Positions 1-64,000 of a stretch of 64,000 bases of DNA are shown piece after piece. The position numbers were made by a program, and so were the translations under genes. The stretch covers positions 13,659 to 77,658 of the forward strand of contig JBDGYW010000001.1 of the NCBI GenBank assembly GCA_039588935.1, written 5' to 3'. Each line of letters opens with the position of its first letter. The stretch's first letter is position 1. The notes under the pieces were generated by a model, which was given only the letters and a program-made list of their open reading frames with translations, was not told the origin of the DNA and made no database searches. Origin of the DNA: Gemmatimonadota bacterium (GTDB taxonomy: Bacteria > Gemmatimonadota > Gemmatimonadetes > Gemmatimonadales > GWC2-71-9).

Positions 1-527
1 GCAAACCAGTCCAGATGCTCACGGAAGGGGGCAACCGTCCATTCGATCTGGCGACCGCTTTTGCCGCGGTAATTGAGAAGTCCCGTCCGCACACCCTCGC
101 GCACCGCCCGCTTCGTGAGCCGACAGACGTCGCCAACCCGGAAGCCACGCATGCAGATCATCATGAGCGCTGCTGCTTCTGCTTCCTTGAAGGGAAGTTC
201 GTCGACGGCTGCGATCACGCCGTCCCACTCATCGAGGGTCAGCGGGCGCTTCTCGTGTATCCGCTCCGGTGGCGGGAGCTTCAGGTCATCGAGCGTCTCG
301 AGCAGCGAGGTGTCTTTCGTGTACTTGGCCCAGGCCCGGAGTGCCGCAAGATTCGTGCGCTTGGTCTTTGGCGCGAGCCCGTCGCGGACGAGGCGGCCGG
401 TGAGGCCGCGCCGGTCGGCGAGGCAGTGCGCGACATTGTGTGCGTAGAGTTCCGCCGTCCCCTCCGTTCGGCCGCGGCCGATGAGCCAATCTGAAAACCG
501 CTGGATCTGCGCTTGTTTGGAGGGCAT
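1..527 (-). CDS. int: Tyrosine recombinase / phage integrase, N-terminal ~175 aa (3' end runs off the window)
   Basis: Absent from the ORF track because it has no stop in the window. ATG at 527-525. My translation is MPSKQAQIQRFSDWLIGRGRTEGTAELYAHNVAHCL...LTLDEWDGVIAAV...ALMMICMRGFRVGDVCRL, which gives a SAM-like N-domain followed by the first catalytic Arg box of phage integrases. Confidence 0.8.
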   Translation of the reverse strand, partial: MPSKQAQIQRFSDWLIGRGRTEGTAELYAHNVAHCLADRRGLTGRLVRDGLAPKTKRTNLAALRAWAKYTKDTSLLETLDDLKLPPPERIHEKRPLTLDEWDGVIAAVDELPFKEAEAAALMMICMRGFRVGDVCRLTKRAVREGVRTGLLNYRGKSGRQIEWTVAPFREHLDWF

Positions 528-544
528 CTGAGGATAAATATTGC

Positions 545-557
545 TTTAGATTCGCAA
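545..557. promoter_or_regulatory. 13-bp dyad copy TTTAGATTCGCAA
   Basis: Intergenic. Lies 17 nt upstream of the integrase ATG (opposite strand) and 6 nt upstream of the -35 of the candidate sRNA promoter. Confidence 0.7.
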
Positions 558-562
558 ACTGG

Positions 563-591
563 TTGACGAAAGGCAAGCCGAACCCTAGGAT
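563..591 (+). promoter_or_regulatory. Candidate sigma70-type promoter TTGACG-N17-TAGGAT
   Basis: -35 at 563-568, 17-nt spacer, -10 at 586-591. Divergent from int. A terminator lies about 60 nt downstream of the predicted transcription start. Confidence 0.35.
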
Positions 592-597
592 GTAGCT

Positions 598-684
598 GCA
601 GAACCCTTCGGGAACTCGGATCGTCCTCCTTGCTCCCACCCCGCTTGCGCCCCTGCTTCTTCGCCGTCGTAGGGGCGTTTTTTT
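598..684 (+). ncRNA. Candidate ~85-nt sRNA carrying an anti-RBS box UCGUCCUCCU
   Basis: Bounded by the promoter-like element (563-591) and the intrinsic terminator (648-684). No ORF. 621-630 TCGTCCTCCT is the exact complement of the AGGAGGACGA cassette found upstream of at least 14 genes here. Confidence 0.3.
648..684 (+). terminator. Rho-independent terminator (orphan, no upstream CDS)
   Basis: Stem CGCCCCT (648-654) pairs with AGGGGCG (671-677), 16-nt loop, followed by T7 (678-684). Confidence 0.55.
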
Positions 685-893
685 GCCTTGAAGTCGGCGG
701 CGCTCTTGGGTAGCCTCAATCTGCCGGGCCGATTGGGCGAGGGTTATCATCTTGACCATGAACGCCGAAAGGCATTTCCCTCCCCGCCACTTGCCCGGCA
801 TTGACAACCAGCTCTCCATTTGCCGAACAAAGGCAAAGGGCCCACCGCGAGCCTGAACGTTACAACGCGCGCAGTAGATCGCGAATCGCGGTA

Positions 894-934
894 GGGGACG
901 CCGGCACGTACAAGCAATCACGCACGGCGTCCCC
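894..934 (+). other. Strong hairpin in the int-tRNA spacer
   Basis: GGGGACGCCG (894-903) pairs with CGGCGTCCCC (925-934), a perfect 10-bp stem with a 21-nt loop. No T-run follows. Confidence 0.5.
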
Positions 935-941
935 GCCTTGA

Positions 942-1016
942 TGCGGTGAGGGACGATCCCCAGCTTGGGCTCATAACCCAATGCCCCTTCAGGTTTGACT
1001 CCTGGCGCCGCTACCA
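942..1016 (+). tRNA. tRNA-like element, anticodon CAU, encoded CCA, no canonical D-arm (pseudo- or non-canonical tRNA)
   Basis: Anticodon arm is TTGGG-CTCATAA-CCCAA, with the three G:C pairs next to the loop typical of initiator tRNA. T-arm is TCAGG-TTTGACT-CCTGG. Acceptor TGCGGTG/CGCCGCT pairs at 6 of 7 positions, then A-CCA. The D region is only 14 nt with no 4-bp stem, and the variable region is 7 nt. Confidence 0.35.
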
Positions 1017-1052
1017 AGACCGCGGCCTCTCGGTGGGGGCCTACACGCACCA

Positions 1053-1126
1053 TTCGACTTAGCTCAGCCTGGTAGAGCTCCGAACTAACACTTCGGTGGT
1101 CGAGAGTTCAATTCTCTCAGTCAAAA
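1053..1126 (+). tRNA. tRNA, anticodon AAC (Val by the code)
   Basis: Hand-folded cloverleaf. Acceptor TTCGACT/AGTCAAA pairs at 6 of 7 positions (C3:A70 mismatch). D-arm GCTC-AGCCTGGTA-GAGC. Anticodon arm CCGAA-CTAACAC-TTCGG with U33 and A37. T-arm GAGAG-TTCAATT-CTCTC. 74 nt, CCA not encoded. Confidence 0.75.
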
Positions 1127-1155
1127 CCGCCCCCACCACTCGGCCGCGGTTTTTC
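1125..1155 (+). terminator. Weak terminator-like hairpin after the tRNA
   Basis: AACCGC (1125-1130) pairs with GCGGTT (1146-1151), followed by TTTT. Short stem that overlaps the tRNA 3' end. Confidence 0.3.
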
Positions 1156-1168
1156 TGTTAGGCTCCCC

Positions 1169-1390
1169 GTGATGCGACTGATCGACGCCAACACGGGTTA
1201 CGAGCCTAAAGCAGGCGAGACCTTCAAAAACGTCCTCGGCTACGTGACGATCCTGAAGGTGCGCGAGGGCATCTTCTCGGCCAAGGTGCTGGTCTCGATC
1301 AATGGCGATGACCCGCAGTGGTGGCCGCTCACCGTGCGCTACCTACACCCCGGCTTCCCGTTTCAGAAGGTCGGCTTCCTCAACAGCTAA
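1169..1390 (+). CDS. Hypothetical protein (73 aa)
   Basis: ORF track. GTG 1169 or ATG 1172 start. First ORF after the tRNA and convergent with 1387..2091(-). No domain recognised. Confidence 0.5.
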   Translation: MMRLIDANTGYEPKAGETFKNVLGYVTILKVREGIFSAKVLVSINGDDPQWWPLTVRYLHPGFPFQKVGFLNS

Positions 1391-2091
1391 AGCTCGACGA
1401 CCGCGGCGGAGCCGATGATCCGGTAGGGCCGCCCGCGTGCCTGGCAGAACCTCTTGAAGACATGGTGGGGCAAAGCGTTCTGATTCCACTCGTCCGGCCA
1501 ATCCCAGTCATCGCAGATGATGAGGCCGTGCTCGACCAGGTGGTTGGCGGCGAACTCGAGCTCCCACCTCATATTCGCCGCGCCGTGGTCGGAATCGTGA
1601 ATGAAGAGATCCCACGGCCCAGTTAGAGCCGCAAGTTCTGGGAGCACCTTCTTGCTCTCGCCGGCCAGGAAGGTGAATCGGTCAAAGCCATTGAAGCCCA
1701 GGGTGTCGCGGATGGCATCCATGGCCTGCTTCTGGCTGTAGTGCCTCGGGTCGCAGCTATACAGTGCGCCGTGTCCATTCCGATCGAGCGCGCGAAGGAC
1801 CAGGGACGCGCCCACACCGAAGCGCGTCCCTGTCTCGATGACCTTCTCGGGCCGGAGGATGCGGCAGATCGCATAGACGTAGTCCTGGTAGAGCAACGGC
1901 CCGTGGCTGTGCAGTCGCTTGTGGTCCGGGATCGCCTTGGCCTCGGCGAGAATCGGGCCCGGGTCGACATTGTGGCGGACGGCTAGGTCGCGAACGTAAT
2001 CCCAGTCACGCATCCGGCGAGAATAGCGCACCTTCGAGCGGTGAGGCCTGATGCAGATCGCGAGTCGGTTCGCAAGGAAAATCAGTTGCAT
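1387..2091 (-). CDS. Class I SAM-dependent methyltransferase (CmcI / O-MTase-like)
   Basis: ORF track 1387..2181 trimmed to ATG 2091 (ATG 2013 also possible) so the DnaA-box spacer stays non-coding. Motif I VIETGTRFGVGAS, then LFIHDSDHGAANMRWELE, as in Methyltransf_24/CmcI-type enzymes. Confidence 0.7.
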   Translation of the reverse strand: MQLIFLANRLAICIRPHRSKVRYSRRMRDWDYVRDLAVRHNVDPGPILAEAKAIPDHKRLHSHGPLLYQDYVYAICRILRPEKVIETGTRFGVGASLVLRALDRNGHGALYSCDPRHYSQKQAMDAIRDTLGFNGFDRFTFLAGESKKVLPELAALTGPWDLFIHDSDHGAANMRWELEFAANHLVEHGLIICDDWDWPDEWNQNALPHHVFKRFCQARGRPYRIIGSAAVVEL

Positions 2092-2126
2092 CTCCCACCA
2101 CCTGGTCGTGGAATTTTTCACCAAAG

Positions 2127-2146
2127 TTATCCACAGGTTATCCACA
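2127..2146 (+). promoter_or_regulatory. Two tandem perfect DnaA boxes TTATCCACA
   Basis: 2127-2135 and 2138-2146, 11 bp start to start. Flanked by GGAATTTTT repeats at 2110 and 2164, in the divergent MTase/XRE spacer. Confidence 0.6.
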
Positions 2147-2234
2147 CGGAATTTCGCGCACTTGGAATTTTTTCCCTCCACGTCGGCAGATAACTTGACC
2201 GGCCGTCACGAACCGTGTGAGATTACTATCCGTC

Positions 2235-2489
2235 ATGGAGGACGAGCCGTTGACCCAAGAGGAAGCTGCCCGCCTGCTCCGCGCTGAGCGGAAGCGAGCG
2301 AACCTCACACAGGACGAGATGGCGAAGGCCCTCGGCATCGGCCAGAGCCACTACAGCCTGCTGGAGCGCGGCAAGAGGCGCTACACCGTCGTCTACCTGA
2401 TGAGGGCGAAACGGAGACTTGGCGTCAGCTACGAATCTCTGCTGGGAGAGACCGAGGGGGACGAACAGAAATGCCACGCAGACGGGTAG
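2235..2489 (+). CDS. XRE / Cro-CI family helix-turn-helix regulator
   Basis: ORF track 2217..2489 with the start moved to ATG 2235 (MEDEPL). LTQDEMAKALGIGQSHYSLLERGKR is a canonical HTH_3 motif. Confidence 0.8.
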   Translation: MEDEPLTQEEAARLLRAERKRANLTQDEMAKALGIGQSHYSLLERGKRRYTVVYLMRAKRRLGVSYESLLGETEGDEQKCHADG

Positions 2490-3643
2490 CGGTCCGGCCG
2501 GACAAGCTGTCGCACACGAAGATCACGCCGCGGCTGATGGAGTGGGGCCCCTGGGAGATGATGTCTCCGACCGCGCGCTGTCTATGGATAGGGCTCTACG
2601 CTAGCCCAGAGGCGCGCAGCGTCGCTCCAGGCCTCTGGAGGGGCGGTGTCGCAGTGATGGCCGAGTCCTCGTGCCTGGGAGTCACGGACACACAGAACGC
2701 ACTGAGCGAGCTGAAGGAGCGAGGCGTCCTTCTCTTCGATCCGGCGACCCGCGTCGCCATCTTCACGAGGCTTCCGGACCGTGCAATGCGCCCCGCAAAC
2801 GGCCGCTGCATCGTCCGCTACTACAAGCGATGGGCGGAGCTGCCGGATTGCCTGTTGGTGGATGCCTGGATTCATCTGCTGCTCTGGCTCTGTCACCCCA
2901 TGACGGGGGACCATGAGAAGCACTGGGACAGCACTTTTGGGGACGCGACAGGTGTAATGTCCAGCACAATCCCGATTTTCCCAATTGAAGGCGTCATTAC
3001 GAACTCCGAAAAACCTGTTGTTCTGGCCAGCACAAATGGTCATGACGAAGCCTCCCGTGGAGAACCTGAGGACAAGGTAGCACAAACATCAATGTTTCAG
3101 CAAGGATCCGATACGGTATCCGAGACTGTTGAGGATACCCTACTTATTACTTATAGCTTGTCCGGAGTAAGAGAAGGGGGTGTGGGGGAAGAGAGGACCC
3201 GGGGGCCAGCCAACGGGGCGGACTTCCTGGAGGGGCGCAGGCGGAAACCGCGGCGAAAGCCAGAGCGCCCCTTCGCCATCAAGGACCTCTTCGCGGCGCT
3301 GCGCGAGACCTCGGCCGGGCGGGTCGCAACGACGCCATGGGACGTGAGGATGGCGAAGCCCCTATGGGACGTCATCGAGGCTTGTGGCCAAGCTGAAGTA
3401 ACACTTGAGGACGTGCGGCTGGCCGGCGACTGGCTCGCGGCCGGCGGTCTCGGCTATCGCGATGACCTCGGCATCCCCTGGATCGCGAAGACTGGCGAGC
3501 TCCTCAACGCCGTCGCGAAGGCGCGGCTCTGGGGTGAGGCCGGCCGCGGAAAAGTTGAGAGTCACAAGAAGGGTTCTGGGCGAGGGGTGACGGCCCGCGA
3601 TCTTGCGGACCGAGCCGCCTCACTCGAGGCTGACGGACAGTAG
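2471..3643 (+). CDS. Hypothetical 390-aa protein; possible replication initiator/organiser (inference only)
   Basis: ORF track. GAGGGGGA RBS. Overlaps the XRE gene end. Winged-helix-like segment NALSELKERGVLLFDPATRVAIF. Sits next to the DnaA boxes. Confidence 0.65.
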   Translation: MPRRRVAVRPDKLSHTKITPRLMEWGPWEMMSPTARCLWIGLYASPEARSVAPGLWRGGVAVMAESSCLGVTDTQNALSELKERGVLLFDPATRVAIFTRLPDRAMRPANGRCIVRYYKRWAELPDCLLVDAWIHLLLWLCHPMTGDHEKHWDSTFGDATGVMSSTIPIFPIEGVITNSEKPVVLASTNGHDEASRGEPEDKVAQTSMFQQGSDTVSETVEDTLLITYSLSGVREGGVGEERTRGPANGADFLEGRRRKPRRKPERPFAIKDLFAALRETSAGRVATTPWDVRMAKPLWDVIEACGQAEVTLEDVRLAGDWLAAGGLGYRDDLGIPWIAKTGELLNAVAKARLWGEAGRGKVESHKKGSGRGVTARDLADRAASLEADGQ

Positions 3644-3657
3644 GAGGACGACGGGGC

Positions 3658-3825
3658 ATGATCTGGCACGATGGACCACGGTGTCCGCACTGCGGGCGAA
3701 GGTTTTGGACGGAGGCCGCGCTGTGGAAGCATTACGAGCGCGGATGTCGGAAGACACCAAAACAGAAGTGGGAGAAGCCGAAGGGCCCGCTGTCGCTCTA
3801 CCCTAACAATCGGCGATGTAGTTAG
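3658..3825 (+). CDS. Small zinc-finger protein (55 aa)
   Basis: Below the ORF-track size cutoff. TAGGAGGACGA cassette followed by ATG 3658. My translation is MIWHDGPRCPHCGRRFWTEAALWKHYERGCRK.... It fills the 3644-3834 gap. Confidence 0.55.
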   Translation: MIWHDGPRCPHCGRRFWTEAALWKHYERGCRKTPKQKWEKPKGPLSLYPNNRRCS

Positions 3826-3834
3826 GAGGACGAC

Positions 3835-4074
3835 ATGCGGGAACGAATAGGACGATCGGGATTGCGGCGCGCTGAGCTGGAGCAAGAGTGCGCGATGATT
3901 GGAAGCGCCCTTGGCGACGTACTCAAGGCAAGAACACCTGGCGCTGGGTTCGCGCTTCTTCTTTTCGACTTTGGCGAAAAAGGGAACATTGCCTACGTCT
4001 CGAATGCGAACCGCGAGGACATGATAGAGGCGCTGGGTGAGTTGTTGGGGAATCTGAAGGCGGAGACACGGTAG
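3835..4074 (+). CDS. Hypothetical protein (79 aa)
   Basis: ORF track. TTAGGAGGACGAC-ATG cassette. ORFan. Confidence 0.65.
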   Translation: MRERIGRSGLRRAELEQECAMIGSALGDVLKARTPGAGFALLLFDFGEKGNIAYVSNANREDMIEALGELLGNLKAETR

Positions 4075-4084
4075 GAGGAGGAGG

Positions 4085-4546
4085 ATGGAGGAAAAACCGA
4101 CCGATGCCGCGATCCTGAAAGAGCTTGCGATAAGGATTCGACAACGACTCGACGAGGTTGATGCGGCCGATCGTCGTGCCGAACGGGCGGAGGCCCAGCT
4201 CGAAGGATTCCATGACGCCCTCGCTGCTATTGCCCAGCACGGGCCACAGCCGAGATGCCAGTGTGGATGCAATGAGGTTGGCAACGAATGTGATGCGGAT
4301 TGTGCGGCCCAGATGGTCGGTTTTGCCATGACGGCACTCAGTAAAACTGACTGGAAGGGCGCCGCTGAGCGTCGTGACGAGTGGGAGCGCGGTATCATGG
4401 AACAGCTAAAGAAGCTGTTCGCAGAGGCCGGTGTGAAGATTCTCGTTGGCCCGCGAGCCCCACTTCAAAACCAGATGGAAGGCCGGCTTCAGAGCGAGGA
4501 CGTGAAGCTCTACTTCCGCCTTGAGTTTTCCAGGCGCGGATTCTAG
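4085..4546 (+). CDS. Hypothetical protein (153 aa)
   Basis: ORF track. TAGGAGGAGGAGG-ATG. Cys cluster CQCGCNEVGNECDADC. Confidence 0.7.
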   Translation: MEEKPTDAAILKELAIRIRQRLDEVDAADRRAERAEAQLEGFHDALAAIAQHGPQPRCQCGCNEVGNECDADCAAQMVGFAMTALSKTDWKGAAERRDEWERGIMEQLKKLFAEAGVKILVGPRAPLQNQMEGRLQSEDVKLYFRLEFSRRGF

Positions 4547-4559
4547 GAAGAAGGACGAG

Positions 4560-4889
4560 ATGAAAGAAAGACACACCTCACCGGAGCTGCTTCAGAGGCT
4601 AAACGCCGCGACAAGGGCTGCTGCAGACAAATTGGGCGACGACTGCGGTGCGGTCATCGTTGTCGGAGTAATGCGCGATCCGGACGGTGTCGCATTCCCA
4701 ATCAAGGATCTTTGGAACTCCGCCTTTACCGACGAGAACATCCGTGACATCTACCCGTTGGTTGGCGAGGTATTCAAGCGGTGGATTGCTGGGCAAGCGA
4801 AGGGTGAGCGTGGCGACGAATGCCCCGACTGCATCAATGCCATCAACAGCGGCGAATTGCTATGCAAGCGCCACCTGGATGAGTACTGA
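4560..4889 (+). CDS. Hypothetical protein (109 aa)
   Basis: ORF track 4521..4889 trimmed to ATG 4560 behind GAAGGACGAG. C-terminal CPDC...CKRH. Confidence 0.65.
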   Translation: MKERHTSPELLQRLNAATRAAADKLGDDCGAVIVVGVMRDPDGVAFPIKDLWNSAFTDENIRDIYPLVGEVFKRWIAGQAKGERGDECPDCINAINSGELLCKRHLDEY

Positions 4890-4890
4890 G

Positions 4891-4910
4891 AACAAACAGC
4901 TCTTTATCAT
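4891..4910 (+). promoter_or_regulatory. Early intercistronic motif copy AACAAACAGCTCTTTATCAT
   Basis: Starts right after stop TGA 4887-4889 and ends 1 nt before ATG 4912. Confidence 0.6.
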
Positions 4911-4911
4911 C

Positions 4912-5337
4912 ATGGCTACCAAGTACCCAACCCCATCACGGCAGCGACCAGACGTTTTCAACGTGTGCGTGAAATGCCTCTTCTCGATTCCGAGTACAGA
5001 ACCGATCGGCTTCGAGTTTCTATTTGGTGAGCACTGGGTTACCTGCCACGCCAGCGACAAGGACTGCTTAGACCGTCAGGATAAGTGCAGGGATCGCCAC
5101 AGGCGCGAGATAGCTCATCGCATGAAGTTTCTAGCCGGAGGTCACTTGGTGGTGATACGCGATCTGCTAGGCCACCACTTCGACACCTATGGGAACTACT
5201 ACCTGAAAGTCGAGGAGGGCGCGGACCCGCTTCAGCGAGCCGAACAGTTCATTCGCGCTCAGGATGAGACGTGGGGTTCTCTCGCGGGGAAGTGCGTTCT
5301 CATCGTCGAAGAGATCCTCTCGGACGGCGCTAGCTAA
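4912..5337 (+). CDS. Hypothetical protein (141 aa)
   Basis: ORF track 4687..5337 trimmed to ATG 4912, which directly follows the early motif. No SD. Confidence 0.6.
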   Translation: MATKYPTPSRQRPDVFNVCVKCLFSIPSTEPIGFEFLFGEHWVTCHASDKDCLDRQDKCRDRHRREIAHRMKFLAGGHLVVIRDLLGHHFDTYGNYYLKVEEGADPLQRAEQFIRAQDETWGSLAGKCVLIVEEILSDGAS

Positions 5338-5355
5338 ACCACAGTTTGTTATCAA
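5335..5355 (+). promoter_or_regulatory. Early intercistronic motif copy TAAACCACAGTTTGTTATCAA
   Basis: Begins with stop TAA 5335-5337. Followed by the GGAGGACGA RBS. Confidence 0.65.
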
Positions 5356-5368
5356 CGGAGGACGACAA

Positions 5369-5608
5369 ATGTCACAGCCAATGGATGAGCAAGAGGTGAG
5401 GCGCCGTCGTCAGCACGCCACCGCGGGCGCTCATATAGCTCAAGCTGTTGAGCATCTTGCGCGTGCCCAGGAAGCAGTGGCGGATCTTTGGGCCGGGGGC
5501 CATGCGATTAGCAGCTACTACCTCGACCAGCTCAGCCGCGCGGCGAACGCGCACCTACAGATTGCGGCTCACGGAGACGAGTTAGGAGGACGAGATGGCC
5601 AAGATTGA
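5369..5608 (+). CDS. Hypothetical protein (79 aa)
   Basis: ORF track 5264..5608 trimmed to ATG 5369 behind GGAGGACGA (5357-5365). Confidence 0.65.
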   Translation: MSQPMDEQEVRRRRQHATAGAHIAQAVEHLARAQEAVADLWAGGHAISSYYLDQLSRAANAHLQIAAHGDELGGRDGQD

Positions 5609-5873
5609 CCCCATACCATTCGCGCAGCACCTCGTCGGATACGCCTGCGGCGTGATGCGCGCAATCACCGAGGCGCTCGAGAGTGCCCAGACCAACGAGG
5701 CATACAGCTGCGAGCAGTTCGAGAAGGCTCGCGATTTCATCGATGAGTTTCTCGTGCAGCACAAGACGGAGAACTCCTCAGGGGAGCCCGTGGGGTACGG
5801 TCCGCTTCGATGTGGCGAGTGCCTCGCATGTCGAAAGAATGAACCGTGCTTTGATCCGCCGACGGCTCTTTGA
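5595..5873 (+). CDS. Hypothetical protein (92 aa)
   Basis: ORF track. GGAGGACGA at 5585-5593. Overlaps the previous gene end. Confidence 0.7.
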   Translation: MAKIDPIPFAQHLVGYACGVMRAITEALESAQTNEAYSCEQFEKARDFIDEFLVQHKTENSSGEPVGYGPLRCGECLACRKNEPCFDPPTAL

Positions 5874-5874
5874 G

Positions 5875-5896
5875 AACAAACAACGCTTTATTATCA
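5875..5896 (+). promoter_or_regulatory. Early intercistronic motif copy AACAAACAACGCTTTATTATCA
   Basis: Follows stop TGA 5871-5873 and precedes GGAGGACGA 5898-5906. Confidence 0.65.
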
Positions 5897-5907
5897 CGGA
5901 GGACGAT

Positions 5908-6336
5908 GTGACGGACGTAGAGCGAGAATGGGCGAAAACGATCATCGACGGAGATAGGCTGGCGCTGTGGGCGCTAGATAGCTGCGATGAGTTCGACACC
6001 GACATGTTCGGCGACGAACTTGAATGGCTCAGGTTTCGCTTTGGGGAAACGTGGTACGTCTGGAATCCAGATGACGACTGGGACGGCGAGGGTGTCGCTG
6101 TGGCTATGCTGATGGTGAAGGCGGTCGAGAACTCTCGCGCCGCCGCCGAAGCCGAAATCGAACACCATGTCAGGAAGCGGGTTGAGTTAACGCAGGCGGT
6201 GCGTCCGGCGGTTGAGTGGATGGAATGGTGGCTAGATCAGCAGGAGTGCGAGTGCGAGGGCATCGGCCATAATTGCGGGCGGGATGGCCGCCAGCGCGAA
6301 TACCGGGTGGCACGCGCCGCGCTAGACGGACGCTGA
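5908..6336 (+). CDS. Hypothetical protein (142 aa)
   Basis: ORF track 5683..6336 trimmed to the in-frame GTG 5908 behind GGAGGACGA. Acidic, Trp-rich ORFan. Confidence 0.65.
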   Translation: MTDVEREWAKTIIDGDRLALWALDSCDEFDTDMFGDELEWLRFRFGETWYVWNPDDDWDGEGVAVAMLMVKAVENSRAAAEAEIEHHVRKRVELTQAVRPAVEWMEWWLDQQECECEGIGHNCGRDGRQREYRVARAALDGR

Positions 6337-6349
6337 GTAGGAGGACGAG

Positions 6350-6751
6350 GTGGCTGAATCGAGTGACGAGGTTGCTGAGTGTGCAGGCTGTGGTGGTGAA
6401 GTCCCCTTCATTGACGCAATCGCCGAGAACAACCAGCAGTGGTGTAGTTACATCTGCATCGCGCGCGACGTTTCCACGAAGGCGATCGAACGCGCAGCAG
6501 AGAAGCCAACCCGACTTCGCAAGGGTTGGAGGAGCACCGCGATCGCCTACATTGAGGTCGTCGCGGACGCGGAGACGATCGGTGCGTTCCGCGACTGGAT
6601 GCGAGCGGAGAAGATAACGTTCTACCACAGCTGCTCGCCTTACAACCCCCTGGCCCACAGTGGCTACTTCCGTGAAGCGGAAGCGAAGCGCATCGAGGCG
6701 TGGCTGGGTGCCCACGTCGAGCAGACGTGGCCGCAAGCCGGCCGCGTCTGA
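6350..6751 (+). CDS. Hypothetical protein (133 aa)
   Basis: ORF track. GTG behind GGAGGACGA 6340-6348. N-terminal CAGCGG...C zinc-ribbon-like. Confidence 0.7.
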   Translation: MAESSDEVAECAGCGGEVPFIDAIAENNQQWCSYICIARDVSTKAIERAAEKPTRLRKGWRSTAIAYIEVVADAETIGAFRDWMRAEKITFYHSCSPYNPLAHSGYFREAEAKRIEAWLGAHVEQTWPQAGRV

Positions 6752-6752
6752 G

Positions 6753-6775
6753 AATAAACGACGGGTTTGTTATCA
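6753..6775 (+). promoter_or_regulatory. Early intercistronic motif copy AATAAACGACGGGTTTGTTATCA
   Basis: Follows stop TGA 6749-6751. Together with the stop it forms the imperfect dyad TGAGAATAAAC / GTTTGTTATCA. Confidence 0.65.
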
Positions 6776-6819
6776 GAGGAGGACGGGATGAGTGAGGTCG
6801 ATGAACAGCGAGAGGGGGA

Positions 6820-7086
6820 TTGACGGTGCAGCAAAGAACCAGGTGCCGCGAAATCCTATCGACGCACGCCGGTGCTGTCGAGTGTCGCCGCAACCGCGAC
6901 ACCGGGACCGTAATTACCCTCTATCGAGCCAGTGAGGCGGGCTTGGACGATGATCCATGGACGCCGTGGGCGACCGTTTGTGAGGATCATGGATCTATCG
7001 TGCTTCACCGGACACGAGCGGATGGCCGTTCCGCGATCGCACACCCGGATTGGTGTCGCGAGTGTGCCGAGCTGTACGGGCGGTGA
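6820..7086 (+). CDS. Hypothetical protein (88 aa)
   Basis: ORF track. TTG start behind GAGAGGGGGA (GTG 6826 is an alternative). Start uncertain. Confidence 0.5.
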   Translation: MTVQQRTRCREILSTHAGAVECRRNRDTGTVITLYRASEAGLDDDPWTPWATVCEDHGSIVLHRTRADGRSAIAHPDWCRECAELYGR

Positions 7087-7087
7087 G

Positions 7088-7110
7088 AATAAACGACGGT
7101 TTGTTATCAA
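7088..7110 (+). promoter_or_regulatory. Early intercistronic motif copy AATAAACGACGGTTTGTTATCAA
   Basis: Follows stop TGA 7084-7086. Confidence 0.65.
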
Positions 7111-7128
7111 CGAAAGGAAGGGAAAGAC

Positions 7129-7368
7129 ATGATCTTTAGAGTCGAAAACAAGTGGAGCGGTGCGAGGCTCGTCGAGGCGCATGCCCTGGACGAAGCGATC
7201 TCGAAGGCACGCGACGCAGAGATCGGCGAGTTCAAAACCTCCTACGCGGAGAACGCGATCCCAGGCAAGAACCTCGAGCCGAAGGATCTAGAAGAGGCAC
7301 TGGTAGACTTTCGGCCCGATCTCGAACCATTTCGGGCAGAACTTGTCGCGCAGGAGGTGCTCCGCTAG
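7129..7368 (+). CDS. Hypothetical protein (79 aa)
   Basis: ORF track. GGAAGGGAAAG RBS-like. Codons 3-7 carry a 13-bp dyad copy. Confidence 0.65.
   Translation: MIFRVENKWSGARLVEAHALDEAISKARDAEIGEFKTSYAENAIPGKNLEPKDLEEALVDFRPDLEPFRAELVAQEVLR
7135..7147. repeat. 13-bp dyad copy TTTAGAGTCGAAA
   Basis: Within codons 3-7 of CDS 7129..7368. Confidence 0.55.
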
Positions 7369-7391
7369 CTAAACGACGGGCGTGTTATCAG
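7369..7391 (+). promoter_or_regulatory. Early intercistronic motif copy CTAAACGACGGGCGTGTTATCAG
   Basis: Follows stop TAG 7366-7368. Confidence 0.6.
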
Positions 7392-7401
7392 TGAGGGAGA
7401 C

Positions 7402-7659
7402 ATGCCAGAGACTAAATCCGACGCCACCCAGCCGCTAAAGGCGTGGGCAGTACAGCACGACTCGCACGGGATCTGCGTTGACACGCTCTGTTTTCTGCAG
7501 GAGGGCGACAAACCTGAAGGCGACCTCGCGTGGGTGCGCCTCCCCTGGTTGGATGAGCCGGAGGGCGACGAGAGTCGGTGTTTCGAATGCCGGAGCACCA
7601 ACCTAGAGTTTGAGGAACGGGTCACATGTCGCACATGCGGCAAGGTCAGCCCGTACTAG
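7402..7659 (+). CDS. Hypothetical protein (85 aa), C-terminal zinc ribbon
   Basis: ORF track. GAGGGAGA RBS. CFECRS...CRTCG. Confidence 0.65.
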   Translation: MPETKSDATQPLKAWAVQHDSHGICVDTLCFLQEGDKPEGDLAWVRLPWLDEPEGDESRCFECRSTNLEFEERVTCRTCGKVSPY

Positions 7660-7668
7660 GAGGATGAC

Positions 7669-7962
7669 ATGTACGGGAAAACGGTGAGGAAAAGGGTCCG
7701 CGCGGTACTGGAGGAGACAACTCGCGCGGAGGCTCACGTTGAGGTGGACGTGCCGGTCTATGTCTGCCAAGCCTGCGAAGAGCAGGCGGAGGCGGAGGTT
7801 ACCTCGATGCGACGCCAGGCCGCAGACGAACAGCTCTACGTGAGCGGATGGAAAAAACCGGAGGGGTGGATTGACACGGTGGTGTCGGACGATAAGTCAC
7901 TTTGCCTCTGTGGGGGCTGTCTCTCGATTGCGCTTGCAGCCGTGAGCCTGGAGCTGGAATAG
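7669..7962 (+). CDS. Hypothetical protein (97 aa)
   Basis: ORF track. TAGGAGGATGAC-ATG. CQAC...CLCGGC. Confidence 0.65.
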   Translation: MYGKTVRKRVRAVLEETTRAEAHVEVDVPVYVCQACEEQAEAEVTSMRRQAADEQLYVSGWKKPEGWIDTVVSDDKSLCLCGGCLSIALAAVSLELE

Positions 7963-7971
7963 GAGAACTGG

Positions 7972-8478
7972 ATGAGCACCAAAGAACACCCATACCGGAA
8001 GATCGCCAGACAGGGGGTGAAGTACCGAGATGGTGAGGGGTGGATCGACTCGGGAAGTGGGAGGCTTCTCTGCCCGGGCAACTCTCGGCTTGTGACTCTC
8101 AATCTGAAACTTGGCGGTGTTGTCAACCACTGCGTGCCTATGCGAGATCTGCTCCACATCTTCCAGATATACGCCCTGCCTCCGCCCGGGTGGGAACCAC
8201 CACCGGCTCCCCCAGTCGACGCCTGCGAGGGTGAGATTGCGATTCAATCCGACGCGACAAACACGATCGTCTTTAGCCGATCCGTTCGCGGGCTTGTCGA
8301 CGATTATTGGTCGCGTCTCACGCGCGATGAAGTCCCAATCACGCTTCTACGCCCGCTTAGCTTTTGGCCAAGTGACTCGATCCGCCTCATCGGCCTCGGA
8401 GCACGCGACGGCACTGAGGTGGAACTGCACGGTTGCTTTGACCCCATCCCACCGCGCACAGGCGTGGGCTGGAGCTAA
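7972..8478 (+). CDS. Hypothetical protein (168 aa)
   Basis: ORF track. TAGGAGAACTGG-ATG. ORFan. Confidence 0.7.
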   Translation: MSTKEHPYRKIARQGVKYRDGEGWIDSGSGRLLCPGNSRLVTLNLKLGGVVNHCVPMRDLLHIFQIYALPPPGWEPPPAPPVDACEGEIAIQSDATNTIVFSRSVRGLVDDYWSRLTRDEVPITLLRPLSFWPSDSIRLIGLGARDGTEVELHGCFDPIPPRTGVGWS

Positions 8479-8500
8479 CTAAATACGAGTTTGTTATCAA
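8479..8500 (+). promoter_or_regulatory. Early intercistronic motif copy CTAAATACGAGTTTGTTATCAA
   Basis: Follows stop TAA 8476-8478. Part of the 225-bp duplicated segment. Confidence 0.65.
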
Positions 8501-8506
8501 CGGGGG

Positions 8507-8519
8507 TTGAGACTCTAAA
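8507..8519. promoter_or_regulatory. 13-bp dyad copy TTGAGACTCTAAA
   Basis: Intergenic. Fused to the AAAGGAGG RBS of 8530. Confidence 0.65.
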
Positions 8520-8529
8520 GGAGGTTGGC

Positions 8530-8742
8530 GTGAACGGAGCAATGGAACTGTTTTTCCGCGAGCTGGTAGACGAGTATGGCTCGGAGGGGGTGGCTCGCGT
8601 CCTACTCGAGCGTCTCTACAAAAATTGCCAGGAACAGTGGCCACTCAATACGACGTGGGCCGCCAGTGACGAGGGGATAATGACTCATGTTCGTGGGTGG
8701 CTACGCGAAGCAGCGCAGCGACGAACAGGGGCGGCCGGATGA
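8530..8742 (+). CDS. Hypothetical protein (70 aa), short paralog of the N-terminus of 11284..11880
   Basis: ORF track 8491..8742 trimmed to GTG 8530 behind GGAGG. NGAMELFFRELV...QEQWPLN..WAASDEGIMTHVRGWL is shared with 11284. Confidence 0.7.
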   Translation: MNGAMELFFRELVDEYGSEGVARVLLERLYKNCQEQWPLNTTWAASDEGIMTHVRGWLREAAQRRTGAAG

Positions 8743-8918
8743 CGGCACGCAAGACATTCCGCGGCGAGAAGCGGGCGACGAAGGCCGAACTTAAGAAGGA
8801 AGCACGGGAGATCGCGAAGTTCGTCGAGATGTTGTTGCAATTCTCGCACGAAGGCCGCTTCCGTATTCTCCGCGCGCTGTCGGCCTACTTTCGCAACTAC
8901 AACGGAGACGTGAAATAG
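8739..8918 (+). CDS. Hypothetical basic protein (59 aa)
   Basis: ORF track 8697..8918 trimmed to ATG 8739 (ATGA overlap with the previous stop). Confidence 0.55.
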   Translation: MTARKTFRGEKRATKAELKKEAREIAKFVEMLLQFSHEGRFRILRALSAYFRNYNGDVK

Positions 8919-8927
8919 GAGGACGAC

Positions 8928-9527
8928 GTGAGTTACGAACACTGCGAGAAACACGACGAGGATGCGACCAACGGCTGCATGGCGTGTGAGAAGGAGCGGG
9001 TTGCAGCGCTGACGGACGCTGATGTCATCAGCGAACTCTCCGCCATGGCCAGTGGCAACTATCGCCGGACGCCAGAGGAACCGATGTTTGTCCGCGCCAA
9101 CGAAATTCGGAAGCGCTTGAGCAAGGGGCTTGAGGAAAGCGTGGGTGAGTCGTGCGTCGAGTCGCTACGAAGAATGGCGAAGCAGGCGCGCGACAACCTC
9201 ACCGACAGGGAGCGCGAGATCCTCGACAAGCACTTTACACCTCCGCGTCGAGCGGACTCCACGGCCGCATTGCGCACGGAATTAGGGGAGGGGAAGTACA
9301 CCAGGTGGATGGCGCGGCTTTCGGACGGCGAACTCGTCGGCTTGCTATGGTTGGTCGGGGAGTACGCGGCGAGATCCGACTCCCAGGAGCACGACATCGC
9401 AAAGTTTGATCACCCAGGGGACCGCCGGAAGTATGGCGCGTTGAATGGCATCGCTGCCTTCAAGCGCAAGCCGATGAGCCTCGATCTGGTTCGTCTCTTC
9501 ATGCGCAACTGCGTGAATGGAGAGTAG
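8928..9527 (+). CDS. Hypothetical protein (199 aa)
   Basis: ORF track. GTG behind GGAGGACGA 8918-8926. Confidence 0.7.
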   Translation: MSYEHCEKHDEDATNGCMACEKERVAALTDADVISELSAMASGNYRRTPEEPMFVRANEIRKRLSKGLEESVGESCVESLRRMAKQARDNLTDREREILDKHFTPPRRADSTAALRTELGEGKYTRWMARLSDGELVGLLWLVGEYAARSDSQEHDIAKFDHPGDRRKYGALNGIAAFKRKPMSLDLVRLFMRNCVNGE

Positions 9528-9536
9528 AAGGACGTC

Positions 9537-9647
9537 ATGGAAAATGTCTATATCGCGATAGTCGTCGGCACGACCACGCTCCTGGGCGCGCTCATCGGCG
9601 TTCTCGGCGGGCACTTAGCCTCGCGGCGTCGGGACCGTGGAGACTGA
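9537..9647 (+). CDS. Small single-pass membrane peptide (36 aa)
   Basis: Below the ORF-track cutoff. ATG 9537 lies 10 nt after the previous stop. MENVYIAIVVGTTTLLGALIGVLGGHLASRRRDRGD gives a TM helix plus a basic tail. Confidence 0.4.
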   Translation: MENVYIAIVVGTTTLLGALIGVLGGHLASRRRDRGD

Positions 9648-9651
9648 GAGC

Positions 9652-9671
9652 AAAACATGAAGTTATCTTCA
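9652..9671 (+). promoter_or_regulatory. Degenerate early motif copy AAAACATGAAGTTATCTTCA
   Basis: AAAAC-N5-GTTATC upstream of the GGAGG RBS of 9683. Weaker match than the others. Confidence 0.35.
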
Positions 9672-9682
9672 CGGAGGTCACG

Positions 9683-9913
9683 ATGAAGATCCGCATAGTC
9701 AAGCCATCGCAGCGACTGCTCGACTACATCGGGTCGCTTGTGTCGCTCGAGGAACGGCGAACAATCACCGACGATGAACTGCTCAGGCGAGACCGCGCGT
9801 CCGACGACCTGTGGAACGACCTCTCGGACGAGGAACAGGAAGAGGTTCGATCTGGAACGGTGTCCGAAGCGGAAGCCGAGGGTCTCCTGGCCGCACTGAA
9901 GCGTCGACCTTGA
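9683..9913 (+). CDS. Hypothetical acidic protein (76 aa)
   Basis: ORF track. ACGGAGGTCACG-ATG. Confidence 0.65.
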   Translation: MKIRIVKPSQRLLDYIGSLVSLEERRTITDDELLRRDRASDDLWNDLSDEEQEEVRSGTVSEAEAEGLLAALKRRP

Positions 9914-9914
9914 G

Positions 9915-9937
9915 ACTAAACACCAATTTATTATCAG
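9915..9937 (+). promoter_or_regulatory. Early intercistronic motif copy ACTAAACACCAATTTATTATCAG
   Basis: Follows stop TGA 9911-9913. Confidence 0.6.
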
Positions 9938-9946
9938 GAGGCCGAG

Positions 9947-10411
9947 GTGAAGGAGATCATGAAAAAATCAACGCCACTGACGGTCTACGACTGGGTGGCC
10001 TGTGTCGCTCGAATCGTGCCTGAGGCAACCTTTTCAGCCGGGACTCGCATCAGGGACAATAAGCACCGCGTTGTCGTCGAAACTCCATGGATGAACCTGG
10101 AGTGCGTAGTAGAGGAGGATAAGGCGGAGGCTGTTCGCGATCACTTATACACGAAGCGCCCATGTATCGCATGTGAAGGAAAGGGATATGTGGGAACCGC
10201 ACGGGCTCGATGTGCGCACTGCAATGGGGCAGATCTTGAGAGTCGCAATCGCGAGAGCGAGTGCGGCGATGAGCCGGAGTTCGCGATTTGCAGTCAATGC
10301 GGGCTCGCCATCGTGCTTGCAGCCAAGGAGAGCGGGCGACTGGTCAAACACGAGGACCCGTGTTCGCGAAAGCCCTGCCTGGGCATGGCCTCAACGGGTT
10401 CGCCGAAGTAG
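9947..10411 (+). CDS. Cys-rich protein (154 aa) with DnaJ-type CxxCxGxG-like fingers
   Basis: ORF track. GTG 9947 (ATG 9959 is an alternative). CIACEGKGYV, CAHCNG, CSQCG. Confidence 0.65.
   Translation: MKEIMKKSTPLTVYDWVACVARIVPEATFSAGTRIRDNKHRVVVETPWMNLECVVEEDKAEAVRDHLYTKRPCIACEGKGYVGTARARCAHCNGADLESRNRESECGDEPEFAICSQCGLAIVLAAKESGRLVKHEDPCSRKPCLGMASTGSPK
10236..10248. repeat. 13-bp dyad copy TTGAGAGTCGCAA
   Basis: Inside CDS 9947..10411, read as cTT GAG AGT CGC AAt (LESRN). Confidence 0.7.
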
Positions 10412-10423
10412 GAGGACGACGGC

Positions 10424-10609
10424 ATGGACTGTTTGCTAACTTTGGACGAGTTTGTGGAGGAATTCGTCAGGGAAATGACTCGTGACGCAGATGCTTTCAA
10501 GTTGCACACAGAGGGACAGACGATGGCGCCAGGACGGATGTGCGTCGACGAATGGCATCGCCTGTATGTCGCCTTCCTGGACCAGCGTGGCGACGGTGTG
10601 CGCAACTAG
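10424..10609 (+). CDS. Hypothetical protein (61 aa)
   Basis: ORF track. GGAGGACGA at 10411-10419. Confidence 0.6.
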   Translation: MDCLLTLDEFVEEFVREMTRDADAFKLHTEGQTMAPGRMCVDEWHRLYVAFLDQRGDGVRN

Positions 10610-10618
10610 GAGGACAAC

Positions 10619-11236
10619 ATGGCACAACTAGACCAGGCATGGCCGGAGCCGAAGGAACGCCCAATTTTGTTCAGCGGACCGATGGTGCTGGCGATCCTTG
10701 CGGGCAAGAAGACGCAAACGCGGCGGGTGATTAAACCGTCGTGGTCACGATGTCTCGACTTGGACGATCCGGACGACCGCGAGAAAGCGCGGCTGGGTTG
10801 TCCACACGGCACATCTCGGGATCGGTTGTGGGTCCGTGAGACATTCTACTGCGACGACTACCGCTACCCGAACGCTCCACCAGGAGAACTCTTACAGCTG
10901 ATGGAGTATCGAGCTGACCATGATTGTCGGACGTGGGAGGCGGGTTGTCCATGCTGCGATGAGGAGGGGCGCGCGTCTTGGAGGCCGTCTATTCATATGC
11001 CCCGATGGGCCTCGCGGATCACACTTGAAGTGATCGCTGTGAGGGTTGAGCGAGTGCAGTCGATCAGCGAGCAAGGCGTGCTCGCCGAGGGCATCGAGCC
11101 CGCGATCGTTGCCGGTGCGGCCTGGCACTGGCGACCGTTCCAGCACCTCTGGGACTCGATAAACGCCAAGCGCGGATACCCGTGGGCGGAAAACCCGTGG
11201 GTCTGGGTCGTCGAATTCAAGGTCCAGCGAAACTAA
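10619..11236 (+). CDS. ASCH/PUA-like domain protein (205 aa)
   Basis: ORF track. TAGGAGGACAAC-ATG. The N-terminus PILFSGPMVLAILAGKKTQTRRV is typical of ASCH-type phage proteins. Confidence 0.65.
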   Translation: MAQLDQAWPEPKERPILFSGPMVLAILAGKKTQTRRVIKPSWSRCLDLDDPDDREKARLGCPHGTSRDRLWVRETFYCDDYRYPNAPPGELLQLMEYRADHDCRTWEAGCPCCDEEGRASWRPSIHMPRWASRITLEVIAVRVERVQSISEQGVLAEGIEPAIVAGAAWHWRPFQHLWDSINAKRGYPWAENPWVWVVEFKVQRN

Positions 11237-11254
11237 ACCACGGTTTGTTATCAG
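11233..11254 (+). promoter_or_regulatory. Early intercistronic motif copy CTAAACCACGGTTTGTTATCAG
   Basis: Overlaps stop TAA 11234-11236. Part of the 225-bp duplicated segment. Confidence 0.65.
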
Positions 11255-11260
11255 TTGGGA

Positions 11261-11273
11261 TTGAGACTCTAAA
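11261..11273. promoter_or_regulatory. 13-bp dyad copy TTGAGACTCTAAA
   Basis: Intergenic. Fused to the GGAGGACGA RBS (11274-11282) of 11284. Confidence 0.65.
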
Positions 11274-11283
11274 GGAGGACGAG

Positions 11284-11880
11284 ATGAATGGAGCAATGGA
11301 ACTATTTTTTCGCGAGCTAGTAGGCGAGTACGGCCCGGAGAGGGTAGCCCGTGTTTTACTCGAGCGCCTTTACAGGAATTGCCAGGAACAGTGGCCGCTC
11401 AATGCAACCTGGGCCGCCAGCGACGAGGGAATAATGACCCACGTTCGTGGCTGGCTATCCGAGGGCGACAGACCTGAGCGAGTGGGATGCCCCGGAGCCA
11501 CCCACGGGCAGAACAGAGGTGCGGACTGCGACGCGGGCAGCGGACCCGCACCTCAGCCGCCCGTCATCTTGTTCCATCCTGCAGGCAAGAAGCTGGTCAT
11601 CGACCACTCGACGCACCCAATCACGCTCCTCGGTGAGGATGCGTTGGGTGGCGAAGTCCAGCCAATCGTCAACATGCGGCCAATCAACAAGTATGGCCGC
11701 GTCGTCGAATCGCACATTGTTCTCATTCCGAACGCATCGTCGCTGCAGCTCTCATGGCACCCGGCTTACGTGTGGCCGGGAAACACGGTGTACATACCAA
11801 GTGACGGCATGGACATGGTGACCGTGGTGATGGATCGAGACGGGCGCATGCTTTCGACTGTCACGCGCGACTTTCAATAG
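11284..11880 (+). CDS. Hypothetical protein (198 aa), long paralog of 8530..8742
   Basis: ORF track 11182..11880 trimmed to ATG 11284 behind GGAGGACGA. The first ~58 aa are shared with 8530, followed by a unique C-terminal ~140 aa. Confidence 0.75.
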   Translation: MNGAMELFFRELVGEYGPERVARVLLERLYRNCQEQWPLNATWAASDEGIMTHVRGWLSEGDRPERVGCPGATHGQNRGADCDAGSGPAPQPPVILFHPAGKKLVIDHSTHPITLLGEDALGGEVQPIVNMRPINKYGRVVESHIVLIPNASSLQLSWHPAYVWPGNTVYIPSDGMDMVTVVMDRDGRMLSTVTRDFQ

Positions 11881-11889
11881 GAGAGGCTG

Positions 11890-12312
11890 ATGTCTACAGC
11901 GTGTTCATGTGTGGCCATCTCTGGAGAAGAAGGCTACGATCACTGGGGCGAGGAACTGTGCATCGCCGGCACCGAGCGCCAGTGTGTTGAGTGCAATCGC
12001 CAGATTGATCTCGGCGAAGAGTACGAGTACAGCTGGGGGGCGAGGCTCGACGATAACGAGGAGGTCGAGGAGTTCAACTCGTTCATTACCTGCGTTGACT
12101 GCACGTCGATGCGTCAGGCGTTCTTTTGCGAGAGCTGGTACGTGGGTAGAACCTGGGATGACCTGGAGGAGCACCTGGCCGAGGTCGTGCAGTACGGCGA
12201 CGGCGTGTCGAGCGAGTGCATGGCACAGCTGACGAAGTCCGCACGCGATGACGTGTGCGACATCGTCGAGAAACTCTGGAAGGAGTGGGACGATGATGAG
12301 GAGGCCGCATGA
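11890..12312 (+). CDS. Hypothetical Cys-rich acidic protein (140 aa)
   Basis: ORF track. TAGGAGAGGCTG-ATG. Confidence 0.7.
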   Translation: MSTACSCVAISGEEGYDHWGEELCIAGTERQCVECNRQIDLGEEYEYSWGARLDDNEEVEEFNSFITCVDCTSMRQAFFCESWYVGRTWDDLEEHLAEVVQYGDGVSSECMAQLTKSARDDVCDIVEKLWKEWDDDEEAA

Positions 12313-12569
12313 CCTGCACGCCATTCAAGAACAAGGACGGCAAGGTGATAGCGATCGTCTGCACGCGCGGTGACCGCGGACGCCGGTGCCGCGTGCCTGG
12401 CTGCGACCGCCGCGCGACCAAGCAGTGCGACTACCCGGTTACGAGTCACAAGTCGGGCACCTGCGATATGTACCTGTGCGATGCCCATGCGACCACGAAG
12501 GGCCCAGATTTGGACCACTGCCCGGCGCATGCCAGGGTCCACCAGCAGCAGGAGCTGTTTGCGCCATGA
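12309..12569 (+). CDS. Cys/His-rich small protein (86 aa)
   Basis: ORF track. ATGA overlap with the previous stop. CRVPGCDRRATKQCDY...CDMYLCDAH...CPAH. Confidence 0.7.
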   Translation: MTCTPFKNKDGKVIAIVCTRGDRGRRCRVPGCDRRATKQCDYPVTSHKSGTCDMYLCDAHATTKGPDLDHCPAHARVHQQQELFAP

Positions 12570-12778
12570 AACCGCCTAGAGACATTCAATTAGTCGTCAT
12601 GGGGATACTCGTGATTCTGATAGCCGTTTTCGTGATCGCCTACTCGACCTTCATCTGGAAGAAGCCACTCTGGGCGCGGATGCTTGTGTCTGGTGGCTAT
12701 GGACTATGGGTCTACATCGGGACGTTGTTTTTGCGCGAGGGGCTGCGAAGTGCGGAGGGATGGCATGAAAAAAAGTGA
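12566..12778 (+). CDS. Small membrane protein (70 aa, 2 TM)
   Basis: ORF track 12386..12778 trimmed to ATG 12566 (ATGA overlap). LVVMGILVILIAVFVIAY and GGYGLWVYIGTLFL. Confidence 0.6.
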   Translation: MKPPRDIQLVVMGILVILIAVFVIAYSTFIWKKPLWARMLVSGGYGLWVYIGTLFLREGLRSAEGWHEKK

Positions 12779-13226
12779 AATATCAAAAGTGCTCACAATG
12801 CTACTGGGTGCCTACCCGAACGCCAATGTCACCGAGGAGACGATCGTCGTCTACGAGACCATGTTGTCGGACCTTCCCTCGAATGACGTGGTGCAGATCG
12901 TCTTGGAGCACATCGCGAGCAGTAAGTGGTTCCCGGCGATCGCTGAGATCCGGGAGAAGGTCTTCGACAAACAGCTCGACTTGCCACCTGCCGAGGCAGT
13001 GCTGGCGTGGCTGAGTGATGGGTCAGTCCCAGAGGGCTCGATTCCTCGAGAGGCCGTGAGGCTTTGCGGCGGCTACCATTCCTACCGACACAGTACGAAG
13101 CCGGAGATCTGGCGCGCCGAGTTTCGCGCTACCTACGAAAAATTGCGCAAACGCGAGCGCGCGAAGCTATCGGATGCCGGCCTGAGGACTCTTGTCGAGT
13201 CGTCCTTCAGGGTGCTCAGTGGGTAG
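12765..13226 (+). CDS. G39P-like replicative-helicase loader/inhibitor
   Basis: ORF track 12684..13226 trimmed to ATG 12765. ISKVLTMLLGAYPNANVTEETIVVYETMLSDLP...KWFPAIAEIRE matches the pattern of the loader-and-inhibitor-of-G40P family. Confidence 0.6.
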   Translation: MKKSEISKVLTMLLGAYPNANVTEETIVVYETMLSDLPSNDVVQIVLEHIASSKWFPAIAEIREKVFDKQLDLPPAEAVLAWLSDGSVPEGSIPREAVRLCGGYHSYRHSTKPEIWRAEFRATYEKLRKRERAKLSDAGLRTLVESSFRVLSG

Positions 13227-13449
13227 ACGTCGACACAAGGAGTCGAAGATCCCATGCCACTGTTCGCGTTGCGGGTGTCGCATGGAGATCGAGGCGTGGC
13301 TGCTATCGGCCGCACGCGGATGGAACCAGAATTGGAAGCGCCGTGAGGAAATCACGGCTGATGACATCGCGCTTTGCGAGAAATGCCAGAAGGCCCTCGC
13401 CGAACCACCACATGAACAGCAGGCGCTGTTCAGGAAGGCAGGAGAATGA
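13219..13449 (+). CDS. Small zinc-ribbon-like protein (start uncertain)
   Basis: ORF track 13192..13449. GTG 13219 overlaps the previous TAG. CHCSRCGC...CEKC. Confidence 0.45.
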   Translation: MGRRRHKESKIPCHCSRCGCRMEIEAWLLSAARGWNQNWKRREEITADDIALCEKCQKALAEPPHEQQALFRKAGE

Positions 13450-13793
13450 GTTTTCGCTGTGAATGCTGCGGCGAGCCGCAGGCACCAAGAAAGCGACCGA
13501 ATCGAGTCGTGGTTGAGACTCGCAAGGTGTTCGAGGGTCACGGCTACGATCGAAAGATGCGAACGGAGATTGCCAAGGAGGAAGACCGCTGCGATGTCTG
13601 TGCGGTCGGCACCATCGCGGTCGGCCAAGGCGGTGAGGAGCAAGCATTCAAATCTGGCCTGGTGACGCTTGGCGACCGGATGCAGAATGGCGTGTTCGAC
13701 GCGGTCATGGATCCGGAGATCTTCACCTTCAAGGGACAGGAGGGGCCCGTTGTCGGCTCGCAAGGGACAAAGCTCGTGCCGAGTGAGTCCTAG
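13446..13793 (+). CDS. Hypothetical protein (115 aa)
   Basis: ORF track. ATGA overlap. CECCG...CDVC. Confidence 0.65.
   Translation: MSFRCECCGEPQAPRKRPNRVVVETRKVFEGHGYDRKMRTEIAKEEDRCDVCAVGTIAVGQGGEEQAFKSGLVTLGDRMQNGVFDAVMDPEIFTFKGQEGPVVGSQGTKLVPSES
13513..13525. repeat. 13-bp dyad copy TTGAGACTCGCAA
   Basis: Inside CDS 13446..13793, read as gTT GAG ACT CGC AAg (VETRK). Confidence 0.7.
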
Positions 13794-13806
13794 GAAGCGC
13801 CGGCCC

Positions 13807-13962
13807 GTGATCGACGAGGCTGACGAATTCCTCGGCAAGGTGTGGTGGAGTCCCGCCATCGACCATCGCTTCTGTAAGCGCTGCAAGCCGCATGCGATGG
13901 AGTTGGCCTCGATCGTCGGGCGGGCAATCGCTCTCATTGAGGGCCTGCGAGGTGTGCGATGA
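13807..13962 (+). CDS. Hypothetical small protein (51 aa, start uncertain)
   Basis: ORF track 13669..13962 trimmed to GTG 13807, after the stop of 13446..13793. CKRCKPH. Confidence 0.4.
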   Translation: MIDEADEFLGKVWWSPAIDHRFCKRCKPHAMELASIVGRAIALIEGLRGVR

Positions 13963-14657
13963 GTGACGAGAAAGCACTGGCGGAGCGCGTGGAGCGCGAG
14001 TATATCGAATGGCGCCGTGCAAACAACGCCTATCAGGCCGAGTTGGCAAGGGGCTTCAACGTCGTAGAGCGCGGTAAGGATGAGAAGCGCGCCCGAGATG
14101 TTTACGGACTAACCTCATTCGACGCCGCGCCCGAACTCGCCCGAGCCTACCTCGACCTGTACGAGGAAAGCATCAAGCTCAAATGTTGGCAGGACGGCCC
14201 AGCGACGCATAGGCTGATACGCCAAGAACGCGACTCCCTCCGCGAGCAGCTCGACGCGAAGCAGAAGGTGATCAACGCCAAGAACCGCGACCTCGACTAC
14301 AAGCTAGAGCAGCTCGCCACCGCCCGCGCCAAGGTCGAGCGCCTGGAGGCAGATGTCACCATGCGCATGGACAACCTCGATTCGCTCACACGCCACTGGG
14401 ATCAGCTTGAGAGCAAGTGGGCGCGCGAAAACGAGCGCCTGCGCGGGGCGTTGGAGGAAGGGTGCCATCGCGTCTCGCGTTACGTTTGCGTCGAAGACGA
14501 GGTGGACGAAACGCGCGTATGGCAAGGCGCATCGGAGGGTGACCGAGAGGCGTCGGAGCTCGAAACGCTGGAAGCAAAGGCCGATTGCTGGCCTGTCGGC
14601 TCCGTGATCGTGGCCTACGAACCAGACACCCGCGCCGCGCTCGGTGGGGAGGGGTAA
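13959..14657 (+). CDS. Coiled-coil protein (232 aa)
   Basis: ORF track. ATGA overlap. Long heptad-like stretch REQLDAKQKVINAKNRDLDYKLEQLATARAKVERLEADV. Confidence 0.7.
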   Translation: MSDEKALAERVEREYIEWRRANNAYQAELARGFNVVERGKDEKRARDVYGLTSFDAAPELARAYLDLYEESIKLKCWQDGPATHRLIRQERDSLREQLDAKQKVINAKNRDLDYKLEQLATARAKVERLEADVTMRMDNLDSLTRHWDQLESKWARENERLRGALEEGCHRVSRYVCVEDEVDETRVWQGASEGDREASELETLEAKADCWPVGSVIVAYEPDTRAALGGEG

Positions 14658-15403
14658 TGGTTGTGAGTCTCAAGACCTGCCAGGTCAACTGCTGCATGAA
14701 CGCGCCGCGCGTGGAGTTGGCGGTTGGCCCTGGCCTTGTGCTCGACGTCTGCCGAAAGTGCGCGACCGACGAGACCGCGAAGGCCTTCGAGTCGGGACAG
14801 AACATTGGGCTCTACACCTACAACGGGAAGCGTGTTGTGCTCCCGTGCGAGGGCGATCCGCCCGTACCGCGCGAGGTCGCCTTCGAGATGGGCATCCCGC
14901 GTTGGTGCGAGGCGCCCCCGACGTGGTCGGCCTACATGCTGCCCTGCTATCTCTGCCAGGAGGAGTTCGCGCACGACCCGACCGGCCGGCTGGGCCGTAG
15001 GTCGATCCTCTGCGCCGAGTGCGGCCAGCAGGAGGAGGCGCCCGCGATCACGCCGCCGATCACCGAGGAGCAGGCCGCGGCAGAGGCTCACGAGTACGCA
15101 AGTACGCAAGTACGCGAGTACGCAAGTACGCGAGAGGAGGAGTCCGTGAGCGCGAAGGACGACGTCGGTAATTTCGATCAGCACAAGCCGCCATGGGGTG
15201 AGAAGAAGCCGCTCTGGGAGCAGCTCGAGGACCCTCGGCACCGTCAGGCCGCGAAGGAGGCCTACGACGAACGCGCCGCGATCATGGAGCACGACGGCGA
15301 GCAGCCGAAGCTGGTCGCCGAAGATGAGGCCTACAGGGAGGTCGCCGACAAGGCGGTAGACGCCAAACTCGTAACACATGAGCAGCTCGGGCTGTTCGGC
15401 TAG
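14657..15403 (+). CDS. Hypothetical protein (248 aa) with an internal 8-bp tandem repeat
   Basis: ORF track 14585..15403 trimmed to ATG 14657 (TAATG overlap). Cys-rich N-half and acidic C-half. Confidence 0.7.
   Translation: MVVSLKTCQVNCCMNAPRVELAVGPGLVLDVCRKCATDETAKAFESGQNIGLYTYNGKRVVLPCEGDPPVPREVAFEMGIPRWCEAPPTWSAYMLPCYLCQEEFAHDPTGRLGRRSILCAECGQQEEAPAITPPITEEQAAAEAHEYASTQVREYASTREEESVSAKDDVGNFDQHKPPWGEKKPLWEQLEDPRHRQAAKEAYDERAAIMEHDGEQPKLVAEDEAYREVADKAVDAKLVTHEQLGLFG
14661..14673. repeat. 13-bp dyad variant TTGTGAGTCTCAA
   Basis: Codons 2-6 of CDS 14657..15403. Two deviations from the consensus. Confidence 0.45.
15092..15131 (+). repeat. Five tandem copies of the 8-mer RAGTACGC
   Basis: GAGTACGC AAGTACGC AAGTACGC GAGTACGC AAGTACGC inside CDS 14657..15403, encoding EYASTQVREYASTR. 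Confidence 0.85.
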
Positions 15404-15411
15404 GAGAAAAC

Positions 15412-15873
15412 ATGAGGATCATCGGGTACATCATCGGATTTCTGTGGTGCCTGCCACACACTCTGTTCGCGCTGTTGGTCATGCTCTGGTACCGGCCGCA
15501 CGGCATCCGCTGGAGTGACGGGTGCATCGAGTTCATTGCGGGTCGCAAGCGAGACAAGGACGGCAACGACCGCACGCGCATCTGGGGGAAATTTGCAGCG
15601 CAGTCATTCGCCTGTCCGGTGATCGGCTACGCCACGGAGGCCGACCGGGCGAATCCGGTCTACCGACGTCATGAGCGAACCCACACGCTCCAGGGCATGG
15701 TGCTAGGTCTCTTGTTCGGACCCATCTACGGCATCATCTGGGCGGCCATCGCCATCTTCGCGATGCCCGACGAGCCGACCCATTGGCCTGGGTGGAGACG
15801 CTCCTACTACGAGATCCCGTTCGAGCGGCAAGCGCGGCGGCGCGGCGATGACATTACGGCCTGGGGGACATAG
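15412..15873 (+). CDS. Integral membrane protein (153 aa)
   Basis: ORF track. TAGGAGAAAAC-ATG. Hydrophobic segments IIGYIIGFLWCLPHTLFALLVMLW and GMVLGLLFGPIYGIIWAAIAIFA. Confidence 0.7.
   Translation: MRIIGYIIGFLWCLPHTLFALLVMLWYRPHGIRWSDGCIEFIAGRKRDKDGNDRTRIWGKFAAQSFACPVIGYATEADRANPVYRRHERTHTLQGMVLGLLFGPIYGIIWAAIAIFAMPDEPTHWPGWRRSYYEIPFERQARRRGDDITAWGT
15536..15548. repeat. 13-bp dyad copy TTGCGGGTCGCAA
   Basis: Inside CDS 15412..15873, read as aTT GCG GGT CGC AAg (IAGRK). Confidence 0.6.
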
Positions 15874-16293
15874 GTGAGCGCAGTCGGCGAGCTGCTACGC
15901 GACGGGCGCCGGTGTGACCGCGGAGGGAAACTCTGGAAGGAGTTCCTTGCATTCCATGACGAGAACCCGTGGGTCTACACGCGACTCAAGCAGATTGTTC
16001 AGCAACTCCGCGAGAAGGGCTTCAAGCGCTACTCGACCAGGACCCTCATCGCAGTGCTGCGTTTCGAGTGGGATCTGCAGACGACGGGCGAGGACGTCAA
16101 GCTCGAGGGTGAGCTGCGGAAGGTGAAGCTGAATGATCACCACACGGCCTACTACGCCCGCATGCTCATCGAGGAACGGCCGGAGCTATGGGAGTTCTTC
16201 GAGCTGCGATCGGCCGAGGGGGATCCTGAAGACCCAGACATTCCCGAGGTGCTGCAGGCCGTATGGGACGGACGGCAGCGCGCACTTTTCTAG
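15874..16293 (+). CDS. Hypothetical protein (139 aa)
   Basis: ORF track. GTG immediately after the previous TAG. Confidence 0.65.
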   Translation: MSAVGELLRDGRRCDRGGKLWKEFLAFHDENPWVYTRLKQIVQQLREKGFKRYSTRTLIAVLRFEWDLQTTGEDVKLEGELRKVKLNDHHTAYYARMLIEERPELWEFFELRSAEGDPEDPDIPEVLQAVWDGRQRALF

Positions 16294-16309
16294 AACGGAG
16301 GACGAGAGA

Positions 16310-16750
16310 ATGCCAGGAGTAAACCCAAAAACTGGCCGACCAGGGCCAGCGCCAAATCCACCGCGCGATGGAGACAAAATCCAGGCGCGACAACGGATCA
16401 ACGTCGAAGTCAAGGGGGGAAGGCGACCGCACCCCAACGAACTTCCATGTGCCGACTGTGGACATGTTTGGTCGCCCGGCGAGCGCCGGCACGAATATGA
16501 CCACCACCTCGGATACTCACCCGAGCACCACTATGACGTGCAGTCCGTCTGCACGCTGTGCCATGCCAAAAGGGACAGTGGGAAGAAGGCGCAAACCCAC
16601 TGCGTTCATGGGCACGAGTTCACAGATGAGAACACCAAGTACAGGGCAAACGGAACCCGTGAGTGCATAGCGTGCCGAAGGAGAATAGACAGGGACCGGC
16701 GCGACGCGGCGTGGTGGCGGGAGTACAGAAGGAGGCGTCAAAATGGGTGA
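16310..16750 (+). CDS. HNH endonuclease-like protein
   Basis: ORF track 16133..16750 trimmed to ATG 16310 behind GGAGGACGA 16297-16305. CADCGH...HEYDHHLGY...VCTLCHAKRD plus a second Cys/His cluster. Confidence 0.65.
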   Translation: MPGVNPKTGRPGPAPNPPRDGDKIQARQRINVEVKGGRRPHPNELPCADCGHVWSPGERRHEYDHHLGYSPEHHYDVQSVCTLCHAKRDSGKKAQTHCVHGHEFTDENTKYRANGTRECIACRRRIDRDRRDAAWWREYRRRRQNG

Positions 16751-17546
16751 GAACAGCAATATTCCATGGACCGACGACACGTTTAACACGCACTGGGGAT
16801 GCACGAAGGTAGCCCCGGAATGTCAAAACTGCTACGCCGAGAAGGTGGGCAAGCGGTTCGGGACGTCATGGGGACCGAAGGCCTTCCGCCGCTTCTTCGG
16901 CGACAAGCACTGGAACGAGCCGCGTAAGTGGCAGCGTAGGGCCGAGAAGGAGGGTCGCCGACGCCGCGTCTTCTGCGGCTCGATGTGTGACGTCTTCGAG
17001 GGCCGCGACGACCTGAACGAGCACCGCGAGCGGCTCTGGACGTTGATCGAAGAGACGCCAAACCTAGACTGGCTCCTGCTCACGAAGAGGCCAGAGAACA
17101 TGCAGGCGATGCTGCCCGGCTCCTGGCTGGAGTACCCGCGCTACAACGTCTGGCTTGGCACCACGTCCGGAACGCAGAAGTCTGCAGACAAGAACATCCC
17201 GCATCTCTTGAACACGCCGGCCCTCGTCCACTTCGTCAGTTGCGAGCCGATTCTCGAACCAGTCAACTTCGAGGCTTACTTCGCGAGGGCCGAGGAGTTG
17301 ATCAAGCCGCACTACCCCTGGGTCATCGTCGGCGATGAGTCCGGCTACCACCGCCGGCCGGCGAAGATCGAGTGGGTGCGAGACATCCAAAAGCAGTGCG
17401 AGCAGGCCGGTGTGCCGTTCTTCTTCAAGCAATTCCACCGCCCGTCGATCATGCGCGGCGACCGCGACCTCGGAAACGTGATCAAGGTCGAGTGCCCAGA
17501 CCTGGACGGCAAGGCCTATCGAGAGTTCCCGCACGTCGTCGTCTGA
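16743..17546 (+). CDS. DUF5131 (phage Gp37/Gp68) family protein
   Basis: ORF track. NIPWTDDTFNTHWGCTKVAPECQNCYAEK carries the family-typical IxWTD...GC-x6-C-xx-CYA three-Cys N-terminus. Confidence 0.8.
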   Translation: MGENSNIPWTDDTFNTHWGCTKVAPECQNCYAEKVGKRFGTSWGPKAFRRFFGDKHWNEPRKWQRRAEKEGRRRRVFCGSMCDVFEGRDDLNEHRERLWTLIEETPNLDWLLLTKRPENMQAMLPGSWLEYPRYNVWLGTTSGTQKSADKNIPHLLNTPALVHFVSCEPILEPVNFEAYFARAEELIKPHYPWVIVGDESGYHRRPAKIEWVRDIQKQCEQAGVPFFFKQFHRPSIMRGDRDLGNVIKVECPDLDGKAYREFPHVVV

Positions 17547-18025
17547 TGGCCAGTCGGACCAAAGACCACTGGACGACGCCCGGGGTCGTCGTCGAGCTGC
17601 TCCACAAGTTCTGGGACGGCCCGCCGTTCCTGGACCCCTGCTCGAACCCGCGCTCGATCGTCGGCGCGAAGGTGGAGTGGTACGGGCCACCGCATGGCAA
17701 GGACGGCCTGGTCCTGCCCTGGACAGTGGGCGGTCTCGTCTACTGGAATCCGCCCTACTCCGACAAACCGAGCTGGGCGCGACGAGCCACTGAGCAGTTC
17801 ATCTACGCGAAGGTTGAGTCCATCGGACTGATCCCCGCGGACACCGATACCGACTGGTTCTTCCGCTACTGCTGGACCGCGCCCAGGCGCTCCTTCTGGA
17901 AAGGGCGTCTAAAATTTGGTGGTGATACGTCCTATGGTGCGAGATTTCCAAGCGTTTTGGTCTACCACGGGCGCCGCGTCTCCAGGTTCAACTCCTACTT
18001 TTGGAAGCTAGGCCACTGTTGCTAG
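17546..18025 (+). CDS. Phage-type DNA N6-adenine methyltransferase
   Basis: ORF track 17372..18025 trimmed to ATG 17546 (TGATG overlap). DHWTTP..., LDPCSN, catalytic NPPYS motif. Confidence 0.8.
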   Translation: MASRTKDHWTTPGVVVELLHKFWDGPPFLDPCSNPRSIVGAKVEWYGPPHGKDGLVLPWTVGGLVYWNPPYSDKPSWARRATEQFIYAKVESIGLIPADTDTDWFFRYCWTAPRRSFWKGRLKFGGDTSYGARFPSVLVYHGRRVSRFNSYFWKLGHCC

Positions 18026-18104
18026 GGCTTTGAATTTTGGTGTGGATCCGCTAACCTAGCGGACAACGCCCTGCCACAGAGGCTCTCCGGCTGCTGGTGC
18101 GGGC

Positions 18105-18767
18105 ATGGGGAGCACCAGCATGGCCAAGCGGACTGCCTCGAGCAAGCTATCCCGCAAAGTTGCGAGTCGCAAGAGCCGGAAGAAGCGGAACCTCAAGAAG
18201 CGCTCCAACCCGTCGGCGGTAGCCAAAGAGGCTGACGGCATTATCTCTCACACCTGGGCGGAGCTCGCCACCATGGCGCTTCCCGGACTCGGTGGTTATG
18301 CTGGCGGTCGTGCAGCCGGGTGGCTTACCTACCGCGTTCTGAAAAAGCGATCGCCGAGACTCGCCAAACACGCCGGACCACTCGGATCTGTGGCCTTCGC
18401 GATCGGCGCCTCCTACGCAACCCGTCGATTCGAGTCGCTGCAGAAGTACGACCTGCCGATCATCGTCGGCGCCTGGATCGCCGCGCTCCAAAGTGGTCTC
18501 CAGACCTACGCTCCAGCCATGTCCTGGGTTCTCGGCGACTGGAACATGACCGAGTTCCTCGCGCCGGCCAAGGCCGCAGCGAGAGCGAACGCCGCACAAG
18601 TCGAGCAGCTCGAGGGCTACGACCAGGCCTACGCGGAAGCCTTCGAGAGCGCGCCCGCGGCAGAGCCGCTGCCGGCAACCAGCGGCGAGGACACCTTCGA
18701 CGACATCCCTGGTCTCAATGACGAGGGGGTGAGGACGGGGATCTTTGCCGGCGGGCTGTCGAACTAG
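18105..18767 (+). CDS. Basic-hydrophobic-acidic protein (220 aa), short paralog of 48682..50211
   Basis: ORF track (ATG 18120 behind GGGAG is an alternative start). K/R-rich N-terminus, hydrophobic core, and a C-terminal TGIFAGG shared with the 509-aa basic protein. Confidence 0.7.
   Translation: MGSTSMAKRTASSKLSRKVASRKSRKKRNLKKRSNPSAVAKEADGIISHTWAELATMALPGLGGYAGGRAAGWLTYRVLKKRSPRLAKHAGPLGSVAFAIGASYATRRFESLQKYDLPIIVGAWIAALQSGLQTYAPAMSWVLGDWNMTEFLAPAKAAARANAAQVEQLEGYDQAYAEAFESAPAAEPLPATSGEDTFDDIPGLNDEGVRTGIFAGGLSN
18160..18172. repeat. 13-bp dyad, perfect palindrome TTGCGAGTCGCAA
   Basis: Inside the 5' part of CDS 18105..18767, read as gTT GCG AGT CGC AAg (VASRK). Confidence 0.75.
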
Positions 18768-18787
18768 CGGCCTCCCTTCCCGACTTC

Positions 18788-18800
18788 TTTAAAGCCGCAA
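18788..18800. promoter_or_regulatory. 13-bp dyad copy TTTAAAGCCGCAA
   Basis: Intergenic. Fused to the GGGAGGAG RBS of 18814. Confidence 0.6.
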
Positions 18801-18813
18801 GGGAGGAGAGCCG

Positions 18814-20076
18814 ATGGCCAACCTGTTCACGAATCTTGCCGTGCCGGCCGGCGACGGCGTGGGCGCGTCTGTAGACACGCGGGCCTACGGTCGCAAGCGG
18901 ACTATCACAATCCAAGGGAATTTTGTCGCGACGCTAACGATCGAGTTCTCGCAGGACAACACCAACTTCTTTCCGCTGATGAGCTTTACTAATGCCGGCC
19001 GAAAGACGGTTGACATCGCAGCTGCGTACATGCGCGTTCGCAGATCAGGTACGGTCGGCGGCACAGCAAACGTCGATGTCGGCTCCGACGATTCCGGTGG
19101 CGAGTACGTTGCTCTCCCGGTTCCGGCCAACGATGGCGCCGGCGCAGCCGTAGACGTGCTTGCCTTCGGCACGTTCAACACGGTAGTGGCATCGGGGACG
19201 TTCACCGGAACGATCACCATCGAGATCAGCGAGGACAATACCGTCTGGGCTCAGAAGATGTCGTTCAATGGCCCGGTCTCCTGGGCCTCGATGGAGTTCG
19301 TGGCGCGCTACATGAGGGTGCGCCGTGTTGGGACTGATCCCCTCCTCCTCGGCACAGGAACCGTTTTCGTCGGCGCTATCAACGACGACAAGGTCGCTGC
19401 CGCACTCGGTTGGCTCGCAGCAACCGACGAAAAGGACAGCGCCTACAACGCGGTCCTGAACGACCTCGTTCAGTGTGACACGAGCGGTGGCGCGTTCAAC
19501 GTCACGCTGCCCCTGGCCGCTGCTTCGGCCGTGGTGACGCCGACGCGCACCTATGGCGGCCACATAGCCGTCAAGGTGACAACGGGCACCAATGTTGTCA
19601 ACGTCGTCCGGTCCGGTGCAGACACCATCGACGGTGCAACCAGCGTGAGCATCCCGGAGGATGGCTGCGTCATCTTCGTATCTGATGGGGTAAGCGCCTG
19701 GCGCATGGTCGCGATCAACCGCGAGACCATGCTCAACCAGGCCAATAACTATAGCGGCGACCAGGGAAGCGGCCCGATCGATCTGGTTGACGAGAACAAC
19801 TTCGCCACCCCTTGCGTTCAGGGTAACTACTTCCGCCTCACGGCCACCGGCAGCCACACGATGGCGGCGCCGACTGGCCCGACCGCCGGCCATACGTACA
19901 TGTGGCGCTTCGTTAGCTCGGGGGCCGGCCGCGTGATCACCTTTCCAGGGGCATTCAAGTTCCCGAATGGAGCTGGTTTCACAACGGGTAGCGGTGGGGC
20001 TGGCAGCGTTGACATCGTTACCGCTGCCTATAACGGGACCAACTTCGACTGCGTCGGGCAGCCGAATATGTCGTAG
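18814..20076 (+). CDS. Fibre/adhesin family member A (420 aa): tandem N-terminal beta-domains plus a fibre-like C-terminus
   Basis: ORF track. N-terminus MANLFTNLAVPAGDGVGA. Two ~90-aa repeats, each ending in YMRVRR.G. The C-terminal part (CDTSGGAFNVTLP...) resembles phage tail-fibre distal domains. Confidence 0.8.
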   Translation: MANLFTNLAVPAGDGVGASVDTRAYGRKRTITIQGNFVATLTIEFSQDNTNFFPLMSFTNAGRKTVDIAAAYMRVRRSGTVGGTANVDVGSDDSGGEYVALPVPANDGAGAAVDVLAFGTFNTVVASGTFTGTITIEISEDNTVWAQKMSFNGPVSWASMEFVARYMRVRRVGTDPLLLGTGTVFVGAINDDKVAAALGWLAATDEKDSAYNAVLNDLVQCDTSGGAFNVTLPLAAASAVVTPTRTYGGHIAVKVTTGTNVVNVVRSGADTIDGATSVSIPEDGCVIFVSDGVSAWRMVAINRETMLNQANNYSGDQGSGPIDLVDENNFATPCVQGNYFRLTATGSHTMAAPTGPTAGHTYMWRFVSSGAGRVITFPGAFKFPNGAGFTTGSGGAGSVDIVTAAYNGTNFDCVGQPNMS

Positions 20077-20089
20077 TCGAGACTCGCAA
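20077..20089. promoter_or_regulatory. 13-bp dyad copy TCGAGACTCGCAA
   Basis: Starts 1 nt after stop TAG 20074-20076 and ends exactly at GTG 20090. No SD in between. Confidence 0.7.
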
Positions 20090-22096
20090 GTGTTTCTAAA
20101 CCCAGTTTGTCATTGGGCAGGTAGACAGGCTCCGTGCCAGGGCGATCTACTCACCCTCGATTACACCAACGGGCCACCGGTGCAGGTCTTTCCAGCAACG
20201 GCGGCTGCAATGGCGACGCAGCTCGGAATCCCGGCCGCGACCCCGTCGCACATTTGGAACTTTGAGGAGACGAGTGGGGACGCTCTCGATCTGGTCGGAT
20301 CCGTTGATCTGACGCCCAATGGCTATGGTGCGGTGCCGATTTTGCGCAACAGGAATGCGTCTGGGTTCGGCAACGGCGCCGGCATTCTCACGGGCAATAA
20401 GCGCGCAATCGAGATGCAGGCGAATACCAACCAGCGCTGGGAGGCCGGCAGCAACAACGACCTCGATCAGGGTTTGAACGACAGCTTCGCGTTCATCGTC
20501 GTGGTGCGTGCCGCCTGGGAAAACCAGGGCGAGTGGCAAATCTTCTCCAAGCACACCGGGGGCGCTAACCCGGGCTACCTCCTTGGACTTGGTACCGCTG
20601 GTCAGTTCTTCTGGAGGCTTTGGGGTGCGGCAGGTAGCGCGAACTCCAACACCCTCTCGCTGCACGGCCGAGGTGCCTGGCACTGCCTGATCATCAGCGT
20701 CAATCGCACCACGGACCAGATGTACATCCGTAGTAGCTACAGGGGCTACGACGTGGATGCTATTGGAGCGGTCACGTCTCCGTCGAATGCGACGACCTTT
20801 CGAGTCGGCGGTGGTCCAGCAAGCGGCGGCTCTCTGGCGAGTACCCGATGCCAGATTGCCTACTGCGCGGAATTCGAGGGGGCTGCGGCCGAGGCGCTCG
20901 GCGATGGCTCTGCGGCGATGGCCGCCCTCTGGACGCACGACGACGATCCGAACGGCAAGATCTCTAGCCTTGAGGTCATCAACAACGGCGTCATGTCGAT
21001 CATCGACGAGCAGGCGGACATCGGGGTCCGGATCCACGACTGGCACGTGAAGAGTTTCCCGTACGGTTACCACAGCCCCTTCCTGCACGGTGGAAAACTG
21101 GGCCTCTTCGTTCCGTATCTCGACACCACGCAGCACATCGTCAACACCGACCGCTTCACACAGCCTACTTGGACCAAGGTCAACATCGCCACTACCGCGT
21201 CCATCACACTCATGGACGACTCACCGCGCGACTGGAAGGAGGCCGAGCAGGTCAGCGCGACGGCGGATAACGGCTATCTCTACGACCAATTCAACTCGGT
21301 GGCCGGTCGTCTTTACTGCCTGTCGATTTTCGTCAAGAGGCACTCCACGCAGGGCAGCGACGTGGCTGGTCGGCTTATTTTCTGGAACGCTAGCGCCGCC
21401 GGGGAACGTGCCGGGCAAGATTTTCTAGCTACCGATCAGTGGAAGGAGATCCGCATCGTGACCACCGCCGCGGTTGGTCAGATCTCAAGCCAGCTTCGCG
21501 TACGCATAGACACGAACGGTGAAAAAATCTCCCTATCACGCTGCACGGCGACTGACAACACAAACTACCCGCAGGGTTGCTACGCTGGTGGCAGCGTAGC
21601 AACCCTCAACGGCTACCAGTTCGATGGTCTGATGCCATCGACGGAGGAGTGGTTCCACAGCGACGAGGGCGAGGTCTACATTCTGTTTGGCACCGTGACG
21701 AACGTCCAGGAGTACGTCGCCCAGCCGTTCAATGTGCGAGGAACCGCCAACAACAAGGACCGCCACTACGGAGTGATCAACACGAGTGAGCAGATCGGCT
21801 ACGTCATCTATGATGATGTTCCGGCGGTTGTTGCAAACTACTACACTGCCGCGGTCCCGGATCTCTCGGCCAGGCATGTGCTTCGCTACCAGTGGGATGC
21901 CGGGAGCGCCAGCCTCGGTGGCTTCCATGCGAGAACGATTCTCGACGGCGTGATCACGAATGGACCAGCCGTCGGCTGGACTCCCGACGGGAATGAGCTG
22001 GACCACTTCTATGTGGGCATGAGCTATGTCTACACCACACCGCTCGGAGGCTTCATCGCCGGTATCTGTGTCTATTCGACGCCGCAGCCCTTATGA
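20090..22096 (+). CDS. LamG/concanavalin-A-like lectin domain protein with a C-terminal CBM-like domain (668 aa)
   Basis: ORF track 19967..22096 trimmed to the in-frame GTG 20090, after the stop of 18814..20076 (ATG 20210 is an alternative). FAFIVVVRAAW...WQIFSK...GYLLGL...FFWRLWG...WHCLIISVN is a LamG-type signature. Confidence 0.7.
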   Translation: MFLNPVCHWAGRQAPCQGDLLTLDYTNGPPVQVFPATAAAMATQLGIPAATPSHIWNFEETSGDALDLVGSVDLTPNGYGAVPILRNRNASGFGNGAGILTGNKRAIEMQANTNQRWEAGSNNDLDQGLNDSFAFIVVVRAAWENQGEWQIFSKHTGGANPGYLLGLGTAGQFFWRLWGAAGSANSNTLSLHGRGAWHCLIISVNRTTDQMYIRSSYRGYDVDAIGAVTSPSNATTFRVGGGPASGGSLASTRCQIAYCAEFEGAAAEALGDGSAAMAALWTHDDDPNGKISSLEVINNGVMSIIDEQADIGVRIHDWHVKSFPYGYHSPFLHGGKLGLFVPYLDTTQHIVNTDRFTQPTWTKVNIATTASITLMDDSPRDWKEAEQVSATADNGYLYDQFNSVAGRLYCLSIFVKRHSTQGSDVAGRLIFWNASAAGERAGQDFLATDQWKEIRIVTTAAVGQISSQLRVRIDTNGEKISLSRCTATDNTNYPQGCYAGGSVATLNGYQFDGLMPSTEEWFHSDEGEVYILFGTVTNVQEYVAQPFNVRGTANNKDRHYGVINTSEQIGYVIYDDVPAVVANYYTAAVPDLSARHVLRYQWDAGSASLGGFHARTILDGVITNGPAVGWTPDGNELDHFYVGMSYVYTTPLGGFIAGICVYSTPQPL

Positions 22097-22109
22097 TCTA
22101 ACCAGGCTC

Positions 22110-22122
22110 TTTAGAGCCACAA
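22110..22122. promoter_or_regulatory. 13-bp dyad copy TTTAGAGCCACAA
   Basis: Intergenic. Embedded in the palindrome GGCTCTTTAGAGCC, 2 nt upstream of the GGAGGA RBS of 22136. Confidence 0.65.
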
Positions 22123-22135
22123 TCGGAGGAACCCA

Positions 22136-23518
22136 ATGGCAAATCTATTTTACAGTCTCGCCGTTCCTGCCGCCGATGGCGTAGGAGCCGGAACGAGCGT
22201 TTCAGCGGCCGGAAACAAGAAAACCATTTCCGTGACCGGCACCTGGGTCGGCACGATCACTGTCGAGGTGAGCATCGACGGTACCAACTACTTTCCCCTG
22301 AAGAGTTACACTCACCCGGACGAGATTACGGTGGATGCTCCGTGCGCAAATATGCGTGTTAGAAGATCCGGAACCCTGAGCGGCACCCCGGCCGTGGGGG
22401 TCTCCGCCGAAGACGACGGGACCGAGAGCAACACGCTGAACATGCCGGTTGCAGACGGGGTCGGAACGGCTATGGACGTCAGCGATTGGGGCAACACGGT
22501 TGGCCTGCTCTTGACTGGCACCTGGACCGGGACGGTGACGATCGAAATCAGCGAGGACGGCACGAGCTGGGCGCAGATCAAGAGTTTCACCGCGAATGAC
22601 TACGTGGTGATGACCTTCATCGCGAGGCGGATGCGCGTCCGTCGTTCGGGCAACAGCACCGGAACTCCGCAGGTGGACATTGCCGCTGGAAACGACGCGG
22701 ACACGCTCGTGAACATCTTCGGCGATGGCTCGGACGGCGACGTCACGCTCGGAAGCAACACCACGCTGACGCGCGATATGTACTACAACTCGCTGAGCAT
22801 GGCCGGCTACGACCTCACGACCGCTGGCTATCGGGTCTTTGTCAAGGAGTCTCTGCTCATCCCGGCGCTCTCGAGTATCCACAACTCGGGCGCTAGCGGC
22901 GTCGCTGACGCGGCCGGGGCTGCGGTCTCGGCCGCGATGCTCGGTGGCTCTGGTGCGGGTGGTGCAGGTCAGACAGGCGCTGGATCGGCCGGCGGTGCGA
23001 TCGCACAGTGCATTGGCGGCGCGGGCGGTGCAGGTGGCGCGGGCGGCGGCGGTGCCCAGGCTGGAGGCGCGGCCGGCGCCAAGACGGCGCCAACCGCCAC
23101 GGAGCCGCTCCCCCGTGCCCTTCCAGTCATTGCTCTCGGTCAGTACTTCACACCCGGTTCCAATCCCGACGTGCTCAAGGGTGGTACCGGAGGCGGCGGG
23201 GGTGGTGGTGACGGTGCGGCCGACGAAGGCGGCGGCGGCGGAAGCGGCGGCGGCGTCGTACTGGTCGCTGCCAACCGTATCGAGATCGCCGCGACTGGTT
23301 CAATCCAGTCGCGTGGTGGCAATGGCGCGGCTGGTACCGCGACGGGCTGTGGCGGCGGCGGTGGTGGTGGTGGCGGCAGCGTAATAGTCGTCTACCGCGC
23401 GCTTCAGAACGCCGGCTCGATCAACGCAACCGCCGGAAGTGGCGGAGCAAGCGGCGGCGGAACCGGAGCACAGGGTGCCTCAGGCAGCGACGGGAACATC
23501 TATCAGAATCAGGTCTAG
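22136..23518 (+). CDS. Fibre/adhesin family member B (460 aa) with a glycine-rich C-terminal domain
   Basis: ORF track. MANLFYSLAVPAADGVGA, two N-terminal repeats, then GDGSDGDVTL...YYNSL and long GGxGG tracts (glycine-rich beta-helix-like). Confidence 0.85.
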   Translation: MANLFYSLAVPAADGVGAGTSVSAAGNKKTISVTGTWVGTITVEVSIDGTNYFPLKSYTHPDEITVDAPCANMRVRRSGTLSGTPAVGVSAEDDGTESNTLNMPVADGVGTAMDVSDWGNTVGLLLTGTWTGTVTIEISEDGTSWAQIKSFTANDYVVMTFIARRMRVRRSGNSTGTPQVDIAAGNDADTLVNIFGDGSDGDVTLGSNTTLTRDMYYNSLSMAGYDLTTAGYRVFVKESLLIPALSSIHNSGASGVADAAGAAVSAAMLGGSGAGGAGQTGAGSAGGAIAQCIGGAGGAGGAGGGGAQAGGAAGAKTAPTATEPLPRALPVIALGQYFTPGSNPDVLKGGTGGGGGGGDGAADEGGGGGSGGGVVLVAANRIEIAATGSIQSRGGNGAAGTATGCGGGGGGGGGSVIVVYRALQNAGSINATAGSGGASGGGTGAQGASGSDGNIYQNQV

Positions 23519-23548
23519 CGACCCACCCTATCGACAGCAACCTGGCTC

Positions 23549-23561
23549 TTTAGAGCCACAA
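23549..23561. promoter_or_regulatory. 13-bp dyad copy TTTAGAGCCACAA
   Basis: Intergenic. Same GGCTCTTTAGAGCCACAA context as at 22110, upstream of 23576. Confidence 0.65.
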
Positions 23562-23575
23562 CCGGAGGAACAATA

Positions 23576-24958
23576 ATGGCAAATCTCTTCTATAGTCTCG
23601 CCGTTCCTGCCGCCGATGGCACGGGGGCCTGGACCAATGTCGCAGCGTCCGGAACGAAGAAGACCATCAACGTTCAGGGAACCTGGGTCGGCACGATTAC
23701 CGTCGAGGTGACCAACGACGCTGGCACCGGCTACCACGCTCTCAAGTCCTTTACTTCGCCTGGTGAAGTGACGCTCGATGCGCCATGTCAGTCCATGCGC
23801 GTTCGTCGCAGCGGGACCGTCAGCGGCACGCCGACTGTCGGTGTGTCCGCCGAGGACGATGGCACGGAAGTCGCGAACCTGCCGGTATCGGCCGGTGATG
23901 GTGTCGGCGCTGGTGTCGATGTCTCCGACTACGGCAACACAATGTCGATCCTGATCGCCGGCACCTGGACGGGAGTCGTTACGATCGAGATCAGCGAGGA
24001 TGGCACCAACTGGGCGCAGATCAAGAGTTTCACCGCGAATGACTACGTGGTGATGACCTTCATCGCGAGGCAGATGCGCGTTCGGCGTTCGGGCAATAGC
24101 GGTGGGACTCCCAATGTGGACGTCGCCGCTGGCAACGACGCCGACACGCTGGTGAACCTGTTCGGTGACGGCTCGGACGGTGACGTGACGCTGGGCGCGC
24201 CAACCACGCTGACCCGCGACATGTACTACAACTCGCTAAACACGGGGGCCTTCGCCCTCAACTGCGCGGGCTACAGGGTCTTCGTCAAGGAAACCCTGAC
24301 TGTCGCAGCGGGCGGATCGATTCACCGCAACGGCAACGCGGCTGCGGCCGAAGTTGCTGGCGCTGCCCTGGCCGCGGCCATGCTTGGCAACTCGGGCGCT
24401 GGCGGAACGGGCGTGAGCGGCAACGGCGCGGCCGGTGGCGCGATTGCCCAGTGCATCGGTGGTGCCGGTGGCGCTGGCGGTACTGGAAACGGTGGGGCGA
24501 CTACGTCTGGCGCTGCTGGGGCTGCGACTGTCCCGACCGCGACAGAGCCGCTCCCACGCGCTCTGCCCGTGATGCTGCTCGGCCAGTACTTCACGCCTGG
24601 CGCTGCGCCTGACGTCCTGAAGGGCGGCTGCGGCGGCGGTAGCGGCGGTGGTGACGGCGCTGCCAACGAAGGCGGTGGCGGTGGCGGTGGCGGTGGCGTT
24701 GTTTTGATCGCGGCCAATAAGATCGACATCGTCGCAACCGGCTCGATCTCTGCGCAAGGCGGCGCCGGCGCTGCCGGAACCGCGGCCAACTGCGGCGGTG
24801 GTGGTGGCGGCGGCGGCGGTGGCATCATCCTCGTCTACCGCGCTCTACAGAACGCGGGTACCATCACGGTGGCTGGTGGCGCTCTCGGTGCTGGCGTATC
24901 CAACGGAACGGACGGAACTGCCGGCGCTGTCGGCGACATCTACCAGAACCAGGTCTAG
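23576..24958 (+). CDS. Fibre/adhesin family member C (460 aa), tandem duplicate of B
   Basis: ORF track. Collinear with 22136..23518 over the full length and contains a 62-bp run identical to B. Confidence 0.85.
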   Translation: MANLFYSLAVPAADGTGAWTNVAASGTKKTINVQGTWVGTITVEVTNDAGTGYHALKSFTSPGEVTLDAPCQSMRVRRSGTVSGTPTVGVSAEDDGTEVANLPVSAGDGVGAGVDVSDYGNTMSILIAGTWTGVVTIEISEDGTNWAQIKSFTANDYVVMTFIARQMRVRRSGNSGGTPNVDVAAGNDADTLVNLFGDGSDGDVTLGAPTTLTRDMYYNSLNTGAFALNCAGYRVFVKETLTVAAGGSIHRNGNAAAAEVAGAALAAAMLGNSGAGGTGVSGNGAAGGAIAQCIGGAGGAGGTGNGGATTSGAAGAATVPTATEPLPRALPVMLLGQYFTPGAAPDVLKGGCGGGSGGGDGAANEGGGGGGGGGVVLIAANKIDIVATGSISAQGGAGAAGTAANCGGGGGGGGGGIILVYRALQNAGTITVAGGALGAGVSNGTDGTAGAVGDIYQNQV

Positions 24959-24982
24959 CAACCCACGCGACGGAGACGGGCG

Positions 24983-25216
24983 ATGAGCTACGTACCAACC
25001 GGCTTCAACCTTCAAGAGGAGACCGAGATTCTCACTGGTCAGCGGACCGCGAAGGACAAGCTGGACGAGATCATCGCACGTCTAAAGGCCGAGGAGAGGC
25101 AGCGCCGATGGACCTTGATTGTCGGGTCCATCGGCGTCCTCTTCGCCGCGATCAAGCTTGGGGTGCTCGTCATTCCGAGTGTGCGCGTGCGCAGCCGGAA
25201 GCTCGGCAGGCTCTAG
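24983..25216 (+). CDS. Small single-pass membrane protein (77 aa)
   Basis: ORF track. TM segment WTLIVGSIGVLFAAIKLGVLVIP followed by a basic tail. A holin-like role is speculation. Confidence 0.6.
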   Translation: MSYVPTGFNLQEETEILTGQRTAKDKLDEIIARLKAEERQRRWTLIVGSIGVLFAAIKLGVLVIPSVRVRSRKLGRL

Positions 25217-25218
25217 CT

Positions 25219-25446
25219 GTGATCAGCGTACCGAAGGGCGACAGCCCGACGCGCAAGGGCACCTGGTGGCCGCTCGGCCACAATAACGGCCGCTCAGCCA
25301 GCTTCTGCTGCCCGAGCTGCGGTCTGATGGGCGTACTCACTGAACACGAGATCGGCGATCGCGGCTCCGTGACACCAAGCGTGGTCTGTCCAGCCGATGA
25401 CTGCGACTTCCACGACTACATCTGCCTCGAGGACTGGGCTGCCTAG
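25219..25446 (+). CDS. Hypothetical Cys-rich protein (75 aa)
   Basis: ORF track 25108..25446 trimmed to GTG 25219, after the previous stop. CCPSCG...CPADDC. Confidence 0.5.
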   Translation: MISVPKGDSPTRKGTWWPLGHNNGRSASFCCPSCGLMGVLTEHEIGDRGSVTPSVVCPADDCDFHDYICLEDWAA

Positions 25447-25733
25447 TACAGCTCGCCCTTCAGCGCAGCTGCGGCCCACGGCAGAATGGTCGATGGGTGC
25501 TTCGTGAGGACATGCCGCTTGATCCGCGCCGCGGCCTCGACGAGGTGATCACCGCAGAACTGCACGGTGAACGGCTCCCCCTCCTTCTCGCCCTCTTCGA
25601 TCAGCGCTTCACAGACCTTGCAGTGGTGCATGAGCGCGCCGTTTTTGTGGCAGCCCTTCTTGAAGCAGGGGCCGTGGTGCGCCTTGGTGTCCGCGCGCTT
25701 GGGTTTGCCCTTCAGGGCCCGGGGCTTGCTCAC
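25443..25733 (-). CDS. Hypothetical Cys/His-rich protein (96 aa); last gene of the leftward array
   Basis: ORF track. GTG start 25733. Its stop shares the CTAG tetranucleotide with the stop of 25219..25446(+). Confidence 0.6.
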   Translation of the reverse strand: MSKPRALKGKPKRADTKAHHGPCFKKGCHKNGALMHHCKVCEALIEEGEKEGEPFTVQFCGDHLVEAAARIKRHVLTKHPSTILPWAAAALKGELY

Positions 25734-26389
25734 TGGCCATTCCTCCGCTTGAGACTCGAAAGTAGCAGGCCAGCCTGAAAGGGGCCGGCTGCGTGGTCCT
25801 GGACCTTGTCCGGCGCCTGGAAGTGGAGCACGATAGTTGTTTGCCTTCTCCCCGTGCCTTTCGTGACCACGCCCAGGACATCAGAGCGGACGACGAGGTC
25901 GTCCTTCTTCGGTTTGTATCTCGCACAGTCCACTAGGAACTCCGCAACCTGTTTCGGATCCTCCACGCGGGCACACTGGAACTCGAAGGCCTGGATGTCG
26001 AAGTCCGCGTACTTCATCTCGATGACGGCCTCGATCATCGCCTTCTGGAAGTCCTCGACGGTCTTGGGTTTGAGCTTCTCGACTGTGGGGAGCTCGACCA
26101 GGCGCGCCTCGCACGGCTCGAACCAGCCCGACTGCGGGTCGGTGTAGCGATTGCACTGGATTGCGTTGCCATTGAGGTAGCTGTGTCCGAGCACGTTGCC
26201 GGTCTTCCTGGCAACGATCTCCACGGACAGGTCGCCAGGCTTCGCGTAGACCCACGACGGCATGTCGGTCCGCATGTGCGGCTGCTCGCCCAGGCACGAC
26301 CTGGAGACCGCATGCTCAGTTGCGACCCGCAAGACCTGGCCACCGCGGCAATGGGTGCAACCGAACTTCTTCTCGAGGGAGAGTTTCAC
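25730..26389 (-). CDS. Hypothetical protein (219 aa)
   Basis: ORF track. GTG start. GTGA overlap with the downstream gene. Confidence 0.7.
   Translation of the reverse strand: MKLSLEKKFGCTHCRGGQVLRVATEHAVSRSCLGEQPHMRTDMPSWVYAKPGDLSVEIVARKTGNVLGHSYLNGNAIQCNRYTDPQSGWFEPCEARLVELPTVEKLKPKTVEDFQKAMIEAVIEMKYADFDIQAFEFQCARVEDPKQVAEFLVDCARYKPKKDDLVVRSDVLGVVTKGTGRRQTTIVLHFQAPDKVQDHAAGPFQAGLLLSSLKRRNGQ
25749..25761. repeat. 13-bp dyad copy TTGAGACTCGAAA
   Basis: In the last codons of 25730..26389, 16 nt upstream of the start of 25443..25733. Confidence 0.55.
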
Positions 26390-26401
26390 GTTGACGACTC
26401 C

Positions 26402-26653
26402 TTAGCTTGGCTCGCTTCGCTCGGCCTTGGAGGCCGCTTCCAGTATCTCATGTCCATAGGCAGGCGCCAGCTCAACGCCACGTAGAAGGATGCTCCACCT
26501 CTCGTCGTCGGTAGCGAGTTCGTTCATCGCCATGACCGCACTGCGAACGCAGCCTTCGCAGAACCCGAGTCGGAGTAGGCCCCCGATTGTCACCCCCAAA
26601 TACTCGTTGAGGGCGCGGAAGTCATCGGCGTGCTTCTCTTGGTCACTGCTCAT
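26402..26653 (-). CDS. Hypothetical protein (83 aa)
   Basis: ORF track 26402..26755 trimmed to ATG 26653 behind GGGAAGGAGA. Confidence 0.65.
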   Translation of the reverse strand: MSSDQEKHADDFRALNEYLGVTIGGLLRLGFCEGCVRSAVMAMNELATDDERWSILLRGVELAPAYGHEILEAASKAERSEPS

Positions 26654-26733
26654 AGCTGTCTCCTTCCCGCGGCCGAGACTAGCACGGCCGCCAGCACACG
26701 CGCGGCCGTGATGATGATGGCGGCCGTGGTCAT
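26650..26733 (-). CDS. Micro-ORF, hydrophobic peptide (27 aa)
   Basis: Tail of track ORF 26650..26865. MTTAAIIITAARVLAAVLVSAAGRRQL. ATGA-coupled to both neighbours. Confidence 0.35.
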   Translation of the reverse strand: MTTAAIIITAARVLAAVLVSAAGRRQL

Positions 26734-26810
26734 CGCCGCGAGCCGAGCACGCCAAGAAGAAACCCAGGCAGCACTGCGATTCCCGTGACGATCCAGGTGC
26801 CAGTGGTCAT
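26730..26810 (-). CDS. Micro-ORF, hydrophobic peptide (26 aa)
   Basis: Not in the ORF track. My translation is MTTGTWIVTGIAVLPGFLLGVLGSRR. ATGA-coupled to both neighbours. Confidence 0.35.
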   Translation of the reverse strand: MTTGTWIVTGIAVLPGFLLGVLGSRR

Positions 26811-27544
26811 ACCTTGATGCCCCCCTTGAGGGCGTTCCCGAGGATGCCGGCACCCAGCGCGCCAAGGCCGCTACCGATTGCGCTCACGGTGCCAGCACTC
26901 TTCGTGCGGCGCGCGAGCAGCCAGATCGCGGCAGCTAGCTCGGAAATACCAGCGACACCAGCGGTCGGCCCATAGTCTTCGGCGTCGGCTAGCATGTGCT
27001 CCGTCATTTTGCACAGGTGCTGGTCAACGCGCTCCTCCAGTTTGCCGAGGCGGATCTTCTCCAGCCTGAGCTGGTCGCAGCCGATGGCGACAGCGCGCAA
27101 ATGGTCACACACGGTCTGCTTCAGCGGAGGGTGATACGTCATCGGATCGCGCGCGGCGCTGTGGTCCCCTTGCGCCTCCAGCTTATCGGCGAGCTCCTCG
27201 AGGAACACGCGATCTTCACTCGGGTCTCCATCGAGGGGGTTGGAGTCGGCTTGCGACTCTGAACTCGGCTGCTCGCCCAGACCCTCGAAGTGCTGCTCGA
27301 CGATCGCAAGCATCTTGTCAGCCTCGGCGTAGTCGCTGGGCTTCTCGCTGCCGGGCAGGTCGGAAAACTTGGTCACCATCTGTCTACGCCAACGCACACA
27401 ACTTTCCGGTGCGATGGTCACGGCGCCATTGTCGTGGGTTTGAGAGCGCTCGCTCGAGAACATGTAGCGCATCCAGCCAGACCAGGCTTCGTGGGCATAG
27501 TCGGCCAGGGCGGTGCGGAGGTCTTGGTTTTTGAAATTAGGCAT
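26807..27544 (-). CDS. Hypothetical protein (245 aa) with a Gly-rich hydrophobic C-terminus
   Basis: ORF track. AGGAGAACCCTA-ATG-type RBS. C-terminal GISELAAAIWLLA...GSGLGALGAGILG. Confidence 0.7.
   Translation of the reverse strand: MPNFKNQDLRTALADYAHEAWSGWMRYMFSSERSQTHDNGAVTIAPESCVRWRRQMVTKFSDLPGSEKPSDYAEADKMLAIVEQHFEGLGEQPSSESQADSNPLDGDPSEDRVFLEELADKLEAQGDHSAARDPMTYHPPLKQTVCDHLRAVAIGCDQLRLEKIRLGKLEERVDQHLCKMTEHMLADAEDYGPTAGVAGISELAAAIWLLARRTKSAGTVSAIGSGLGALGAGILGNALKGGIKV
27251..27263. repeat. 13-bp dyad copy TTGCGACTCTGAA
   Basis: Inside CDS 26807..27544. Confidence 0.55.
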
Positions 27545-27569
27545 TAGGGTTCTCCTTTGTCGTGATTGG

Positions 27570-28001
27570 TTATTGAACGTTGCGTGCTATCAGGCCGCCG
27601 ATGCAGCGACGAACCATTTTTGCTTCCTCGGCTTTCTCTGCCGGCGACTTCCTCTCCCAGCGCTCCCGCGCCTCCTTTTGTTTCTGGAGCTGTTCGGCGT
27701 GGTAGGACTTGCAGGAATCACACTCCTCTTGGTAGTCGATGCGCAGCTCGCGCCGCGGCCGGGCGCAGTTGCAGCAGATGGCCGGTGGCGTTGGCAACCC
27801 GCGCTCGGCCAGGGCGCCCATGAGCATCGCTTCGATCTCGAGGCAACTCTCGTCGTCATCTCGCTCGTAGGCCCGTTCGTGCATGCGGACCAGCGGCAAG
27901 AAGAACGAAGTGCGGCGCAGACTTGCGAATCGCAACCGCAGGCGCTCGCTGACGCTCAGCGCGACGATGGTGGTGATGGCTGGGGTCAGTTCCTCGGACA
28001 T
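27570..28001 (-). CDS. Hypothetical protein (143 aa)
   Basis: ORF track 27570..28100 trimmed to ATG 28001 behind CAGGAGAAAG. CCNC...CDSC. Confidence 0.6.
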   Translation of the reverse strand: MSEELTPAITTIVALSVSERLRLRFASLRRTSFFLPLVRMHERAYERDDDESCLEIEAMLMGALAERGLPTPPAICCNCARPRRELRIDYQEECDSCKSYHAEQLQKQKEARERWERKSPAEKAEEAKMVRRCIGGLIARNVQ

Positions 28002-28300
28002 GGCTTTCTCCTGGCGTCGAATGCTGCGGTCTTCGCAGCCGTGCAATCTTCGCAGATCAACCCAGCGTCGTGGTCGTTTGTCCAGCCCGGAGGCATCCAC
28101 TCATTCCAGTCTGGGCCAGGCCAGAGGAACCCCCCGTCCAACCCCTCGGCCTGCTTCGCCTTCACATACTCGATCAGCACGTCGTGCGTGGGTCGCGGCG
28201 TCTCTTTGCCGCAGACGCCGCAGTCATGATAGCCGATGGTGACCCCCGAAGTGACCGTGTAGCTGACTTCGGTCGAGGTTTCTTCGAGCCGGTGCGCCAT
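27986..28300 (-). CDS. Hypothetical protein (104 aa)
   Basis: ORF track. CGVCG...CEDC. Confidence 0.65.
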   Translation of the reverse strand: MAHRLEETSTEVSYTVTSGVTIGYHDCGVCGKETPRPTHDVLIEYVKAKQAEGLDGGFLWPGPDWNEWMPPGWTNDHDAGLICEDCTAAKTAAFDARRKPCPRN

Positions 28301-28302
28301 CG

Positions 28303-28572
28303 CTAGACCCTCGGCGGCCAGGTCCAGTGCCCGCGCTTGAATTCGGACGAGAACGGCACATCGCGCATGTTGAACTCGCCGTCCTCGTAGAAAATGTGGA
28401 GCGAGACGGAGTAGTGCCGCTCATCCTCCTCTTTGTGACTGCCCTCCTCGACTCCGCGATCGAGATCAATGCGAACCTTGGTGATGATCGCGGCCTGCTG
28501 CGCGGGCGGGTAGCGTCCGTCCGCGTCGCCTAGATTGGTGTAGTGGACGATCCTTCCAACTGTCGGTTTCAT
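28303..28572 (-). CDS. Hypothetical protein (89 aa)
   Basis: ORF track 28303..28614 trimmed to ATG 28572 (ATGA overlap with the upstream stop). Confidence 0.65.
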   Translation of the reverse strand: MKPTVGRIVHYTNLGDADGRYPPAQQAAIITKVRIDLDRGVEEGSHKEEDERHYSVSLHIFYEDGEFNMRDVPFSSEFKRGHWTWPPRV

Positions 28573-28754
28573 GGCTGTCCTCTCTCTTCGAGTTTGCGCA
28601 CCTGACTGAGCCACCAGCGGGTGGCGTTGATCTTGGTCTCGACGAGCCTTCTACCGTCGTCGGTTATTTGGTGCGGTGGGTTCTCGTCTGCAAGCAGCTC
28701 CTTGAAGCGCTTGATGCTCTTCTCCATTTCGGCTTCTAGATCGCGGATTTTCAC
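28569..28754 (-). CDS. Hypothetical protein (61 aa)
   Basis: ORF track. GTG start. 4-nt overlap on both sides. Confidence 0.6.
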   Translation of the reverse strand: MKIRDLEAEMEKSIKRFKELLADENPPHQITDDGRRLVETKINATRWWLSQVRKLEERGQP

Positions 28755-29083
28755 GGCTTCGCTTCTCCCTTCAAGGCCTCAATGCGAGCGATCCAGCGCT
28801 CGGTTGCTTTGAGCGCCCTATTCAACACCTTCGCCTTGAAGGGGTTCCCCTCCAACTGGAGCAGCAGCTTGATGTCGGTGATTGAGGCTCTCATCTCCTT
28901 GACGAGCTCGTCGACTGGGAACGCGGGCAGCTCGGCCAGGTGCTCGGCCTCGGCGGCTTGCTTTGCGTGCCGGCGCATCGCCGCGTGTCGCTCCTCGCAC
29001 TCCGTGCACTCCCATGGAGGCTTCTCGTGGATGCAGATGCTCTGCAAGACCTGGACGGGCTCGACGCGCGGTTTGCCGCCCAT
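28751..29083 (-). CDS. Hypothetical protein (110 aa)
   Basis: ORF track. C-terminal segment (KATERWIARIEALKGE) similar to that of 28569..28754 (INATRWWLSQVRKLEE). Confidence 0.65.
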   Translation of the reverse strand: MGGKPRVEPVQVLQSICIHEKPPWECTECEERHAAMRRHAKQAAEAEHLAELPAFPVDELVKEMRASITDIKLLLQLEGNPFKAKVLNRALKATERWIARIEALKGEAKP

Positions 29084-29086
29084 GGC

Positions 29087-29548
29087 TTAGTCCTCTTGCG
29101 CTGCTTTCGAGTACCGGCCGCCGAAAACCGTGACTCGAATCGGCGCTGGCTGCCTGGGCTGGAAGAACGGATCGATGCGGACGTGCCACGGCCGTTCGGG
29201 CATAATCAGGATGGGCACGAATAGCTGGTGCCTGGACGCCGCGACCTCGATGGGGATCGGATCTGATGCGAACTGCTCGCCGACCACAATACTGACCAAT
29301 CCGTCGAAGAGGGCAGTTTCCTGGACGTAGATGCCCGTGAGAACGATCTTGCGCTCGGCAGGGACGTGGCCGTTCGGTTCGCAGACGCTGGTCTCGTGGC
29401 GCTTCCCCGTCTCGGCGCAACGTCGCACTCGAGCCTCGAATTCTTCGCCAGCGAACGCATAGGTCGCCAGGGACGCTCCGGGCCGGACGATCGGCGTGTC
29501 CCAGAAGGCGGTCGACCGAATCTTCCGTATAAAGTGCAGCTTCGGCAT
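29087..29548 (-). CDS. Hypothetical protein (153 aa)
   Basis: ORF track. Abuts its neighbours. Confidence 0.7.
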   Translation of the reverse strand: MPKLHFIRKIRSTAFWDTPIVRPGASLATYAFAGEEFEARVRRCAETGKRHETSVCEPNGHVPAERKIVLTGIYVQETALFDGLVSIVVGEQFASDPIPIEVAASRHQLFVPILIMPERPWHVRIDPFFQPRQPAPIRVTVFGGRYSKAAQED

Positions 29549-29551
29549 GGC

Positions 29552-29932
29552 TCAGCCCAGGGGCTCGAGGATGACGATCGCGCGGTAGCGCTGCTGGACG
29601 CGCACCCTTGCCCCGTTGTGGTTGCCGTGCTGGAGTGCCGGGTCCAAGCAGACGCGGTAGTTGATCGCCTGGAAGTTCAGGTAGGCGTCCACCTCGGTGT
29701 CCTTCTGGTCGAAGTGCTGCTGCGGCAGCTCGAACGTCGTCGCGAAGACGTGCTCGGCGCGCTCCAGGAGCGGTCCTGCGCCGCCCTGGAGCGCCTGGAT
29801 GCCTTCCTTGGCGTCTCTCAGGAGCGAGAGAGCGTCCTGGAGGGCGTTCTGGAGGCGCGTATCGGCCTCGGCCGCGGCGTTCTCCACGGCCTGGACGGCG
29901 ATCGCGGGGTCGAAGTTCTTCAGCTCGCACAT
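29552..29932 (-). CDS. Hypothetical protein (126 aa)
   Basis: ORF track. AAAGGAGAACCCG-ATG. First gene downstream of the 168-bp spacer 29933-30100. Confidence 0.7.
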   Translation of the reverse strand: MCELKNFDPAIAVQAVENAAAEADTRLQNALQDALSLLRDAKEGIQALQGGAGPLLERAEHVFATTFELPQQHFDQKDTEVDAYLNFQAINYRVCLDPALQHGNHNGARVRVQQRYRAIVILEPLG

Positions 29933-30085
29933 CGGGTTCTCCTTTAGATGGGTGCGCTCGCGCGCGGTGATGGGCTTCTCTCCCGGGGTTTTCGGCCGGT
30001 TTTATGCCGGCGCACGCCAATTTTGGCTCGAAACCCCCATTGAAACACGACGTAAGTACTTGAAATCATTAGGTTATGCGTGGGG

Positions 30086-30114
30086 TTTGATAACAAACTA
30101 CTATTTATTATCAA
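30086..30114. promoter_or_regulatory. Palindromic double copy of the early motif TTTGATAACAAAC-TACTA-TTTATTATCAA
   Basis: 11-bp arms match at 10 of 11 positions. It reads as an early motif on both strands, overlaps the stop codon of 30101..30427, and heads the only sizeable spacer inside the leftward array. Confidence 0.7.
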
Positions 30115-30427
30115 CGTGGTGAGCGCGCGATCGCGCCGAAATCGGCTCCAGAAGCACAGCCAGGGCGCGCAGCGGCGCGTCGCGCTCCACCCAGTCGGCC
30201 GCGGCGTCCAGGCGCGCCGGCTCCTCGTACCCGTGGTTCCACATGGTCCGGATGACGGTCTCCTGCCAGCAGTCAGGCTCCGCGGCGCCGGCCTCCCAGC
30301 GGCACACCTGTCCCTGGCTGGAGTGGACCATGAGGGCGAAGAAGCGCTGCGTGGCGCCGATCCGGCCGCGGAGCAGCCGCGTGATGCGCTGGATCGTCAT
30401 CCCGCCGCGGATGCGGGTCTCGGCCAC
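30101..30427 (-). CDS. XRE-family HTH regulator (108 aa)
   Basis: ORF track. MTIQRITRLLRGRIGATQRFFALMVHSSQGQVCRWEAG. Paralog of 30841..31149 (both end ...ALAVLL.P). Confidence 0.7.
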   Translation of the reverse strand: MAETRIRGGMTIQRITRLLRGRIGATQRFFALMVHSSQGQVCRWEAGAAEPDCWQETVIRTMWNHGYEEPARLDAAADWVERDAPLRALAVLLEPISARSRAHHVDNK

Positions 30428-30430
30428 GGC

Positions 30431-30844
30431 TCAGCCCCTCCTCCGATAGAGCTTCGAGCGGCCGTCCTGGGCGTCGAGAACCTCGACGAGGCCGTGATGA
30501 GCCATCGCGGCCAGACGCCGGCTTGCCGTCGAGATATGCGTTCCGGTCGCCGCGGCGACCTCGGTCGGACATTGAGGTCCCCTCGCGAGGCAGTCGAAGA
30601 CGTCCTCCCATCCGATTGGCCACCGTGCCGCGATCGCGTGCCACCCAGCCGAGAACGCGGCGACGACGTCCAGGAGCGCGTCGCGATAGCCCTCCGCGTA
30701 CTCGCTCACCGGATCTAGAGCCACCGCGCCAGCCCGGAACGCCGCCAGCTCCTCCTGGTTACGCTTCACCATGGCATGTCCGACGTCGCGGCCCGACCGC
30801 CTTTCTCCTTCGCGAACGCGCGGGAGTGTCCTATCGAGTTTCAT
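30431..30844 (-). CDS. Winged-helix (MarR/ArsR-like) regulator (137 aa)
   Basis: ORF track 30431..31018 trimmed to ATG 30844. CPTEVAAATGTHISTASRRLAAMAHHGLVEVLDAQDGRSKLY is a typical wHTH recognition helix plus wing. Confidence 0.65.
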   Translation of the reverse strand: MKLDRTLPRVREGERRSGRDVGHAMVKRNQEELAAFRAGAVALDPVSEYAEGYRDALLDVVAAFSAGWHAIAARWPIGWEDVFDCLARGPQCPTEVAAATGTHISTASRRLAAMAHHGLVEVLDAQDGRSKLYRRRG

Positions 30845-31149
30845 CGCGGCCCCCAATTCGAGGGCGCGAGCAGCACGGCCAGGGCCGCGTGGGGCTGCCC
30901 GGAGCGGACGAGCTCCTTGGCGACCTGCATGCGGTCTGGGTAGGTGACCAGGTTGCGGCTCGCAAGTCTGAGGGCGGCCGTCTGCCACTCGTCGGGGCGG
31001 CCGACGCCACGCTCCCACTTGCTGATCGTGACCCAGTGGGCATTCAGCATGCGGCCGAGCTGGCCCTGGGTGGCCTCGAGCGCGGTTCGAAGCCTCCTGA
31101 GGCGACGCCTGTTCATCGAATCGAGGTCTGTGTTCATGGATCGGGCCAT
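30841..31149 (-). CDS. XRE-family HTH regulator (102 aa)
   Basis: ORF track 30841..31293 trimmed to ATG 31149 behind AGGAGGGGGGA. LEATQGQLGRMLNAHWVTISKWERG. Confidence 0.75.
   Translation of the reverse strand: MARSMNTDLDSMNRRRLRRLRTALEATQGQLGRMLNAHWVTISKWERGVGRPDEWQTAALRLASRNLVTYPDRMQVAKELVRSGQPHAALAVLLAPSNWGPR
30953..30965. repeat. 13-bp dyad copy TTGCGGCTCGCAA
   Basis: Inside CDS 30841..31149 (coding strand CTT GCG AGC CGC AAC). Confidence 0.55.
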
Positions 31150-31153
31150 TTGT

Positions 31154-31372
31154 TCACCGATTCCCCCTCCTGTGCAGCCGCTTGGCGCGGATGACGAGAA
31201 CGTCGACCAGGTGCTGGCGTCCTGCCTGCTGAATGTCGTCGAGCTGGCGCCCGTCGAGCAGGTAGTAAAGTAGCGGGCCGTGAAGCGTCTCATACGTTTT
31301 GTCCGAGATGAGATCGGCAGCGCTGACCGTGAGGGTGCCCTCGCTGTCAGCGTCGGCGAAGACCTTGGTCAT
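31154..31372 (-). CDS. Hypothetical protein (72 aa)
   Basis: ORF track 31154..31531 trimmed to ATG 31372 (ATGA overlap with the upstream stop). Confidence 0.55.
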   Translation of the reverse strand: MTKVFADADSEGTLTVSAADLISDKTYETLHGPLLYYLLDGRQLDDIQQAGRQHLVDVLVIRAKRLHRRGNR

Positions 31373-31617
31373 ACGCCCTCCTTTCGCGCAGCATCCCAGC
31401 CAGCGTCGTAGCCGCGGTCGTACGCCTCCTGCACGGGCGACTTGAGACCCTCGACGCTGTCCATGTAGCAGCCGACGCAGGCCGTCCTGGTCATCGGCTG
31501 CTTGATGCGTCGCCACATCGCGTGGCCGCACTCAAGAACGTGAAGGATTAGCGTTCCTCCGCGCGGGCCGCTGAAGGTGCGCGCCTCAACGACGTCTCGC
31601 ATGGGGGTCTCGCTCAC
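31369..31617 (-). CDS. Hypothetical protein (82 aa)
   Basis: ORF track 31369..31998 trimmed to GTG 31617 (GTGA overlap; ATG 31602 is an alternative). CGH...CVGC. Confidence 0.5.
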   Translation of the reverse strand: MSETPMRDVVEARTFSGPRGGTLILHVLECGHAMWRRIKQPMTRTACVGCYMDSVEGLKSPVQEAYDRGYDAGWDAARKEGV

Positions 31618-31823
31618 AGCTCCGATCCGTGCTTTTGGGCGTAGTCGTCTGCCGCCTTGCAGCACACCGGACAGAGCCAGTTCCCGCACGGCTGTCGCTC
31701 CCAGCCAATGAACTGCGCCTCGACCAGTGTGATGCCGCCCTCCTCGTTGCCGGCGACGATCGCCTGCGACCGCTTGCACTCGGCGCAGACCACGTACTCT
31801 CCTGCCTTGTCGTCCATCGTCAT
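31614..31823 (-). CDS. Zinc-ribbon protein (69 aa)
   Basis: ORF track 31614..32030 trimmed to ATG 31823 (ATGA overlap). CAEC...CPVCC. Confidence 0.6.
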   Translation of the reverse strand: MTMDDKAGEYVVCAECKRSQAIVAGNEEGGITLVEAQFIGWERQPCGNWLCPVCCKAADDYAQKHGSEL

Positions 31824-32128
31824 CTCCACAGCGCCTGGCAGTCGGGGTGGTGGAAGGTTCGCTTGCCCTCTTCCCATGCGACTTTGAGATCGCGAGCGAC
31901 CATGCCGTAGACCGCGAGCCAAAGACTGCCTTCGCCGGCATCGAGTTCTCTGCACTTGCAGTTGAACCGCGGCGCCATGAGGCTGGCCATCTTCGCAATC
32001 GTGGCGAGAAGATTCGCTCGGTTCGGACACAACTTCTTTCGACCGAACGGCTCGATAATCACGTAGCTCCCGTCGTCGTAGGCGATGATGCCATCGCAGA
32101 TTGTCGTCTCCGTGTGTTCGTCACCCAT
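31820..32128 (-). CDS. Hypothetical protein (102 aa)
   Basis: ORF track. Confidence 0.65.
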   Translation of the reverse strand: MGDEHTETTICDGIIAYDDGSYVIIEPFGRKKLCPNRANLLATIAKMASLMAPRFNCKCRELDAGEGSLWLAVYGMVARDLKVAWEEGKRTFHHPDCQALWR

Positions 32129-32549
32129 TGTGCCAACCTGCCAAGAATCGCTCCCACCAGGGCTGGTTCGACTTCGCCTCGGCCTGGTTGAGCGACGTCG
32201 TTAGACTCGCAACCATCGACCTGAGTTCCCGGATGATCTCGAGGTGCTCGTTGATCACCTCGCGGGACTCATCGAGCTCGTCGCGTAGAGCGGCTGTTGG
32301 GTCATTCACCAGCTGCTCGAACAGACGAACCAGGTCTCCCTCCGGCTGCTTGTCCTCGATCGCAACGCGGAGAGCCCACAGCTCGTAGCCATCGAGCGAC
32401 TCGACGTAGTCGATCTGCTCTTGGAAATGTCCGTTGATGACGCGCTCGATCTTGTCGATCCGCGTCCGCAGCCTGTTCTCTTGCCGCTCGAACGTTCCAA
32501 GATCCTCCTTGGCCTTCTTCAGTTCCTGCTCCAGTGCCCTCACCATCAC
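32121..32549 (-). CDS. Coiled-coil protein (142 aa)
   Basis: ORF track. MMVRALEQELKKAKEDLGTFERQENRLRTRIDKIERV. Confidence 0.7.
   Translation of the reverse strand: MMVRALEQELKKAKEDLGTFERQENRLRTRIDKIERVINGHFQEQIDYVESLDGYELWALRVAIEDKQPEGDLVRLFEQLVNDPTAALRDELDESREVINEHLEIIRELRSMVASLTTSLNQAEAKSNQPWWERFLAGWHNG
32200..32212. repeat. 13-bp dyad variant GTTAGACTCGCAA
   Basis: Inside CDS 32121..32549. Confidence 0.5.
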
Positions 32550-32845
32550 TGTCCCCCTCTCGCTTCGCGCTCTTCCGCCTCGTGAGGCAGCCCGTTCTGG
32601 TTGAGGTACTCCTCCAGCGCGTCGGCCGTGGTTTCCTTCTCGTACATGTCGAGATGGTCGCGCCCCTCGTCGTCGAGGGCCCAGCGGCCCTCTTCCACGG
32701 TCAGCTCTCCGTAGAAGTGTGTGTCCTCTTGGCCGTTCTTTCGCGACTCCTCGACGTGGACCATGTCGTCGGTGTAGTAAGTGATCGCGAAGTCAACACC
32801 ATCGGCGGTGAAGTGCCAGGTGGTCTTTCGTCGGTAGGCCGCCAT
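32546..32845 (-). CDS. Hypothetical acidic protein (99 aa)
   Basis: ORF track. ATGA overlap. Confidence 0.7.
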   Translation of the reverse strand: MAAYRRKTTWHFTADGVDFAITYYTDDMVHVEESRKNGQEDTHFYGELTVEEGRWALDDEGRDHLDMYEKETTADALEEYLNQNGLPHEAEEREARGGQ

Positions 32846-33168
32846 TACATCTTCTCCACGATCAGTTTGACGAGCTCATCCAGCGTTCCGACGAACGCCG
32901 CCTTTCTGTCCGGGCCAATGGAGGGCTCCGCGAGTAGCTGTTCGCGTAGTTTTCCAGCTGTCTTGCACAGATTCTCGTCGCTCAGTTTTCCGAAGCCAGG
33001 GTGGATCCCTTGCTGCTTGAGAGTCGCAACAATTCCGTCGTACTGGTCCTTGACGAGGCGAACCAACTCCTTTCTGGTCACCCCGTACTCGATGTAGGAA
33101 CCGATACAGGTGCCCAGCATCATTCCGACGATGTGCGGGCCGAAGTTCTTCTCGTCCGATTTGCCCAT
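32845..33168 (-). CDS. Hypothetical protein (107 aa; longer forms up to 33309 possible)
   Basis: ORF track 32845..33309. I prefer ATG 33168 behind AAGGAGATACAAG. The in-frame upstream ATGs 33240 and 33309 lack an RBS. Confidence 0.55.
   Translation of the reverse strand: MGKSDEKNFGPHIVGMMLGTCIGSYIEYGVTRKELVRLVKDQYDGIVATLKQQGIHPGFGKLSDENLCKTAGKLREQLLAEPSIGPDRKAAFVGTLDELVKLIVEKM
33017..33029. repeat. 13-bp dyad copy TTGAGAGTCGCAA
   Basis: Inside CDS 32845..33168 (coding strand GTT GCG ACT CTC AAG). Confidence 0.7.
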
Positions 33169-33269
33169 CTTGTATCTCCTTGTCGTAAATTCGTCCTCGG
33201 TCATCGGACAACGCATGCAATGGCCGGTAGCGCCGAACATGTGGTAGTCCAAACAGAGGAACTGGATCT

Positions 33270-33437
33270 TCAGTCGCGGTGAACCGTCTTGCCGATCGCC
33301 TGCTGCCATGCTCTCAGTCCTCCTTGCAGGTTGTCGCAGCAGTCGAAATCATGGCAGCGGTGGCAGTTCTGGACGCCCTGTCGCACACAGAGAAACTTCA
33401 CGACGATGGCTTCCAGAACTGCCTGCAGCCAGCTCAT
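33270..33437 (-). CDS. Small Cys/His-rich protein (55 aa)
   Basis: ORF track 33270..33605 trimmed to ATG 33437, 2 nt after the upstream stop. CVRQGVQNCHRCHDFDCC. Confidence 0.45.
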   Translation of the reverse strand: MSWLQAVLEAIVVKFLCVRQGVQNCHRCHDFDCCDNLQGGLRAWQQAIGKTVHRD

Positions 33438-33439
33438 CC

Positions 33440-33823
33440 CTAGCTCGTGATCTTCTCGAGCTTTCGCCCGTTGTTCTTGTCCTCGACGATCTTGACGCCG
33501 GGCACGAAGGTGAGCGCCTCGGCGACCTGGTCGTCTTGCTGGGTCGTGACCTGCACGATGCAGCCGACGCGCTCGATGTACATCGCCTTGGTCGACTTCA
33601 TCCACCTCTCGCGCCTCGACGAAGCCTTACAGAGCAATTGGAACATGTCGGTGTTTCCAACCGCCTTGATGTCGGGCACTTGGTCCCTCGCGTGCGCCTG
33701 GGTGCTGCTGTCGAGCGTCTTGGCGTGTTCGACGTCCTCGGCGCTCGCGAGCCGCTCGGCTTTCATGTGAGCCGCGCTGGCTTCTCGATCGTAGACTGGT
33801 TTTCCATTGTTCTCGTCACCCAT
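33440..33823 (-). CDS. Hypothetical protein (127 aa)
   Basis: ORF track 33440..33907 trimmed to ATG 33823 behind GAAAGGAACATC. Confidence 0.65.
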   Translation of the reverse strand: MGDENNGKPVYDREASAAHMKAERLASAEDVEHAKTLDSSTQAHARDQVPDIKAVGNTDMFQLLCKASSRRERWMKSTKAMYIERVGCIVQVTTQQDDQVAEALTFVPGVKIVEDKNNGRKLEKITS

Positions 33824-33845
33824 GATGTTCCTTTCGGTTGTGGTT

Positions 33846-34085
33846 CTAAACTGCGTCGTAGGTGTGGTGGCACCGCGGGCAGCACCGTCGAGTGAGGGTT
33901 GACTCATCAGGATTTGGACAGCGCTTCCTCAGTTCCCGGATCGCGCGGTCGGCCGTGTCGAGCGACATCGCGAACGGCTCCGCGCAGTCCGGCTCCTTGA
34001 CCAGCGCGCAAAAAGCTGACTCGAAGCAACGTTCCCAGAAGGCCCTTTCGGCGGGGGTTAGGCAGAGTGGCTTCCGGTCGGCCAT
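33846..34085 (-). CDS. Hypothetical Cys-rich protein (79 aa)
   Basis: ORF track. Confidence 0.6.
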   Translation of the reverse strand: MADRKPLCLTPAERAFWERCFESAFCALVKEPDCAEPFAMSLDTADRAIRELRKRCPNPDESTLTRRCCPRCHHTYDAV

Positions 34086-34288
34086 CAGCTCACTTCCTTG
34101 ATGTCAACGGTTATCGAGACCGCGACTTTGCGCGCACCCTCGCTGCAGATGCCGGGGTCGGTGAAGACAACACTCGATGGATCGAACTCGACGCCGGCAG
34201 ACTTCGCGCCGTCGATCACCTTGTCGGTTGTGTCTTCGGAGACGGGCACGTAGCCAGTGGCCCTGAATGTTCGTCGCTTGAAGCCCAT
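34085..34288 (-). CDS. Hypothetical protein (67 aa)
   Basis: ORF track. 1-nt overlaps on both sides. Confidence 0.6.
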   Translation of the reverse strand: MGFKRRTFRATGYVPVSEDTTDKVIDGAKSAGVEFDPSSVVFTDPGICSEGARKVAVSITVDIKEVS

Positions 34289-34911
34289 CAGTCTTCTCCT
34301 CGCTCCAACTCGTCCAGGTACGCATCGTCCAGGCCCTCGCCGCCGATGCTGGATTCCGACAGGAAGCTCCGCTCCTCGCCGTCCTGGAGCGAGTCGAGCT
34401 GGGAGTTATCGGGGGCATCGAGCCGCGGCCTGGGCGGTTCGCGCATCTCGCCCTGGATCTGCGGGGCCTGCGGCGCTTGCAGTGCGAGCTGGTGACCCTT
34501 CTTCTTGAGACCCTTGATCTCCTCCAGGGTCGGCAGGTCGGCCGGGTCGGGCAGCGCCAGGAGCATCTCGTCCTCCGCGCGCAGGCCCAGGCGCTGGTCT
34601 CGGGCATCGGCCGCGGCCGAGAGTTTCAGCCGCATGTCCGCGAAGTCCGGTATGTCCAGATCTTCGGCGGCCGGATGGTCGACCACGCGAGCGCCGAGGC
34701 ATTCTGGGCAGGAGGTCCCGAGTGAGCCCGCGTAGATCGAGCCGGCGCCGCCGCACTCGGGGCAGGGCATCTTCATGGTTTTCAGGTAGGCCAGACGCTC
34801 CCAGATGGTCTGCGCCTCATGCAGGGCGCGTAGCCGATCATCGACGTCGTCGAGTTCGGAAAAATCGTCCTCGTCAGGGTCCTCCCCTGGGGTTCGGTAC
34901 GGATGGTCCAT
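34288..34911 (-). CDS. Acidic protein with a DnaJ-type zinc finger (207 aa)
   Basis: ORF track 34288..35115 trimmed to ATG 34911 behind GGAGGACGA (34913-34921). CPECGGAGS...CPECLGARV. Confidence 0.7.
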   Translation of the reverse strand: MDHPYRTPGEDPDEDDFSELDDVDDRLRALHEAQTIWERLAYLKTMKMPCPECGGAGSIYAGSLGTSCPECLGARVVDHPAAEDLDIPDFADMRLKLSAAADARDQRLGLRAEDEMLLALPDPADLPTLEEIKGLKKKGHQLALQAPQAPQIQGEMREPPRPRLDAPDNSQLDSLQDGEERSFLSESSIGGEGLDDAYLDELERGED

Positions 34912-35293
34912 GTCGTCCTCCTCTCGGCCGCGGCCGGTCAGGAATGTGAGGCGGGCGAGCCCGCCAGGGAACTGTACGCGCGACAGCATCGAGCGCACGT
35001 TGAATGTCGGTAGCTCGCTTATGGCAGACATCGATGTCCTCGGCCAGGACGGCGAGCTTGCCCTGGGACGCGGTGACGGCCACGCTGTTCTCTTCGACCG
35101 TCGTCTGCATGTCAATGTCGAGTAAGTCCTTTAGAGTCGCAACTTCAGCCTCGAGCCGCCTGGCCTTAGCCTTCAGCTCTCGGATCTCACCAGTGTTGTA
35201 GCCGATCGCATAGCCGAGAAAGACCACGCCAAGCACGTACCAGATCCAGAGCGGTCGAAGATCGCGAGGCGGCCGGCCGGCCCATTCATCCAT
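34874..35293 (-). CDS. Membrane-anchored coiled-coil protein (139 aa)
   Basis: ORF track 34874..35326 trimmed to ATG 35293, which overlaps the upstream stop. TM segment LWIWYVLGVVFLGYAIGY followed by ELKAKARRLEAEVATLKDLL. Confidence 0.6.
   Translation of the reverse strand: MDEWAGRPPRDLRPLWIWYVLGVVFLGYAIGYNTGEIRELKAKARRLEAEVATLKDLLDIDMQTTVEENSVAVTASQGKLAVLAEDIDVCHKRATDIQRALDAVARTVPWRARPPHIPDRPRPRGGRHGPSVPNPRGGP
35130..35142. repeat. 13-bp dyad copy TTTAGAGTCGCAA
   Basis: Inside CDS 34874..35293 (coding strand GTT GCG ACT CTA AAG). Confidence 0.7.
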
Positions 35294-36017
35294 CGATGAG
35301 CCCCGTATTCCGCTCGTCCCAGGCATGACGGTCTAACTCTGGCAAGAGGTCGCGGACGTCGGCGTCGGTGTCGATGTCGTTCGTCCAGTCGGAAATAACG
35401 GTCATCAGCTCCTCGGCGTACTCATGCAGGGTCGATGGCTTCAGGCCAAGGAACTGCATCCAGATCCAGAGCAAATTCCGAAGATGCCCAGCCTGCCCCC
35501 TGTCGAACTGAAGTTTTCGACACTCCACTCGCATGAGCAGCTCGGCCGTCGTGTTCACGGCCGCTCCGGCCATGGTGTAGGCGAATAGCTCTCCCGTGGC
35601 TCGGTTGAGGTCGTCCGTGCCGAAGAACATAACGTCTTCGTCGCAAGATAGGATGGTGTCCATCGCCGCGCGCGAGTAGACGACATCCCCAAGAAGGAAA
35701 ATGTTCCGGTGGGCACTCCAGTGCGGGTCGGTCCCGTGCATGCCGTCAAGGATGCAGGACCCGGCGTAGCGCAGCGTGAGTAGCTCGCAGCCGTACTCCT
35801 GTTCGACTAGCGTTGAGAAATCCGGCCAGCCCACGACAGTTGGCTCCATCGTCATCGACGTGGGTGCGTCGACGGGCATGTACCAGTGCGACCTGACAAG
35901 ACCGATCGTCCTGGCGAGGATCGGCTGGCCGCCAACGCGCAGGAGCTGCTTCCGGAACTTCAAGCCGGTCATGCGGGATTGCATCCCCTGCGCCATGATG
36001 AATATTCTGGTGCTCAT
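35286..36017 (-). CDS. Nucleotidyltransferase (NTP_transferase / MobA-like fold)
   Basis: ORF track. N-terminus IFIMAQGMQSRMTGLKFRKQLLRVGGQPILARTI matches the G-x-G-x-R...K signature of sugar-nucleotidyl/cytidylyl-transferases. Confidence 0.7.
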   Translation of the reverse strand: MSTRIFIMAQGMQSRMTGLKFRKQLLRVGGQPILARTIGLVRSHWYMPVDAPTSMTMEPTVVGWPDFSTLVEQEYGCELLTLRYAGSCILDGMHGTDPHWSAHRNIFLLGDVVYSRAAMDTILSCDEDVMFFGTDDLNRATGELFAYTMAGAAVNTTAELLMRVECRKLQFDRGQAGHLRNLLWIWMQFLGLKPSTLHEYAEELMTVISDWTNDIDTDADVRDLLPELDRHAWDERNTGLIDG

Positions 36018-36322
36018 GTCTTCAGGATCACCCCTCGCAGGTCTTCCTGCTTCGGAAGGAAGCCGCGCAGCCAGCCGAAGTAGAGAATGTTGGAGTGCGC
36101 ACCGAAGCAGCGCTGGCGTAGTCTCCGCTGGGCAGTATCGAAGTCGGGGCCGCGCTCCTTACTGAACAGGCACTGGCAAGTCCCCATGTTGATTTGGGTC
36201 ATTGGGTACTCGCTGCTGATGTCGGCTCGCTTCAAGAGTCCCGTCCGGATGTCGATGTGACCGACGAGGTAGGCCGTAGCCCTATTCTTCTTCAGTCGGA
36301 GTCTCGTCCACGTCTTCCTCAT
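36014..36322 (-). CDS. Hypothetical protein (102 aa)
   Basis: ORF track 36014..36355 trimmed to ATG 36322 behind GGAGGACGA (36325-36333). Overlaps the end of the upstream gene by 41 nt. Confidence 0.5.
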   Translation of the reverse strand: MRKTWTRLRLKKNRATAYLVGHIDIRTGLLKRADISSEYPMTQINMGTCQCLFSKERGPDFDTAQRRLRQRCFGAHSNILYFGWLRGFLPKQEDLRGVILKT

Positions 36323-36575
36323 CGTCGTCCTCCCCGATCGAGAAGTCCTCGGCATCCATCTCCTTCATGGCGTTCTGCGCCTTGGAGATCGCGATCGCCG
36401 CAGTGTGGCAGAAAAGGAATGACGTATCAATCTCATCGGCGCGCACCGCCCCATCTGCGTCCTCCTCGGGATCGCAGAAGTATGACTGCACTAGCTCGAT
36501 CGAGGCCCGCGCATCCCGCAGGTTCACGTCGGCCGCCACCAGCCGCGCCATGGCTTCATCCCGTTTGGTCGTCAT
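36282..36575 (-). CDS. Hypothetical acidic protein (97 aa)
   Basis: ORF track. TGATG overlap with the upstream gene. Confidence 0.6.
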   Translation of the reverse strand: MTTKRDEAMARLVAADVNLRDARASIELVQSYFCDPEEDADGAVRADEIDTSFLFCHTAAIAISKAQNAMKEMDAEDFSIGEDDDEEDVDETPTEEE

Positions 36576-36802
36576 CAGTTTTTCCTCACTATCTCTGCCT
36601 CAAGGCCCCGTGTGGTGAGTGTGATCTTCACGTCCGCGCGCGACCCGGAGGGTAATTCGACAGTTGTGAATCGCAATTGGCAGCTGGTGCTGACCAGCTT
36701 GCCCTTCTTGAGTTGCCCGCACTGCCGCCGCCGACGCACGAAACTCCCGTCCACGCGGGACTCGATCACGTGCGTCGGCGCACCGCAGCGCGGGCAGAGC
36801 AC
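36575..36802 (-). CDS. NrdR-like zinc-ribbon protein without an ATP-cone (75 aa)
   Basis: ORF track. MLCPRCGAPTHVIESRVDGSFVRRRRQC...CQLRFTTVE parallels the NrdR N-terminus (CPxC..T.V.DSR......RRRR.C..C..RFTT.E). Confidence 0.6.
   Translation of the reverse strand: MLCPRCGAPTHVIESRVDGSFVRRRRQCGQLKKGKLVSTSCQLRFTTVELPSGSRADVKITLTTRGLEAEIVRKN
36664..36676. repeat. 13-bp dyad variant TTGTGAATCGCAA
   Basis: Inside CDS 36575..36802. Confidence 0.45.
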
Positions 36803-37159
36803 CTACTTGCCCCGGTCCTTGTTCATCTCAGCCCAGACCTCGCCGGCCTCGAACTCAGCCCGCTCCTCGTCGGTCTGGACGTGCGTGAATTCCCCCGCAT
36901 CGGCCTTGGATTTCCGCAGCCGAACCAGGACGGGTCGATCGACGGCGACGATCTGAAACCGCTTGCCACAGCCGATGTCCTCCTCGTACTCATTGCCGAA
37001 CTCGTCCTTCTTCGGGACCTTGCGCTCACAGGCGAAAACCGGCTTCTGGTTGTCAGGAATCAGCAGGTAATCGAAGGCCGTCAGGTCGTTCGGCACACCG
37101 CAGTGGGGGCACTTGGCCTTCGCCCACCGCATCCACTTGGTCCACTTCTCGGGCATCAC
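36803..37159 (-). CDS. Hypothetical zinc-ribbon protein (118 aa)
   Basis: ORF track. CPHCG...C...CGKRF. Confidence 0.65.
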   Translation of the reverse strand: MMPEKWTKWMRWAKAKCPHCGVPNDLTAFDYLLIPDNQKPVFACERKVPKKDEFGNEYEEDIGCGKRFQIVAVDRPVLVRLRKSKADAGEFTHVQTDEERAEFEAGEVWAEMNKDRGK

Positions 37160-37485
37160 TGAGGCCTTTGCGGAATGTCCCCGGGGTGTGCGAGGGTGAT
37201 GTTGCTCTGCTCCTGCTCCTTCATGATCCGCTGGACCGCGTCGGCCTCGAAGAACATGGAGACGGCCAGCAGCTGCTCCTTGGGGAGTCGCTGAGCGATT
37301 TGCTGCGGCACATCGGCCGGCGCGCTCCAGGTCAGCATCTCGTAGAGACCATCGAAGCCCTTGACCCTGCGCACAGCTCCCGCGTTGGCGCCCATGCCGG
37401 GCTGGAAGATGATCTGCATCTCGACACCATCGCCACCTCCTTCATCGAGAAGATGGTCGAGGTAGGCCTTCATGGGTGTGCTCAT
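37156..37485 (-). CDS. Hypothetical protein (109 aa)
   Basis: ORF track. ATGA overlaps on both sides. Confidence 0.65.
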   Translation of the reverse strand: MSTPMKAYLDHLLDEGGGDGVEMQIIFQPGMGANAGAVRRVKGFDGLYEMLTWSAPADVPQQIAQRLPKEQLLAVSMFFEADAVQRIMKEQEQSNITLAHPGDIPQRPQ

Positions 37486-37631
37486 TTCCGGTTCTCCTTT
37501 CGTGGCCGCAGATAGCGCTCTAGCGCTCGACAGACGATCTTGGTTCGAGTGACCCCCTCGGCCTCGGCCTTGCGGCTCAGGCTGGCCCAGAGTTTCTCAG
37601 GTATCAGGATGTGTGTGTTGTGGAGTTTCAC
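37482..37631 (-). CDS. Ribbon-helix-helix (CopG/Arc-like) protein (49 aa)
   Basis: Below the ORF-track cutoff. GTG 37631 (GTGA overlap with the GT1 stop) and stop TGA overlapping the next ATG. My translation is MKLHNTHILIPEKLWASLSRKAEAEGVTRTKIVCRALERYLRPRKENRK, a typical RHH pattern. Confidence 0.65.
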   Translation of the reverse strand: MKLHNTHILIPEKLWASLSRKAEAEGVTRTKIVCRALERYLRPRKENRK

Positions 37632-38815
37632 AAAGCCTCCAAAAGGCGTCGAAATTCTGCTCCGATGCTCGCGTACGAGTACCGTTTCAGGAAGTCGGCC
37701 CTGGCCTGGCAGACCCGGTCGGCGCCCCAGGTCTCATCGGTCGGATCGCGACCGGCTCGGGACTCGAAGAGATGCCGCATCCGTGTCTGGAGCATGGCCA
37801 GGTCGGGCTCTAGCCAGTGCTGCGTAGCATCGACTCCCTTCGGTGCGATCGATTCGATCGCTTTGAGCTTCATGACCTGGCCGCCCATCGCGATCGTTTT
37901 GGCCGAGATCGACGCAGTCCAGATCGCAGGCGTTCGGAAGGTGCGAACCAGGTGCTTCTGTCCCTTGTAACTCGACAAAAACTCCACCTGGCCGCCCTCG
38001 CCAGGCGCGATCACAGGCGCCCCGAGCGCGCAGGCCTCGAAGGCCCCCAGGCCGAAGCCCTCCCCGCGGGTGGCGGTGACGTAGCAATCGCAGGCCTGGT
38101 GAAACTCCAGCAGCTCCGCCTCGGTCAGCCAGCTGTCATCGAAGCTGACCGCTGGGAACTCTCTCAGGTTGGTCCCGAGCTTTAGAGCCTCAAGCGTCGC
38201 CTTGTCCACCTGGTTGGTTTTCAGGTAGAGCTCGACGTTCTCGCGAATGGTGAACTCCGTCAGATAGGCCTTGAGCAGACCCAGTAGATTTTTCCGCTCG
38301 CCCCAGGCGCCGATAGAGTAGAAGGCATAGGGCTCATCGCTGCCGTAATTCCAATTACGGGTCTCGCCCCAGAGCGGCCCGATCGCGTGCGGCAGCACTT
38401 CGACCCGGACGTCCATGTCGGCCTCGACGGTCGCCGCCTTCGCATACGCGCTGGGCATAAGGACCAGGTCGAAGACCTCGCTGAGCGGTCCGGCGAGGGT
38501 AGTCGGCAATCGGCTCGTCTCCCAGGTGGTCACGCAGATCTTCGCGCGGCACTCTGGCATGTAGAGCTGGATGTCACGGACATCGGACGGCATCGCGTGG
38601 ACGATCCAGATGTCATCCGCGGTGTCCTTCGGCCAGCCCGGGGTTGTGATCGCAGCGAGCGGTTCGTAATGCGGCTCCAGGTCGTCGGTATCGCACTCGA
38701 ACATCGGGATGATCCGGAGATCGACCCCGGCCTCGAGAAGGGACATGCAGTAGTCCTGGGCGGCGCGGGCAACACCGTTCGGCTGTGCGAAGGGGCAGAG
38801 GTAGTTAACTTTCAC
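37628..38815 (-). CDS. GT-B fold glycosyltransferase (GT1/GT4-like)
   Basis: ORF track. CYVTATRGEGFGLGAFEACALGAPVIAPGEGGQVEF is the EX7E-type C-terminal sugar-donor motif. Confidence 0.8.
   Translation of the reverse strand: MKVNYLCPFAQPNGVARAAQDYCMSLLEAGVDLRIIPMFECDTDDLEPHYEPLAAITTPGWPKDTADDIWIVHAMPSDVRDIQLYMPECRAKICVTTWETSRLPTTLAGPLSEVFDLVLMPSAYAKAATVEADMDVRVEVLPHAIGPLWGETRNWNYGSDEPYAFYSIGAWGERKNLLGLLKAYLTEFTIRENVELYLKTNQVDKATLEALKLGTNLREFPAVSFDDSWLTEAELLEFHQACDCYVTATRGEGFGLGAFEACALGAPVIAPGEGGQVEFLSSYKGQKHLVRTFRTPAIWTASISAKTIAMGGQVMKLKAIESIAPKGVDATQHWLEPDLAMLQTRMRHLFESRAGRDPTDETWGADRVCQARADFLKRYSYASIGAEFRRLLEAL
38181..38193. repeat. 13-bp dyad copy TTTAGAGCCTCAA
   Basis: Inside the GT1 CDS (coding strand CTT GAG GCT CTA AAG). 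Confidence 0.5.
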
Positions 38816-39024
38816 TTGACTTTCCTGAGTGGCAGACCGAAGAAGTGTCTGGCGTTGCGTAGGCGTTTGCGCTGGGCGAGGTCTTCCCTGCGATACCTGT
38901 TCAGTGTTTCAAGAAGCGCGTCCGCTCGACGTCGCGCCTCATCGCGTTCTCGCCGAACCCGCGCATTGTCTCGGGTTAGTGTCTTGATCATCGCCTCGTA
39001 GACGCTTCCGAGCACCTTCGCCAT
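38812..39024 (-). CDS. Hypothetical basic coiled-coil protein (70 aa)
   Basis: ORF track 38812..39108 trimmed to ATG 39024 (overlaps the upstream stop). Confidence 0.55.
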   Translation of the reverse strand: MAKVLGSVYEAMIKTLTRDNARVRRERDEARRRADALLETLNRYRREDLAQRKRLRNARHFFGLPLRKVK

Positions 39025-39203
39025 CAGGCATCTCCAGCTTCCCGAGCGTGGGTGTCTTCGCTGGCTTGTGAATCTGAGTCGCAAACCGTACCAGTTTCGA
39101 GGTGGCACTCATCACAGTAATCGAACGGGCACAGGCAGTCCGGGGACATGCGCCGATAGCAGCGTTTGCAGCGCCGCCAGCGCTTCTTTTGCCGACTAGG
39201 CAT
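39024..39203 (-). CDS. Small Cys-rich protein (59 aa)
   Basis: ORF track 39024..39215 (ATG 39203 or 39215). CKRC...CLCPFDYCDEC. Confidence 0.45.
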   Translation of the reverse strand: MPSRQKKRWRRCKRCYRRMSPDCLCPFDYCDECHLETGTVCDSDSQASEDTHAREAGDA

Positions 39204-39789
39204 CCCCGCGTCCATCGATCATCGCGAGGACTTCCGCAACATCCCCCGTCAATTCCTCGGGTGACAGCGCGAAGGCCGAGACCCCAAGTGCAAGTAACTC
39301 GATGGCATCCTTCTTGGCGGGCGTGATCACCGTGTCATACCGCTTTAGAGCCGCAATTTCAGCGTTGTTTGGGGCCTTTGGCGCGGTGCCAGTGATTGCG
39401 ATGTTGCGCAGGCCTTCAGTCCAGTAGTGGCCGAGGGCGTAGCCAGGCTCGTAGACGATCTCGTCGGCGTTCTCGATCGGCGGTGCGTTGGCTGGCAGGA
39501 AGTTCCCACGTTTCATCTGCCGACCAGTCTCTATGCCGGCCGGACAGCAGACCACATTCAGAGGTCGCTCGCTGACCGGCACCTGCATGCAGTCGCTGAC
39601 GGCCTCCCAGTGTTTCCAGGCCGGGTCGTGGGTCTGGAAGTGGGCGAACCCAATCGGGATCAGTCGAACCTCGAAGCCGCGGCGGAAGGCCACCAGGTAC
39701 TCGTAGCTGAGATCTGGCCACCAGCGGTCCTGGCTTTGCGAGCGAGGGCCGATCAGGGCGAAGTAGCGAACCATCGCAGACATGTACAT
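39196..39789 (-). CDS. Hypothetical protein (197 aa)
   Basis: ORF track. Three candidate ATGs lie within the ATGTACAT palindrome. No domain recognised. Confidence 0.65.
   Translation of the reverse strand: MYMSAMVRYFALIGPRSQSQDRWWPDLSYEYLVAFRRGFEVRLIPIGFAHFQTHDPAWKHWEAVSDCMQVPVSERPLNVVCCPAGIETGRQMKRGNFLPANAPPIENADEIVYEPGYALGHYWTEGLRNIAITGTAPKAPNNAEIAALKRYDTVITPAKKDAIELLALGVSAFALSPEELTGDVAEVLAMIDGRGDA
39344..39356. repeat. 13-bp dyad copy TTTAGAGCCGCAA
   Basis: Inside CDS 39196..39789 (coding strand ATT GCG GCT CTA AAG). Confidence 0.6.
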
Positions 39790-39801
39790 AGTATGTACAT
39801 G
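39781..39801. promoter_or_regulatory. AT-rich palindrome CATGTACAT-AGT-ATGTACATG
   Basis: Perfect 9-bp inverted repeat (two copies of the self-complementary ATGTACAT) at the junction between the kinase-like gene and 39196..39789. Confidence 0.6.
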
Positions 39802-39817
39802 CTGCCGATCGACCGCG

Positions 39818-40504
39818 TCAACCCCTTTCGAGTCGAAACAGGCGCTTCACGATAGGTTTCGCGACCTTCTCATCGACCCGTTCCATCAGGATCTCCGTCT
39901 GTAGATCCATCGCTACGTCGCTCGGACTCCCCTGGTAGGGATCTCGCTTCCCGGAGGCGACGTCCCTGGCGTACTTGAGCATGCCGATCCCGATTCGGAT
40001 GGGGAAGCTGGCATCGACGAGCGTTGCGCTTCCGTCATCGCCGATGATGTAGGAGTCCGTCTTGAACTCGGGCATCTTCCAGCCGGCCTTCTCCATGGCC
40101 GGCGCCATCTCTTCATAGTGAAGCTCCTGAAGGCGCTTTGTGTCCGCCCAGCCGCCTGGCCGGCCGACTGGACAGGTTCTGACGATGACGAGCTCGTCGA
40201 GGTCCAGTTCAACCGGCTCGGAGACCGGAAGGCCGATGCTGAAGGCTTCCTCAAGCCACTCGAACTCGCGCTGGAACGTACCGCGGCTGTGGTCGTCCTG
40301 GTAGTGAGCGACCTTGTAGGCCAGCGATTGCGCGTCGCAAAACACGCTGCCGGTCATACCGCTGCCGACCCACTCCAGCGGCGGCTCGGCGCCTACATTG
40401 AGCGCACGCTGAACCTCATCCTGGAGGCGGTCGGTGCCGACGTGGTACCTGACGTCCTTTGGGATCTCGTCCCAGTTCTCGACGATGTCGAGGACCGTCG
40501 TCAT
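39818..40504 (-). CDS. Protein-kinase-like fold protein (tentative, 228 aa)
   Basis: ORF track. Gly-rich loop VGSGMTGSVF followed by AYKV (Lys). Later LVDASF is DFG-like. No clear HRD loop, so the call is weak. Confidence 0.45.
   Translation of the reverse strand: MTTVLDIVENWDEIPKDVRYHVGTDRLQDEVQRALNVGAEPPLEWVGSGMTGSVFCDAQSLAYKVAHYQDDHSRGTFQREFEWLEEAFSIGLPVSEPVELDLDELVIVRTCPVGRPGGWADTKRLQELHYEEMAPAMEKAGWKMPEFKTDSYIIGDDGSATLVDASFPIRIGIGMLKYARDVASGKRDPYQGSPSDVAMDLQTEILMERVDEKVAKPIVKRLFRLERG
40328..40340. repeat. 13-bp dyad copy TTGCGCGTCGCAA
   Basis: Inside CDS 39818..40504. Confidence 0.5.
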
Positions 40505-40896
40505 CAGCAGCGGCGCGGTTTCGGTGCTCCGAAGTCCTGGCCGAAGCAGGAGACCACCAGCGAGGTCTTTGGCAGAGCGAAGCCCATGCCGGCCCAGACG
40601 GCCGCCCAGAAGATGGACCGGTTGCGCTTGTAGCCGTGGTAGAGCATCGCGAGCGCCGTGAGGCGGCGCCCGAGCGGAGAGGTGAAGAACGCAATCAGCT
40701 CCTCACCCTCGTAGCCGAGACCGTCGAGGTCGCCGACCTTCATGAGCGTGTCCACGCCGCGCACCGGCTGCGGCTCGTACTCGAGGTCGAGGCCCAGGCC
40801 GGGCAAGTCCGCTCCGTACTCCTGCTCTGCCATGCGCTTCCAGGTCTCCCCGGAGTAGATGTTCATCTGCTGTGGTTTGGTGAGCATGCCTGCCAT
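40504..40896 (-). CDS. Hypothetical protein (130 aa) with a C-terminal hydrophobic segment
   Basis: ORF track. 1-nt overlap with the downstream gene. Confidence 0.65.
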   Translation of the reverse strand: MAGMLTKPQQMNIYSGETWKRMAEQEYGADLPGLGLDLEYEPQPVRGVDTLMKVGDLDGLGYEGEELIAFFTSPLGRRLTALAMLYHGYKRNRSIFWAAVWAGMGFALPKTSLVVSCFGQDFGAPKPRRC

Positions 40897-40911
40897 CGTA
40901 TCCTCCCAGGC

Positions 40912-41316
40912 TCAGCGGGAGCGCTTCTTGCGCTTGAGGCTCTTCTTGCCGGCCCTCTTCTCCATCGGCGTTCCGCGAGTCACTCTGATATTCTTGACCC
41001 CGCGCCCCTTGAACATCTTGCGAAGTTCCTCCGCCCTCTTCTTGCTGTAGACAATCCATCCCTTCCTATTGCCGTACGGCGTCGTGTAGGTGATGGACCA
41101 GGCCTGGCTTCTGCTTGTCTTCGCAGGAGCGGTCTTTTTTCGGCCAGGGTTTTTCCGCTTCTTCTTGCCGGTCAGCTTGATGGCCAGGAGGCCAATACCG
41201 ACAAGAACGACCATCGGGAGCCAGCCCTTCAGCTTCTCGCCGATGCTGACTGCGCCGGTTGGCAGCGGTGCGGTGAGTTCGGTGCCGCGGTAGGATCCTG
41301 TGCTGTGGTAACTCAT
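40912..41316 (-). CDS. Single-pass membrane protein with a K/R-rich C-domain (134 aa)
   Basis: ORF track 40912..41442 trimmed to ATG 41316 behind GGAGAAGCGCACC. TM segment WLPMVVLVGIGLLAI followed by KLTGKKKRKNPGRKK. Confidence 0.6.
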   Translation of the reverse strand: MSYHSTGSYRGTELTAPLPTGAVSIGEKLKGWLPMVVLVGIGLLAIKLTGKKKRKNPGRKKTAPAKTSRSQAWSITYTTPYGNRKGWIVYSKKRAEELRKMFKGRGVKNIRVTRGTPMEKRAGKKSLKRKKRSR

Positions 41317-41384
41317 GGTGCGCTTCTCCGAAAAGGCTTGGGGTCGATAGCTGGTCTTGGGTGGGAGCTCCGTGAAGTACGGAC

Positions 41385-41397
41385 TTGCGGGTCGCAA
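41385..41397. promoter_or_regulatory. 13-bp dyad copy TTGCGGGTCGCAA
   Basis: In the 122-nt spacer upstream of ATG 41316 (it would be coding only if the long form of the ORF were real). Confidence 0.55.
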
Positions 41398-41438
41398 CCT
41401 CGTCGCGTCCCAGGCGTAGCCCGCGTAGTGTCGACGCC

Positions 41439-41654
41439 TCACTTCTTCCGCCTCCGTCTGCGGAAGCCGAGGTACTCCTTGAAGCCGAAGAAGGTAAAGA
41501 GCGGGATGGCGACGGTCGCCACCTGGGCGGCCGTCTTCCAGAACGTGCTCTTCGAGGCCTCGTATTCCGCCAGGTCTACTTCGCGCTTCCGCAGTGCGAT
41601 GTACTCACTGCGGAATTCGTCCTCGGAGAGACCCTGTGCTATGTACCCCATCAT
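41439..41654 (-). CDS. C-terminally anchored small membrane protein (71 aa)
   Basis: ORF track. N-terminus MMGYIAQG. TM segment AAQVATVAIPLFTFFGF followed by RRRRRKK. Confidence 0.6.
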   Translation of the reverse strand: MMGYIAQGLSEDEFRSEYIALRKREVDLAEYEASKSTFWKTAAQVATVAIPLFTFFGFKEYLGFRRRRRKK

Positions 41655-41671
41655 GCCCCATCGGCTGGCGG

Positions 41672-42037
41672 CTAGACGTCAATCATCTGGTTCCGCTCGA
41701 CCCTGACATGGAGGCCGCAGCCATCCCAGGTGCAGCGGAATTCCTCGATGTTGATCTCGCCGCCGGTTCGGTCATTGCGCTGAAAGCGGATGGCCTTCAT
41801 CTTGTCGGTGATCCGCAGTGCATTGCTGCAGCGCGGACAGTAGAGGTGGAGAAACAGCTCCCCATCGGCGGCGTAGACATCTGGAGTGGTGATCCGGTCG
41901 CCGTAGCGGATGCGCGGATGGCCGATCGCCGTCTTCGTGAGGTCGACTTCGGCCGACACGCCCCTGGCTCCGCTGCCGGCAGGATCCGGAACGTCACCCT
42001 TGATCTCGTAAAGGTCTTCTGGTCGTGAATTGGTCAT
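41672..42037 (-). CDS. Hypothetical zinc-ribbon protein (121 aa)
   Basis: ORF track. CPRC...CTWDGC. Confidence 0.65.
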   Translation of the reverse strand: MTNSRPEDLYEIKGDVPDPAGSGARGVSAEVDLTKTAIGHPRIRYGDRITTPDVYAADGELFLHLYCPRCSNALRITDKMKAIRFQRNDRTGGEINIEEFRCTWDGCGLHVRVERNQMIDV

Positions 42038-42046
42038 GCGACCAGT

Positions 42047-42361
42047 CTACTTCTTTTTCTTGCCCTTGAGCACGACGGCGATGATGACGAGGCCGCCGCC
42101 GATGACGATGTAGGGCAGGTACTTCTCGACTGCCGAGGGAGGCCGGTAGGCGACGCCAGGCTGCTGGCCCTTCTGCGCCAGGCCGGCGCCGTAGGCTTTC
42201 GCGCCGCCCGTCAGAACGTCCTTGATGAAGCCGAAGACACCACTGTCTGTCTTCGGGGCCGGCGTAGCGGTTGCCGCTGGCTTCTTCTCTTCCGGCTTGG
42301 GCAGGTACTCATCCCAAAAGGCGCCGAGGCCATTGGTCGGGGTTCCGGTGAAGTAGGGCAT
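42047..42361 (-). CDS. C-terminally anchored membrane protein (104 aa)
   Basis: ORF track 42047..42637 trimmed to ATG 42361 behind AGGAGAACCC. TM segment YIVIGGGLVIIAVVL followed by KGKKKK. Confidence 0.65.
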   Translation of the reverse strand: MPYFTGTPTNGLGAFWDEYLPKPEEKKPAATATPAPKTDSGVFGFIKDVLTGGAKAYGAGLAQKGQQPGVAYRPPSAVEKYLPYIVIGGGLVIIAVVLKGKKKK

Positions 42362-42369
42362 GGGTTCTC

Positions 42370-42948
42370 CTATTTTGCTGCGGGCTTCTTGCGCCGCTTC
42401 TTCCAGATGATGAGCCCGGCCAGGGCAGCAGCACCCAGGCCTCCGAGAATGAGTAGTTTTCTGCGCTTGCGACTCGCAACTAGGGCTTGCTCCTGGGCGA
42501 TCTGCGCCTGTTCGGCCGCGCTGGCCTGGGCGGCGAGCTCCGCGATGACCTTGTCGATCTCGGAAAACGGGATCCCCTGCTTTCGACCGTCGATGCAGAC
42601 CTCGAGCGACTGGCCCGTGTAGCCTCGGTCGGCGCACAGCTTGGCGATGGCGAAGTCGTCGTAGGGCCTACCCGCTCCCACCCAGGAGATGCACTCCTTC
42701 CAGGCCTCCCCGCGGAAGGCGGAGCACTTCTTCCGCTCAGCGTCCGCAGGCGTCTCCCTAACGGTCACAGCGCCGTTGACCGGCCCGCACGGATTCTGCC
42801 CGTCAGCCCGCTTCCGGGCGCAGTAGCCTGCCTTACCGGCGGCTGGCGGGCACCAGACCTTGCCGGCCCCACAGAGTGTCGCGGCGATGCGCTCTGGGGT
42901 CATCACCGTGAATCCGGCTTTCGTTGCGCCTGTTCCCACGTATCCCAT
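42370..42948 (-). CDS. Cys-rich, C-terminally anchored membrane protein (192 aa)
   Basis: ORF track 42370..43128 trimmed to ATG 42948. N-terminus MGYVGTGA. 10 Cys. TM segment LLILGGLGAAALAGLIIW followed by KKRRKK. Confidence 0.7.
   Translation of the reverse strand: MGYVGTGATKAGFTVMTPERIAATLCGAGKVWCPPAAGKAGYCARKRADGQNPCGPVNGAVTVRETPADAERKKCSAFRGEAWKECISWVGAGRPYDDFAIAKLCADRGYTGQSLEVCIDGRKQGIPFSEIDKVIAELAAQASAAEQAQIAQEQALVASRKRRKLLILGGLGAAALAGLIIWKKRRKKPAAK
42467..42479. repeat. 13-bp dyad, perfect palindrome TTGCGACTCGCAA
   Basis: Inside CDS 42370..42948 (coding strand GTT GCG AGT CGC AAG). Confidence 0.75.
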
Positions 42949-42950
42949 GA

Positions 42951-43538
42951 CTAGCTCCCCCAGATGGCGTAGGCCGCGGCGAGGGCCGCTGCGCCAATAA
43001 GCGCTATAGTGCCAACCCCCGTTTTCTTCTTCGGCGGTGCGGCCGGCTCGATTTCCGCCTCGTCGAGAAGCTCGTCGACGATCTCCTGCGGTGATTTTGC
43101 CCCGGCCCAGCTCTCGTCGGTCCACCACTGGCTGGCTCCCGCGCCTGATGGGTCGATGACCGGCTGCGGCGGAGGGGCCACGGGCGGAGGAGGCGGAGGG
43201 GAAGGCGCGGTCGTGAACCGCGGAGGCTGGCTGATTATCCTTGGCTCCTTGGTAACGAGCGGCTCCTTCGTCGGCCGGATCGGCGCCGCCTCGAGGACGG
43301 TGATTCCACCCTTGTCCCTGGACACCTCGGGCGAGGGGAAGAGCGTTCTCGTACCAGTCGGGAGCGGGGGGGGCTTCTCCAGCACGAGGGCGCCACCTCC
43401 ATAGATGGGTCGAGTGACCCTGGTCGGGGAGACGATCCTCGGGCTCTTCTTGACGACACGCCCAGTGAGTTCCGTTTCCTGCGCACCGGTCCCGAAGGTC
43501 CGCGACCGCGTGATAGCACCTGTTGCGACGTAGCCCAT
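42951..43538 (-). CDS. Pro-rich, C-terminally anchored membrane protein (195 aa)
   Basis: ORF track. N-terminus MGYVATGA. SPPPPPPVAPPPQP linker. TM segment VGTIALIGAAALAAAYAIW. Confidence 0.7.
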   Translation of the reverse strand: MGYVATGAITRSRTFGTGAQETELTGRVVKKSPRIVSPTRVTRPIYGGGALVLEKPPPLPTGTRTLFPSPEVSRDKGGITVLEAAPIRPTKEPLVTKEPRIISQPPRFTTAPSPPPPPPVAPPPQPVIDPSGAGASQWWTDESWAGAKSPQEIVDELLDEAEIEPAAPPKKKTGVGTIALIGAAALAAAYAIWGS

Positions 43539-43546
43539 GTCGGCTC

Positions 43547-44176
43547 CTAGGATTCGAGTTTCTTGGCTACCTTCTTGAGCAGCGGTGGTCCGAGGATGAA
43601 GACAGCGACAGCGACAGCGCCCCAGATGAGGAGCTTCTTCACGCCGCTACCAACGACATCAGTCGCCAGCGCGATTCCGCCGGCAATGTTCTCCGGCAGC
43701 TCCGCGACGGACTCGATGATCGCTTCGCGCGCCATCGTCCACTTCCCCTGGACCATGCCGGCAGCATTGCGAGCCATCGCGTATCGATTCGCAGTCTCCC
43801 AGAACTCCGTGTTCCAGGGATACTCTTCGTTCATCGCAGACTTGGCCGCGAGCAGCGCCGGTGCGGTCATTGGGTTTTGCCGCCAGAGCTTCACGAACGG
43901 CAGTTGAGACTCGAAAGCCATCCGCGCCGATTTATAGGAGTGGGTCTCGACAAACTTCTTTGGACAGTCGAGATTCCTGTCGAGCTGCATCTCACGAACG
44001 TTGCACGCGAGAGATGCGTAGTTCGAGGTCTGCGCAAGAAAGGCAGCTCCAAACATGTAGACATCCCGCCAGGTCGTCTTCGGGATCGCCTTCCCGCGTG
44101 GGCCGCGCGTGCCGCCGCGCAGTCCGACGTAGCGACGCTTCTCACGGAGGAAGACATCTAGTGCGTTGAAGGCCAT
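43547..44176 (-). CDS. C-terminally anchored membrane protein (209 aa)
   Basis: ORF track. TM segment LLIWGAVAVAVFILGPPLL followed by KKVAKK. Confidence 0.7.
   Translation of the reverse strand: MAFNALDVFLREKRRYVGLRGGTRGPRGKAIPKTTWRDVYMFGAAFLAQTSNYASLACNVREMQLDRNLDCPKKFVETHSYKSARMAFESQLPFVKLWRQNPMTAPALLAAKSAMNEEYPWNTEFWETANRYAMARNAAGMVQGKWTMAREAIIESVAELPENIAGGIALATDVVGSGVKKLLIWGAVAVAVFILGPPLLKKVAKKLES
43904..43916. repeat. 13-bp dyad copy TTGAGACTCGAAA
   Basis: Inside CDS 43547..44176. Confidence 0.55.
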
Positions 44177-44194
44177 CGCGATCCCCTTCCGGCG

Positions 44195-44812
44195 CTAGCG
44201 CGCCATCCTCCTGGCGAGAAAGAGCCCGATTGTGCCGGCGATGCCGATATTGCGGAGCTTCGGCTTGTTCGTGAACCAGCCGAAGGCCATGAGGGCCATG
44301 GCGCCGAAGTTGGCGATGTCGATAGCATCGACCGTCGAAACACCCTGCACGGCGAATAGCTCGCCACGCTCCGTCCACGCGCGGGTGTCGCGGCCCTTGT
44401 GGCTGGGGCGTCCGACACGCTCGACACCCTTGTCGATGATGCAGTTCGTGCCGAAGATGCGCCGGCCGTTCATCTCGATCTCGCAGAGGCCGGTCTCGGC
44501 GCCCTCGGGAACCACGACGGACGCCATGGTCGGGCCCATCATCTGCGGGTAGAGCCAACTCGTGCCCTGGAACTTGACGCGGACCTGGCCCTGGCCGAAG
44601 CCACCGAACGGCCCGGTCACGTTAACCACGTCCCCAACCCGCGTGTGCGTTGGGAAGATGCCGCCAGGCGTGGTCGGGCCCGGGGCGCCGGGGTGGGGCG
44701 CGATCGGACCGGGTAGGCCTCCAGGGAAGCCCGGCCAGCCGCCGGGCAGATTGAACTGGCCCAGCTCGGTGAGGAGACCACGTTCGCCGCGGCCGGTTTG
44801 CTTGTAGCTCAT
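44195..44812 (-). CDS. Gly/Pro-rich protein with an IPT/TIG-like beta domain and a C-terminal anchor (205 aa)
   Basis: ORF track 44195..44920 trimmed to ATG 44812 behind GGAGGAAAGCGGC (ATGA overlap). GDVVNVTGPFGGFGQGQVRVKFQG...VVVPEGAETGLCEIEMNG. Confidence 0.65.
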   Translation of the reverse strand: MSYKQTGRGERGLLTELGQFNLPGGWPGFPGGLPGPIAPHPGAPGPTTPGGIFPTHTRVGDVVNVTGPFGGFGQGQVRVKFQGTSWLYPQMMGPTMASVVVPEGAETGLCEIEMNGRRIFGTNCIIDKGVERVGRPSHKGRDTRAWTERGELFAVQGVSTVDAIDIANFGAMALMAFGWFTNKPKLRNIGIAGTIGLFLARRMAR

Positions 44813-45162
44813 GCCGCTTTCCTCCGCTTGCCGGCCTTGTAGCCGACGAGAAAGGTCAAGCCCAGAACCCCGGCAACGACGGTCGGCAGGAGCCATGGGT
44901 GCTGGCGCTGGTAGATCCAAATCTTGAGTGGCGTCACGGCGAACCGAAGGCCGATTCCCCTCTTGACAGCCGCGGTGCTCAGACCCACCGTAGTTCTACA
45001 CGGAGCCCCGGGTGCCTGGCCGCGCTCGACCTTTGCGAGTCGCAACACCTCGCAGGTGAACTGCGGGAGATAGGGATCGTCCAGGACGTTCTTGCCGACC
45101 TCCAGTGCCGAGGCTACCTTGCCCCAATCTGCTCCGAGTGCTTGACGTTTCCTGTAACTCAC
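44809..45162 (-). CDS. C-terminally anchored membrane protein (117 aa)
   Basis: ORF track 44809..45243 trimmed to GTG 45162 behind AGGGGGG. TM segment LLPTVVAGVLGLTFLVGY followed by KAGKRRK. Confidence 0.55.
   Translation of the reverse strand: MSYRKRQALGADWGKVASALEVGKNVLDDPYLPQFTCEVLRLAKVERGQAPGAPCRTTVGLSTAAVKRGIGLRFAVTPLKIWIYQRQHPWLLPTVVAGVLGLTFLVGYKAGKRRKAA
45033..45045. repeat. 13-bp dyad, perfect palindrome TTGCGAGTCGCAA
   Basis: Inside CDS 44809..45162. Confidence 0.75.
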
Positions 45163-45369
45163 AATGGACCCCCCTGAGTCGCCCGCTGGCCTGCCTCGCG
45201 AGGCTTGTCGGTCGGACTCTCCGGTTGTTTCCGACCGCGGCAATCACGCCGTGAGCTGGCGGAAAGGAGTAAGCGCCAGCTGGGACTCGTTTGGTTGGCT
45301 CTGCAGACCATGGGTTTTGATGCCCCCCTCATGACTAGGCCAGCGGGCCACGCAGAGGGGTCCGTTGTG

Positions 45370-45522
45370 TCAGTCGCCCTTGAGCGCGCTCCAGATGAGG
45401 ATGCCGACCGCTGCGTAGATCCCAAGCTTCATGATATTGGAGAAGTCGGGGACCGCCGCGAGCGGTGCTGGTTTCCTCTTCGGTGCGTAGAGAGACGCAC
45501 CGCTGCAACCCGCGCAGGGCAT
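45370..45522 (-). CDS. Small membrane peptide (50 aa)
   Basis: Not in the ORF track. ATG 45522 lies 2 nt after the upstream stop. My translation is MPCAGCSGASLYAPKRKPAPLAAVPDFSNIMKLGIYAAVGILIWSALKGD. Confidence 0.4.
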   Translation of the reverse strand: MPCAGCSGASLYAPKRKPAPLAAVPDFSNIMKLGIYAAVGILIWSALKGD

Positions 45523-45524
45523 CG

Positions 45525-45749
45525 CTAGCAGAGGCTCCCGTAGCCGCAGCTACTGAGGCTTCCGAGGCTGCCACCGCCGAGCGTGCCCAGGCCGTCGCTC
45601 GAGAGCGAGCCCAGGCCGCTCGGGGCCTGCTTGCCCGCCGCGGGTGCCGGAAGCTTCGCTGCAGCCTTCTTCTTGTGGACCAAGAAGTAGTAGCCGAGCG
45701 CGAGGCCGGCGAGGCCCAGACCGATCTTGGTTTTCTTGCTGAGTTTCAT
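45525..45749 (-). CDS. N-terminally anchored Gly/Ser-rich small protein (74 aa)
   Basis: Tail of track ORF 45525..46409. ATG 45749 behind CAGGGAGTCAGCA. MKLSKKTKIGLGLAGLALGYYFLV... Confidence 0.6.
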   Translation of the reverse strand: MKLSKKTKIGLGLAGLALGYYFLVHKKKAAAKLPAPAAGKQAPSGLGSLSSDGLGTLGGGSLGSLSSCGYGSLC

Positions 45750-45776
45750 TGCTGACTCCCTGTTGAGCTGACTCGC

Positions 45777-45789
45777 TTGCGACTCGCAG
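45777..45789. promoter_or_regulatory. 13-bp dyad copy TTGCGACTCGCAG
   Basis: Intergenic, between stop 45796 and start 45749. Confidence 0.6.
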
Positions 45790-45795
45790 GCGGTG

Positions 45796-46440
45796 CTACA
45801 TGTTGACGATGCGATAGCCGGGGAAGCCGACGACCAGTGTTCCCTGCGTGGTGGCCGGCGTCTCGACCGAAAAGAGGATCCGCTGATAGATCGGCGTGAA
45901 GTTGACGACGGTGTTCGGCGTCCAGAGCGTCGGCACCGGCAGTGGGATCGCATTGCCCGGCATCGACAGGAGCGGAGGCCGCTCGGAGTTCTGGAAGTTC
46001 CGCTGCGAACCGCCATCGCTGATCTCATAGGAGATCGCGATGATGTCCTCATCGAAGTCGACCGCGCCGTTGGCCTGGTCGGGCAGCGGCCAGCCGGCCC
46101 AGACCGGACGCCAGAAGCCCCAGTAGACACCGTTGGACGGAAGCGACGGATACCACATGCAGACCGGGTAGTGCGTCCCAATGAACGGACCATCCTGCGA
46201 GACCTGCATGGGGATCGGGTTCCCGCGGAGCCCATTCTGGGCGATGGCGAAGGTCTGCTCACCGCAGAGCATGTACTCGACCCGGCGACCCGGGATCTTG
46301 TCGATCTCGTCGGTGATGCTCTTGGGGCCCTTGCGAAGCTCCTCGACCTGTTTGGAGAGCTGGTCGACCTCGGCATTGAGGTTCGCGATGCTCTGCATCG
46401 CCTTACCAATTACTGCTCTTACGTATTCCTGTAGTCCCAT
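45796..46440 (-). CDS. Coiled-coil plus beta-rich protein, candidate capsid/vertex component (214 aa)
   Basis: ORF track 45796..46491 trimmed to ATG 46440, whose first 22 nt match the start of 50389..50850 (MGLQE.V). The C-terminal ~150 aa are beta-rich (ISYEISDGGSQRNFQN...). Confidence 0.65.
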   Translation of the reverse strand: MGLQEYVRAVIGKAMQSIANLNAEVDQLSKQVEELRKGPKSITDEIDKIPGRRVEYMLCGEQTFAIAQNGLRGNPIPMQVSQDGPFIGTHYPVCMWYPSLPSNGVYWGFWRPVWAGWPLPDQANGAVDFDEDIIAISYEISDGGSQRNFQNSERPPLLSMPGNAIPLPVPTLWTPNTVVNFTPIYQRILFSVETPATTQGTLVVGFPGYRIVNM

Positions 46441-46521
46441 TGGGGTACCCCTTGGTCGGGCTTGGGTTGGGGTGGCTTTTGCCCTCGGCATGGCAGGCCC
46501 GAGCTACCTGGCCGGATTCAG

Positions 46522-46534
46522 TTGAGAGTCGTAA
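46522..46534. promoter_or_regulatory. 13-bp dyad copy TTGAGAGTCGTAA
   Basis: Intergenic, 3 nt from the stop codon of 46538..47893. Confidence 0.6.
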
Positions 46535-46537
46535 GTG

Positions 46538-47893
46538 CTAGTCGCTTAACTCCAGAATCGTGCCGAACCGTTGGGCTCGGTAGTGAAGGTCAGAGGAAAG
46601 AAGTGCCAGGTTCGCTGCTGGCGTCCCGGAACCCTTACCCGTGTCGTAGGTGTCCAGCACGTTGGTGCCTTCGCGGATCAAGTAAAGAAACAGGCAGGTC
46701 GATGGCGTTGGGCTGGCCGGCGCGTTGATCACTGCGATCTCCGCAATCTTGTGCTTGTAGATCTCGCCGTTAGCGACCGCCATCGTCGCTGTAAATGGCG
46801 TCCAACTAGCGACGGCTGGCACGGGTGAGAAGTTGACCGGTGCCCAGGTGTAGTAGCCGGAGAAGTAGGCGTTCTCAGTGGACGCTGGATCGGCAAGCGG
46901 CATGACGTGGAGATGGACGCGAACAGCAGTCGTTGTCCTCCACTTGTGGGGAAGCTGGTAGACGTAGTGCAGGCTGTCGTCCTGGTCATGCCGAAAATGG
47001 AGCAGGAGGAGCGCCGTGTCGCGAAACACCTCTTGCGTCAGCGCCGCAGCGCGGTTGCCGATGTCGGGAGCGCCTATGAGGTCGTCCCAGCGGCCCTGCG
47101 TCTGGGCGATCCAATAGCCACCGTCCTGGGCGGCGATGATCTCGAGCCCATCTGGCGTGTACGGGCCGCCGAGTTTGGTGAGCGTGTAGAGGTCGTCCAT
47201 GGTGCGAACGTAAGCGACCGAGCCGTCCTTGAGAGGGTCGGAGTTTACGTTTCCAAGCGCAGTCACGTCCTCGACATTGATGAGCGTCTCTCCGTCGTTG
47301 CCGGACACGGGCGGGTTGACGGCCACGGTGTAGACAACAGGCGTGCCGCTGCTTCCACCGCTTCGTCTGACGCGCATGTACTGCGCGACGATCGATCTAC
47401 TGAAGTGCCCGGGCTCTGCGAAGCTCTCGATTTCCTGCCATGCCGTGTTGTCCTGGCTGATCTCAATATGGACCGTGCCCGCAGTCAGGGTGCCCCCAAT
47501 GACAACCGTATTGAAGGTGCCGAGGGCACTCACGTCGGAAGCTGCGCCCGCACCGTCTCCGGCGGGCACGACGAGCTGGGCATACTGAGTGCCGTCGTTC
47601 GTTGCACCTACATCCACGTTCGCAGTCAGGACCATGCCGGTGCCGGCGAGAAATCCAGAGATGCGAACGCGCATGTAGCGCGCAGCGAGCTCAAAGGTCT
47701 TCTGCCCTGGTTTCGAGAAGGTCCAGAGCGGTCGCCAGTTCGCGTTGTCCGGCGAGAATTCGATCGTGAGCGCGGGGCCGGAGAGGCCGCCGCCGATTGT
47801 AATCGTCTTGACGCGCCCCATAATGGACACATCAGTCGACGCACCGACGCCATCGGCGGCGGGTACGGCGAGGTTGACGAAAACGTTCGACAC
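46538..47893 (-). CDS. Fibre/adhesin family member D (451 aa)
   Basis: ORF track. GTG start. MSNVFVNLAVPAADGVGAS, the same two N-terminal repeats (YMRVRISG / YMRVRRSG), and a unique C-terminal ~250 aa. Confidence 0.85.
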   Translation of the reverse strand: MSNVFVNLAVPAADGVGASTDVSIMGRVKTITIGGGLSGPALTIEFSPDNANWRPLWTFSKPGQKTFELAARYMRVRISGFLAGTGMVLTANVDVGATNDGTQYAQLVVPAGDGAGAASDVSALGTFNTVVIGGTLTAGTVHIEISQDNTAWQEIESFAEPGHFSRSIVAQYMRVRRSGGSSGTPVVYTVAVNPPVSGNDGETLINVEDVTALGNVNSDPLKDGSVAYVRTMDDLYTLTKLGGPYTPDGLEIIAAQDGGYWIAQTQGRWDDLIGAPDIGNRAAALTQEVFRDTALLLLHFRHDQDDSLHYVYQLPHKWRTTTAVRVHLHVMPLADPASTENAYFSGYYTWAPVNFSPVPAVASWTPFTATMAVANGEIYKHKIAEIAVINAPASPTPSTCLFLYLIREGTNVLDTYDTGKGSGTPAANLALLSSDLHYRAQRFGTILELSD

Positions 47894-47906
47894 TTGCGAC
47901 TCTCAA
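47894..47906. promoter_or_regulatory. 13-bp dyad copy (minus-strand reading TTGAGAGTCGCAA)
   Basis: Ends exactly at GTG start 47893. No SD. Confidence 0.7.
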
Positions 47907-47947
47907 TATAAGAACGGCCGCCCCTCCACCAAGGGAGAGGCGGCCGT
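47905..47947 (-). terminator. Rho-independent terminator downstream of the candidate major capsid gene
   Basis: 14-bp stem 47914-47927 / 47934-47947 with 1 mismatch and a 6-nt loop. On the minus strand it is followed by TCTTATATT. Confidence 0.6.
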
Positions 47948-47987
47948 GCCAGTCAGGTGGAGTGAACTAGCTGACCGACAGCAAGCT

Positions 47988-48569
47988 CTACTGGACGTCT
48001 CGGGTCTGGAGGCCGTCGATCATGAACATGATGACCTTCTGGTCATCGGTCGCACCGCTGTTCAGGATCGTCAGCGCGTTCGTCGCCCCGATCGCGAAGA
48101 ACTCCATGTTCACGTTGAAGTTCTGGCGCACGGGCACGACGATGGGACGGGCCAGCTTGAGGATCGCCTCCTGGCTCGGTTCACCGAGGTTGAAGATCGA
48201 AGTCGCGCTGGTGCCGTCGAAGCCCCAGAGGCCGCCGCCCGTCGGTACGTACCAGATGGGCGCCTGGAACTGAGGCTTATCGCCCAAATTCAAGGTGAAG
48301 TACAGCTGCGAGGTGACCTGCACGTAGTTCTGGCGATGGTTGGTGCCCTCGAAGAAGAGGTAGCAACGTAGCGACAGAATCACATATGTTTGATCCGATG
48401 CCAACTGGCCAGCCACCTGCAGATTGGTGAGTGCTAGCGTCCCCACGTTGGCGTTGCCAAACAGTCGGGTGCTCGCACCGATCGCGGTTGCGGGGTTGCC
48501 AGTGGTGCGGACGAGGGTGTCCCAGAAGGGCTGGTGGCGGCGTTCGCGTACGCCATGAAGTCTCGGCAT
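47988..48569 (-). CDS. Candidate major capsid protein, small beta-rich (193 aa)
   Basis: ORF track. AGGAGAGAAAA-ATG RBS. Dyad copy upstream and a strong terminator downstream. Beta-strand-like alternating pattern (TYVILSLRCYLFF, LYFTLNL, FNVNMEFFAIG). The function is inferred. Confidence 0.6.
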   Translation of the reverse strand: MPRLHGVRERRHQPFWDTLVRTTGNPATAIGASTRLFGNANVGTLALTNLQVAGQLASDQTYVILSLRCYLFFEGTNHRQNYVQVTSQLYFTLNLGDKPQFQAPIWYVPTGGGLWGFDGTSATSIFNLGEPSQEAILKLARPIVVPVRQNFNVNMEFFAIGATNALTILNSGATDDQKVIMFMIDGLQTRDVQ

Positions 48570-48590
48570 TTTTCTCTCCTGTACGTAGTG

Positions 48591-48603
48591 TTTCGGCTCT
48601 AAA
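48591..48603. promoter_or_regulatory. 13-bp dyad copy (minus-strand reading TTTAGAGCCGAAA)
   Basis: Intergenic, 21 nt upstream of ATG 48569 and just upstream of its RBS. Confidence 0.6.
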
Positions 48604-48681
48604 GCCAGGTCGGGTGTCGTCCCGCCTTGGGTTGATGGCGTGAGGGAGTCGAAAGGGAGGAGTCAGGAGGGAAACGCGAGC

Positions 48682-50211
48682 CTAGAAGCCGCCCGCGAAG
48701 ATTCCGGTGTAGAGGTTGGCCATCTTGTCGTAGCCGGGGCCGACCTTCGGCACCTGGCGCACGAAGCTGCGAGAGGGCACCGGGGCGACCATCGCGCGAC
48801 GCGGGACGGCCTTGAGCATGGCGGGGTTCTGCGTGCCGATGCCGGTGCCGATGTTGGAGCCGCCGAGCGCTTCCTCGAAGCCCTCGCCCATCTCCTCCAT
48901 CATGCCGAGCTCCTCTTCGGCGCCCATGTCGATGTACTCGCCCATCTCCTCCTCGTAGCCGCCGACATCGATGTACTCGCCGACGTCCACGTACTCGCCC
49001 ATGGCCGAGTCGTAGATGCCCTCGTCACCGGACAGACCGATGGTGCCGAGCCAGTTCGCCGGCACGTACGAGGTGAGGACGATCTCGATGAAGTTCAGGC
49101 CGAGGCCCATGAGGACTTCCTGCCGGTACTTCCGCAGGAGTGCCACCTTCTTGGTGGCGAAGCTGCCCGCGAGCAGCATCAGGCCGGCGCCGGCCGGCGC
49201 CGCGTGCTGGCCGAGGCTCGAGAGTCCGGGGACCATCGGGAGGACTTTGCGAGCCACAACCCGGCCACCGTACATCGCCGCGGCGACGGGGATCGCCTTC
49301 TTGACGGCATCGACGACGCCACCCTGGACGTTCGCGCGCATCTTGTAGCGGCGCATGAAGGCCTTGGAGCCGGAGCTGCCGTGAGCCTTCTGGAACTTGA
49401 TGGTCTTGCGAGCGCGCTTCACGCTCTTGGAGACGCGGCGCTTGCCCTTCCACTTCCGGCTCTTGAACTTCCGCTTCAGGCTCTTGCGATGGGCCTTGCG
49501 GGTGCGACGCCAGGACTTGATCGCCTTGGTTCCGCCTTTCCGCTTTCGCTTGCGCCATCCCTTGAGGGCCGCACGCCGACGAGCGGCCTTGGTCGTCTTG
49601 CTCTTCTTCTTGGCCACAGTCTTCCTCCTGGTGGTCTTGGCGGCGGTCTTCCTCTTGGTTGTCTTCCGCCTGGTCGTGGTGGTCTTGCGGGCCCGCTTCT
49701 TCGCGGTGGCTTTCCGCTTCCGGGTCGCGGCGGCCTTCTTGGCGGCGGCGCTCCGCTTGCGAGCCTTCGTGGCCCGGGTCGCGGCGGCCTTCTTGGCGGC
49801 GCGCTTCCGCATGGCGGAGATGGCGCGCGGCGTCTTGGCCTTCTTGGCGGTCTTCCGCTTCTTGGCCGGCTTCCGCTTCTTGCCTCCCCAAGTCGCGCCC
49901 TTCGTGATGCGCGGCTTGTACTTGGCCTTCATCTTCACGCCGACCGGGTTTTTGCGACGAGCCTTCGCGAGACTCTTGAGCCGGGCCTTGCGAGCAGCGC
50001 CGTGCAGCTTGCTCAGCGGGGTCTTCCGCTTGGCCACTTTTCGTTTGGCCTTGGGCATTCGCTTCCCTCCTGGGTTCTTGACAGACTGAGGAACTCCCGG
50101 CGGTCGACCTTTCCTAACGGGCTTGCGTCGGCCCGAGGCAGCCTTCTGCTTCGGGATGTACCGTTTCGTCGATCGTCGCGTAGTTCGCGGGTTGACGTAG
50201 AAAAGGGGCAT
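48682..50211 (-). CDS. Hyper-basic protein (509 aa): ~300-aa K/R/A/T low-complexity region, hydrophobic core, acidic tract, C-terminal TGIFAGGF
   Basis: ORF track. Repeated KKAA.TRK.K motifs. The C-terminal ~200 aa are paralogous to 18105..18767. Confidence 0.75.
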   Translation of the reverse strand: MPLFYVNPRTTRRSTKRYIPKQKAASGRRKPVRKGRPPGVPQSVKNPGGKRMPKAKRKVAKRKTPLSKLHGAARKARLKSLAKARRKNPVGVKMKAKYKPRITKGATWGGKKRKPAKKRKTAKKAKTPRAISAMRKRAAKKAAATRATKARKRSAAAKKAAATRKRKATAKKRARKTTTTRRKTTKRKTAAKTTRRKTVAKKKSKTTKAARRRAALKGWRKRKRKGGTKAIKSWRRTRKAHRKSLKRKFKSRKWKGKRRVSKSVKRARKTIKFQKAHGSSGSKAFMRRYKMRANVQGGVVDAVKKAIPVAAAMYGGRVVARKVLPMVPGLSSLGQHAAPAGAGLMLLAGSFATKKVALLRKYRQEVLMGLGLNFIEIVLTSYVPANWLGTIGLSGDEGIYDSAMGEYVDVGEYIDVGGYEEEMGEYIDMGAEEELGMMEEMGEGFEEALGGSNIGTGIGTQNPAMLKAVPRRAMVAPVPSRSFVRQVPKVGPGYDKMANLYTGIFAGGF

Positions 50212-50327
50212 TCGATCCGACTTGCGTTAGGTTGTGTCGTCCGAGCCGGAGAGCCCCCTGACGAGTAGCCTCGATGATGCGGGAGAAAGTCGTGACCTGT
50301 CAAGGACTTCGGGCGCGCCCGGGCGAC

Positions 50328-50340
50328 TTGCGACTCTCAA
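50328..50340. promoter_or_regulatory. 13-bp dyad copy (minus-strand reading TTGAGAGTCGCAA)
   Basis: In the 177-nt spacer upstream of 48682..50211. On the minus strand a TTGACA hexamer (50303-50298) follows about 24 nt downstream. Confidence 0.65.
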
Positions 50341-50388
50341 CAGGGCCAGCGTGTAGGCCCCGGAGTGAAACACCAGTGCTAGCGGTTT

Positions 50389-50850
50389 TCAGCGTCCGCG
50401 GCGCCGCAAAAGAAGGTCGAGTTTTTCAGTGTTGGTCTGCTGCGACTGTTTGATCAGGCCCTGTTCGGTCCTCACATCCTTTATAAGGCCCTTCTGCTCG
50501 CCGATCTCACCGCGCAGTTCACTGATATCCCGGCGCGTCGTCTCATGACCGTTTTTGTCGTGTTGGATCATCACGTCGCGGAGCTGCGAGGTGGTCGGCC
50601 TGTCCGCGAGCATGCTCGAGAGCGCCCACAGCGCGCCTGACAGAATCACGAAGGCACCGAAGGTGATCGACACGACCCGCAAGATCGATGGCGGCTTCGG
50701 TGTGGTCTTATGCTCCACTTCCGTGATCCTGGCGTCCTGCTTGGAGAAGACCTCGCTGCCGTTCTCAAGCCGGACTCGGTGCTCCACTGCGGCGTCTCGT
50801 AGTTTTCTAACTGCGAGCTGCAAACCAGCCACGTCTTCCTGTAGTCCCAT
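50389..50850 (-). CDS. Coiled-coil single-pass membrane protein (153 aa)
   Basis: ORF track. N-terminus MGLQEDV. TM segment ILRVVSITFGAFVILSGALWALSSML. Confidence 0.7.
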   Translation of the reverse strand: MGLQEDVAGLQLAVRKLRDAAVEHRVRLENGSEVFSKQDARITEVEHKTTPKPPSILRVVSITFGAFVILSGALWALSSMLADRPTTSQLRDVMIQHDKNGHETTRRDISELRGEIGEQKGLIKDVRTEQGLIKQSQQTNTEKLDLLLRRRGR

Positions 50851-50856
50851 TGACGA

Positions 50857-51345
50857 TCATCCCACGAGGCCCTGCGGTTTCCAATCGAGTTCTCCACCCC
50901 AGATGATCGCTACGAGTTTCCGGCGGTTGCGAATGAGCAAGAGGGCCTTCCCCTGTGGGTGCCAGTACCACTTGCAGCCTGCCGCCGTCGCGTCAACGAG
51001 CTCCCCGTCTCCCCCCCGATACCCAAATCCGAGAGCCTTCTTATTCAGACCCACCAGCGTCGTGTTGTCGCAGATTCGTTTCGGAACCCGACGCTTGCGA
51101 GAGGTTTTCTGACCTACCAGCCCAACAACGACGCGCGGAAAGGACTCGATGTCATGCACGTAGTCGTGCGTGCCGTCCTTCCACTTGTCGCTGCGGTAGG
51201 TCACATAGACACAGGGCCCTGCGTAGTAGACAGAAGTAGGGATCGCGACGCTCGACGGGAGGCGTTTGGCGTCCTTCACGTCGTAGGCGTGGAAGTCCTC
51301 GAACAGCCTAATAGCCCTGCGAAAGCCTGGCGGGCAGCTGGGCAT
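50857..51345 (-). CDS. Hypothetical protein (162 aa)
   Basis: ORF track. YVTYRSDKWKDGTHDYVHD motif. No family assigned. Confidence 0.7.
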   Translation of the reverse strand: MPSCPPGFRRAIRLFEDFHAYDVKDAKRLPSSVAIPTSVYYAGPCVYVTYRSDKWKDGTHDYVHDIESFPRVVVGLVGQKTSRKRRVPKRICDNTTLVGLNKKALGFGYRGGDGELVDATAAGCKWYWHPQGKALLLIRNRRKLVAIIWGGELDWKPQGLVG

Positions 51346-51678
51346 CTACTTCTTGGCTTCCTCGCTGAACACGTACTTCCAGAGGAGGTAGCCGGCGATC
51401 CCGAGCATAAGCAATTCCTTGTTGCTGATGTCGAGGGTGATTCCCGCGAGCGGATTGCCGCTCTTGCGAGTCGCAATCGAGCCCCTTGGATAGAGTCCTT
51501 TTCCGATCAAGACAGCCCCCATGGGTAGCGGTTGTGCGGCGTCGTCGGGCGCAACGCCCAGTTTTCCTCCGCCGCGGATCTTCGGTTTCTTGGCGAACAC
51601 TCCGTCGCGCAGCTCTCCAGAGGCGCGATAGTAATCGTAGCCCTTGCCATTCCAAACGGAGTAGTCGGCCATGATCAT
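51346..51678 (-). CDS. C-terminally anchored membrane protein (110 aa)
   Basis: Tail of track ORF 51346..52449. ATG 51678 (ATGA overlap). TM segment LLMLGIAGYLLWKYVF. Confidence 0.65.
   Translation of the reverse strand: MIMADYSVWNGKGYDYYRASGELRDGVFAKKPKIRGGGKLGVAPDDAAQPLPMGAVLIGKGLYPRGSIATRKSGNPLAGITLDISNKELLMLGIAGYLLWKYVFSEEAKK
51464..51476. repeat. 13-bp dyad, perfect palindrome TTGCGAGTCGCAA
   Basis: Inside CDS 51346..51678 (coding strand ATT GCG ACT CGC AAG). Confidence 0.75.
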
Positions 51679-51908
51679 CTCCCGCCGATCGCGTCGACGA
51701 CGGTTCGGTCGAAGAAGGTCTTCCCGCGCTTGTCCTTGCGGATGAAGACCAGGTAGGCGCCGATCCCGAGGAACGCGAGCGGCAGCACCGACCCTGCGAG
51801 CTTCGCATCCCCGAACTGCATCATCGGCGGCTTCGTCGATGGCATTGGGTAGCCCTTCCAGTTGTACTCGTATTGGTAGGGCTGGGCTCCGTATCTGTAG
51901 TAGCGCAT
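51675..51908 (-). CDS. Tyr-rich single-pass membrane protein (77 aa)
   Basis: ORF track. MRYYRYGAQPYQYEYNWKGY. TM segment LAGSVLPLAFLGIGAYLVFI. Confidence 0.65.
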   Translation of the reverse strand: MRYYRYGAQPYQYEYNWKGYPMPSTKPPMMQFGDAKLAGSVLPLAFLGIGAYLVFIRKDKRGKTFFDRTVVDAIGGR

Positions 51909-51917
51909 CGCGCCCTC

Positions 51918-52823
51918 CTAGAAGATGCCCTTGAGGAGCTTGGGTGGCTTGAGCTTCTTGCCCTTCTTCTTGGACTCGTAGTAGTAGAGACCACCGACGA
52001 CCGCCAGGCCGATGCCGACCAGGGCGAGGTTGCTCTGCTGCACGCGCTGGAGCAGCGGCAAACCCGCGACGATCTGATCGCGGGGCGGGTTCACGACACC
52101 GCCGGTGCCAGACGGGGGCGCCTTCGGCGGAGGCGACGGGACCTTGGTCGCGACGTTGAGCTGGTTGGCCTGACTGTGGAGTTTCTCCATCGCGAGGTCG
52201 GCCGTCAGTGCCAAACCATCGACATCGGAGAAGGTCGGCGCGGGGATCTTTGCCAGGCACTTGTTCACGAGCGACAGCGTACCGGACCCGAGGCGCCCAT
52301 CCACCGCGATGCGAGACCAACCATAGGAGCTGGCAACCCGATTGGCCTGATTCTGCACGGCCTTGAAGAGGTTCGCGGTCTCGATCGTCATCGGCAGAAC
52401 GATGCCGCGAATCGGTTTGCAGTTGCCCTGCGGGTTCTTCGTGCTGCACCAGTTGGGCTGCAAGACGAGGCCCATCGAAGAGTAGCCCATGCCCATTGCT
52501 CCAGTCGGCGACGCGGAGTGGTTGCCTCGGTACAGCACGTCGCCATAGAGCTGCAGCCAGGTTTTGGATTTCCAGTTCGGACCGCTGAGTTCCCGCATCG
52601 CAGCGGCAGTGGCCTTGTCTACGAAACCGTCCTGGCGGTTTGGGTAGCCAAGCGTCGCCAGCTTGTGCTGAAGCGTCTCCACGATCATGATCGTCACCGG
52701 ATTGTAGACGTCCGTGGTGGCAGCCATCAGCCAGAGCTGCGGGACGGCCATCCCGGCATTCACGCGATCCATCCCCATTTCCATGGCGACGGTCACGGCA
52801 TCGTAGGTGTCATAGTCGGACAT
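51918..52823 (-). CDS. Membrane-anchored protein with two peptidoglycan-binding-like repeats (301 aa)
   Basis: ORF track 51918..52850 trimmed to ATG 52823 behind AAGGAG. LQHKLATLGYPNRQDGFVDKATAAAMREL resembles PG_binding_1. C-terminal TM segment ALVGIGLAVVGGLYYY followed by KKKGKK. Confidence 0.65.
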   Translation of the reverse strand: MSDYDTYDAVTVAMEMGMDRVNAGMAVPQLWLMAATTDVYNPVTIMIVETLQHKLATLGYPNRQDGFVDKATAAAMRELSGPNWKSKTWLQLYGDVLYRGNHSASPTGAMGMGYSSMGLVLQPNWCSTKNPQGNCKPIRGIVLPMTIETANLFKAVQNQANRVASSYGWSRIAVDGRLGSGTLSLVNKCLAKIPAPTFSDVDGLALTADLAMEKLHSQANQLNVATKVPSPPPKAPPSGTGGVVNPPRDQIVAGLPLLQRVQQSNLALVGIGLAVVGGLYYYESKKKGKKLKPPKLLKGIF

Positions 52824-52833
52824 CGATTGCTCC

Positions 52834-53823
52834 TTACTTGAGAGCCACAACCGCGATCAGGAGGACCGCTCCGCCTGCCACCAGGACTGGAACGAGCGGG
52901 AAGGGTTTCGCCGGGGCGGCATAGGCAGCACCGGGCTGGTCCGCACAGGCCGACGCGACCAGGTTTGCACCCTTCTGGCCAACCTCCGGCGGTGCGCCGG
53001 CTGCCGCGGCACCTCCGGAAGCAGCGAGCTGGCCCACCCTCGAGCCAGCGACATTGCAGGCCAGGCTACCGATCGAGCTGATGACCCCCTTGCCCCATTC
53101 GGCGGCCTTCATACCGGCAGGCGCCGCGGTCGCGGTCGCCTTGCTTACGCCCTTCGCAACCCAGGACAGCGGGTTGTACCAGGCGCCGAGTGCGCCCTGC
53201 ATGCCCTCCAGGACGACGATCTCGGAGGCCTCCCCGTAGGCGGCCAGGCCGAGCATCGACTTGACCTCGACACGGCCGGTCTGGCCGGCCCGGATGAACT
53301 CCTCAAGAAGGCCCATCGAGGTACTCGCGGCGATCGCCTGGTGGAGCGCGTGCTTCGGCGGCAAACCTTGTCGCTCGAACTTCCTACCCTGTGCGGCGAC
53401 GCGGCCCCAGAGCTTCGGATCGAGCTGATCGAAGACTGCCTTGAGGGCTGGCTTTCGCTCCTCGACTGGAAGCTGCCGGATGCTCGACATGATGCGGCTG
53501 GCCACCTGCTGTCCAAAGTTGGCGATCGGGTCCTTGCCCTGAACTGCGCCGGGCTCGTCGTCGCCCAGATACTTCGGGACCAGGACGTCGATGGATTTCC
53601 GCGGGTAGTACTTCGTGCGGTGAACCCCACGCCCGATCGGCTCCTGGCCAACGTAGTTCGGATAGGCGTAGCCCGGCTGCCACGGTGTCGGGATCGCTGG
53701 GTTGTCGATGCTCTTGCGACGCCGATACTTCGTGGTCGCCGTGCCGCGGCCAGGTGGCTCTGCCATCACATAGTCGGGAATAGCGTACTGCCCATCCCAC
53801 GGGTGCGGTTTGCGAAAGAACAT
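52834..53823 (-). CDS. C-terminally anchored protein with an N-terminal duplicated 28-aa motif (329 aa)
   Basis: ORF track. YAIPDYVMAEPPGRGTATTKYRRRKSID / YAYPNYVGQEPIGRGVHRTKYYPRKSID. TM segment LVPVLVAGGAVLLIAVVAL. Confidence 0.7.
   Translation of the reverse strand: MFFRKPHPWDGQYAIPDYVMAEPPGRGTATTKYRRRKSIDNPAIPTPWQPGYAYPNYVGQEPIGRGVHRTKYYPRKSIDVLVPKYLGDDEPGAVQGKDPIANFGQQVASRIMSSIRQLPVEERKPALKAVFDQLDPKLWGRVAAQGRKFERQGLPPKHALHQAIAASTSMGLLEEFIRAGQTGRVEVKSMLGLAAYGEASEIVVLEGMQGALGAWYNPLSWVAKGVSKATATAAPAGMKAAEWGKGVISSIGSLACNVAGSRVGQLAASGGAAAAGAPPEVGQKGANLVASACADQPGAAYAAPAKPFPLVPVLVAGGAVLLIAVVALK
52838..52850. promoter_or_regulatory. 13-bp dyad copy TTGAGAGCCACAA
   Basis: In the last codons of 52834..53823. 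On the minus strand it reads TTGTGGCTCTCAA-GT-AAGGAG, directly upstream of the RBS of 51918..52823. Confidence 0.6.
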
Positions 53824-53831
53824 GGATCCTC

Positions 53832-54362
53832 CTAGGCGACCGGCCAGACTTTGGCGGCCACGACGCGGCTGAGCATACGCTTGGTTCGACTGGCGGCGAC
53901 TGGATCGAGCGCGATCCAGCGATTGGTTTGTGGCTCTAAAGCCTCGGTGAAGACGTGCGAGAACTGGCGCTGCCCATGATGGAACATGTGCCGAAACGCA
54001 ACGGTGACGATTCGCGCCCGGCCGCCCCCCATGAGCACCATGGCCGTGAGCAGCGCGCAGGAATCATCGCAGTCGAGGGACGGCTTCTTGCCACTCACAA
54101 GTTCGCGAGCGACCACGTAGGGAGCCCTGACGAGCTCGACGGTCCTGGGGTCCCGCATGTAGCGGGTGTTGCCCAGGACGAAGTAGTAGTAGGCGAGGTA
54201 CTCGTCGAGGTAGGCCTTTCCCGGCAGACCCGCGACGATCTGCTCGAGGAAGAGACGCAGGTTATAGTCACGCTGCGAGGAGAGCGCAGCGTCGATGATC
54301 ACGCCGACTGTCTGTGGAGCACCGCGGTACGGAAACTTCAGTACTCGATCGTGGCCTCGCAA
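53832..54362 (-). CDS. Transglutaminase-like cysteine peptidase fold protein (176 aa)
   Basis: ORF track. Cys-His-Asp arrangement SLDCDDSCALLTAMV ... FSHVFTEA ... IALDP, as in the transglutaminase core. Confidence 0.65.
   Translation of the reverse strand: MRGHDRVLKFPYRGAPQTVGVIIDAALSSQRDYNLRLFLEQIVAGLPGKAYLDEYLAYYYFVLGNTRYMRDPRTVELVRAPYVVARELVSGKKPSLDCDDSCALLTAMVLMGGGRARIVTVAFRHMFHHGQRQFSHVFTEALEPQTNRWIALDPVAASRTKRMLSRVVAAKVWPVA
53928..53940. repeat. 13-bp dyad copy (minus-strand reading TTTAGAGCCACAA)
   Basis: Inside CDS 53832..54362. Confidence 0.6.
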
Positions 54363-54363
54363 C

Positions 54364-56070
54364 TCATGTTTCTTCTACCGGAGAGTCGTCGGGAGGGGTC
54401 TCGGGGTCGCCGAGGTCGTCGGGAAGGTCGTCGGTCAGATCGTCTGGAGCCTCTTCGTCTGGCTCCTCCGCTGGCTCTGGCTCCTCACTGATTTCGCCAG
54501 TGAGCAGGAACTCGGCGACCTGCCTGACCCAAACTCGACCGGGTACCGTCGCAAGCGGCGAGCCCGTCTGTATTTTAGCCATCTTACCAAGGAAGACGTC
54601 AACCCCGAGCCGACGCAGGCCGTCGAGAATGTCGTCCGGCAGCATGTTGCGTGCCGTAGCGGCAAAGACGGCAGGAGGCGTGTTATTTCGGATAGCTGTC
54701 TCCATGAAGGCCACGGCCTTGGCCATGTCCTCGTCGGAAACCTCAGGGATTTCGGGCTCGCCGGCCGCGCGGCGCGCCTCCCTCTCGGCCTGTTTGGCAG
54801 CCTGCTGCTCGCGCATCTTGTCCACCACGCCCTTGGGCATCTCGACGACCCGACCGTCCTGGAGGCGCACCTGCACGAGCTGCTCGTCCTCTTCCCCCTC
54901 CGCCCCTACTCCGGCCGCCGCCCCTGCGACGCGCCCGGCGATGGCTCCGGCAATCGGCGAGTTCGTGACCATTTCCAGTGCGCGCTCCCATCCGGCCTTG
55001 TCGCCGCCGCCGCTTGGCACCAGGGCCTCGAAGGCTTCCTTGACGGTCACGAGATTCTGGATCTGATCGATTGGCCCCTGCTCCTTTCGCGTGCGGAGCG
55101 CGACTGTCTCGGTCTCGGCCTTGTTGACCTCGCGCTCCAGACGCTTCTGGATGTCCCTTAGTCCATCGATCCGCATCTCGAATCCGTGCCGCTGGGAGTC
55201 CATCGCCTGCTGGTGCGCCGACTTCAGAGTATGAACTTCTCGCTGGCAGGCCGATCGGACCTCAGCGAGTTCTCGCTCAAAGCGAGCCTCATAGCGCTTC
55301 AGCTCCTCGAGGTGGAAGTCTTCACGCCGCGCCATCCTCGCCTCGTACTGCTGGCGGATCGCTTCCAAATTGTTGGAGTGCGTGGCTTCCTTGCTCTCCA
55401 TGATCCCGAACAGGCGCTCCTGGCCGGTGTTGTCGGGCTCCTTGTTGAGAGCCTCAACCAGGCGGTCGTCCTTGTCGGCCAGGCGCTCGCGGAGTGCCTT
55501 CATCTCCTCGCGCATCGGGGCGAGGATCAACTCCAACATCTCCAGGTCCTTACCTCCGCTATCGGCGCGGCTATCACGGAGTTGTCGCGCTTCTTCGCGG
55601 GATTCACGTACTTGCTGGGTCATGACGTTCATCGCCTGGCTCGCGAGGCCCTGATTCTCGCCGTTGCTGCTCGCCTGCTGCTCGTCTTCTTCGTCGTCGG
55701 CGTTGAGTAGGGAGTCCAGTTTTGGCGCTCCGGCAACGTCGAAGGTCCGACCCTCGATGTAGCCCCACCGACGTTTCTTGGTCTTCGGGTCCCTGCGGTA
55801 GCCCTCGACCCGAATCTGGAACTTGCCACCACCGTGTTCTTCCTTGATGCGATCGACGGTGACCGGTTCCTGGTAGGTTTCGAGTGCGCCGTCGACCTTC
55901 ACGCCGCGGTGTTTCGTCGGCGACAGGCGTGCGAGCCGCACCTTGATTTCGCCCGTGGCCCCGAACTGCTGGATCCACTCGTAGAGATCCTTGTCGGTTT
56001 CGCGCTGGATGTCACCGATCGGGTCATCCTTCGCGTCTGGTTCGTCAGTCTTTTGCGTCGTCGCTGCCAT
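54364..56070 (-). CDS. Large coiled-coil protein with an acidic C-terminus (568 aa), scaffold-like (inference)
   Basis: ORF track 54364..56112. ATG 56070 (MAATTQ) preferred. About 250 aa of heptad-like E/R/K/L sequence and a D/E/P-rich tail. Confidence 0.7.
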   Translation of the reverse strand: MAATTQKTDEPDAKDDPIGDIQRETDKDLYEWIQQFGATGEIKVRLARLSPTKHRGVKVDGALETYQEPVTVDRIKEEHGGGKFQIRVEGYRRDPKTKKRRWGYIEGRTFDVAGAPKLDSLLNADDEEDEQQASSNGENQGLASQAMNVMTQQVRESREEARQLRDSRADSGGKDLEMLELILAPMREEMKALRERLADKDDRLVEALNKEPDNTGQERLFGIMESKEATHSNNLEAIRQQYEARMARREDFHLEELKRYEARFERELAEVRSACQREVHTLKSAHQQAMDSQRHGFEMRIDGLRDIQKRLEREVNKAETETVALRTRKEQGPIDQIQNLVTVKEAFEALVPSGGGDKAGWERALEMVTNSPIAGAIAGRVAGAAAGVGAEGEEDEQLVQVRLQDGRVVEMPKGVVDKMREQQAAKQAEREARRAAGEPEIPEVSDEDMAKAVAFMETAIRNNTPPAVFAATARNMLPDDILDGLRRLGVDVFLGKMAKIQTGSPLATVPGRVWVRQVAEFLLTGEISEEPEPAEEPDEEAPDDLTDDLPDDLGDPETPPDDSPVEET

Positions 56071-56497
56071 CGGGCTCCTCCTCCTCCTCGTCCTCTTCTT
56101 CCACCAGAACATCGTCGACCATCTGGATCATGACGGCCGCCGAGTCACGGAAGGTCTGGATGAGCATCATCAGCTCTGGCTCGGGTGGATTCTCTGGGCT
56201 CGCACCCTTGGTCGCGTACTCGCAGAGCTGCATGCCGAGCGCAACCGTTGTTTGAATTCGGGCCGCGAGCCGTTGATGGATTCGATCATCGCTGCCGGTG
56301 ATCATCTCCGCGACTGCTCCCTCGCAGAGGTCTAGCCGCTCATTGACGTTCTTCTCCAGCTTGGCTTGGCTCTGCGCGAGCAGTTTCAGGAGCGGGTAGA
56401 CATTTCCGAGAAACTCGGCCTTCTGATCGATGATCGCGGCGTTACTCAGCCTGCTGATCGACGCATCGATCTCCGTCTGAATCGTCTCTGCTTTCAT
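56045..56497 (-). CDS. Hypothetical acidic helical protein (150 aa)
   Basis: Tail of track ORF 56045..56785. ATG 56497 behind GGAGGACGA (56503-56511). Confidence 0.65.
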   Translation of the reverse strand: MKAETIQTEIDASISRLSNAAIIDQKAEFLGNVYPLLKLLAQSQAKLEKNVNERLDLCEGAVAEMITGSDDRIHQRLAARIQTTVALGMQLCEYATKGASPENPPEPELMMLIQTFRDSAAVMIQMVDDVLVEEEDEEEEEPDGSDDAKD

Positions 56498-57011
56498 TCT
56501 CGTCGTCCTCCTCCTCGTCGTCGTCCAGGTCGAGGTCGTCGTCCAGGTCGGGCAAGTCCGTTGGACGTACGGGTCGGTGTTTCGGGTGCTGGGCGAAGTA
56601 CTTCTTGCGCCGCTTCTCCAGCTTGCGCAGCTCGCGCTTGGTGAACGGATCCCAGCGGTCACAGTCCAGGACTGGCGAATCTCCTGATAGCTCCAGGTAG
56701 ACGCCTGGCTGGATGATGCAGCAGCGGTGATGTTCTTGTGGCCGGTAGTCCTCGAGCCCGAGGGCCTCGAAGGTACCGCCCGCATTGCCGTGATCGAAGT
56801 GCGACATGACGTGTAGGTAGTAGCGGCAGTTTCGCTCGCAGGGGCAGTTCTGTGGGGTGTGGGGTGGCCCTGGCTCCGGCGGACTGATGAGGTTCACGGC
56901 CTCCGGCGTTGGGCCTCCGTCCGGCGCGGGCGGTCCCCAGGTCGCTGGCTCCCCCTCTTCGAGTGCTCCGGCAGGTCGAGCTACCCCATCAGGATCATCG
57001 TGTCCCTTCAT
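56442..57011 (-). CDS. First gene of the leftward array: Cys/His-rich N-half, basic then poly-acidic C-half (189 aa)
   Basis: ORF track 56442..57032 trimmed to ATG 57011 behind GGAAGGAGATCC. Overlaps the next gene by 56 nt. Confidence 0.6.
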   Translation of the reverse strand: MKGHDDPDGVARPAGALEEGEPATWGPPAPDGGPTPEAVNLISPPEPGPPHTPQNCPCERNCRYYLHVMSHFDHGNAGGTFEALGLEDYRPQEHHRCCIIQPGVYLELSGDSPVLDCDRWDPFTKRELRKLEKRRKKYFAQHPKHRPVRPTDLPDLDDDLDLDDDEEEDDENESRDDSDGDRCVDQQAE

Positions 57012-57047
57012 GGATCTCCTTCCGCCGGCCAATGTACACGACCTGAG

Positions 57048-57060
57048 TTCAGACTCGCAA
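57048..57060. promoter_or_regulatory. 13-bp dyad copy TTCAGACTCGCAA
   Basis: 37 nt upstream of ATG 57011 (opposite strand). Confidence 0.6.
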
Positions 57061-57066
57061 GCACCC

Positions 57067-57122
57067 CCCGCAGTTCAGCCGCACATTATCTGCAAAAGAT
57101 CCGCAGATCACCCGCAGTTCAG
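57067..57122 (+). repeat. 12-bp direct repeat CCCGCAGTTCAG x2 flanking the small palindrome ATCTGC-N9-GCAGAT
   Basis: Copies at 57067-57078 and 57111-57122. Confidence 0.7.
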
Positions 57123-57208
57123 ATGACAGTCGGGCGTCTCTGACTTTGAAGACGACCGAGGGATGCGTCTCGCGCCGTTCCTGCGGGCCGCAAGACGCAC
57201 CTCTCCCG

Positions 57209-57638
57209 CCCGGTTTTGAGCCGTCTTACCGGGGCCCGCAACCACCGGAATCCGCAGGGTCAGCGGCCAGGGCCCGCGGTCGCACCGGGGACACCCCCAC
57301 CGGGAGGCACAAAAACCGACATGTCGGATACGCTCGCCCGGTGGCCACCCGTAGCAAGAACTATGCCAGCCCGGTTTAGACTCGCAATCGCCCCACACCA
57401 GCCTACACTGGCCCCGGTTGAGGATTCGTCACTTCCCGGTGAGAATTCACCACAAATCCGGTGAAAAGTTGACACCTACAGGTAGGCGCCCGGTGATTAC
57501 GCGGGGTTACCCGGTTGGTCCCCGGATTGCACTACCCTTGGTTGGACCCATGTCCCACCTTTACCGACAGCTGGCCCCGGTGGCCAGTTCCCGCCCCCCG
57601 GTAACGCGCTGCGTTACCCCTGGTGTGGGCCCCGGTGC
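57209..57638 (+). repeat. Array of 12 same-orientation CCCGGT-type hexamers, preceded by 4 inverted copies
   Basis: Direct copies start at 57209, 57337, 57370, 57413, 57435, 57457 (TCCGGT), 57489, 57510, 57521 (CCCGGA), 57576, 57597 and 57631. Inverted ACCGGR copies start at 57228, 57244, 57284 and 57299. Confidence 0.8.
57375..57387. promoter_or_regulatory. 13-bp dyad copy TTTAGACTCGCAA
   Basis: Inside the non-coding control region, overlapping CCCGGT copy 57370. Confidence 0.6.
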
Positions 57639-57670
57639 AATGGGTGGGGAATTGTCCTGCATCCCCGGGC

Positions 57671-57782
57671 GCGCCCCATGCGCCCCACGACGCGCCCCGA
57701 CCGACCGCCCCCCCGCGGTCAGCGGTCGGGCCCCGCGCGCGTCGTGGGGCCTGTGGGGGGCCCCACGGGGGCCTGTGGGGGG
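57671..57782 (+). repeat. G/C-rich direct repeats: GCGCCCC x3 and GGGGCCTGTGGGGGG x2
   Basis: GCGCCCC at 57671, 57680 and 57692. GGGGCCTGTGGGGGG at 57746-57760 and 57768-57782. A partial inverted copy CCCCCACAGG lies near 57861. Confidence 0.75.
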
Positions 57783-57896
57783 CGCGTTGCCCCCTACCCC
57801 TACCGCGCAACTCGACGCGACGCGGCAACTGTAGGGGTTTGTCATACATGCCGCAACCGTCCCCCACAGGGGGGCGGCGATAGGAGGGTTCTGCAA

Positions 57897-58160
57897 ATGT
57901 CCGATACCAAGAAGTCCGATACCAAGAAGTCCGACAGCGAGACTACCCTGGCAAAGGCTCCCGCTCTGTTGTCAGAGGTACGCCCGGCCCGCGTGATTGC
58001 CGCGGACGCGGTTCTTTTCGCCCCGGTGGGGGACGGTTCCGTTTCCGTCGAAATCAGCGGTTCCGACCTGAAACGGCTGACGCTGCGCGCCCTGTCGGCC
58101 GAATTCGTGCGGCCCGGCGTTCGCGCCGCTGTCGAAGCCTGGAAGGCCTCCAAGAAGTAG
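57897..58160 (+). CDS. Hypothetical protein (87 aa) with an N-terminal SDTKK tandem repeat
   Basis: ORF track 57678..58160 trimmed to ATG 57897 behind TAGGAGGG. Followed by a strong terminator. Confidence 0.6.
   Translation: MSDTKKSDTKKSDSETTLAKAPALLSEVRPARVIAADAVLFAPVGDGSVSVEISGSDLKRLTLRALSAEFVRPGVRAAVEAWKASKK
57900..57929 (+). repeat. Perfect 15-bp tandem duplication TCCGATACCAAGAAG x2
   Basis: Codons 2-11 of CDS 57897..58160. A third partial copy follows. Confidence 0.85.
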
Positions 58161-58200
58161 GCGCGCCTACATAGCCCGCGACCGGCCCGCTCCCGCGACT

Positions 58201-58232
58201 GGCCCGCCCCTTACCGGGGGGCGGGCCTTTTT
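58201..58232 (+). terminator. Rho-independent terminator
   Basis: GGCCCGCCCC (58201-58210) pairs with GGGGCGGGCC (58218-58227), followed by TTTTT (58228-58232). Confidence 0.75.
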
Positions 58233-58339
58233 CGTGGGCTAACGCCGGGGCGCGCCCGGGAATTGCACCGGGGCGCCCCGGGGTTGGCCCACCCGTGCGC
58301 CTATGGGGGGCGCACAAACGGCCGTTGGAGGGTTCTATC

Positions 58340-58522
58340 ATGGCGAAACTGCCCAAGAAAACCACGGTTGCGCGGGCGATTCAGGACTTCTTCGGCTGCA
58401 ACCGGCGCGAGATTCTTGCGCTCACGCGCCGCGAACGGCTGGATTTGGCACGCGCCGCTGCCGAGGTGCGCGGCGAGCTGCTCAAGGACGCGGACGAGTA
58501 CCCCGTTGCCGACCCGGCGTAG
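58340..58522 (+). CDS. Hypothetical protein (60 aa)
   Basis: ORF track 58295..58522 trimmed to ATG 58340 behind GGAGGGTTCT, the same leader as 57897. Confidence 0.6.
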   Translation: MAKLPKKTTVARAIQDFFGCNRREILALTRRERLDLARAAAEVRGELLKDADEYPVADPA

Positions 58523-58534
58523 TACCATCTGCGC

Positions 58535-59476
58535 ATGGCACGCCGCGACGACGACCCCCGCGCTCACCTGAAACGCATCCAACGGCAGCTGGCGCGCGGC
58601 GGCCGTCCGAAACTCAAGCCAGCCAGCAAGCTGGCGCGTCTCTACGATGACTTGCGCGACCAGGCCGTCGCCGATTGGGCCGAGTCCCAACGGAAACGCG
58701 CCCTCGACGGCCTCGAGCCGGAAGCCCCGGCCGCTGTGCGCGAGCGCCAGGAGGTGGAGCGGATCTCCGCCTCCGACTTCCTGGACGTGCTCGCCGACCA
58801 GGGCGAGGCAATCTCCGGCGCGCTGACGTCGGCGATGCTCGATCCCGAGGTGGCGGAGCTCTATCGGCCATGGGTCGAAAACGCCGAACACCCGGTGCTC
58901 GCTTTCGAGGCAGTGATCAGCCAGCCATTCGAGGCCTGGACGGGCGACATCGTACTCGGCGATCCGCCCGACCCCAATCGGCTCAAAGCCTACCTCTTGC
59001 AGCACGCGATCGAGTTGCGCGCGACTCTCGAAGAACGGCCCGCGAAGGAACTCGCCGCGGAGCTGTCCGCGATCCTCGCTGAACCGGAGTACGAACCGAA
59101 GCGTGGGCCATCGATGCTTGCGCCTGGACAGTGGCGCGGGCTTCCGTCAGGCATCGGCAAAGATCCGGGAACCTACTCCGTTTTCCTCGCCCCCGATGAC
59201 AAGCGCTTTTGGGCCTACGCCAAGCGAGTCCGCTCACGTGAGCAACGCCGCGCTCGCGACCGCCAGAAGGTCTTCGACAAGGCACTCGCGGAAATCCGCT
59301 CGAAGGGGGGCGACGAGCGGCGCGCGATCTTCTGGGTGCGCGTCCACAACCGCATGATGCAGCTCGCCGACAGGCTCGCCCGCAAGCGGCGTAAGCACAA
59401 GCGGGAGTACTTCGGAGGCATGTCGCGCGCTGGGACCTATCACGCAGGTCATCGCCGCAAACGCAAGCGGCGCTAA
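58535..59476 (+). CDS. Hypothetical protein (313 aa) with a very basic C-terminus
   Basis: ORF track. The C-terminal 60 aa are rich in R/K (KRRKHKREY...HRRKRKRR). Confidence 0.7.
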   Translation: MARRDDDPRAHLKRIQRQLARGGRPKLKPASKLARLYDDLRDQAVADWAESQRKRALDGLEPEAPAAVRERQEVERISASDFLDVLADQGEAISGALTSAMLDPEVAELYRPWVENAEHPVLAFEAVISQPFEAWTGDIVLGDPPDPNRLKAYLLQHAIELRATLEERPAKELAAELSAILAEPEYEPKRGPSMLAPGQWRGLPSGIGKDPGTYSVFLAPDDKRFWAYAKRVRSREQRRARDRQKVFDKALAEIRSKGGDERRAIFWVRVHNRMMQLADRLARKRRKHKREYFGGMSRAGTYHAGHRRKRKRR

Positions 59477-59567
59477 CGTTCGGCCGTGGTGGGCAGAACG
59501 GGCCCGCGAGCGCAGTCTAGCTCCTACTGCGTTCGCGGGCTCACTTGTGTCGACCAAGGAGGACAAA

Positions 59568-60044
59568 ATGGCAGAAAATAGAGGCTGGAAGGTGATCGGC
59601 CGTGGGAAGAACGGCTGGCACGCGGACAACGGGACCACATCGCTATCCGGCGCCTACGCGGAGGGACGTGGCATCGAGCTGGCCGCGGAGGCCGCCGAGG
59701 GCGCGCTGGTCTACGACGCGAAGGACGCCGACGAGGGCCAGTTCATCAGACTGGTCATGGCCGGACCGATGTGCTGCTGCAAGCTCGATCCCGACAGCTA
59801 CGACAAGCTCGACGGCAAGACGCGCAAGGCAGCCTTGCGCATGGCCCCGCTCATGGAGGGGTCGTTCAAACAGTACGCGCTCATGGCACAGAACCCCAGG
59901 TTCGGTGGGCTCGACCAGGTCGGCGTGCATATCTACGAGGGTCTGCTTCGCCAGGTCGACGGCATGCGTATCGGTCACGTCAAGAACGGCGAGATCGTCT
60001 GGGAAGAGCCAGGGCCGGAAGCGCAGTTGGAGCTTCTGTCATGA
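59568..60044 (+). CDS. Hypothetical protein (158 aa)
   Basis: ORF track 59547..60044 trimmed to ATG 59568 behind AAGGAGGACAAA. Confidence 0.7.
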   Translation: MAENRGWKVIGRGKNGWHADNGTTSLSGAYAEGRGIELAAEAAEGALVYDAKDADEGQFIRLVMAGPMCCCKLDPDSYDKLDGKTRKAALRMAPLMEGSFKQYALMAQNPRFGGLDQVGVHIYEGLLRQVDGMRIGHVKNGEIVWEEPGPEAQLELLS

Positions 60045-60241
60045 AGATGCACCCGTCGATCACGAGCGAGCGCGTCATGTCGGCTGTGCGCGAGTCGATG
60101 TTCGACCTTGCCAACCCGGGCTTCTGCATCAATTGCGGCGCGGACGCGGATGGATGCGAGCCGGACATGCGCCGAGGCAAGTGCGATAGCTGCAATACCT
60201 ACAAGGTGTACGGCGCGGAAGAACTGCTGATCTACATCTAG
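60041..60241 (+). CDS. Small zinc-ribbon protein (66 aa)
   Basis: Tail of track ORF 59771..60241. ATG 60041 (ATGA overlap). CINCG...CDSC. Confidence 0.6.
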   Translation: MKMHPSITSERVMSAVRESMFDLANPGFCINCGADADGCEPDMRRGKCDSCNTYKVYGAEELLIYI

Positions 60242-60258
60242 ACCGGGGTTGCGGGCAC

Positions 60259-60271
60259 TTGTGGCTCGCAA
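60259..60271. promoter_or_regulatory. 13-bp dyad copy TTGTGGCTCGCAA
   Basis: Intergenic. Its right half begins the left arm of a 21-bp inverted repeat. Confidence 0.55.
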
Positions 60272-60360
60272 CTGCGCGCGGGGCCCAAACTGACGATAGG
60301 CGTTGTGCCTGTTCGCCAGAATTTAAAGTTGGAATGAGATTGGGCCCCGCGCGGAGTTGC
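60268..60360 (+). other. Long inverted repeat (21-bp arms, 1 mismatch, 51-nt loop)
   Basis: GCAACTGCGCGCGGGGCCCAA (60268-60288) pairs with TTGGGCCCCGCGCGGAGTTGC (60340-60360). Ends 3 nt before the AAGGAGGAC RBS region of 60379. Confidence 0.7.
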
Positions 60361-60378
60361 GAAATCAAGGAGGACACC

Positions 60379-60822
60379 ATGAGAGAGTATGAGATACACG
60401 GCCGAATCGGCTGCTGGGATGATTTGCGAGGCCTCGGGATTCACGCACTGACCGGCGAAGCGTGCGGCTGGAGCCTGCGATTGCTCTGCGACGTGACCGC
60501 GCGCGGAAAACAGGTGGTCGAACGCTTCCTCGGTGGGAACGTGACGATCGCGGCCGAAAGCAACTGGAACGGCGGATCGGACGGCGAGGAGCACGTCGGA
60601 AGCGTCATGCTGCCCTGCAGCATCCTGCCGGAGCTGGCTGCGTTTGCGCTCGCGTTCCGCGGGCCCCACGGAGTTGTGATCACCAAGGACGGCGATGCAG
60701 TCGAGTACACGGGGCACTGGGACCAGGAGTTCTACCCGATTCGCCGCATCGTCCGCTTACCCGAGAAGCCCGCGCAGCTTGGCGACCGCAATGAGCACGC
60801 CATGAGCGGCCGGGTAATCTGA
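60379..60822 (+). CDS. Hypothetical protein (147 aa)
   Basis: ORF track 60259..60822 trimmed to ATG 60379 behind AAGGAGGACACC. Confidence 0.7.
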   Translation: MREYEIHGRIGCWDDLRGLGIHALTGEACGWSLRLLCDVTARGKQVVERFLGGNVTIAAESNWNGGSDGEEHVGSVMLPCSILPELAAFALAFRGPHGVVITKDGDAVEYTGHWDQEFYPIRRIVRLPEKPAQLGDRNEHAMSGRVI

Positions 60823-61118
60823 TGCCCTGGATCATCGATCGCGACTACATCTCGTCCGGCGAAGATCGCGTTCCGTCCAAGAAGGGAACGAATGCCTTCG
60901 CCGTTGGCGTCTGTTCGCGCTCCTGGCTGAAGCTCACTTCCGAGCAACGCAAGAAGGCGACCGCGCGGTTCCGCATGCTCGATGACGACGGCAACGTCTA
61001 CTACGGTGGGCGCTGCACTGCCGACGTTGAGTTTCAGCCGCTCGACGACTTTGGCATGCCGAATGCCGGCTGCACGACGATCCAATTTCGCGAAAACGGA
61101 GAGTGGAGGACACTGTAA
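60822..61118 (+). CDS. Hypothetical protein (98 aa)
   Basis: ORF track. 1-nt overlap (TGATG). Confidence 0.65.
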   Translation: MPWIIDRDYISSGEDRVPSKKGTNAFAVGVCSRSWLKLTSEQRKKATARFRMLDDDGNVYYGGRCTADVEFQPLDDFGMPNAGCTTIQFRENGEWRTL

Positions 61119-61315
61119 TGAAACGCTACTGGATCCTGTGGACTTACATTGCCAACTACAATTCGATTCCGCTGACGGTGACTGCGGATTCACCAATGCG
61201 CGCCGCCGAAGTGGTCTTCGAGGGCTTCAGTGAGGAATTTCGCGAGAAGGCAACCCTTCACATCTTCGATCGCCCCCCCGCGATGACCATTCGCAAAGGA
61301 GTGACCAATGGCTAG
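61118..61315 (+). CDS. Hypothetical protein (65 aa)
   Basis: ORF track 61103..61315 trimmed to ATG 61118 (TAATG overlap). Confidence 0.6.
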   Translation: MKRYWILWTYIANYNSIPLTVTADSPMRAAEVVFEGFSEEFREKATLHIFDRPPAMTIRKGVTNG

Positions 61316-61496
61316 TCGCCAATTCGCACTCACAATCAAGCTGGGCAACGATGCGATGCGGACCCTGGAGGATGTTGCCGATGCGCTCGAAAGCGTTGCC
61401 AGAAGCCTCCGGGTCGGAACCTGCTACGGACAAACGCGCCCCATCCACGACATCAACGGCAATCGGGTCGGTGAGTGGAAGTGGCCGGAGAGGTAG
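61308..61496 (+). CDS. Hypothetical protein (62 aa)
   Basis: ORF track. Overlaps the previous gene end by 8 nt. Confidence 0.6.
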   Translation: MASRQFALTIKLGNDAMRTLEDVADALESVARSLRVGTCYGQTRPIHDINGNRVGEWKWPER

Positions 61497-61507
61497 GGTG
61501 ACATCCA

Positions 61508-61870
61508 ATGATCGAATATCCATACGGCGATGACGCCTGGGTCAAGTGCTCCTGCTGCGGAGCGCTGATCGAGAACGATCCCGACCACAACGTCTACCTG
61601 CACGAACCAGACGGCTCGCCCTACCCGAGCGATGACGGCTTTGGGATGTGCATCCCCTGCGGCGGCGATCCCAAGGCCGATCGCAGCGACACCTCCGAGG
61701 CGAATCTCAGAAAACGCCTCGGCTGGGGCATGCAGTGCTTCTACGACACGCGCATCGAGACGCTGGAGAAGAGTCTCAACGAGAAGAACGCTGCCAAGTT
61801 CAAGGCGATGCCCTATGGGGAGAAGGTCGCGTTCATCATGGCCGCGATCGAAGACGGGATCATGTTCTGA
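61508..61870 (+). CDS. Hypothetical protein (120 aa)
   Basis: ORF track. CSCCG...CIPCGG. Confidence 0.65.
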   Translation: MIEYPYGDDAWVKCSCCGALIENDPDHNVYLHEPDGSPYPSDDGFGMCIPCGGDPKADRSDTSEANLRKRLGWGMQCFYDTRIETLEKSLNEKNAAKFKAMPYGEKVAFIMAAIEDGIMF

Positions 61871-61880
61871 GGAGGATTCC

Positions 61881-62108
61881 ATGGCCGACGTCTACAAGCC
61901 CGAAGCGAGCTACGAATTCATGCGCGAGCTTGCCCTCGTTGCCAAAAACAACGGCGACGCCTACCGCGATGGAAAGAACGCGGAGCGCGCGGTAGAGGAG
62001 GCCTTCCGTGATTACCAGCATCGCAAACGCGAGCAGGAGCGGGAGGATCTTTCCCTCTGCAGGGATGCTCTCATTCGCGAACTGGCCGACTACTGGTCAG
62101 AGCACTAA
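61881..62108 (+). CDS. Hypothetical protein (75 aa)
   Basis: Tail of track ORF 61632..62108. ATG 61881 behind GAGGAGGATTCC. Confidence 0.65.
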   Translation: MADVYKPEASYEFMRELALVAKNNGDAYRDGKNAERAVEEAFRDYQHRKREQEREDLSLCRDALIRELADYWSEH

Positions 62109-62115
62109 CCGCGAC

Positions 62116-62128
62116 TTGCGAGTCGCAA
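62116..62128. promoter_or_regulatory. 13-bp dyad, perfect palindrome TTGCGAGTCGCAA
   Basis: Intergenic, 4 nt upstream of the GGAGGACGA RBS (62133-62141) of 62143. Confidence 0.75.
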
Positions 62129-62142
62129 TCAAGGAGGACGAG

Positions 62143-62421
62143 ATGGGATCGAAACCACGGGCCGCACCGGGCCTACCCGACAAAGTGCGCGAGAATCTGC
62201 CGACCTACGTGCAGCTGCTGCTTGACAACCTGGGCGAGGAGGATCTCGCCGAGGGGAATTTCGAGGCGGCCAACGATGAGGACGACGATGATGTCAGCTA
62301 TGGCTTCGCAGTCGGCTACATCAACTGCTGCGCGGACATCTGCGGCGTTGCCTTCAACGAGTTCGTCGAGCAGATCGCCGTCGAGGCTGAGTTAATCGAG
62401 AAGGGCGACGGCGATGGGTAG
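62143..62421 (+). CDS. Hypothetical acidic protein (92 aa)
   Basis: Tail of track ORF 62008..62421. ATG 62143 behind GGAGGACGA. Confidence 0.65.
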   Translation: MGSKPRAAPGLPDKVRENLPTYVQLLLDNLGEEDLAEGNFEAANDEDDDDVSYGFAVGYINCCADICGVAFNEFVEQIAVEAELIEKGDGDG

Positions 62422-62761
62422 GGGCGACTTCGACATCCCGGACGGTCTGTCGGATCGCGGACACAAAGCAGCCGAGCAGATCGTCGCGCTTGCCCGCAAT
62501 CACTTCGGGGCGGATTCGTCCGGCGGCGGATGCCGCGCGTTCTACACGCCGGCTGAGTGGCGCGAGCGGAGCGAGGAGTACGGACTGGAGAGCGAGCTTA
62601 TCGTCGTCCATGACGGCGGCGATCTCGCGCCGTTCTTCAACTACGACTATCTCGTCTACACGCTCATTGAGAAGATGGACGGCCGTCTTCGCGCCATCGA
62701 CTGCTACGCACAGAACTGCACTTGCTGGTACACGGCGATCTATAGGAGTAGCGATGCCTGA
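62414..62761 (+). CDS. Hypothetical protein (115 aa)
   Basis: ORF track. Overlaps the previous gene end by 8 nt. Confidence 0.65.
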   Translation: MGRGDFDIPDGLSDRGHKAAEQIVALARNHFGADSSGGGCRAFYTPAEWRERSEEYGLESELIVVHDGGDLAPFFNYDYLVYTLIEKMDGRLRAIDCYAQNCTCWYTAIYRSSDA

Positions 62762-62945
62762 TCTGAAGAAGTTGACCCAGGAGGAGTTCGACGCGCTGCT
62801 TGAGGAGATCGTGAGCGAAGAGGGCCACAACCTCCTGTCTGTCCCCGGCGTCTACGAGATTGTGGCGGAGCACTTCAACAACGAGGTGCTCCGAAAATGG
62901 GAGGACAGCCAGGAGGACGAGGAGGACGAGGATGGCGATTCCTGA
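62754..62945 (+). CDS. Hypothetical acidic protein (63 aa)
   Basis: Tail of track ORF 62490..62945. ATG 62754 behind TAGGAGTAGCG. Confidence 0.6.
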   Translation: MPDLKKLTQEEFDALLEEIVSEEGHNLLSVPGVYEIVAEHFNNEVLRKWEDSQEDEEDEDGDS

Positions 62946-63192
62946 ACACCACCGAACCAACTTCGGCACGCTACAGACGGCATTCGACTCGCGCGACGTC
63001 GTCCTGGTCGAGTGCACCTCCACAAAGACGGGGGAGCCGGTCTACATGCTCTGCATCGCCTATCGCGACGGTGATGATCGCTACGTGCTCCGTCCATTCG
63101 CAAAGCTGATGGAGGATCCGTTCGAGGAGGTGGATCCTCCGGGGCTCAATCAGCCGCGTGTTCCCGATCGCGCGCTCGGGGAATCGCCATGA
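62932..63192 (+). CDS. Hypothetical protein (86 aa)
   Basis: Tail of track ORF 62860..63192. ATG 62932. Confidence 0.6.
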   Translation: MAIPEHHRTNFGTLQTAFDSRDVVLVECTSTKTGEPVYMLCIAYRDGDDRYVLRPFAKLMEDPFEEVDPPGLNQPRVPDRALGESP

Positions 63193-63509
63193 AGTGCTCC
63201 GTCTGCGGCGGCGAGCTCCAGCTGCTCGGTCAACTCGGCCGCGTGAAGCATCTGCGCTGTCGCCAGTGCGGCGGCGAGTGCAGCTACGAGCCAGCGGACT
63301 ACTACTGCGAGGCGTGCGGAGAAGACAAGCAGGTTTTCCCGATCACCTTTCGCGGGCAGAATGGCGAGCTGAAGAAGCACTATGACCCGTTCGGCTGGAT
63401 CGAGGGCTGGTGCATCCACTGTGAACACACCGCATTGAAGCGCAAAGGCGCAAGCGAGGAGGAGGAATGTACGACTTCCAAGGACCGCAAGGGCGTCCCT
63501 GCGGCGTAG
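63189..63509 (+). CDS. Multi-zinc-ribbon protein (106 aa)
   Basis: ORF track. ATGA overlap. CSVCGG...CRQCGGEC...CEACG...CIHC. Confidence 0.65.
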   Translation: MKCSVCGGELQLLGQLGRVKHLRCRQCGGECSYEPADYYCEACGEDKQVFPITFRGQNGELKKHYDPFGWIEGWCIHCEHTALKRKGASEEEECTTSKDRKGVPAA

Positions 63510-64000
63510 AAGCGCGCGATCTGCGTCGCAATCTCACGATTCCGGTTGCGGCTGCCATCATCGCTTCCCGGTTTCGACCGCTATCCAAACCGGGAAAGAT
63601 GCCGGGATTTGCATGGGGAATCCCTGCATTTCAGTGTAAGCGAGGTGAGCAACTAGCGCAGGAACCGGGAACGGTGTGCCATGCCTGCTATGCGCGAATC
63701 GGATGGTACTGTGCGCGCAATGTCGCCAAGACCCAGTACGCTCGCATGGAGGGTCTCGCGCATCCCCGCTGGGCCGACGCGATGACTTACCTCATCAAGC
63801 ATTGCGTCGATGGCTGGTTTCGCTGGTTCGATAGCGGAGATCTGCAGTCCCTCGGGCACCTGGCGCAAGTCGTTCGCATCTGCGAGGACACGCCGAAGAT
63901 CCGACACTGGCTTCCCACCCACGAGCCGTACATGATTGGCGACTTCCTGGACCAGGGCGGCGAGTTCCCGCCGAACCTCTGCATCAGGATTTCTGCCGAC
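63468..64000 (+). CDS. GP88-family protein, N-terminal 177 aa (runs off the right edge)
   Basis: Absent from the ORF track because it has no stop in the window. ATG 63468 behind GAGGAGGAGGA. My translation contains ...IPAFQCKRGEQLAQEPGTVCHACYARIGWYCARNV...FRWFDSGDLQSLGHL...RHWLPTHEP, the pattern I associate with the phage gene-product-88 domain. Confidence 0.6.

Follow-up and report, generated by a model that had tools for sequence, protein, structure and literature searches.

The window analysed here (a single stretch of DNA of 64,000 nucleotides) contains a non-coding divergent gap of 885 bp at positions 57012-57896, as delimited by a gene layout from the GC3 caller. This gap separates a leftward virion operon from a rightward early module and is the sole point at which the two transcription blocks of the genome diverge. 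The flanking starts (leftward ATG 57011 and rightward ATG 57897) are those given in the initial annotation. The leftward operon starts with the gene for a four-cysteine protein at 56442-57011, followed by genes for an acidic helical protein and for one resembling tail fibre/BppU. The AlphaFold model of the four-cysteine protein has a moderate pLDDT of 68 and matches neither a DNA-binding fold nor, significantly, any PDB entry. For the 582-amino-acid neighbour, the AlphaFold model (pLDDT 70) has no significant PDB fold, BFVD matches to tail fibre/BppU proteins are weak, and no protein similarity to phages or plasmids was found. To the right, the first three proteins have no family match and, unlike the DNA motif described below, are not conserved across the family of related elements; a homolog search with the third of these (313 amino acids) returned only the query itself. 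Pfam, PHROG, and PDB sequence searches with the flanking proteins gave nothing useful.

The element carrying this gap has no DNA similarity to known phages or plasmids. It belongs to a previously undescribed family of phage-like elements of ~70-80 kb, for which we retrieved >234 homologs of the array-adjacent protein, none of them in IMG/VR, INPHARED, or PLSDB. A search of IMG/VR with two proteins and two profiles likewise gave no relatives, and GTDB genomes gave one truncated match only. The bins in which relatives were found are labelled Planctomycetota, Deltaproteobacteria, and Actinomycetota. The host is uncertain; the lineage appears to infect Planctomycetota. Seven related elements (L003, L005, L006, L007, L010, L011, and L015) have a matching divergent gap of 572-946 bp, with 27-66% identity in a neighbouring protein.

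That the gap lacks a coding ORF, as first proposed, was borne out by a six-frame tblastn comparison with the relatives, in which similar matches were obtained in all frames with no frame-specific conservation. Since all six frames match alike, what is conserved is the DNA and not a reading frame, and a hidden coding sequence was ruled out. The gap contains no tRNA gene and gave no Rfam match. Two other functions were set aside: attP, as no integrase was found and the contigs are without host flanks, and oriT, as genes for a relaxase or for type IV secretion were not found and none of the large ORFs has a Walker A motif.

The gap is populated by copies of a short word, CCCGGT. Twelve copies in one orientation had been reported; the twelve plus-strand sites stand, although ten are exact (starting at 57209, 57337, 57370, 57413, 57435, 57489, 57510, 57576, 57597, and 57631) and two are near copies with one mismatch each (TCCGGT at 57457 and CCCGGA at 57521). 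The four inverted copies were found as described: ACCGGG at 57228, 57284, and 57299, and ACCGGA at 57244. Apart from the two sites that open the 22-bp core units and the near copy at 57521, which are placed further below, the sites are as follows.

57209-57214, plus strand: CCCGGT site, forming an inverted pair with 57228; the CCGGT...ACCGGG pair is also present in L011 and L003
57228-57233, minus strand: inverted site within CTTACCGGGG; the window shares a conserved CTTACCGGG with L011, L003, and L005
57244-57249, minus strand: inverted near-site ACCGGA
57284-57289, minus strand: inverted site ACCGGG, at a matching relative position in L011 and L003
57299-57304, minus strand: inverted site ACCGGG, at a matching relative position in L011 and L003
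57337-57342, plus strand: CCCGGT site at the predicted P_L start point, with a counterpart in all five close relatives
57370-57375, plus strand: CCCGGT site adjoining the P_L -24 element
57413-57418, plus strand: CCCGGT site
57489-57494, plus strand: CCCGGTGA site
57510-57515, plus strand: CCCGGT site adjoining the P_R -24 element
57576-57581, plus strand: CCCGGT site
57597-57602, plus strand: CCCGGT site
57631-57636, plus strand: CCCGGT site

The gap thus holds 10 of the 20 plus-strand CCCGGT copies in the window. In agreement with the earlier estimate of fewer than one, ~0.3 CCCGGT is expected per strand per 885 bp (shuffling gave 42.6 matches for the two strands of 64 kb together), and chance therefore cannot explain the ten copies. 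Beyond the array, the rightward early module is the only place with intergenic copies of the motif (58213, 58267, 63567, 63589, and 63664). The orientation of the sites flips at 57316-57327, such that CCCGGT follows the direction of transcription on either side.

Helical phasing, which had been proposed for the array, holds for the 12 same-strand sites (resultant 0.93 at a period of 10.8 bp) and fails for the 4 inverted sites (resultant 0.19). Of 2,000 random placements, none was as good, even when the period was left free within 8-14 bp. The sites are spaced 11-55 bp apart and are non-contiguous, and as such do not form the contiguous heptads of an omega/MetJ-type operator; no ribbon-helix-helix protein, the partner of such an operator, was recognised.

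The same word and spacing recur in the relatives. Each gap has (C)CCCGGTG(A) as its most enriched word: all eight homologous gaps contain CCCGGTG, which is enriched 19-fold, and CCCCGGT reaches 30-fold enrichment. Site columns are conserved above the rest of the array span in each of the five aligned relatives (in L003, for example, 0.76 versus 0.51). The best period lies at 10.65-11.05 bp in all eight gaps in a search limited to 10.0-11.6 bp, with only weak 10.8-bp phasing in L005. Even the distant relative L015 keeps CCCGGTGA sites. The initial annotation is therefore upheld in describing a phased binding-site array at a divergent control region, on the strength of enrichment, phasing, and conservation of both position and motif across seven relatives; the origin, centromere, and pac functions that it offered as candidates are less well supported.

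The centre of the array consists of 22-bp units in tandem, two or three in number, which have an 18-bp core in common, CCGGTGArrATTCAmCAC. The window has two full units (57435 and 57457) and a third, partial site at 57489, and L011, L003, and L005 have three units.

57435-57456, plus strand: 22-bp core unit 1, CCCGGTGAGAATTCACCACAAA, containing the dyad GGTGA-N4-TCACC, with equivalents in L011, L003, and L005
57457-57478, plus strand: 22-bp core unit 2, TCCGGTGAAAAGTTGACACCTA, within the AT-richest 40 bp of the gap
57316-57327, no strand: 12-bp perfect palindrome CCGACATGTCGG at the orientation flip, partly kept in L011 and L003
57473-57488, no strand: palindrome CACCTACAGGTAGGCG; L011 has CCTACATGTAGG

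This core would fit an iteron-type origin, in which an initiator would bind the 22-bp units and phased half-sites, wrap the DNA, and open the AT-richer centre, giving bidirectional replication co-oriented with both gene blocks; a regulatory role could coexist with it. In addition to the tandem units, several features are consistent with this proposal. The plus-strand sites all lie on one helical face, and the array sits at the only divergence point of the transcription blocks. The GC minimum falls in the core zone of every gap except that of L011, and reaches 15% GC over 40 bp in L010, the only gap that low. The orientation flip recalls oriC of Escherichia coli, in which arrays of DnaA sites are oppositely oriented. 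The cumulative GC skew, proposed earlier as a check, is lowest at 58-59 kb, near the array, and highest near 24-25 kb, but is confounded by gene orientation. Finally, in the unrelated viral contig L021, a lambda-O-like ORF contains CACCCGGTGA iterons of 22-23 bp, 7 in tandem, which indicates that such cores can serve as iterons, albeit in a scan built to find exactly that pattern; in IMG/VR, a scan for CCGGTGA-N15-CCGGTGA gave mostly single chance matches and no relatives. Against an origin, Pfam, PHROG, and PDB searches recognised no adjacent gene for an initiator, a helicase, or a primase, the rightward neighbours lack conservation across the family, and the sole helicase-loader match is weak and lies at 12.7 kb. 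There is no DnaA box with <2 mismatches, and the 2-mismatch matches to TTATCCACA are the only ones found, none of them conserved. The "AT-rich" centre of the window still has 42% GC. Moreover, full iterons number only 2-3, whereas the other sites share 6-7 bp, are irregularly spaced, and overlap promoter motifs. An origin is therefore a possible reading, though one that we doubt.

The promoter motifs in question are two predicted sigma-54-type elements arranged back to back on either side of the 22-bp core, accompanied by a sigma-70-like candidate close to the leftward gene.

57353-57368, minus strand (read 57368-57353): P_L, predicted sigma-54-type -24/-12 element TGGCAT-AGTTC-TTGCT, 10/12 matches; full sequence TGGCATAGTTCTTGCT
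57516-57531, plus strand: P_R, predicted sigma-54-type element TGGTCC-CCGGA-TTGCA, 9/12 matches; full sequence TGGTCCCCGGATTGCA
57031-57060, minus strand: candidate for a proximal leftward promoter of the sigma-70-like type, TTGCGA-N18-TACATT, identified by eye

Both P_L and P_R conform in sequence to GG-N10-GC within TGGCAC-N5-TTGCW. Matches of at least 10/12 occur only 6 times in the whole window, counting both strands (128 kb). The P_L position scores 10-11/12 and the P_R position 8-11/12 in five relatives each, including L011, L003, L005, and L006, and the GG of P_R is invariant in alignment A2. For each promoter, the -24/-12 dinucleotides and their spacing are kept in five relatives while the spacer varies; in L006, for instance, the P_L spacer is wholly changed with GGCAT and TTGCT retained. 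No convincing -24/-12 motif was found in L015. The two motifs lie ~175-200 bp apart, with the core units ~85-115 bp upstream of both predicted start points. Array sites adjoin both -24 elements, coincide with the P_L start point, and occupy the P_R spacer, where the near-site CCCGGA falls (57521-57526). A sigma-70 consensus scan of the gap gave 0 matches and did not pick up the proximal leftward candidate; its TTGCGA and TACATT hexamers are kept in L011 with a different spacer. A TGGCAC-N5-7-TTGCT consensus and sigma-54 regulons have been described in Planctomycetota (PMC12316311). In the literature searched, we found no report of a phage that uses sigma-54 promoters for its main transcription units or of a sigma-54-dependent phage switch.

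Taken at face value, these motifs could make the central repeats a shared enhancer, on which a host AAA+ enhancer-binding protein would activate P_L and P_R by DNA looping, with no occlusion. The distance of the 22-bp units from both predicted starts suits such an arrangement, as do the placement of sites on one helix face, dependence on which is typical of looping activators, and the order of elements in L010 (sites, an AT-rich and hence bendable stretch, then a -24/-12 motif). There is also precedent for divergent sigma-54 promoters with shared upstream sites, as in zraP-zraSR and hyc-hyp of E. coli. On the other hand, no Sigma54_activat protein is encoded among the 98 ORFs of the window or in the next 12 kb, so that the activator would have to be a host protein. 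The sites run into and past both promoters, which is unusual for enhancer-binding proteins, and are mostly direct repeats, whereas these proteins usually bind dyads. The motif is also kept in L015, with no clear -24/-12 element, and in elements binned to different phyla. All told, we regard looping from a shared enhancer as very unlikely.

Further repeats and conserved blocks surround the array. The repeats listed in the initial annotation were recovered: the 12-bp direct repeat CCCGCAGTTCAG (57067 and 57111), GCGCCCC in three copies (57671-57698), and GGGGCCTGTGGGGGGC in two copies (57746 and 57768) with a complementary CCCCCACAGG at 57861. The repeated dyad reported at 57048 and 57375 corresponds to a 21-nucleotide repeat at 57047 and 57374 with 86% identity. 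In connection with the palindrome at 57473-57488, the 7-mer ACCTACA was found in 7 of the 8 gaps, at 19-fold enrichment.

57374-57394, plus strand: second copy of GTTYAGACTCGCAA..., the first copy being at 57047-57067; TTGCGAGTC-like elements are present in L005 and L006
57663-57783, plus strand: GC-rich block with a 33-nucleotide imperfect inverted repeat (57663-57695 and 57737-57769) and both copies of GGGGCCTGTGGGGGGC
57811-57848, plus strand: conserved block CTYGACGCGACGCGGCAACTGTAGGGGTTT..CATACA, a promoter/operator candidate adjoining the first rightward gene
57857-57877, plus strand: 9-bp stem-loop, separated by a few nucleotides from the downstream ribosome-binding site of the first rightward gene

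The block at 57811-57848 is nearly identical in L011 and L003 and partly kept in L005. A hairpin at the position of 57857-57877 is found in 6 of 8 relatives, with a different sequence in each. The predicted RNA fold of 57541-57900 has a z score of -4.8. Pairing in RNA between the G-rich repeats (57746 and 57768) and the hairpin before the ribosome-binding site was considered, an idea that arose from the window and L003 changing together, and was rejected since L011 does not bear it out.

Two proteins are candidate binders of the array: the four-cysteine protein encoded by the first leftward gene and a ParB/KorB-like protein encoded ~14 kb to the right. The latter, of 326 amino acids and encoded at L012:10752-11732, has ParB_N, HTH_ParB, and KorB domains with the motif GGRRLRA (an intact GxxRxxA) and is 32% identical to its homolog in the distant relative L015. 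Only the left-module proteins and the ParB-like protein are common to the window element and L015, yet L015 keeps the sites, which argues for an element-encoded, conserved binder. Near the gap, no genes for an initiator, ParA, terminase, or enhancer-binding protein were found.

The ParB-like protein also brings up a centromere-like site or loading platform, at which this CTPase-type protein would act in plasmid-like partition or as a sliding clamp spreading from the array. Such a site would be consistent with the array of repeated binding sites in the gap, with the occurrence of a homolog in L015, and with contigs of 68-80 kb whose ends are differently placed relative to the array in the two readable relatives, as fits a circular or permuted genome. 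Within the core sites, GTGAAA resembles a half-site of parS or of P1 boxA, but the invariant part of the motif is CCGG and not GTGAAA. No ParA, ParM, or TubZ gene was recognised among the 98 ORFs of the window or in L012/L013, a search over 64 kb and the following 12 kb that spanned all but ~4-5 kb of the genome; the ParB-like gene is ~14 kb off, and no ribbon-helix-helix or ParR gene was recognised. ParB-family clamps do act as regulators on mobile elements, as reported for KorB (PMC11790492) and BisD (PMC12409273). Known ParB, KorB, and BisD sites are a few palindromes of 13-23 bp, versus 16 asymmetric heptamers here. Together with the packaging site considered next, this belongs to the weaker readings, and we give it little probability.

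As a pac site, the array would be recognised by a small terminase encoded where the late operon begins. Phased short repeats have precedent in packaging sites, such as SPP1 pacL and lambda cosB; the virion operon begins directly downstream of the array; and the variable contig ends suggest a permuted, headful-packaged genome. Against this, Pfam and PHROGs revealed no terminase in the window and the next 12 kb, the HNH endonuclease gene (often found beside terminases) is at 16 kb, and the proteins that open the leftward operon are not packaging proteins. The ends of two related contigs are not at the array (L003 ends ~11.5 kb away and L015 starts 11.4 kb away); L001, a short contig of the window's own sequence, ends inside it at ~57475. 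Packaging is the least supported reading and, in our judgment, very improbable.

The overlap of the array with conserved back-to-back sigma-54-type motifs, and the relative-specific palindromes within it, point instead to transcriptional control, a reading absent from the three offered by the initial annotation and the one that fits best. We propose that the array forms a regulatory protein-DNA complex that gates the early and virion modules, with a probability of roughly 40%. The ~16 sites would be bound by one sequence-specific, element-encoded DNA-binding protein. The two or three central 22-bp units, with their CCGGTGA core, would act as strong sites that nucleate binding, and weaker CCCGGT sites at whole 10.8-bp turns would then fill cooperatively, such that the protein would line one face of the DNA over ~430 bp. 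The resulting complex would bracket and overlap P_L, which would serve the virion/tail operon, and P_R, which would serve the early, anti-defence, and replication module. Site occupancy would gate both modules, most likely via occlusion or silencing, and relative-specific palindromes and proximal sigma-70-like promoters may provide extra control. In a more specific form, the virion and early modules of the whole family would run from the back-to-back sigma-54 promoters, gated by a novel protein (either the four-cysteine protein or the orphan ParB-CTPase) polymerising on the phased CCCGGTG array; this combination of claims is unlikely. Several observations run counter to a regulatory complex: the model of the four-cysteine protein matches no DNA-binding fold; the ParB-like gene lies far off, and palindromes are the known loading sites of ParB-family proteins; P_L and P_R are predictions from sequence, with no Sigma54_activat protein among the window ORFs or in the next 12 kb and no convincing counterpart in L015; the host is uncertain, with relatives in differently labelled bins; 10.8-bp phasing is weak in L005; and the 22-bp tandem core, AT-richer centre, and skew minimum would also fit an origin, although an origin and a regulatory role could coexist.

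Arrays of short, helically phased repeats are already known from divergent control regions, in origins, centromeres, and operators. What is new here is a heptamer conserved across a large family of ~70-80-kb elements, its interleaving with two conserved sigma-54-type promoter motifs, and a set of conserved candidate binders limited to an uncharacterised four-cysteine protein and an orphan ParB-like CTPase. Should the regulatory reading be true, a defined operator word and two candidate proteins would offer an entry to gene control in a little-known viral lineage. If the array is an origin, it would be the replicator of that lineage, and if sigma-54 promoters and a novel binder are at work, it would represent a viral master switch dependent on sigma-54, with an operator protein not described before.

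Several known systems resemble the array in part. Iteron origins (lambda ori and those of pSC101, R6K, and P1 oriR) likewise have direct repeats in tandem, spaced by 22 bp and sharing a conserved core, on one helical face, with the least GC-rich DNA at or beside the sites and early genes adjoining. They differ in that the gap has 2-3 full units, no adjacent or overlapping Rep or O-type gene, and no DnaA boxes, while its remaining sites have 6-7 bp in common, are irregularly spaced by whole turns, and overlap the promoter motifs to either side. In the p4/p6 region of phage phi29, divergent early and late promoters are likewise held in one short region and are switched by a multimeric, helically periodic protein-DNA complex; p6, however, binds with little specificity for sequence and a period of 24 bp, the promoters there are of the sigma-A type, and there is no sequence or protein homology. 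The divergent sigma-54 pairs zraP-zraSR, hyc-hyp, and Klebsiella nifHDK-nifJ share two back-to-back GG-N10-GC promoters ~175-200 bp apart with repeated sites centred between them at about -85 to -115, whereas the element has no enhancer-binding gene, uses direct heptamer repeats rather than dyads, and has its promoters covered too. Short-repeat centromeres (R1 parC with 10 x 11 bp, the omega heptads of pSM19035, and pB171 parC) similarly comprise many 6-11-bp words at helical-turn spacing, with direct or inverted copies in a promoter region also serving as operator; in contrast, the sites here are non-contiguous, with no ParM/ParA partner or ribbon-helix-helix gene recognised. The stoperators of mycobacteriophage L5 are also asymmetric sites whose orientation follows the direction of transcription, but they are scattered through the genome, whereas those described here are clustered and phased in one gap. 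Lastly, KorB (PMC11790492) and BisD (PMC12409273) recognise a few 13-23-bp palindromes and not, as here, an asymmetric word in ~16 copies 14 kb from the gene, but are alike to the family-conserved ParB_N, HTH_ParB, and KorB-like protein of the element with its intact GxxRxxA motif.

The gap between the divergent gene blocks spans 57012-57896 and is bounded by the starts given in the initial annotation (leftward ATG 57011, rightward ATG 57897). A GC3-based caller places genes on the + strand at 1.2-25.2 kb, on the - strand at 25.4-57.0 kb and again on the + strand from 57.9 kb, so that this gap is the one place where two long gene blocks diverge. The earlier view that it holds no credible open reading frame stands: six-frame tblastn against relatives matched all frames equally and favored none. 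ARAGORN detected no tRNA and Rfam gave no match within the gap. The 64-kb window has 20 exact CCCGGT copies on the + strand, 10 of them inside 57209-57636, and 20 on the - strand, 3 of them inside 57228-57304. Shuffled sequences give 42.6 copies per 64 kb on both strands and ∼0.3 per strand in the gap, in agreement with the original estimate of well below one. Two of the twelve same-orientation copies first described as CCCGGT, and one of the four inverted copies, carry a mismatch; the other repeats listed at that stage are all present. The twelve same-strand sites share a period of 10.8 bp (phase resultant, 0.93), which 0 of 2,000 random placements matched with the period freely chosen. The single helical face proposed for these twelve sites is confirmed; the four inverted sites are out of phase (resultant, 0.19).

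Features of the gap (window coordinates; L numbers denote loci of related elements)
57244, inverted: one-mismatch copy ACCGGA
57316-57327: palindrome CCGACATGTCGG
57368-57353, - strand: P_L, predicted sigma-54-type (-24/-12) motif TGGCATAGTTCTTGCT, score 10/12 (10-11/12 at the matching position in L011, L003, L005 and L006)
57457, + strand: one-mismatch copy TCCGGT
57516-57531, + strand: P_R, predicted sigma-54-type motif TGGTCCCCGGATTGCA, score 9/12 (8-11/12 at the matching position in L011, L003, L005 and L006)
57521, + strand: one-mismatch copy CCCGGA
57811-57848: conserved promoter-like block beside the rightward gene
Beside the leftward gene: conserved promoter-like block TTGCGA-N18-TACATT

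An equivalent divergent gap lies at the same location in DNA of seven relatives (L003, 927 bp; L005, 926 bp; L006, 872 bp; L010, 946 bp; L011, 898 bp; L007, 582 bp; and the distant L015, 572 bp). Nearby, the 582-amino-acid protein (54364-56112) has homologs at 32 to 66% identity, including some whose contigs measure 78.6 and 79.2 kb. Motif density is maximal in the gap at all scanned loci (L015 was outside the scan) but L003, where CCCGGT/ACCGGG peaks in the gap and the looser CCCGG/CCGGG count peaks in adjoining genes. Across the eight gaps, the 7-mer most enriched over flanking DNA is CCCCGGT (30-fold, 34 copies), with CCCGGTG (19-fold, 30 copies, all eight gaps) and CCGGTGA (15-fold) also enriched. 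Site positions almost coincide in the window, L011 and L003, and the window's site columns are better conserved than the remaining array span in 5/5 aligned relatives (e.g., 0.72 versus 0.52 in L011, 0.76 versus 0.51 in L003, and 0.47 versus 0.30 in L010). The best period is 10.65 to 11.05 bp in every gap, within a search confined to 10.0 to 11.6 bp; phasing in L005 is weak. Taken together, site conservation and shared periods indicate that the sites and their helical register are under selection. In L015 (9429-10000), the array word is CGGTGATC, such that most sites overlap GATC and binding there could be sensitive to Dam methylation. Among the genes of the window's own genome is one for a Dam-type methylase.

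At the center of the array are tandem 22-bp units (CCGGTGArrATTCAmCAC), two in the window and three each in L011, L003 and L005; sites outside these units have just CCCGGT(G) in common. The 22-bp-unit zone has the lowest GC content in every gap except that of L011 (42% in the window; 15% over 40 bp in L010). This core, its AT-richer center and a GC-skew minimum at 58-59 kb are in keeping with an iteron origin of replication, the second-ranked reading and less likely than not. Against it, no initiator gene was found and gene orientation confounds the skew. An origin could also coexist with a regulatory role. Most sites left of the palindrome CCGACATGTCGG are inverted, so that on both sides the word reads CCCGGT along the direction of the flanking genes. 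Each relative has its own set of perfect 12- to 18-bp palindromes.

The array core is flanked by P_L and P_R, which resemble the TGGCAC-N5-7-TTGCT consensus of sigma-54, a factor with regulons in Planctomycetota (PMC12316311), and which we regard as promoter predictions only. Just six matches of ≥10/12 occur across the two strands of the full window. P_L of L006 retains GGCAT and TTGCT with a wholly changed spacer, a 10/12 rightward motif is found in L010 and in L007, and L015 has no convincing one. Predicted starts at ∼57342 (P_L) and ∼57542 (P_R) place the 22-bp units ∼85 to 115 bp upstream of both. Array sites adjoin both -24 elements (57370 for P_L, 57510 for P_R), with 57521 within the P_R spacer and 57337 at the predicted P_L start. 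A host-driven sigma-54 enhancer is an improbable reading; no enhancer-binding protein gene was found among window ORFs or in further DNA to the right. No phage whose main promoters depend on sigma-54 turned up in the literature searched, although one may exist. The presumed rightward leader (57541-57900) is very GC-rich, folds far more stably than shuffled sequence (z = -4.8) and contains a 33-nt imperfect inverted repeat (57663-57695/57737-57769). A stem-loop upstream of the rightward ribosome-binding site recurs, with differing sequences, in 6/8 relatives.

Beyond the array, intergenic motif copies are few and all within the early module. Immediately after the first rightward gene (87 amino acids) is a strong intrinsic terminator (58201-58232; 10-bp GC stem, TTTTT run) whose loop, TTACCGG, carries the array word, and the gene may thus form its own short or attenuated transcription unit; L003 has an equivalent hairpin and T-run after the homologous gene. 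A second small cluster (63567, +; 63589, -; 63664, -) occupies intergenic 63510-63672, upstream of a GP88-like gene, and is followed by CCGGGATTTGCAT, similar to the -12 part of P_R. Intergenic DNA is absent at this place from L003 and L005.

Two candidate binders are encoded by the element. The first leftward gene (56442-57011, -) specifies a 189-amino-acid protein with a basic helix, an acidic tail, invariant C58, C62, C98 and C117, and an RWDP motif. All relatives have this protein, which belongs to an uncharacterized family of >234 homologs, many on 68- to 80-kb contigs, with no Pfam, PDB or fold match; its predicted model resembles no known fold. This gene overlaps the second leftward ORF, in another frame, by 56 nt (56442-56497), and each of the two products has an acidic C-terminal tail. 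The second candidate, ∼14 kb right of the array (10752-11732 of L012, additional DNA of the same genome), has ParB_N, HTH_ParB and KorB domains, a GGRRLRA motif (intact GxxRxxA) and a 32%-identical homolog in L015. It is an orphan with no nearby ParA gene, and a ParB-type platform seems unlikely. Since L015 retains CCCGGTGA sites and shares with the window's genome only left-module proteins and the ParB-like protein, a conserved element-encoded binder is more likely than one of the variable early proteins.

The element is phage-like and unclassified, with no protein or DNA match in INPHARED, PLSDB or IMG/VR. Pfam/PHROG matches include GP88, DUF5131, Dam and C5 methylases, a glycosyltransferase, ArdC-N, Acb2/Tad1, a Cro/CI-type HTH protein, an HNH endonuclease and a weak helicase-loader match. 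In its model, the 582-amino-acid protein has a beta-sandwich ahead of a 135-residue helix; the only structural matches, all weak, are to tail fiber/BppU proteins. Four fiber-like proteins (18814-20076, 22136-23518 and 23576-24958, +; 46538-47893, -) have a common N-terminal domain of ∼60 to 250 amino acids and look like an exchangeable receptor-binding set flanking the convergence point at ∼25.3 kb. A 193-amino-acid protein (47988-48569, -) shares 95% identity with the L003 homolog, against ∼55% for neighboring proteins, reflecting either unusually strong constraint or recent gene exchange. A gene for a 90-amino-acid Cro/CI-type HTH protein (2217-2489, +) is divergent from a methyltransferase gene (1387-2181, -), and a tRNA-Val gene is located at 1053-1128; the element may have a second point of control here. 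Genes for a terminase, ParA, an integrase or an initiator were not recognized in the element DNA examined, and a pac (packaging recognition) site, also suggested initially, is highly improbable.

What is established from these comparisons is a conserved, one-face array of putative protein-binding sites; the phased array of the initial annotation is upheld, while no function, whether regulatory or as origin, centromere or pac site, is established. We rank first, at a probability of roughly 40%, a regulatory protein-DNA complex gating both promoter sets, given that on both sides the sites are positionally tied to conserved promoter motifs, that the relative-specific palindromes are typical of operators, that the few intergenic copies outside the array are confined to the early module, and that no replication, partition or packaging gene adjoins. 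For comparison, an unrelated viral contig (L021:1050-1220; IMG/VR 3300048833_000097), which surfaced solely because it matches the scan pattern used, carries seven tandem 22- to 23-bp iterons, GGTCACCCGGTGACC, inside an ORF whose N-terminal part has the look of a winged-helix initiator, a lambda-O-like layout in which the gene contains the origin. Phased short-repeat arrays of the kind seen in the window are known, but not with this motif, in this lineage, paired with sigma-54-type promoters or with these candidate binders.
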